This document shows, one piece after another, positions 1-20,000 of a DNA stretch of 20,000 bases; the first letter of the stretch is position 1, and every line of letters begins with the position of its first letter. The notes beneath the pieces are model-generated. The model ran no database searches. It worked only from the letters and a program-made list of their open reading frames with translations, and was not told the DNA's origin. Source of the stretch: an uncultured virus (IMG/VR IMGVR_UViG_3300037322_000284) (lineage: Duplodnaviria; Heunggongvirae; Uroviricota; Caudoviricetes); IMG/VR virus record IMGVR_UViG_3300037322_000284; one strand, given 5' to 3'. A program made the position numbers and the translations under genes.

Positions 1-1336
1 AAGCAGTTAGTTTATCTGTTGTTTTTTTAATTCCTAGTTTTTTGTCGAAAGCTTTTTGTGCATCTGCTGGTGTGGCTCCTTTTTTTAGAGATATGTCATA
101 CCTTTCTTTAAGTTCCTTAATGTTAGAAGATGATAGTTTTTGATAGTCTGCTAAAATCATATCTCCTTGGTCTAAGTTTAAGTTCACTCCATCTGCTATC
201 TTACCTTTTTTGATGTGTGGCTCTCCCACTATTTCTTTAACTTCCCCTGTTTGCCCATCTGCAAAATATTCACCTCCTTCGGCATTTGTGTTACCATAAC
301 CTTGGTCTGTTAAGAATTGACCCGTCATATTTTGAGCATTTGTTATTTCCTTTTTTCCGCCTTGTTGATAGCTTGCTATGGAGTTCGTTTGCATTCCTTT
401 ATTTGCATAACTTCTCCATTGAGGTGTTTTCCTAACCTCCATCATTTCAGCCTTTGTCACATTTTTATAATCTTCTGAACTTCTAGGGGGATAATTGTAG
501 TATATTCTATCGCCATCTATTCCTGATTTAGAGTCTGTTACACCCTCTTGGTATTTTACAATGTTAGGGTTAGTTGGTGGGAAGTTTCCATTTTGAACTA
601 TACCTCTTCCAAATAAAGCTTGTGCTCCTTCTAAAGTAAATTGTACCCCACTGTCTTTTTGTATTTGAGACAAATCATTTTGTGCTACTTGGGTATAACC
701 TCCTTGTTGTGTATATTCATAGTTTGTTTGTGGTCTATCTATATTGTCTTGCATTTCTTGCATAGACCTTTTTTTATCCCTCCCACTAGCTAATCCACTT
801 AAAAAGTTTCTAGATCCTTGTAGAGCAAATAGACCTGCTCCCATACCTATTCCTGACGCATTTCCTTCCCCTATAGATTGTCCTAAAAAACCTAACGCAT
901 TAACATCTCCATAAGGGTTTTGTATGTTATATCTAGTTATATCACTGTACTGTTGGTTTGGTTGCATGCTTCTTTTTAAAGCATTTAGGTTATTTTGCTC
1001 AGATGTGTAGTCTTTAAAATTTTCCGTTGTTCTATCAGCAAAACTTCCTGAACTGCTACTTATCCCTTGTGGTAAAGGTTGAGTAAAAGGTATTGGGTTA
1101 TTATTAATAAAGTTTTGAGAATTTGATAAAAGTTGTTCTTGATTTAGATTATTGTAGTCTAAACTTTGTAGGTTTAAACTTGGGTTTACATTTCTAAATT
1201 GGTTAAAGCTTCCCCCAAATTGCATATTTTTTTGCCCATTAAATGTTGCATAAGCTATTGCATTGGCTTGCGGTGTAGAATACCCATCTCCTTTAAGAGC
1301 TTTTATTTTGTTTTTAATAAACTGTTCTTTTGTCAT
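1..1336 (-). CDS. Putative internal virion / ejected cargo protein, truncated at left window edge (>=445 aa; absent from the ORF track)
   Basis: Manual translation from ATG 1336 (TAATG overlap with upstream stop): MTKEQFIKNKIKALKGDGYSTPQANAIAYATFNGQKNMQFGG..., open to the window edge (...QKAFDKKLGIKKTTDKLTA). Q/N/G-rich, with a Gly-rich hydrophobic segment (ALGFLGQSIGEGNASGIGMGAGLFAL), repeated QQGG motifs and an NAEGGEYF...GEPH...GVNL block. Located downstream of the tail stabilisation gene, where crAss-like phages encode cargo proteins. Function is inferred. Confidence 0.7.
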   Translation of the reverse strand, partial: MTKEQFIKNKIKALKGDGYSTPQANAIAYATFNGQKNMQFGGSFNQFRNVNPSLNLQSLDYNNLNQEQLLSNSQNFINNNPIPFTQPLPQGISSSSGSFADRTTENFKDYTSEQNNLNALKRSMQPNQQYSDITRYNIQNPYGDVNALGFLGQSIGEGNASGIGMGAGLFALQGSRNFLSGLASGRDKKRSMQEMQDNIDRPQTNYEYTQQGGYTQVAQNDLSQIQKDSGVQFTLEGAQALFGRGIVQNGNFPPTNPNIVKYQEGVTDSKSGIDGDRIYYNYPPRSSEDYKNVTKAEMMEVRKTPQWRSYANKGMQTNSIASYQQGGKKEITNAQNMTGQFLTDQGYGNTNAEGGEYFADGQTGEVKEIVGEPHIKKGKIADGVNLNLDQGDMILADYQKLSSSNIKELKERYDISLKKGATPADAQKAFDKKLGIKKTTDKLTA

Positions 1337-2934
1337 TATTTTTTATTTATTTCTTTTAAAAATAGTTTTTCTGCTTCTGTGATTGGATATTCTGTAAACT
1401 TTGTAGCTCCTTCAAATTTATATTCTCCTGAATTTGCCTCTATAATCTGTGATCTACCTACATTTGGTTTCACCAGAAGGCTTATGTTTCCATAACCATC
1501 CGTTGCCATTGTATTTCCTTGTATCTCTGTTATTTGATTGGGGTACTTCCGTTGACCCTGTTGGTCTTTTATTACTTTCCCTTGTTGTGCGTAATAATTA
1601 TCAGAAACTTTTGAATTATCTGCGGTTTTATTCAATAACTCTAATATTTCATCTTTATTAAAATGTTCTAAATTGTAACCTTTAAAGTTGTATTTTTCTA
1701 CATCTTCGGGCGTTATAACTTGTGTAGGTTTTAGTCCGTTATTATATCTAAACCTGTTTATTTCTGCGTGATTTTCCTCAGAGTCTTCTCTGTAAGGCGT
1801 TAAAGTTTTCGACGATGTTAACTTTGATATGGGCTCTGTTATGTATTTTTTATAGTTTTCATTATTTCCCTTCTTTAAATCTTTTTGGAACCTGTGGGAA
1901 AACTCGTGAGTTGCTATGCCTGCTCTATCTTGATAGTTTTTATCAAATATTATCCTATTAGTAACAGTATCAAATTCTCCCGAAGGTGTTATTAAATTAC
2001 CACCGTTGTCTGTGTATGATAAGTCATCAATATAAATATCATTTGAGAAAGGTGTAGAAGCGTTATTGTTTAATTTTACTCCGTTGACTTCTCTATTACT
2101 ATTCCAACTATTTAACCACTCTCTTTGGGTTTCAATATCTACTACTTGGGAAGTATTAAGATTACCTATTTTTGTTCCTTGTTGTGCAATATCACTATCT
2201 ACAAAACTACTCACATTATTATATATATCTACTAAGTTTGAAGTTGGTTGAGAATATTCCTGTTGGTCTCCTTGTGGTGGAGGTGCTACTTGTTTTTGCT
2301 CTGCTAATGATTTACCGTATTCATCTAAAAAATTTTGTTCTTTAGTTTTTTGCTCCACTTCAGCTATATCTTTATCTTCTTTTTGAGGCTCTTCTTCTGC
2401 TATTATTGGAGTATCAAAGGTAGGCATACTATTTTTTATATCAAATTCTTTGAAATTGCTTGTAAGTTGTTGTTCATAATTTGCTATTGCTTCATCAGAG
2501 ATTGGTGTTTGTCCTTTGTATTGTTGTTGAGTAGGTGTGTACTTTATATTTGCATTTTTGTAAACCTTTCCAACATAACTAGCTGTTTGTTGTGGCAATT
2601 CCTTTTTACCCGCTTTCCACTTTTTAATATTTCCTATTCCAAAATTATAAGCTCTTAAAGCATCATCCATATTACCCGTCTGCTTTTGTAATTGACTTAG
2701 GTACTTACCCGCCGCCTCTATACTTTGAGAAGCATTAAAAGGATCTATTCCAAAATCCTTTGCTGCTCCTGGCATAAATTGCATGAGTCCCTTAGCTCCC
2801 GCCTTAGAAACGGCACGTGAATTAAAGTTGCTTTCAGTCTTCATGATTCCCACTAATATATTTTTAGGTAAGTTGTACTTACTTTCTGTAACATTAGCTT
2901 CCTTAATATATCTTTGTTGTTCTGCTATTGTCAT
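1336..2934 (-). CDS. Virion-associated multidomain protein: N-terminal soluble lytic transglycosylase (SLT/GH23), central HExxH zincin-like domain, small C-terminal domain
   Basis: Canonical SLT motifs: catalytic TESNFNSRAVS, GAKGLMQFMP, AYNFG in aa 1-130. ATHEFSH (1894-1908 for HEFSH) followed by a downstream Glu helix (EENHAE). Confidence 0.85.
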   Translation of the reverse strand: MTIAEQQRYIKEANVTESKYNLPKNILVGIMKTESNFNSRAVSKAGAKGLMQFMPGAAKDFGIDPFNASQSIEAAGKYLSQLQKQTGNMDDALRAYNFGIGNIKKWKAGKKELPQQTASYVGKVYKNANIKYTPTQQQYKGQTPISDEAIANYEQQLTSNFKEFDIKNSMPTFDTPIIAEEEPQKEDKDIAEVEQKTKEQNFLDEYGKSLAEQKQVAPPPQGDQQEYSQPTSNLVDIYNNVSSFVDSDIAQQGTKIGNLNTSQVVDIETQREWLNSWNSNREVNGVKLNNNASTPFSNDIYIDDLSYTDNGGNLITPSGEFDTVTNRIIFDKNYQDRAGIATHEFSHRFQKDLKKGNNENYKKYITEPISKLTSSKTLTPYREDSEENHAEINRFRYNNGLKPTQVITPEDVEKYNFKGYNLEHFNKDEILELLNKTADNSKVSDNYYAQQGKVIKDQQGQRKYPNQITEIQGNTMATDGYGNISLLVKPNVGRSQIIEANSGEYKFEGATKFTEYPITEAEKLFLKEINKK

Positions 2935-2935
2935 T

Positions 2936-3859
2936 TTACTCGTAAATTGTTGTATTACTTACTATATTCTTAAGTACTAAATTAAACCTAGAATCCTCGT
3001 TTCCTTCTAAATGAACTAAAAAAGACTCCCCTTTTAATCTTTCTAAGACTTTTTTTCCAGTGAATTTAACTGCCTCACTATTTACTCCTCTAAAAATATT
3101 ATTTTTATCTTTTAATATTATTGGAATATTGTTGTTTTGATTTACAGTCCTGTTAAAAAAGTAGTTTACGTTTTGCTTTCCTTCCACCGATGTAAATAGT
3201 ATATCTTGAATATTTCCATTTAGTTTTGGGTATTTTCTATTGTCCGCCAAATTTTTCTGCGGGTTTAGGCTCAAAAGTCCTGAACAATTAGTAGAGTTAT
3301 AAATAAACATGTTTTTAAAAGACTTATTTTTGTCTATCGTAAAATCCCAATCGTTTTGATAATGTTTACTCTCGATGTTCAAAGATATGGAGTTTAACAT
3401 TTTATTTACGTTTTCGTTAACTATTGGAAACTCTATAATAGGGTTGTGTTTTATACCTTGGAATACACAAAAACTACTATTGCCCATTAAGTGATTCCAA
3501 AGTGTCCCTTTATCCACTCCCCAATTGTATCCTACTTGAAACATATTATTGTGGTAAGGAGAATAGTCGGGGTAAAAACTGAAATAGCTGTTCCAACTAC
3601 CTTCACTTACTTTATAAGATATTGTCCAACTAACTTCCTCAAAATAAGTGCTATTGTCAAAATATATTGGTGTCTTTTGTTCCACTATTATAGGTTGTAC
3701 AAAGTCTAAACATCTGTATACTGCATTACCATTAGGTAGTATTTCTAAAACACAATTCTGTGGATAATCTACGTTGTTTATAGTGGTTATGCATTGACAC
3801 ATAACCACTCCATTTAATTCATATTGAGTACAATTAACTCCCGTGCAAGTACATGCCAT
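2936..3859 (-). CDS. Probable C-terminal part of tail stabilisation/muzzle-like protein encoded as a separate gene
   Basis: 307 aa. YFEEVSWTISY...WNSYFSFYPDY...LWNH...FCVFQG...PIIEF resembles the blocks that normally follow the RxxITKKDY motif in crAss-like tail stabilisation proteins (recalled, not searched). Has its own Cys-rich N-terminus and an A-rich initiation context. Confidence 0.65.
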   Translation of the reverse strand: MACTCTGVNCTQYELNGVVMCQCITTINNVDYPQNCVLEILPNGNAVYRCLDFVQPIIVEQKTPIYFDNSTYFEEVSWTISYKVSEGSWNSYFSFYPDYSPYHNNMFQVGYNWGVDKGTLWNHLMGNSSFCVFQGIKHNPIIEFPIVNENVNKMLNSISLNIESKHYQNDWDFTIDKNKSFKNMFIYNSTNCSGLLSLNPQKNLADNRKYPKLNGNIQDILFTSVEGKQNVNYFFNRTVNQNNNIPIILKDKNNIFRGVNSEAVKFTGKKVLERLKGESFLVHLEGNEDSRFNLVLKNIVSNTTIYE

Positions 3860-3869
3860 AGTTTATATT

Positions 3870-6800
3870 TTAAAATTTTCTTATCGCTCTTACTTTACAA
3901 TTATTTCCTGGTTCTGATTTAGGGAATTCTAAAAATGTTCCCGCTAACAATGTATTGTAATCGTAGAATTGGCAAGCCCAAGCACTTTGTCCGCCTATAG
4001 CAGGACTCTGAGAAGATGTCCAATATCTCGATCTTCTTGTATCGCTGTCAAATTGTAAAAAGTTACCAATTGTATCTCTCAGAGAAAATACTAAAGCTAA
4101 TTCATCTTTACTAGGTAGGTACCAATCAGTGAAACCTCCAGCATTGTAATCTCTAGCTGCTTTTGCTGCGTATGGGTGTGGACTTGGGGCATATTTATTT
4201 ATTATGTTAGTAGTGTTAGTATCCCCAGATAATAGTGTGTCAGATGTTATATCTTGTCCACTTGTTTGATTAGGTCTAAACATGGTAAAATGGGCTTCTG
4301 GAGGAACACCTGGATTTGTACTGTAATTAGTTAGTTGCACATCACTTAATCCTACGATTAGTCCATGGCATCCGCTGCTGTCTACATATATTATTTTACC
4401 TCCTGCGTGTAGGCTTCCCACTGTAAAGTTACAAACTGCTGACGCTACAGATACAGCTATAAAAGTTGGACTGCTATTACACCCATTGTGACTTGCTACC
4501 ACTGAATATGTTGTAGTTCCCGTACCGTTTAGTGTTTGTAATATTGTTGTACCATTGCCTGCTAACCCTCCTGTTGTGCCCGAATTTACAACTGTCCAAC
4601 TGAATGTTGCTCCTATTACATTACTTGTTAACAATATGTTAGTAGGTTCACCCGAATTTATACTTTGACTACTTGGAGTTGCTATTACATTTGGTATAGG
4701 CTTTACTGTAGCTGTCACTTGTCTTGTTGTGCCTATACATCCTGAAACTGCTTCTTGTGGAGTGATTGTGTAAGTTGCTGTCCCGTTTCCTATCAACACT
4801 TGATTTATACTATTTCCACTACCACTTGTTGCGCCAGTAACTCCTGATTGAGTAACAGTCCACGTGAAATTTATATTTTGTCCCGTGGAAGTTATTGGTA
4901 TAGATGTTTGTATTCCACTACATATTTCCGCATTAGTCGCTAATGCATCTGCTGTACAGTTACAAACTGCTAGTGAAACTGCTGTTAAAGTACAAGTTTT
5001 TAAAATGTCATTGTATACATACCCACTTGGACAAATTGGAGGAGAAACTGTTAGTCTTTCACATAGTTGTGTTGCTGAATTATATGTATACCCTGTAGGA
5101 CAAGTTGTAGTGTAGGCACCGCAAGAATTATAAAATCCTTTTTCTTCATCGTATTCTAAACAATTTGTATCTTTAACAATATAGTCTTTCTTAGTTATAA
5201 AAACTCTATCTTCTCTATTGTCATACCACATATTAAAACCTATCCCTTTGTATTTATTATCCGTATCTACTTGTGGGAATTGTTTTAATATTTTCATTGG
5301 TAGGTGTTCTCTAAACCATTGTTTCATATTAGTAGGTTGATTTCCCACTTGTTCAGAAATTATCTCTAACCCTTTACCGTTTTGATCTATTTTAAATATT
5401 TTACCTCTTTTGGCATCTACCCAAATATGCCCATAAGGTGTGCTAACTATGTCTGTGTTTTGTGTTCCCATAAAGCCTAAATCTGTGGATTTAAACTCTG
5501 TCGGTCTTTGTAAAAACATCCCCCCTACACCTAAATCTTTATTTTGCGGTGTTATTCTTTCGGCAATATTATCTACCGCATTATGTAACATTAGTTTATC
5601 TTCAAATCTAACTATAAATTGCTCACTTTCAATATTGTGTAAATCTATAAGCCCACCATTTGCAGTTTTAAACTCGTACCAATCTAATGGTTTATATACA
5701 AGCCATGGATTTGTTAAATCATTCTCATTTATATCCTTTTGACTCCAGGCAATAGCATTTAATTGGGTTGTTCTTTTTGCCCAAACGTCTTTATCGTATG
5801 TAGTGTCTAGTATTTTAAAAGGTGAGTTGCTAACTGGTAATGTGTATGCATTGTTATAGTAAAAAGTGTTAGGTTCTGCTATTGAAACATTCGTATCCTG
5901 TAACCACGTACTCAAGTCTTGGTGTTGAGGGTAAAACCAATCTGCTGGCTCTTTCTTAGCATACCTAAAATTACAGTTTATCTCTGATTCAACAAGAAAG
6001 TCTACTATTCCGTGCACAAACAAGTAAAACTTACTAGGTGGTTTAAAATACATACTTCTACGTCCGTTTTCACAATCAAATCTAGTATTTGACACAATAT
6101 CTGGAAAAGGTATACCTAAGAATTTTTTAAATCCGTCATCATCTCCAGTTTCATAGTCACAAAAATATGCGGGGTACCCTATATTATCATACTTGGAGTA
6201 CATAAAAGGTATCTTGTTTGCTATTTTTATTGCGTTCTTTCTAAATATTGGAGTTTTTCTTCTCCAACTAAATCTAGATATTACAGAAGTTCCCCCATAA
6301 ATTACTTTACATTCTGTATTTTCCTGTATATCAAAGATATAGTTGGTAGTCAACCATTTTATAGACCCTATTCCCCCCCATTGGTCAGGAATATAGTTTT
6401 TTAATGTAAAATAAGGTGAGGCTACATCTCTATCTGATTTAACATCTGAACTGCAATTTACTTCCGAAGATAAAAAGTTACTAGATGTTGAAGAAGTTTT
6501 ATTATTGTCATAGTTTTTATAATCAGTATAACTTCCATAATTAAATGGATAGTCTTTACCTGTAGATAAAAATACTGAGTGCTCTCTTAACCAATTATTT
6601 ACTTTTACAGTGGTACCATCATTTTCATCTACTATGTTAAATTCTCCTTCTTTTAAATGTTTTTTAGAAGCTAGAGTTCTCAAGTAATCATTAGAATATT
6701 GATCCACTTTAAGAAACTTATTGTAATTACCTACTCCCACTTGCATTGAAGCAAAGTTATCGATTCTTCCTAAATCTCTAAATATTAGTAACCAACTATA

Positions 6801-9800
6801 CCTGTATTTTCCTACTTTGAATGCCCCTGATACTAATTGTAATCCTGCAAGTATTCCTGAGGCTATTAACCCAGCATTTGCACCATTTGCTAACCCAAAT
6901 AGAAAAAATTGAGATCCTGCTGATTCAGTTGATTTTATTAAAAATTCTAAAGTTGCTTCTGCTAGACCTAATCGATCTGCTGTTCTTCTAGCTTTATCTC
7001 CTAATACTGTCCATTCAGAATGTTTATCTACATCTGTAAAACTTGTACTGGCACTTCCAAAAACAAAGCCTTGTAAGCTAACTTCTGTAGGGAGTGTAGG
7101 TTTAGTTAAAAATATGTCTGGACTTAAAAATGAATATAAGTGATTACTGTTAGAATTATAAGGGTGTTCCAAAGGCTTACCGTTGGGTGCATCTAAACAA
7201 AATTTATTTCTCCCTAAATCATTAAAAGGAAAATTTGGAAAATGAAAAACCTCTTTTTCTTTTGTATATTTATAGTAATCGAATGCTATTCCACTTGCTA
7301 CAATAGATTTTGATACGGAGTTATCCCCTCTAAGTATTTCATAGCCTTGTATATTATCTCTTTGTTTTTTAGTGATTAAACCATTTGTATACGCTATATT
7401 AATAGCTGTCTGAACTACTTTACTGTCTAATTCAAACCCTAAAGGAAATATTATAGTGTCTGCATTATCTTTAAAGTCTAAGCTGTCTATAATATATGGT
7501 GAAACTGTATTGTCAGGTAACTTATAATGCCTAATTGGTTGGCATCTAAAATCTGCGTTTTTTAAAATATAATTATTGTTTACATCAACTACATTATTAT
7601 TTGTATAATACGCTGTAAATTCTAATCTGTCTGTTACAGATAAAAGGTTTAAGTCGGAAGGTTTAATCTTTATATTGGAACTATCCCATAGTTGTTTATT
7701 ATCTGGGTATTCTTCTGTAGATTCCCAATAAGCTGTCCTACCTTTTTTGTAAGGTATAGGATCACAATCATTAACTTGAGGTATTACCGATTTGCAAGTT
7801 GCTTCGTAAGTAATTACTTTACTTATTTTTATCTCTTCCCAACTTACTCTTATTTGAGCATTTTCTAATTCTCTAGAATATATTGAAAAACTACCACAAG
7901 TGGGTATAACTTTATAAACTGTTTTTTGAGAAGATGTAAGTCCACAATTTTCATCTATACTTTCGACAATTAAAGGTGCGTCTATAGCTATTATAAAAGT
8001 ATTGGGGTAATTAGTTGTGTCAATAGTTCTAATAAGTCCTTGAGACATATCTACAATACCCCCCGCTAAAACTGTCAAGTTTGCACAAGATTGATAAATT
8101 GTATATCTTATAGAATTACTATAGTTTAACTCCTCTCCTAAACTTTCACAATTTGATGACTTTGTAATTTCAAGTACAAACTTATTATCTTCTCTTTTCT
8201 GCGCTTTAAAAAATTGTGCTCCTTTATGTAATTTATTTTTAAAATTGGCATTAATAGCACTAGCATGTACGTTGTAATTATTCTGTAACAAATCTATCTC
8301 ACTTATAGCCCCGTACACATTTAAAAACACACCCTCTCCGTTGGAAATTGGATCTGCTTGTACAGGTAAACTTAATGCATAGTTACAAATTTCATTGTAA
8401 AAATTAGAGTCTCTTATGTAAACTTTTCTCCTGGATGATCCCTGACAATCCATGTAGTTATTCATAAATAAATCATCCTCTATAAAATTAGCGTCCGTTG
8501 TATTTCTCCTAAAAATGTTGGTTATTGATGGAGGTACAGATGGAAGATATTCAGAGTCTTGCTTTAGAATTTTTTCTACAATTTCTGCTTTTACTTCTGC
8601 TATTTTATTTATAGATTCTATTAATATTGGATTACTGCAATCTCCTATAAAAGATGGTAAACAAGTTTGTGAGTAGTTAGCCGTTAAAAACGGAGCTATT
8701 TCAGGTATATAATCACTTGAATTAATATCCGTGACAATATCATAATTATCGTTTATGTGATCGATTAGTGTATAAAATTCAATATCTGATGATAAAACTA
8801 CGGAATTTTGTAAAATAGTAGCTACATTTTCTATAATACACTCTTTTGATATCTCACTTTCAATAATTGTTGCACCCTCAGTTATGTTGCTACATTGTTG
8901 TTCAAAAACTGTTGCAGTATTATATACTTGCCATTTTTGACTTCTATCCACAGTTGAACAACTAGAGTTACTAGACCTTAAACTATTTAAATTTGTATCA
9001 GAAGTTAGAACGCTCTTTTCATCTCCTACATGGGGTCTTGCGACTAAAGGAAAATTTGCAGAATACCCTCCGTTGGTGTATGTAAGTCTTATTGCTAAAG
9101 CTTGAACTTCCCCTCTTGGGTAGCCTTTATATTTAGATGTGGCAATTGAACTTTTATAGAGATTTTCAGATGAGGCTGAAGAAGCCCAATGTACTAGTCC
9201 TCCAATAAGATTTACAACAGGCTGTAGATTAATTTCTTCCTCTGCCTCAATTCCATAATGCCATAGAGTGTCTCCACTAACCATTGTACCTTTAGCTTTT
9301 TTCCACGTAGGTTTTATAGCATTTAATGTGGCGAAATCCATTCTTTTTTTAATAGACACGTTCCCCCTAGACACATATAAATCATCATTATTACTTCCAC
9401 TAGATGTATAAATTATAGTATCATCTGTCGTTGGGTAAATTCCTGCTAAAAATACAGATTGAGTGTTTGATACATTATTTCTTTCAACAACAACTACCTT
9501 ATAATATTTAAAACCTCTTACATCAAGGTCGTTTACTTTTAATTTTATAGCAAAATTTGTAAAATCGTCTGTTGTTGTTTGAGCTTGTATGTTATTATTT
9601 TCGTCAAATATAGAAATAGGGTTTGTAGGTGAGCAATATTGAGTCATTTCGTTACCCACTATATCACAATAAGCTGCGTAGAATTCATAAGTACCCATCT
9701 TAAGATTACCTCCTAATTGTTGTTCTTTTGCTTCTATTGATATTCTATTGTGTTTTGGAAAAATGAGTAATTTGTCAACATTTATGCAAGTTGAATAAGT

Positions 9801-10463
9801 TGGATCATCACATACTAAATCTTCTTCGTATATATAACTTAATGCTCCTTTTGTTTCAATGTTTGTTACATTTATATATCTTGGTGCGTTATTGTAGTCG
9901 TTAAAGTAAAGAGTTGTACCTAGTTTTTCTTGGTTTATTTCAATTTTTTTAATTGGAGAATTTATATTGAAATTAAGCCCTTCTAAGACACTTAAACACT
10001 TATCATTAAACAACTCTACGTATTCTAAAGAGGGTACCTGTACAGCTTCTTCTAGTGGTTCTACTAAGGTTTTATAATTATCTTTACCGCAGTCATCACA
10101 AACTTGTGTTGTTTCAGTATTATTATAGTTTATATTGTAAGCATTATTATTATCTACATACCCCACACTTGAACGTTTATAATGGAGGCTGTTTATATCT
10201 TCTGTAGTGTTAGTTAAAAAGTAATAGGTTCTTTCTTTTAATAAGTCTGTTTTAAACCCTACAACCTTGTATAAATTATTACCTAATATTTTAAAATCTA
10301 CAGCAAAATGATTAGAAGGTTCTAAATTTAAATTGAATCCCTCCTGCTCAGAAGATGTGTTAACGTTTGAAGCTAGAGTGTATTGAACGTTTTTTAAATC
10401 TGATTGATTTTGGTCTCTCGACATCCCTACCTTTACTGCCGATATCTCTTTCTTTTGTTTCAT
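3870..10463 (-). CDS. Large tail stabilisation / muzzle-like protein with C-terminal Cys repeats, two PKD-like Ig domains and DUF1566 (Lcl-C, C-type-lectin-like) domain
   Basis: 2197 aa. Starts with a GMSRD motif; beta-rich (YFNDYNNAPRYIN, GTYEFYAAY, YWESTEEYP, PIRHYKLPD, GYEILRGD, FLVESEINCNFR, TPYGHIWVDAKRGKIF, RVFITKKDY). Follows IHF-like and tubular genes as in crAss-like tail modules. C-terminus GGKIIYVDSSGCHGLI...DWYLPSKDEL...YWTSS...AW...VRAIRKF is DUF1566-like. Confidence 0.8.
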   Translation of the reverse strand: MKQKKEISAVKVGMSRDQNQSDLKNVQYTLASNVNTSSEQEGFNLNLEPSNHFAVDFKILGNNLYKVVGFKTDLLKERTYYFLTNTTEDINSLHYKRSSVGYVDNNNAYNINYNNTETTQVCDDCGKDNYKTLVEPLEEAVQVPSLEYVELFNDKCLSVLEGLNFNINSPIKKIEINQEKLGTTLYFNDYNNAPRYINVTNIETKGALSYIYEEDLVCDDPTYSTCINVDKLLIFPKHNRISIEAKEQQLGGNLKMGTYEFYAAYCDIVGNEMTQYCSPTNPISIFDENNNIQAQTTTDDFTNFAIKLKVNDLDVRGFKYYKVVVVERNNVSNTQSVFLAGIYPTTDDTIIYTSSGSNNDDLYVSRGNVSIKKRMDFATLNAIKPTWKKAKGTMVSGDTLWHYGIEAEEEINLQPVVNLIGGLVHWASSASSENLYKSSIATSKYKGYPRGEVQALAIRLTYTNGGYSANFPLVARPHVGDEKSVLTSDTNLNSLRSSNSSCSTVDRSQKWQVYNTATVFEQQCSNITEGATIIESEISKECIIENVATILQNSVVLSSDIEFYTLIDHINDNYDIVTDINSSDYIPEIAPFLTANYSQTCLPSFIGDCSNPILIESINKIAEVKAEIVEKILKQDSEYLPSVPPSITNIFRRNTTDANFIEDDLFMNNYMDCQGSSRRKVYIRDSNFYNEICNYALSLPVQADPISNGEGVFLNVYGAISEIDLLQNNYNVHASAINANFKNKLHKGAQFFKAQKREDNKFVLEITKSSNCESLGEELNYSNSIRYTIYQSCANLTVLAGGIVDMSQGLIRTIDTTNYPNTFIIAIDAPLIVESIDENCGLTSSQKTVYKVIPTCGSFSIYSRELENAQIRVSWEEIKISKVITYEATCKSVIPQVNDCDPIPYKKGRTAYWESTEEYPDNKQLWDSSNIKIKPSDLNLLSVTDRLEFTAYYTNNNVVDVNNNYILKNADFRCQPIRHYKLPDNTVSPYIIDSLDFKDNADTIIFPLGFELDSKVVQTAINIAYTNGLITKKQRDNIQGYEILRGDNSVSKSIVASGIAFDYYKYTKEKEVFHFPNFPFNDLGRNKFCLDAPNGKPLEHPYNSNSNHLYSFLSPDIFLTKPTLPTEVSLQGFVFGSASTSFTDVDKHSEWTVLGDKARRTADRLGLAEATLEFLIKSTESAGSQFFLFGLANGANAGLIASGILAGLQLVSGAFKVGKYRYSWLLIFRDLGRIDNFASMQVGVGNYNKFLKVDQYSNDYLRTLASKKHLKEGEFNIVDENDGTTVKVNNWLREHSVFLSTGKDYPFNYGSYTDYKNYDNNKTSSTSSNFLSSEVNCSSDVKSDRDVASPYFTLKNYIPDQWGGIGSIKWLTTNYIFDIQENTECKVIYGGTSVISRFSWRRKTPIFRKNAIKIANKIPFMYSKYDNIGYPAYFCDYETGDDDGFKKFLGIPFPDIVSNTRFDCENGRRSMYFKPPSKFYLFVHGIVDFLVESEINCNFRYAKKEPADWFYPQHQDLSTWLQDTNVSIAEPNTFYYNNAYTLPVSNSPFKILDTTYDKDVWAKRTTQLNAIAWSQKDINENDLTNPWLVYKPLDWYEFKTANGGLIDLHNIESEQFIVRFEDKLMLHNAVDNIAERITPQNKDLGVGGMFLQRPTEFKSTDLGFMGTQNTDIVSTPYGHIWVDAKRGKIFKIDQNGKGLEIISEQVGNQPTNMKQWFREHLPMKILKQFPQVDTDNKYKGIGFNMWYDNREDRVFITKKDYIVKDTNCLEYDEEKGFYNSCGAYTTTCPTGYTYNSATQLCERLTVSPPICPSGYVYNDILKTCTLTAVSLAVCNCTADALATNAEICSGIQTSIPITSTGQNINFTWTVTQSGVTGATSGSGNSINQVLIGNGTATYTITPQEAVSGCIGTTRQVTATVKPIPNVIATPSSQSINSGEPTNILLTSNVIGATFSWTVVNSGTTGGLAGNGTTILQTLNGTGTTTYSVVASHNGCNSSPTFIAVSVASAVCNFTVGSLHAGGKIIYVDSSGCHGLIVGLSDVQLTNYSTNPGVPPEAHFTMFRPNQTSGQDITSDTLLSGDTNTTNIINKYAPSPHPYAAKAARDYNAGGFTDWYLPSKDELALVFSLRDTIGNFLQFDSDTRRSRYWTSSQSPAIGGQSAWACQFYDYNTLLAGTFLEFPKSEPGNNCKVRAIRKF
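4440..4950 (-). repeat. Two tandem PKD-like Ig domains within the 2197-aa protein
   Basis: SGIQTSIPITS..FTWTVTQSGVTGATSGSGNSINQVL..TATYTITP..GC and SGEPTNILLTS..FSWTVVNSGTTGGLAGNGTTILQTL..TTTYSVVA..GC align in register. Boundaries approximate. Confidence 0.75.
4985..5105 (-). repeat. Two CPxGYxYN-x5-C cysteine repeats
   Basis: CPTGYTYNSATQLC and CPSGYVYNDILKTC. Confidence 0.8.
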
Positions 10464-10465
10464 TT

Positions 10466-11329
10466 TTACTTAGGTAATGTGTATTTTTCTTGATTTTGGC
10501 GATTTTTTAAACGATATCTATCCTCCCAATTATTACTTAAACCTGACCAATTTGCTTCACTTTTAGCTAAAATTTCCAATTTTCTATCGTTTTGCATCCA
10601 AACAGATACAAACTGAGACAAACCTTGTGCATTTTTTGAATTTATAATTATGATTTCAGCAAGCTCGAGTTTTACGGTGTTTTTTATATATTTTACAATG
10701 TCACCTGTAGATATTATTGGAATCACTATTTCACCATCTTCGTCGCTTGGTAAGGAGTTATACTGTAGGTATATTTTACCCTCTTTAAAATTTGTATTTA
10801 AGGTTCTATTAGTTATAGATATTTTATTTGAATAACTATCTCTAATACTGGGGTGCATATTTAGACAGTTTGTGTCTAAGCTATCTTTTTTCATCCCTTT
10901 TACCAAACTTAACCATTCGTAGTCATAATACTTTTCTTGATACTCATTGTTAATAAATAATTTTTCCGTTACTATTTTTGTATCGCAATAATTTACTACG
11001 TAGTCTCTTTGGATACCGTCCCATTGTGCTGGGTTTGATATGTATTGCTTTTCAGATATTAATCTCTTGTCTTCGTTTTTTTTAGTCTGATACTTATCTT
11101 CCAATTTTAAGCCTACTATCATTGACTTAAATCCATGTGGTAGTACCGCTCTAGAGTTTTTAATATTAATTATAGTTTCTCTTTTATCGCATATGTTTTT
11201 ACCAAACTTTCTCAATTGGTCTATAACTATTGTTTTGATAGCTAATCTATCTATGTCATTGGTGTCAGCATAACTTGAAAGAGAGCTTTCTATTTCTGCG
11301 GTAAATTGTTCTAAAGTAATGAAATCCAT
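10466..11329 (-). CDS. Putative tail tubular / ring (adaptor) protein
   Basis: 287 aa immediately upstream of the stabilisation gene. Helical N-terminus plus TLNTNFKEGKIYLQYNSLPSDEDGEIVIP, a block typical of crAss-like tail tubular/ring proteins. TAATG overlap with the upstream gene. Confidence 0.65.
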   Translation of the reverse strand: MDFITLEQFTAEIESSLSSYADTNDIDRLAIKTIVIDQLRKFGKNICDKRETIINIKNSRAVLPHGFKSMIVGLKLEDKYQTKKNEDKRLISEKQYISNPAQWDGIQRDYVVNYCDTKIVTEKLFINNEYQEKYYDYEWLSLVKGMKKDSLDTNCLNMHPSIRDSYSNKISITNRTLNTNFKEGKIYLQYNSLPSDEDGEIVIPIISTGDIVKYIKNTVKLELAEIIIINSKNAQGLSQFVSVWMQNDRKLEILAKSEANWSGLSNNWEDRYRLKNRQNQEKYTLPK

Positions 11330-11745
11330 TATTTTTTTAGTTTTAACTTTCTGTGAAGTATTATTGCCCCCGACTTATCTTCTGATTTCTTATTCTCCAA
11401 TGCTTTATCACTGCGAGTATTTGTTGTTAAGTATAAATTTCTTAAATAACTATCCTCTAAATAAAATCTTAAAGCTTTTCTGTATTTTTTCTTTTTTGTG
11501 AATAAGTTTATGTTTTGAAAAACTTCTCCAAATGGGTGTTTATGAAAAACTCCTATACCTTTTAAATGCACCCCATGATCTGTTTCATTTAACATTTCTC
11601 CTATCTCAAAGCACATTCCATAAATCGCTTTTTCAAAATAATTATATTGGTCTATTACTTTGGAGGGCTTCCTTCTTGTTTTTCTATAAAAATCATAAAA
11701 TTCCCGCCCCATAAGATTTTCGCAGTATTGTAGTTTGCTTTTCAT
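11329..11745 (-). CDS. IHF/HU-like basic DNA-binding protein
   Basis: Lys/Arg-rich. IGEMLNETDHGVHLKGIGVF resembles the HU/IHF VxLxGFGxF signature. IHF-like genes precede tubular and stabilisation genes in crAss-like phages. Start moved from 11784 to ATG 11745, 1 nt after the upstream TAA (138 aa). Confidence 0.6.
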   Translation of the reverse strand: MKSKLQYCENLMGREFYDFYRKTRRKPSKVIDQYNYFEKAIYGMCFEIGEMLNETDHGVHLKGIGVFHKHPFGEVFQNINLFTKKKKYRKALRFYLEDSYLRNLYLTTNTRSDKALENKKSEDKSGAIILHRKLKLKK

Positions 11746-11746
11746 T

Positions 11747-12421
11747 TTACCTATTATCTTGTGAGTTAGGGTTTTGATCTTCATTTATTTGTTTAGTGAT
11801 ACCTAATCTTTGTAGTGTCATATCCTTAACGGCCTCAATTAACTTATCAGGGCAAATAAATTCATTTTCAAATTTATTCCTGCAAGTAACTTTTTCAAAA
11901 CAACCCGATGCTTCTTCTGCATCATCAACTTCTGCTGTTAAAACTGTTAAGTCTAAACTTAATATTTCGTAATCTGGTATGTATAGGTGATTATCAGTTC
12001 CTAAAAATACATAAACTTCATTTTTTAAATTGTGCTGTCTTTTTTTATTTCTACGGTATTGTATTTCATCCACTATTGTGAACCTAAAATCTCCGTCTAA
12101 AGAAACAATTTCTCTTATGCTAGACCCTAATCTTGAAAATATTAACTTAGGTAGGGGTTTTTTAGATTTCATTAAGATATCGCACCTTCTAAATTCTATT
12201 GAGGGGCATTTTTTAGCTTCTATTTTTGTGAATTCAAAACAAGGTATATTTGTAAATAAATTAGTCTCTAAAGATAAGCTTCTCTCTCCTAATTTCTGAG
12301 ATATTAAAAAACTTGCAGAATCTTTTAAAGATTTTAATATAAATCTTCTTGACATTCTGTCATCTTTATTATTTAACTTTAATATATTTGTAATTGAAGA
12401 TACTATTTCTTTATATGTCAT
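11747..12421 (-). CDS. Putative tail ring / structural protein
   Basis: MTYKEIVSSI...DDRMSRRFI...CDILMKSKKPLPKLI...DNHLYI...FICPDKLI pattern and position match crAss-like ring-type structural genes. Start placed at ATG 12421 (224 aa) because the track's TTG at 12469 lies inside the promoter -33 box. Confidence 0.6.
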   Translation of the reverse strand: MTYKEIVSSITNILKLNNKDDRMSRRFILKSLKDSASFLISQKLGERSLSLETNLFTNIPCFEFTKIEAKKCPSIEFRRCDILMKSKKPLPKLIFSRLGSSIREIVSLDGDFRFTIVDEIQYRRNKKRQHNLKNEVYVFLGTDNHLYIPDYEILSLDLTVLTAEVDDAEEASGCFEKVTCRNKFENEFICPDKLIEAVKDMTLQRLGITKQINEDQNPNSQDNR

Positions 12422-12438
12422 TTCATATGAGTTTAATG

Positions 12439-12470
12439 CAAAATTACTATTATTTTTTAGTTTAGACAAA
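12439..12470 (-). promoter_or_regulatory. Bacteroidota primary-sigma promoter (-33 TTTG / -7 TAnnTTTG)
   Basis: Minus strand TTTG (12470-12467), 20-nt spacer, TAATTTTG (12446-12439), ending 17 nt upstream of ATG 12421. Matches consensus and spacing. Confidence 0.8.
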
Positions 12471-12487
12471 TGTTTGAAAGTTGTTGT

Positions 12488-12538
12488 AAATAAAAAATGC
12501 AGAGAAACTTTTAATAGCTTTCCTGCACTTTTTATTTT
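12488..12538 (-). terminator. Intrinsic terminator
   Basis: Minus strand aaataaaaag-TGCAGGAAAGC-tattaaaa-GTTTCTCTGCA-TTTTTTATTT: imperfect stem followed by a U tract, with A/T flanks on both sides (possibly bidirectional). Confidence 0.7.
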
Positions 12539-12606
12539 AACTATTAACTTTTGCTAATGGTATTTTTACTATTTTAAATTTTATCATTTTGATTTATTAA
12601 TAATTT

Positions 12607-13143
12607 TTAAGTGCAAGCCGAACCCTCTGCATCCATTTCAATAGTAATAATATTAGTTGTTGACAAATTTACTGTAAAGTTTACTTGTCCACTTGTAATT
12701 TTACATTGTGTTGTTCCACCCACGGTTACTCTTATCGGAGTGTCGGTAGCATTATTTGTTTGAACAGTTATAATTGCTAATGTATCTGAATTATTAACAA
12801 AACCTTCACCACTTAGGCCTCCATATATAGGAAACACACCCGTATCTGTAAATATGTCAAAGCTATTGATTAAAACAGCATTTATTACATTAAATGTATT
12901 GTCACTGTTATAGTTTATCATATATATGTCTTGTCTATTACTTGCTGGCGGTGCTGGCAAAGGGCATAAAGTTAAGTTTTGCGTTGGTGCTATGTAGTCA
13001 GATTGTCCAGATATATTGTCTTTTCTAACTTCTGGTAGTCCACTAACAGAGCAAAGGATATTGTTGACATCTAATGGTCTGTCTGTTCCGTCATCAATTA
13101 CTTTTAAAAGTCTGCTAAATATTCTATTTCCTGTGTTTGCCAT
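12607..13143 (-). CDS. Hypothetical structural protein (fibre-associated)
   Basis: 178 aa. N-terminal MANTG...KDNISGQSDYIAPTQNLTLCP motif of a kind recurrent in Bacteroidota phage virion proteins, a Pro linker (PLPAPPA) and a beta-rich C-terminal domain. Confidence 0.55.
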   Translation of the reverse strand: MANTGNRIFSRLLKVIDDGTDRPLDVNNILCSVSGLPEVRKDNISGQSDYIAPTQNLTLCPLPAPPASNRQDIYMINYNSDNTFNVINAVLINSFDIFTDTGVFPIYGGLSGEGFVNNSDTLAIITVQTNNATDTPIRVTVGGTTQCKITSGQVNFTVNLSTTNIITIEMDAEGSACT

Positions 13144-13155
13144 TTTTGTTTTATA

Positions 13156-15297
13156 TTATTGTGTTACTAAAAATTGAGGGTATGGATTAGGTGTCGAGTC
13201 AAGAATTATTGTAGGTACATTTTGTTGTACATTTACTAACAATTTACTTCTTTCTGGGTTTGTTGCTAGAAAACTGTTTGCGTAAATAGCATAAGACTGT
13301 CCAAAATTATTAGAAGGTCTAGGTACTAAAACGTTTCCTTGTATTGTTGAATTCATTATATAATGAAAATTTGGATTAAACTCCATAGGAGCAAATACGT
13401 TGGATGAATCTAATAATGTGCATCCTTCTAAATTAGAATATACAGATTTAATAGTGTGCTCTGTAATGCTGTTTAGATGTATTAAGCTACTAAATAAGCT
13501 TATAGATGTGCTTATTATTACATTAGTTCCTGTAAAATTTTTAAATTCGCAGTTTGCTATGATAGGCCCATTCTGTCCTCCTAACTCTAAAGCAATTAAT
13601 CCTCCATCAAATATACAATCAACCCATGCGTTCATGTTATTGGCTCTAGTTCCAATCATGTAAATTCCTGTCTCACAGTTTATAAATCTGCAATTATACC
13701 ACATTGTCTTGTCTATATAGCTTGAAAAATCAATGTTGCTAGATGTCATTAGAGAGTCTTGAAACACTGCTTTTGTACAGTCTATAAAGCTTACACTTTC
13801 TAAAAAATTATTATCAAACCCTCTTGTTTCTTTAATTTGTATTCCATTAATTTGGTTTCTAAAAATTACAAACTTTATTTTTGTATAAGTTAAAAAACAA
13901 AATCCGTAATCTTCAGATATGTATAATCCTACGTTACCTCCTTGAAGTGTTAAATTTGATAATGTGAAATTTGAGTTTTCACCTCCTAATGTTGTAATTA
14001 ATGGAAAATTATCATTTAAACCGCATATTACGGTTTTGCCAGTTCCTTTTCCTACAATACCATGATTGCTATCTACAGGAAGAAATATTGTAGATGCTAT
14101 ATAAAAGATTCCTTCTGGTAGTTCTGCTATTTGGTTAATATTAATTAAATTTTGAATATAAGCAGTACTATCAGGTTTTCCAATTCTTTCTGTTGACCAA
14201 GCGTTTCCTAATGGGTTAGGTAATTCAAAATTAATAGGCATTGCCCATGGATTTCTTTGAGTACTAAGCAAAGAAGTGGTTAGTGCATCATCTACTATAG
14301 GCTCTGTAATTATTTGATCATTATAGGTTATTAAATTATTATCTTGTAAGTTTCCATATAAACTAAATCCTGTAGGAACACCAGCTTCTCTCACAAATTC
14401 ACCGCCATCGTCACCACCTGTATTTATTGCTAAAATATTTGTTTTTGCAGAAACTTTACTTTTTGGAGTATTATTATAATGTACAAAACAATGAAGATTA
14501 TCCGCATCAATATCAGCCATTGGTGTTCTAATTGCTGAATAGCTATTACCTCCTCCAGTTGACGATATAGTCATTTTACCCATATTTCTAGCATAAAGTA
14601 ATGCTCTTTCACTTAATCCATTAAGATTCCATCCTTCACCATCTATGCCTACAAAAGTGGAAGATTCTAATGTATCTAATTCAGTGCTATCTCCATGTGG
14701 TGTTAAAAAATTACTATGTAAATGTGTATTGCCGTAACTAGGAGTAATATTGTTACCTTTCATTACCAGCATACTTTCTGATACTTGTGCCTGGTGCTTG
14801 ATTATTTTATTATTCCTCATAAATCCAGAAACAGAGCAATCAATATTTACAACTCCTTGATAATCAATTAATGTGTTATTTTCAAATCTTACATTTGTAC
14901 CTCTGACAGTACCATAAATAATAGATTTAATTGTACAATTTGAAACTATATTTGAAGAGTTAATTAATATTTCTCCCCCTAAACCCATTGGTTGAATATT
15001 AAATATAGAAATATTACTACCATTAATTATTAAATTAGAAACTCTAGTGGTACTGGGGTGTCCAAATAGTTTATTACCGTTGTTTAAAGTTATTGTTACA
15101 TCTGGAATATTATAATTTCCTTTTCCTAATCTAACAGAACTATAAGTATTAATAAGTTGTTGTAAATTATTCTTTTCACTTATAGGTACATAGTAAGCAC
15201 TGAAATACTCTATCTCTTCTGCTTGATTAGCTGCAAGATTTGTAGTCGGAATATTTTGGAAACTTTTTCTCTTTTGTTGATTTAAAATTGCTATCAT
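13156..15297 (-). CDS. Pectate-lyase-like right-handed beta-helix protein (putative tailspike / polysaccharide depolymerase)
   Basis: 713 aa. Two beta-helix cap motifs (NLQQLINTYSSVRLGKGNY; DSTAYIQNLININQIAELPEGIFYI...GIVGKGTGKTVI) and N/I/C-rich ladders (LSNLTLQGG, NCRFINC, DCIFDG, NCEFKN). Confidence 0.75.
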   Translation of the reverse strand: MIAILNQQKRKSFQNIPTTNLAANQAEEIEYFSAYYVPISEKNNLQQLINTYSSVRLGKGNYNIPDVTITLNNGNKLFGHPSTTRVSNLIINGSNISIFNIQPMGLGGEILINSSNIVSNCTIKSIIYGTVRGTNVRFENNTLIDYQGVVNIDCSVSGFMRNNKIIKHQAQVSESMLVMKGNNITPSYGNTHLHSNFLTPHGDSTELDTLESSTFVGIDGEGWNLNGLSERALLYARNMGKMTISSTGGGNSYSAIRTPMADIDADNLHCFVHYNNTPKSKVSAKTNILAINTGGDDGGEFVREAGVPTGFSLYGNLQDNNLITYNDQIITEPIVDDALTTSLLSTQRNPWAMPINFELPNPLGNAWSTERIGKPDSTAYIQNLININQIAELPEGIFYIASTIFLPVDSNHGIVGKGTGKTVICGLNDNFPLITTLGGENSNFTLSNLTLQGGNVGLYISEDYGFCFLTYTKIKFVIFRNQINGIQIKETRGFDNNFLESVSFIDCTKAVFQDSLMTSSNIDFSSYIDKTMWYNCRFINCETGIYMIGTRANNMNAWVDCIFDGGLIALELGGQNGPIIANCEFKNFTGTNVIISTSISLFSSLIHLNSITEHTIKSVYSNLEGCTLLDSSNVFAPMEFNPNFHYIMNSTIQGNVLVPRPSNNFGQSYAIYANSFLATNPERSKLLVNVQQNVPTIILDSTPNPYPQFLVTQ

Positions 15298-16421
15298 TAG
15301 GCTAAAGTTGTTATTAATACTCCTGAGTCATCTACTCTTGTAATATAACTTGTGCCATTTGGAGATTTCAAGGTTATGCCTCCATTAGCTCTAAAATTTA
15401 TAAGTTCTCCTGATAAATAAACATCATTACTAGATGTAACATTAGTATCAGATCTAATATTAGAAACCCTTAATTCAGAATTTTGATTTAAAAAAATACT
15501 TGATTCAGTACCGTATGCTCCAAAAATTCTTATTGATCCATTAGGTAATATAACAAAAGCTCTATTAAAAATACCCCAATTACCATTTTCAGCAATTTCA
15601 TTAGTTGTTAAATTAATTGTCATCGAAGTCAGACTAGCTACTGCTGTAATTATATAGTGATTGCCGTTTATTGTAAATCTAGAATTTATAAATTCTGGAA
15701 TAAATAGCGTATCGATTCCAGTAACAATATTACCCGAAACACTAACACTTCCTCTATTTTCAAAAAATGTCGAATGATAAAGTATAGTTCCTTGGGAGTT
15801 GGCTTTGTCTGTTTCTACAGGGGCGGGAGAAGAATTAGTATTTATATTTTCAGGCATCCAAACTACTCCAGATCCAGTATTTATAAATGAAAAAACAATA
15901 GTTTCAGTACTTCCTACTATTATAATATTAAGTAAACCACTTAACTCAATAGTTCTTCCAATACAATTGCTTAATTCTAATATTCCTGAGTCTCCATTAA
16001 CAGTTCCTGAAATTGTATATGTAAGATTGCCAGCTAATGTTATTTTAGCGTTTGGGATTAAATCATTATATGTTCTAGTAATTGTAGCAGCGTATGTAAT
16101 TTGATCAAAAGAGGTGTCTGCTAAATTTACATTGGGAATCGCAGCAATCTTAGAATTTACTTGCAAACTTGTATCGTAAGCAGATAAGTTCGTTGGTGGG
16201 ATAGAGGCAATCTTAGCGTTAACTTGTGTTGATGTATCGTAAGGTGCTAAATTGACAAGAGGGATAGTCGCTATTTGTTGATTGATATATCCGTTTACAG
16301 AAGTCAAATTTGAATTAATCAGATTATTAATATCTGTTAAAACATCGGAAACTCTTTCTTTTGTGTTAGCTCCCGCAATACTTTCATTTTGTATTACTTG
16401 TATTTTATTTATTATACTCAT
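15297..16421 (-). CDS. Tail fibre-like protein
   Basis: 374 aa. N-terminal IQNESIAGANTKERVSDVL anchor-type motif, 21-aa repeats, GSVSVSGNIVTGIDTLF beta segment and C-terminal ITLKSPNGTSYITRVDDSGVL motif, all typical of phage fibres. Confidence 0.65.
   Translation of the reverse strand: MSIINKIQVIQNESIAGANTKERVSDVLTDINNLINSNLTSVNGYINQQIATIPLVNLAPYDTSTQVNAKIASIPPTNLSAYDTSLQVNSKIAAIPNVNLADTSFDQITYAATITRTYNDLIPNAKITLAGNLTYTISGTVNGDSGILELSNCIGRTIELSGLLNIIIVGSTETIVFSFINTGSGVVWMPENINTNSSPAPVETDKANSQGTILYHSTFFENRGSVSVSGNIVTGIDTLFIPEFINSRFTINGNHYIITAVASLTSMTINLTTNEIAENGNWGIFNRAFVILPNGSIRIFGAYGTESSIFLNQNSELRVSNIRSDTNVTSSNDVYLSGELINFRANGGITLKSPNGTSYITRVDDSGVLITTLA
16113..16274 (-). repeat. About 2.5 tandem 63-nt / 21-aa repeats
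   Basis: IATIPLVNLAPYDTSTQVNAK / IASIPPTNLSAYDTSLQVNSK / IAAIPNVNLADT. Confidence 0.85.
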
Positions 16422-16528
16422 TTTATATAATTTTATTTATTTAAATGTTAAGTTGAAAAGTAGGATAAATATTTTGCTTTGGGAGCTTTGTTCTTGTTTT
16501 TATACTAAAAGTAAAAATTTAAATGTGG

Positions 16529-16723
16529 TTAACCAAAAGATTGATCGAAAGAGTTGTCAAAAGAGCTACTAGGTTCATCGGTTTCACAATAAGGCTCGAT
16601 TCCTATCCATTTTACTGCTTGAATTGTTGTTTGTTCGCAATAAGGCTCTATACCAATCCATTTTACGGGGTTGTTAATTTCTACATAATCAGTTCTAAGT
16701 ATGTTTGCTATAAAACTATTCAT
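16529..16723 (-). CDS. 64-aa protein with duplicated VKWIGIEPYCE motif and C-terminal FDxSFDxSF motif
   Basis: Starts 5 nt after the upstream TAA. The two repeat copies differ only at synonymous sites. Confidence 0.75.
   Translation of the reverse strand: MNSFIANILRTDYVEINNPVKWIGIEPYCEQTTIQAVKWIGIEPYCETDEPSSSFDNSFDQSFG
16583..16666. repeat. 33-nt imperfect direct repeat, period 51 nt
   Basis: 16583-16615 ttcacaataaggctcgattcctatccattttac vs 16634-16666 ttcgcaataaggctctataccaatccattttac; 4 mismatches. Confidence 0.95.
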
Positions 16724-16728
16724 CTTTT

Positions 16729-17934
16729 TTAAACTTTTAGTGATCCGTTAACGCTTATATTTAAAGAGTTTGATTGTTTAACTATAAAGGCATTTCCGTT
16801 TTGTTCTGCTATTCTGAATTTTCCTCCTGGGCTTCTTAAAATAGATCCCCCTGTTGGAGTAAATGATACCTCTCCTGTGCCTAATCTTAAAAAACCTGCT
16901 TCAAAATTATCAGACAGTGTGTTTGGAACATTTATTGTGATGTTAGAGGCACCATTATCTATAAATATTAGATGATCTAAGTCCGCATTTAACAATAGAT
17001 AGTTTGTTGATGTTATAACTGTTTTTTGTAAATTTACTTTATTTATGATGTAAGGTGAAGATATTGTTCCTAAACCTGAAACTGTTAATCCGCTACCTAC
17101 ATTAATTTTTGTCTCCGATCCGTCAGGTATAACTATATCCGAAATTGTAGCTAAAATATAACTTCCTGCAACTTTTGCTGGAAAACTATAAGTCGCAATT
17201 CCTGAAGTAAGTCTGTCAAGGTTAAGAATATTAGTGGCACCACCAGATTGTGCATTATGCCACTTTAAAGTTGTACCAATAAGCTCCACTCTTTGTAAGC
17301 TACTATTGTAAATAGTTACCCCATTAAACCCGTAACTACTTCTTGGAAAACTGTTTACGCCATCAAATAAACTGTATGCTGAAAACCCAGTTGCCGTTAT
17401 AGGTTTTGTGATTACATTACTATTTAAATCTGTGACTTGTACTAAGTTTGGTATTGAAGTGGTTGCCGTGGTAATCACATATGGGGTGTCTGTAGTTCCT
17501 ATACCTGTTATAGTGACATTACTACCCGCATTTATCTTAGTTTCTGAACCGTCGGGGACTAGGACAGATAAATTTATAGTGTCGTCTTCGCTAACTATGT
17601 TTACAGAGTTATTTGTAGAGGTTAGAGTTTTTATTTTTCTTTTGCCAAGATTATCGATACCTGCATAAATTTGAGCTCCTATTCCTACGTTAACTAAATT
17701 TATGGAATCATTAAATTGAGCAATAGCTGTACAGATGTATTGATCCAAAGCTATTATAACTTCTGTAAGTGGTTGATTTGTTTCTATATTACTACATTCT
17801 AATCTATCTCCGTCATACAATACACAATCAGTGCTTAAATCTTTTACTTCGCACCCATCACAAGGGGTTGGAGCACATTGATTACATATACTGTGTTCTA
17901 CTGTGGTTTTTTTACAATTACAATTATTATCCAT
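16729..17934 (-). CDS. Tail fibre-like protein with Cys-rich N-terminus
   Basis: 401 aa. Cys-rich N-terminus, two PDGSETKINxGSxxTxxGxGTxxxPYxI repeats (17473-17556, 17044-17127) and a beta-rich C-terminal domain (YLLLNADLDHLIFIDN..ITINVP..GTGEVSF). Confidence 0.6.
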   Translation of the reverse strand: MDNNCNCKKTTVEHSICNQCAPTPCDGCEVKDLSTDCVLYDGDRLECSNIETNQPLTEVIIALDQYICTAIAQFNDSINLVNVGIGAQIYAGIDNLGKRKIKTLTSTNNSVNIVSEDDTINLSVLVPDGSETKINAGSNVTITGIGTTDTPYVITTATTSIPNLVQVTDLNSNVITKPITATGFSAYSLFDGVNSFPRSSYGFNGVTIYNSSLQRVELIGTTLKWHNAQSGGATNILNLDRLTSGIATYSFPAKVAGSYILATISDIVIPDGSETKINVGSGLTVSGLGTISSPYIINKVNLQKTVITSTNYLLLNADLDHLIFIDNGASNITINVPNTLSDNFEAGFLRLGTGEVSFTPTGGSILRSPGGKFRIAEQNGNAFIVKQSNSLNISVNGSLKV

Positions 17935-18166
17935 TTTGGTTAATTAAATTAGCGAGTTCAATTTCTAATGTGTTTACTCTGTTTCTTGCGTCAGATAATG
18001 ATAAAACTAATGCGTTTATTATCTCAGTTAATGTAGAGTTTAATGGTAATGATAAATAAGTTATAGCATTTTCTGTTATTATGCAATTTGTACTTGTTCT
18101 TTTACCACCACAAGGATCTATTATTAATTGGCTTGGTACTATTATACCTTGATTACATTCTGGCAT
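17927..18166 (-). CDS. Small Cys-containing coiled-coil hypothetical protein
   Basis: 79 aa, packed between neighbours (2-nt gap, 8-nt overlap). STNCI...TLTEIINAL motif plus coiled-coil ARNRVNTLEIELANL. Confidence 0.7.
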   Translation of the reverse strand: MPECNQGIIVPSQLIIDPCGGKRTSTNCIITENAITYLSLPLNSTLTEIINALVLSLSDARNRVNTLEIELANLINQNG

Positions 18167-18168
18167 TT

Positions 18169-18597
18169 TTATGGAGTGTTTAGATTAGTCAATATTAATT
18201 GTATAACTTCTTTTAAAGTTTGTGGTTGTGTATTACACTGGTTAGTTAATGTTCCAAAAATTAAAGAGCATCCTGTTATATCTTTATCACATATGTCTGT
18301 GTCCTCTAATGATAAAACTCTTGTTTTTAAGTTGCAAATTTCTTCTTCATACTTTAATAGTACATTTTTGACTATTAACTTACCCTCTGCTGTCCGCACG
18401 TAATCTAGGCAACTTTCTCCTAATAAGGTTAAATTTAATTCTTCTAATTGATTATAAATATCTTCAGTTGTATTTTCTATTGTTTTTGTACAATCCTCTT
18501 TTATATCTGAAAGATTATTTGTTATGCCCTCATACTCAACACACATAGCTGGTTTTAGTTCATCACATGTTTGGTAAACTTTATTACAATTTTTCAT
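18169..18597 (-). CDS. Cys-rich hypothetical protein (putative fibre/structural)
   Basis: 142 aa with multiple Cys, a CVEYEG motif, coiled-coil EEEICNLKTRVLSLE and TLKEVIQLI. Confidence 0.7.
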   Translation of the reverse strand: MKNCNKVYQTCDELKPAMCVEYEGITNNLSDIKEDCTKTIENTTEDIYNQLEELNLTLLGESCLDYVRTAEGKLIVKNVLLKYEEEICNLKTRVLSLEDTDICDKDITGCSLIFGTLTNQCNTQPQTLKEVIQLILTNLNTP

Positions 18598-18599
18598 TT

Positions 18600-18830
18600 T
18601 TATTTTTTTTCAATTTCAATTCCAACCATTTTCGAAAGCCCAAATACAAACAGGTCAAAAGCTTTCAAATACACCCCAACTCTAACAGCAATATCCCTTG
18701 GTATTTGTATGTCAGCAGCAACGATAAACGTAGCTATAGAAGTTAGAAGCAAAGTAACTCTAAAAACATTTTTTGCCCACAAAGGCGTTTTATTTTCAAA
18801 TTGCCCAAAACCAAATTTTGTGTTTTCCAT
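18600..18830 (-). CDS. Putative holin (small membrane protein, about 2 TM/amphipathic helices)
   Basis: 76 aa from ATG 18830: KTPLWAKNVFR, hydrophobic VTLLLTSIATFIVAA, a second amphipathic helix and a charged C-terminus (EIEKK). ATG in A-rich context preferred over the track's TTG at 18869. Confidence 0.55.
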   Translation of the reverse strand: MENTKFGFGQFENKTPLWAKNVFRVTLLLTSIATFIVAADIQIPRDIAVRVGVYLKAFDLFVFGLSKMVGIEIEKK

Positions 18831-18834
18831 TATT

Positions 18835-18909
18835 TTAATTTTCATAAGGATTAGATAAAATAACTGCAACTATTGCAGATATGATTATTATTAAGATTAT
18901 ATTTACCAT
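18835..18909 (-). CDS. 24-aa single-TM micropeptide (not in ORF track)
   Basis: MVNIILIIIISAIVAVILSNPYEN*. ATG is 2 nt after the upstream TAA and its TAA is 4 nt before the holin-like ATG, filling the gap. Confidence 0.6.
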   Translation of the reverse strand: MVNIILIIIISAIVAVILSNPYEN

Positions 18910-18911
18910 GA

Positions 18912-19613
18912 TTAATTAGGAGCGCATGAGCTTTCTAAACTGGTCGAATAAGATCTCACCCCATTAGTAAACGTCCAAAGGTCCCATAGAGATAAAGGTG
19001 GATTAGGTTGATTATAAGAGTATAATGTAGTGTTGAGTACAGAACCACCTGATCCAAGATTATAAAACAAGCCATCTTGATCTAAAAACACTAAAGCTAC
19101 AGTATTTAAACATGGATCTGTTCTATACTGTAGCTGTTGCACACGAGTTGAACACACTTCTCTTTGACTCGCTACACCAGTAGGACTAATTAGGAAAACG
19201 TAAACATCAGTACCATTACCAACTTTCCACCAATTGTTACCGCCGTTAAAATTAACTCCGTTAAATGTTACAGCGGATGGTAATGGCACGTTTATTAGAC
19301 TGCTACCTTGAAAACATAAAATCGCACCATCGCTGGCTGGATCTACAATTGAAGAGCAAGCCGAACTAACAGTCGATCCTGACAAACTAAGATCAGTAAA
19401 ATAGCAATTATTTAAGGCTCCACTCACCCACGCACTACGAGGCACTAACTGATTATTTGCAAAACCACTCATACTCCCAGCCGAAAGATTATACTTAGCT
19501 AGCGCAGCACTCTTAGTCATACATTGATTGCTAGTTACGTGCGACTGTCCTGCATTAAGAGTAAAGCCCAAACTTGAAGCTTGTGTAAACGTTACCATTT
19601 GATTCGATTCCAT
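18912..19613 (-). CDS. Fibre-associated hypothetical protein
   Basis: 233 aa starting 1 nt after the S74 fibre stop. SNQCMTK...ANNQLVP N-terminal motif, Ser/Gly/Cys-rich beta domains. Confidence 0.6.
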   Translation of the reverse strand: MESNQMVTFTQASSLGFTLNAGQSHVTSNQCMTKSAALAKYNLSAGSMSGFANNQLVPRSAWVSGALNNCYFTDLSLSGSTVSSACSSIVDPASDGAILCFQGSSLINVPLPSAVTFNGVNFNGGNNWWKVGNGTDVYVFLISPTGVASQREVCSTRVQQLQYRTDPCLNTVALVFLDQDGLFYNLGSGGSVLNTTLYSYNQPNPPLSLWDLWTFTNGVRSYSTSLESSCAPN

Positions 19614-19614
19614 A

Positions 19615-20000
19615 TTATTTAGCTTTTAAAAGTTCAATTTCTTTCTCTAAAACTCTGATTTTCTCTACTAGAATTTCAATATAGTTAACGCTTAAAAATC
19701 CTTTGTCGTCTTTATTAACTTGGTCGGGGTTTGTTGCTCTTACTCTTTGCGCTACGTAACCTATGTGTGTTTTATCGTCTCGTTTGTCTTTCCAAGTGTA
19801 ATAAATTACATCACCATCACGCTTAATGATGTTTTTTAAGCGAATATCTGATGATTGAAAAAATGAAGATGCTGTTACTGTTCCAGTAAACAAACCATTG
19901 TTATTTGTGTCAATTGTAAAAATATCGCTAAATGTGTCTGAAGGGTTTATAGTAGCGTTGTTGCTTCTAGTTAAAACAAACGGAGAACCCGAAGAAACCG
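19615..20000 (-). CDS. Tail fibre C-terminus with peptidase S74 intramolecular chaperone domain (5' truncated)
   Basis: SSDIRLKNI...YTWK...IGYVAQRV...LSVNY...KIRVLEKEIELLK is the S74 pattern. The frame stays open upstream of 19893 to the window edge (VSSGSPFVLTRSNNATINPSDTFSDIFTIDTNNNGLFTG). Confidence 0.85.
   Translation of the reverse strand, partial: VSSGSPFVLTRSNNATINPSDTFSDIFTIDTNNNGLFTGTVTASSFFQSSDIRLKNIIKRDGDVIYYTWKDKRDDKTHIGYVAQRVRATNPDQVNKDDKGFLSVNYIEILVEKIRVLEKEIELLKAK

Follow-up and report, generated by a model that had tools for sequence, protein, structure and literature searches.

Can the protein closing a phage tail tip be divided between two genes, and what occupies the break? 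The question is raised by a 20,000-nt stretch of an uncultured Caudoviricetes virus (IMG/VR record IMGVR_UViG_3300037322_000284; the window, for the whole of this stretch). In crAss-like phages, which rank among the most abundant Bacteroidota viruses and whose receptor-binding parts are poorly known, the tail tip is closed by the muzzle protein, once named the tail stabilisation protein. The crassvirus muzzle (gp44) is a seven-bladed propeller with inserted Ig domains and forms a hexamer at the tail tip. An earlier note on the window, made from its letters alone, had proposed that a muzzle gene is split in two around an adhesin-like display cassette. We consider it likely, though well short of certain, that the muzzle of this crAss-like phage consists of two chains cut at a plug-in hairpin loop, that a stalk-and-head cassette is exchanged at this loop, and that the chains assemble in trans and bind the host.

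Two adjacent genes and their domains

The two genes and their parts, all on the minus strand, are as follows.

3870..10463 (-), large muzzle gene, 2197 aa, encoding the core and the display cassette, from the ORF and its translation
5199..10463 (-), muzzle core, aa 1-1755: conserved, ending in the strand block RVFITKKDY
4956..5198 (-), outgoing hairpin strand and Cys-rich stalk, aa 1756-1836, from the sequence
5061-5102 and 4992-5033 (-), the two CPxGY...C repeats in the stalk, from the sequence
4425..4955 (-), two putative PKD/Ig-like domains (linear stalk), aa 1837-2013, from Pfam Ig_7 and PKD_5 in relatives
3873..4424 (-), terminal head, putative DUF1566/Lcl_C, C-type-lectin-like, aa 2014-2197; stop codon at 3870-3872
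3860..3869 (-), A/T-rich 10-nt spacer between stop and start, with different ORF frames on its two sides
2936..3859 (-), small muzzle gene, 307 aa, an ORF with its stop at 2936-2938
3665..3859 (-), small-gene leader, Cys-rich, aa 1-65, comprising the stalk's 'return' half and the returning hairpin strand
2936..3664 (-), small-gene core, aa 66-307: last propeller strands and MUZ_C-like C-terminal part

Both ORFs, the stop, the 10-nt gap, the frame change, the Cys-rich leader and the block YFEEVSWTISY were verified on the sequence. The large gene ends in TAA, which is followed by the spacer aatataaact and by an ATG in another frame. RVFITKKDY (aa 1753-1761, window 5181-5207) overlaps the outgoing-strand part and is followed in the large protein by CLEYDEEKGFYNSCG and then by two CPxGY repeats, CPTGY at aa 1788 and CPSGY at aa 1811. 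The small ORF begins MACTCTGVNCTQYELNGVVMCQC, and YFEEVSWTISY lies at its aa 72. Six stalk cysteines (C1768, C1781, C1788, C1801, C1811 and C1834) were at least 90% conserved among 46 split-type relatives, as were M1, C3, C5, C21, P33 and C48 of the leader among 34 stand-alone homologues.

The order of parts proposed after RVFITKKDY, namely two CPxGY repeats, two PKD-like domains and DUF1566, was found as described, with Ig_7 and Lcl_C scoring below cut-off in the window protein. Pfam Ig_7 (PF19081) matched two stretches at 26.5 bits (cut-off 27.3), and the homologous domains in relatives scored 42-56 bits on PKD_5 (PF19406; cut-off 25). The head scored 27.8 bits on Lcl_C/DUF1566 (PF07603; cut-off 34.9) and 27 bits on NCBIfam adhesin_Lcl (cut-off 500), and the related head of the relative P0120 scored 30.7 bits on Lcl_C. 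By tblastn, the head found two Porphyromonas phage genes for a 'DUF1566 C-type lectin fold protein' (E 4e-8; 99% coverage, 27% identity), and PDB 8q4e HbP1 also matched it (E 1.7e-4). The names Ig-like and DUF1566 are thus used for matches below the curated Pfam cut-offs in the window protein that are backed by relatives and by tblastn. The window's muzzle also contains a hydrophobic Gly/Ala-rich stretch, which gp44 lacks.

The two proteins tile a single-chain muzzle

Of the 2289 positions of PHROG 37948 (virion structural protein), the two ORFs jointly account for 1-1749 and 2053-2287, the former aligning with aa 1-1779 of the large ORF (E 0) and the latter with the small ORF (E 1.4e-43). BLASTP agreed with the profile: gp042 of Cellulophaga phage phi4:1 was 36% identical to the large chain over 1814 columns, and its residues 2052-2288 were 39% identical to the small protein. 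Both ORFs likewise tile consecutive parts of the single chains of csAssE-Sib and Leptolyngbya phage Lbo-JY46, and the 307-aa protein coincides exactly with the C-termini of the single-chain homologues. The layout described in the earlier note, in which ITKKDY and SWTISY blocks lie in one polypeptide around a variable loop, holds in all three; the loop between the ITKKDY-type and SWT-type blocks measures 337 aa in phi4:1 gp042, 49 in csAssE-Sib and 42 in Lbo-JY46. The csAssE-Sib homologue is annotated 'Muzzle protein' and that of phi4:1 is annotated as an MS/MS-detected virion protein.

Direct comparison with muzzle models gave graded results. Pfam crAss_MUZ (PF25731) did not match the large protein (P0001) even at E<=10, and neither it nor the small protein (P0002) reached the cut-off of crAss_MUZ or crAss_MUZ_C. 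Four of the 29 family members tested exceeded the crAss_MUZ cut-off of 27 (P0185, 48.7 bits; P0150, 57.8; P0193, 86.0; P0225, 73.4). In hhalign, the family profile A2 (56 sequences) aligned with residues 111-391 of phicrAss001 gp44 (probability 95.8%, E 6.7e-9), and profile A3, built from split-type members only, aligned with the same region (probability 42%, E 2.6e-4). The clusters nearest in ESM features to aa 1300-1790 were crAss_MUZ (score 0.97). For the C-terminal part, gp44 itself matches crAss_MUZ_C (PF25729) at 1244-1333, and none of the 34 stand-alone small proteins did; profiles A1 and A4 aligned weakly but colinearly with gp44 1233-1303 (probability 10-14%, E 0.002-0.003), and the ESM clusters nearest to the small protein carry crAss_MUZ_C in 15-81% of their members. 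PDB sequence and profile searches did not find gp44.

Gene order points the same way, as gp43 precedes gp44 in phicrAss001 and the window muzzle lies directly downstream of ring-protein genes.

10466..12469 (-), upstream ring-protein genes, in the order of gp40..gp43-gp44 in phicrAss001
11747-12469 (-), Ring_2 (Pfam CrAss_Ring_2, 104.6 bits; cut-off 27)
10466-11329 (-), Ring_1-like gene abutting the large gene (CrAss_Ring_1, 22.1 bits, below the cut-off of 27)
1336..2934 (-), 532-aa protein with an N-terminal lytic transglycosylase domain (Pfam SLT, 86.3 bits; PHROG 'lytic tail protein')

The 532-aa protein is downstream context and lies outside the split. Judged from sequence comparison, the product of the two ORFs is a muzzle and the counterpart of phicrAss001 gp44.

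The split is real and heritable

Stand-alone homologues of the small protein formed at least 92 protein clusters at 43-98% identity; they kept the Cys-rich MAC... leader and mostly spanned 99-100% of the query, leader included. Not every homologue has the 307-aa protein as a separate chain: nine of 17 IMG/VR loci were split and eight had a single chain. Of the 120 best large homologues, 59 carried it as the C-terminal part of one polypeptide, as did 104 of the 150 best representatives at 50% identity. At the junction itself, a metagenome contig (L024) from a relative about 91% identical has the identical stop and start and a 10-nt spacer with one substitution. Contigs of this relative from three runs span the junction without indels and so show no sign of misassembly there, and a second contig also bears the pair of 2197-aa and 307-aa genes. 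Purifying selection was strong, with dN/dS of 0.053 for the small gene, 0.036 for its core and 0.078 for the head. The idea that the split arose from a mistake in sequencing or assembly, or marks a recent pseudogene, was rejected as having practically no probability: nothing spoke for it beyond the prior for a giant ORF with a short one behind it, and against it stand the at least 92 stand-alone clusters, 12 further split loci, the indel-free contigs and the purifying selection on both sides of the break. The split is real and heritable.

Restoration of a single polypeptide at expression, whether at the stop codon (readthrough or reassignment), by frameshifting, or through an intron or protein splicing, is in our view also extremely improbable. 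CrAss-like genomes are known to harbour recoded stops, introns and inteins, according to the accessible portions of two reports (PMC7886860, PMC12386605), and in six of 10 split loci both ORFs lie by chance in one frame. Against restoration, the window's stop is TAA and its frames differ, and readthrough would meet another stop after 11 codons. Across the nine IMG/VR split loci, the spacers run from 9 to 41 nt with frame offsets of 0, 1 or 2, and the relatives' spacers hold several stops. The M-A-C start is conserved, and the 'insert' is itself in-frame coding sequence for folded domains. Rfam, introns included, gave no match in the window at gathering scores, no tRNA was found there, and neither protein had an intein-type Pfam match.

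The break lies in a loop that accepts folded domains

The break sits in what appears to be a hairpin loop, a site where insertions are frequent across the family. The 57 fused-form loops comprised 34 hairpins of about 33 aa, 10 stalks with a vWA domain and 13 others (e.g. CBM-like, Cys-rich and phi4:1-like inserts). Single-chain relatives plug in CBM-like domains, vWA domains, beta-propellers or 33-aa hairpins. Split relatives carry at this loop Cys-repeat stalks, zero to three PKD-like domains and about 10 interchangeable head families. The finding of about 10 head families on the same stalk strengthens the display-cassette reading. A jackhmmer search seeded with the window's two domains found PKD-like domains in 40 of 61 split tails vs none of 57 fused loops; the linear PKD-like stalk is exclusive to split forms.

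The earlier note had linked the free C-terminus to DUF1566 in particular. The head is indeed C-terminal, but this end is not special to DUF1566, which accounted for three of 60 split tails distributed over 10 head families; many head types use it. Moreover, vWA heads occurred in fused as well as split forms, indicating that splitting is not required for every head.

Heads were shuffled among backbones. The nearest backbones to that of the window (68-69% identity) bear other heads, and the window's head type was found only in P0120 (46% identity) and P0111 (33%), with backbones 59-61% identical. In the pair P0132 and P0136, flanks of 95.7% and 97.9% identity enclose loops of 180 vs 39 aa. Across the spacer, dS rises 4-fold. 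Split and fused forms were found on flanks 85-87% identical on both sides. On the trees, the split state had to change 16-17 times, and the AU test rejected a monophyletic grouping of the split forms (p 2e-45), with the reservation that recombination breaks tree assumptions and that the rows for the test were picked after the first tree. The occurrence of both states on backbones about 86% identical, together with the rejection of monophyly, points to cassette exchange. Fission is not unique to the phage of the window but is an old state that recombines between backbones.

Direct repeats in the window did not exceed 43 nt and none touched 3873-4424, and no reverse transcriptase was seen among the ORFs scanned within the 20-kb window. 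Because the head omega is 0.08, which is purifying rather than diversifying, and no DGR repeat lies in the window, a residue-level arms-race signature is absent.

How the two chains may assemble

The proposed muzzle would be built of two polypeptides from adjacent genes, with the cut in a beta-hairpin loop close to where the propeller ends; throughout the family this loop serves as a plug-in site for folded domains. The large chain would leave the core after RVFITKKDY, run through a strand, the two CPxGY repeats and the two PKD-like domains, and end freely in a C-terminal head of the DUF1566 (C-type-lectin-like) type. Two Cys-rich 'return' repeats that match the outgoing ones, and the returning strand, would open the small chain, which would then supply the last ~240 residues of the muzzle. 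The chains most likely join through a two-stranded Cys stalk and by strand pairing in a propeller blade. If the gp44 hexamer is taken as a model, six such stalk-and-head appendages would project from the tail tip. The cassette of stalk, head, stop, spacer and leader is probably swapped between phages by recombination in the conserved flanks.

The repeats in relatives fit this arrangement. All 26 pairs agreed: leaders were 39-44 aa long beside one outgoing repeat (4 pairs) and 66-72 aa beside two (22 pairs), 25 of the pairs having been joined by equal size of the longest contig rather than by contig identity. Since adjacent genes are co-inherited anyway, this covariation is not independent proof of contact. 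In single-chain forms, whose stalks carry the same CPxGY...C repeats, outgoing and return repeats were balanced (1+1, 2+2, about 7 with about 6), and profile A1 aligned to their return stalk from position 2-26 onward. The cut maps to about residue 1200 of gp44, some 40 residues before MUZ_C, by a weak alignment and by-eye reading.

If, conversely, the small protein no longer joined the large chain, leaving a truncated muzzle and a 307-aa protein in a new role, or if one gene were decaying, the small core would not be expected to look as it does: it keeps the invariant residues of the single-chain C-terminus at a dN/dS of 0.036. The interchange of split and single-chain forms on flanks 85-87% identical, the covariation of leader and stalk, and the position of the small gene, always 9-41 nt downstream of the large one, also speak against such a loss of assembly, which we judge very unlikely. 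The sequences themselves show the split, the tiling, the conservation with purifying selection, the shuffling of heads and the association of linear stalks with splitting; from the analysis we infer assembly in trans, six copies and a host-binding role.

Probable host contact and significance

The lectin-like head of the large chain probably contacts the host, and the appendages would bind a surface glycan of a Bacteroidota cell. It is rather unlikely that the architecture is as described and the heads are not primary receptors. They would then hold the virion on environmental material, for example algal or particle polysaccharides, mucus or biofilm, a role that has been proposed for Ig-like capsid decorations, or make a secondary reversible contact only, with tail fibres setting host range. 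The folds are generic adhesion types (LRR, vWA, lectin-like, PKD-like), the Ig region has a weak profile match to T4 Hoc (E 0.03), and selection on the head is purifying. In addition, a fibre-like protein bearing an S74 chaperone domain is encoded separately in the window. A role as primary receptor is favoured by the tail-tip position, on a protein proposed to touch the cell in phicrAss001 in the part of that report available (PMC10172136), by swapping between close backbones in the manner of receptor-binding modules, and by DUF1566 being, in the available excerpts, a tropism-linked DGR target in Bacteroides phages.

A broader proposal is offered tentatively, as one that we would lean slightly against: that the main host-range device of a large crAss-like clade may be the muzzle and not the fibres, with the hairpin as a universal socket, the stalk holding exchangeable heads, and fission giving an obligate heterodimer. 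If true, the disulfide-zipped two-stranded stalk would be adjustable from 1 to about 7 repeat pairs, and cutting at its top would free a C-terminus for long linear PKD stalks and end-on heads. One-chain and two-chain states would interconvert by ordinary recombination, a repeated natural fission/fusion experiment in an essential virion machine. A conserved muzzle socket for lectin-like, LRR, vWA, CBM-like and propeller heads would show where host specificity is written and would give a rule to predict or re-target host range. The interchange on ~86% identical backbones would be a rare natural case of fission tolerance of an essential structural protein at a defined beta-turn, useful for split-protein design. 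The split muzzle is also useful for annotation, because the 307-aa genes are now 'hypothetical proteins'.

Comparison with known systems

In the accessible portions of the literature on 'muzzle protein', we found no account of a split muzzle gene. Insertions that change muzzle length are noted in the available text of the description of phicrAss001 gp44 (Bayfield et al., Nature 2023, PMC10172136). Like gp44, the window muzzle comes directly after ring-protein genes and has an N-terminal region homologous by profile (95.8%). However, the 1371 aa of gp44 form a single chain in which the site is just a tight turn (YFTYKDH|CLCYSE), whereas the window muzzle comprises about 2500 aa divided over two chains and carries at that turn a Cys stalk, PKD-like domains and a lectin-like head. 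End-to-end homology was seen with phi4:1 gp042 (YP_008240630.1, 2289 aa), csAssE-Sib (WOZ57294.1, 2257 aa) and Lbo-JY46 (XAI97387.1, 1654 aa), which share the ITKKDY and SWT blocks and are 34-39% identical to the small chain. Unlike the window muzzle, these are single polypeptides with no stop, stalk or PKD-like domains, and the 337-aa insert of phi4:1 is free of Cys repeats.

The nozzle of the Pseudomonas podophage A1002, resolved by cryo-EM, consists of a nozzle-rope (gp39) and a nozzle-base (gp42); in the portions of the report available, propeller blades are completed in trans and a long appendage of one chain ends in an Ig-like domain (PLoS Biol 2026, PMC13730344). Both systems divide a tail-tip propeller protein (a predicted one in the window) between two genes. 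The A1002 nozzle belongs to a different and much smaller family, and its appendage docks fibre dimers rather than exchangeable heads; the same portions report neither a Cys stalk nor interconversion with single-chain forms among close relatives.

DUF1566 has a C-type-lectin fold and is a DGR target exposed at the C-terminus, according to the accessible text of two studies (PMC5758913, PMC8143477). The DGR targets of Bacteroides and Porphyromonas phages described there share with the window protein the putative type of head domain and its C-terminal position, often with Ig-like domains before it. Unlike these targets, the window's head has no template/variable repeat pair within the 20-kb window; its variation would come from swapping of whole heads rather than mutagenic retrohoming, and the domain is borne by the muzzle instead of a fibre.

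Two adjacent genes tile consecutive parts of one virion protein family

The long ORFs of the window, a phage structural module of 31% GC, all lie on the minus strand. Two of them, the large P0001 and the small P0002, together with one conserved block in P0001, are placed as follows.

3870-10463, minus strand: large ORF P0001, 2197 aa (ORF call)
2936-3859, minus strand: small ORF P0002, 307 aa (ORF call)
5181-5207: RVFITKKDY, aa 1753-1761 of P0001

P0001 ends in TAA, which is followed by 10 nt (aatataaact) and the ATG of P0002 in a different frame. After RVFITKKDY, P0001 continues with CLEYDEEKGFYNSCG, two CPxGY...C repeats, two Ig/PKD-like domains and a terminal domain (the head). The terminal domain matched Lcl_C/DUF1566 weakly (27.8 bits; Pfam cut-off 34.9), the Ig/PKD-like region reached 26.5 bits against Ig_7 (cut-off 27.3), and the head matched genes annotated 'DUF1566 C-type lectin fold protein' in two Porphyromonas phages (E 4e-8, 99% coverage). 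P0002 begins with the leader MACTCTGVNCTQYELNGVVMCQC and carries YFEEVSWTISY at residue 72. The earlier note had described both ORFs from the sequence, and its description proved right throughout. A promoter and terminator scan of the junction found nothing above chance on the coding strand.

The two proteins tile a single family, as the earlier note had proposed. In PHROG 37948 ('virion structural protein', 2289 positions), residues 1-1779 of P0001 correspond to positions 1-1749 and residues 66-303 of P0002 to positions 2053-2287. When P0002 was compared by tblastn with 50,697 phage records, 10 records matched; in all three distinct records examined, P0002 matched the last ~240 residues of one long CDS. 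These single chains are gp042 of Cellulophaga phage phi4:1 (2289 aa, whose annotation records MS/MS detection in virions) and the homologues in phage csAssE-Sib (2257 aa, with the note 'Muzzle protein') and Leptolyngbya phage Lbo-JY46 (1654 aa). The statement of the earlier note that ITKKDY-type and SWT-type blocks share one polypeptide in relatives was borne out in all three, where the loop joining the blocks measures 337, 49 and 42 residues, respectively.

Other features of the window were recorded. Directly after the small gene lies the gene of a 532-aa protein (1336-2934, minus strand). The N-terminus of this protein carries an SLT lytic transglycosylase domain (86.3 bits), and its other ~400 residues match no family; its position is that of the cargo protein gp45 in phicrAss001. 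An imperfect 33-nt direct repeat (16583-16615 and 16634-16666; 88% identity, 51 nt apart) that may be a regulatory site lies in 16422-16728, the one intergenic gap of appreciable size in the module.

The split is genuine and old

A word-indexed search restricted to proteins of 168-538 aa returned 92 stand-alone homologues of P0002, mostly of 300-315 aa, 43-98% identical to it and covering 99-100% of its length. In an alignment of 34 of them, leader residues M1, C3, C5, C21, P33 and C48 were at least 90% conserved. A viral-contig scan with P0002 as a single sequence gave no match, and the loci were found by an alignment-based scan. The small protein is not separate in all homologues: it is a separate ORF in 9 of 17 IMG/VR loci and part of one chain in the other 8. 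The separate ORFs start 9-41 nt past the stop of the large ORF with a frame offset of 0, 1 or 2.

A close relative, the metagenome contig L024, has the same TAA, the same ATG and a 10-nt spacer with one substitution, with 183 of 200 nt identical to the window around the junction. Contigs from three coded runs in three studies, which may partly be the same data as L024, cross 3859-3870 without inserted or missing letters, which speaks against the misassembly that the earlier note had considered. Another contig carries a pair of 2197-aa and 307-aa ORFs. Comparison of the window with L024 gave a dN/dS of 0.053 for the small gene, based on 6 non-synonymous and 24 synonymous changes, and of 0.078 for the head (last 174 codons). 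An assembly artefact or a pseudogene is therefore ruled out by the stand-alone homologues, the split loci, the junction-spanning contigs and the low dN/dS. The same evidence argues against read-through, frameshift, intron, intein and recoding, which are also ruled out by the TAA, by the next stop only 11 codons into the read-through frame, by zero Rfam and zero tRNA matches in the window, and by the variable frames. A two-gene muzzle with an exchangeable stalk-and-head cassette is genuine and conserved.

The divided protein is the muzzle

Five lines of evidence concur that the P0001/P0002 family is the muzzle. The large gene abuts a CrAss_Ring_1-like gene (22.1 bits, under the cut-off), and an unambiguous CrAss_Ring_2 gene (104.6 bits) is nearby; the gene order of phicrAss001, gp40...gp43 and then the muzzle gene gp44, matches that of the window. 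P0001 itself fell below the Pfam crAss_MUZ model, which was reached by 4 of the 29 homologous family members scanned. A 56-sequence family profile aligned with gp44 over residues 111-391 at a probability of 95.8%, and a profile of split-type members only at 42%. Language-model features of P0001 residues 1300-1790 were nearest to crAss_MUZ clusters (score 0.97). Sequence and profile searches of the PDB retrieved neither gp44 nor any nozzle protein. Passages of published work give 'tail stabilisation protein (P22 gp10-like)' as the older name of the muzzle gene in crAss-like genomes (PMC7886860), and describe gp44 as a tail-tip hexamer that comprises a ring-joining domain and a propeller of seven blades into which Ig and 'crass' domains are inserted, muzzle length varying among crassviruses through insertions (PMC10172136). 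Neither a split muzzle gene nor exchangeable muzzle heads are described in the passages of the literature on 'muzzle protein' covered here.

The most hydrophobic stretch of P0001, FFLFGLANGANAGLIASGILAGLQLVSGAF (aa 1186-1216, window 6816-6908; Kyte-Doolittle 1.67 over 19 aa), directly precedes a conserved GKYRYxWL block. A comparable Gly/Ala-rich hydrophobic stretch occupies the same place in phi4:1 gp042 and in the homologues P0136 and P0185, whereas gp44 lacks one (maximum 1.07). The segment could be a gate or membrane-active.

The cut lies in a plug-in loop

A search with P0001 residues 1300-1840 found 554 homologues. Among the best 120 of the 554, the query included, 61 end in a cassette and lack the C-terminal module (one, P0110, looks truncated), and 59 are single chains. 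The loop could be delimited in 57 of the 59. It is a hairpin of ~33 aa in 34, and in 10 it comprises two CPxGY repeats, a vWA domain and a Cys-rich return segment; the remaining 13 include CBM-like loops of ~170 aa, Cys-rich loops of 200-230 aa, stalkless vWA, phi4:1-like loops and an 88-aa stalk only. The single chains P0132 and P0136 share 95.7% identity in the 600 residues leading up to the loop and 97.9% beyond it, yet their loops measure 180 and 39 residues. Two further single chains, P0240 and P0223, hold a DUF5122-type beta-propeller between stalk halves of 2+2 repeats, and in P0232 about seven outgoing and about six returning Cys repeats surround a vWA domain. The cut sits in this plug-in loop.

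A profile of the small protein matched 1138 proteins among 1.84 billion 50%-identity representatives. Within the best 150 of the 1138, 104 are at least 1800 aa long with the match at the C-terminus, and only 3 are full stand-alone forms (300-320 aa); most matches of intermediate length retain the TKKDY block and are therefore fragments. Judged from these counts of representatives, most members of the wider family are single chains, and the split distinguishes a sub-group. Four short M-initiated proteins (P0253, P0332, P0221 and P0280) have other N-terminal pieces ahead of the SWT core, namely a leader with one repeat, an extension of ~80 aa or long domains. They may come from chains that are cut elsewhere, so that the second chain bears the head, or may be fragments of genes.

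Split tails carry many kinds of head

One or two CPxGY repeats are present in almost every split tail. Of 61 split tails, 40 had PKD-like domains, one to three each, compared with none of 57 fused loops; these counts are not phylogenetically independent. The terminal heads of 60 split tails fell into 10 sequence families, and PKD_5, LRR_8 and VWA were above Pfam cut-offs in relatives.

Table. Head families among 60 split tails
~110-aa domain: 11 tails
LRR: 9 tails
'GYYEV...DRFQIIWDG' domain: 9 tails
'NWGDG' domain: 8 tails
Two vWA-like types: 8 and 6 tails
DUF1566: 3 tails, the window among them
Three others: 2 tails each

The earlier note had tied the free C-terminus to DUF1566. Passages of the literature do describe such domains as C-terminal, exposed, ligand-binding targets of diversity-generating retroelements (DGRs) (PMC5758913, PMC8143477), but nine other head families use the same end.

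The closest backbones of the window (68-69% identical over aa 1100-1755) bear other heads, and its own head type was confined to backbones of 59-61% identity. In the comparison of the window with L024, dS was 0.655 in the head versus 0.154 in the small gene; this four-fold difference between the two sides of the 10-nt spacer suggests that a recombination boundary lies at the gene junction or close to it. The GC content of the cassette was 0.38-0.39 versus 0.31, with GC3 of 0.19-0.22 versus 0.21. Because GC3 is not raised, the higher GC stems from amino-acid composition, and a foreign origin or recent import from another codon regime is ruled out.

A Cys-rich domain (…GGCH[TS]S…) is a free C-terminal head in three split cases (the metagenome contig L025, P0139 and P0181) and an internal insert in the single-chain P0155 and P0184, indicating that some heads pass between split and single-chain forms.

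Split and single-chain states interchange

The split state required 16 changes on a tree built from the 600 residues that precede the loop, and 17 on one built from the C-terminal module. In an IQ-TREE AU test of 52 rows, which were picked after the first tree had been seen and in which recombination violates the tree model, a single split clade was rejected (delta lnL 1763, p 2e-45). One fission event followed by vertical descent is ruled out by these trees. P0125, a single chain with stalk and vWA domain, shares 86.9% identity upstream and 85.2% downstream with the split pair P0130+P0057; the corresponding values for P0123 and the split pair P0117+P0039 are 85.5% and 86.9%. The simplest reading of these sequences is that homologous recombination swaps the entire cassette, which has the conserved TKKDY and YFxDVSWT blocks as its borders. 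On this view, single-chain and two-chain muzzles would be functionally equivalent.

Probable function of the heads and possible reason for the split

PKD-like domains are linear spacers with their ends at opposite poles. A domain inserted in a single-chain loop would have to bring both of its ends back together; fission at the top of the stalk would remove this constraint, so that the stalk could be long and heads, LRR solenoids for example, could be mounted end-on.

Binding to the host surface is the likeliest role of the heads, given their tail-tip position, their adhesion-type folds and the way they are shuffled among close relatives, and we consider it fairly probable. The main rival is that they adhere to environmental matrices or make secondary contact only. 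No DGR template/variable repeat was found within the 20-kb window and the head is under purifying selection relative to L024, which together point to module exchange as the source of diversity. The C-terminal part of a fibre-like protein (19615-19998, minus strand; ORF open at the window end) has a Peptidase_S74 chaperone motif (23.7 bits, cut-off 22) and PHROG tail-fibre matches, indicating that the phage has separate fibres besides the muzzle heads. The hosts are probably Bacteroidota: cultured relatives infect Cellulophaga, and the species-genome matches were two MAGs labelled Flavobacteriaceae and Bacteroidales, which are weak evidence for the host.

Probable assembly of the two chains and comparison with known systems

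Outgoing and returning Cys repeats are balanced in single-chain forms (1+1, 2+2, ~7 with ~6), which suggests a two-stranded stalk. Split forms were compared in 26 gene pairs, comprising the window and 25 pairs matched by equal length of the longest contig: one outgoing repeat went with a leader of 39-44 aa (4 of 4 pairs) and two with a leader of 66-72 aa (22 of 22). The locus L008, in which the genes are directly adjacent, fits with one repeat and a 283-aa small protein. From positions 2-26 on, the small-protein profile aligns to the return stalk of fused proteins. From this indirect evidence we infer that the two chains would assemble into one muzzle.

In phicrAss001 gp44, by a tentative mapping, the cut site is only a tight turn, YFTYKDH (1194-1200) running directly into CLCYSE (from 1201). 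Pfam crAss_MUZ ends at gp44 residue 1235 and crAss_MUZ_C spans 1244-1333; residues 116-191 of P0002 gave a weak but colinear alignment with gp44 1233-1302. On this mapping, the C-terminal domain and the final strands of a blade would come from the small chain. A comparable arrangement is described, in passages of a cryo-EM study, for the nozzle of phage A1002, in which two proteins complete propeller blades in trans (PMC13730344).
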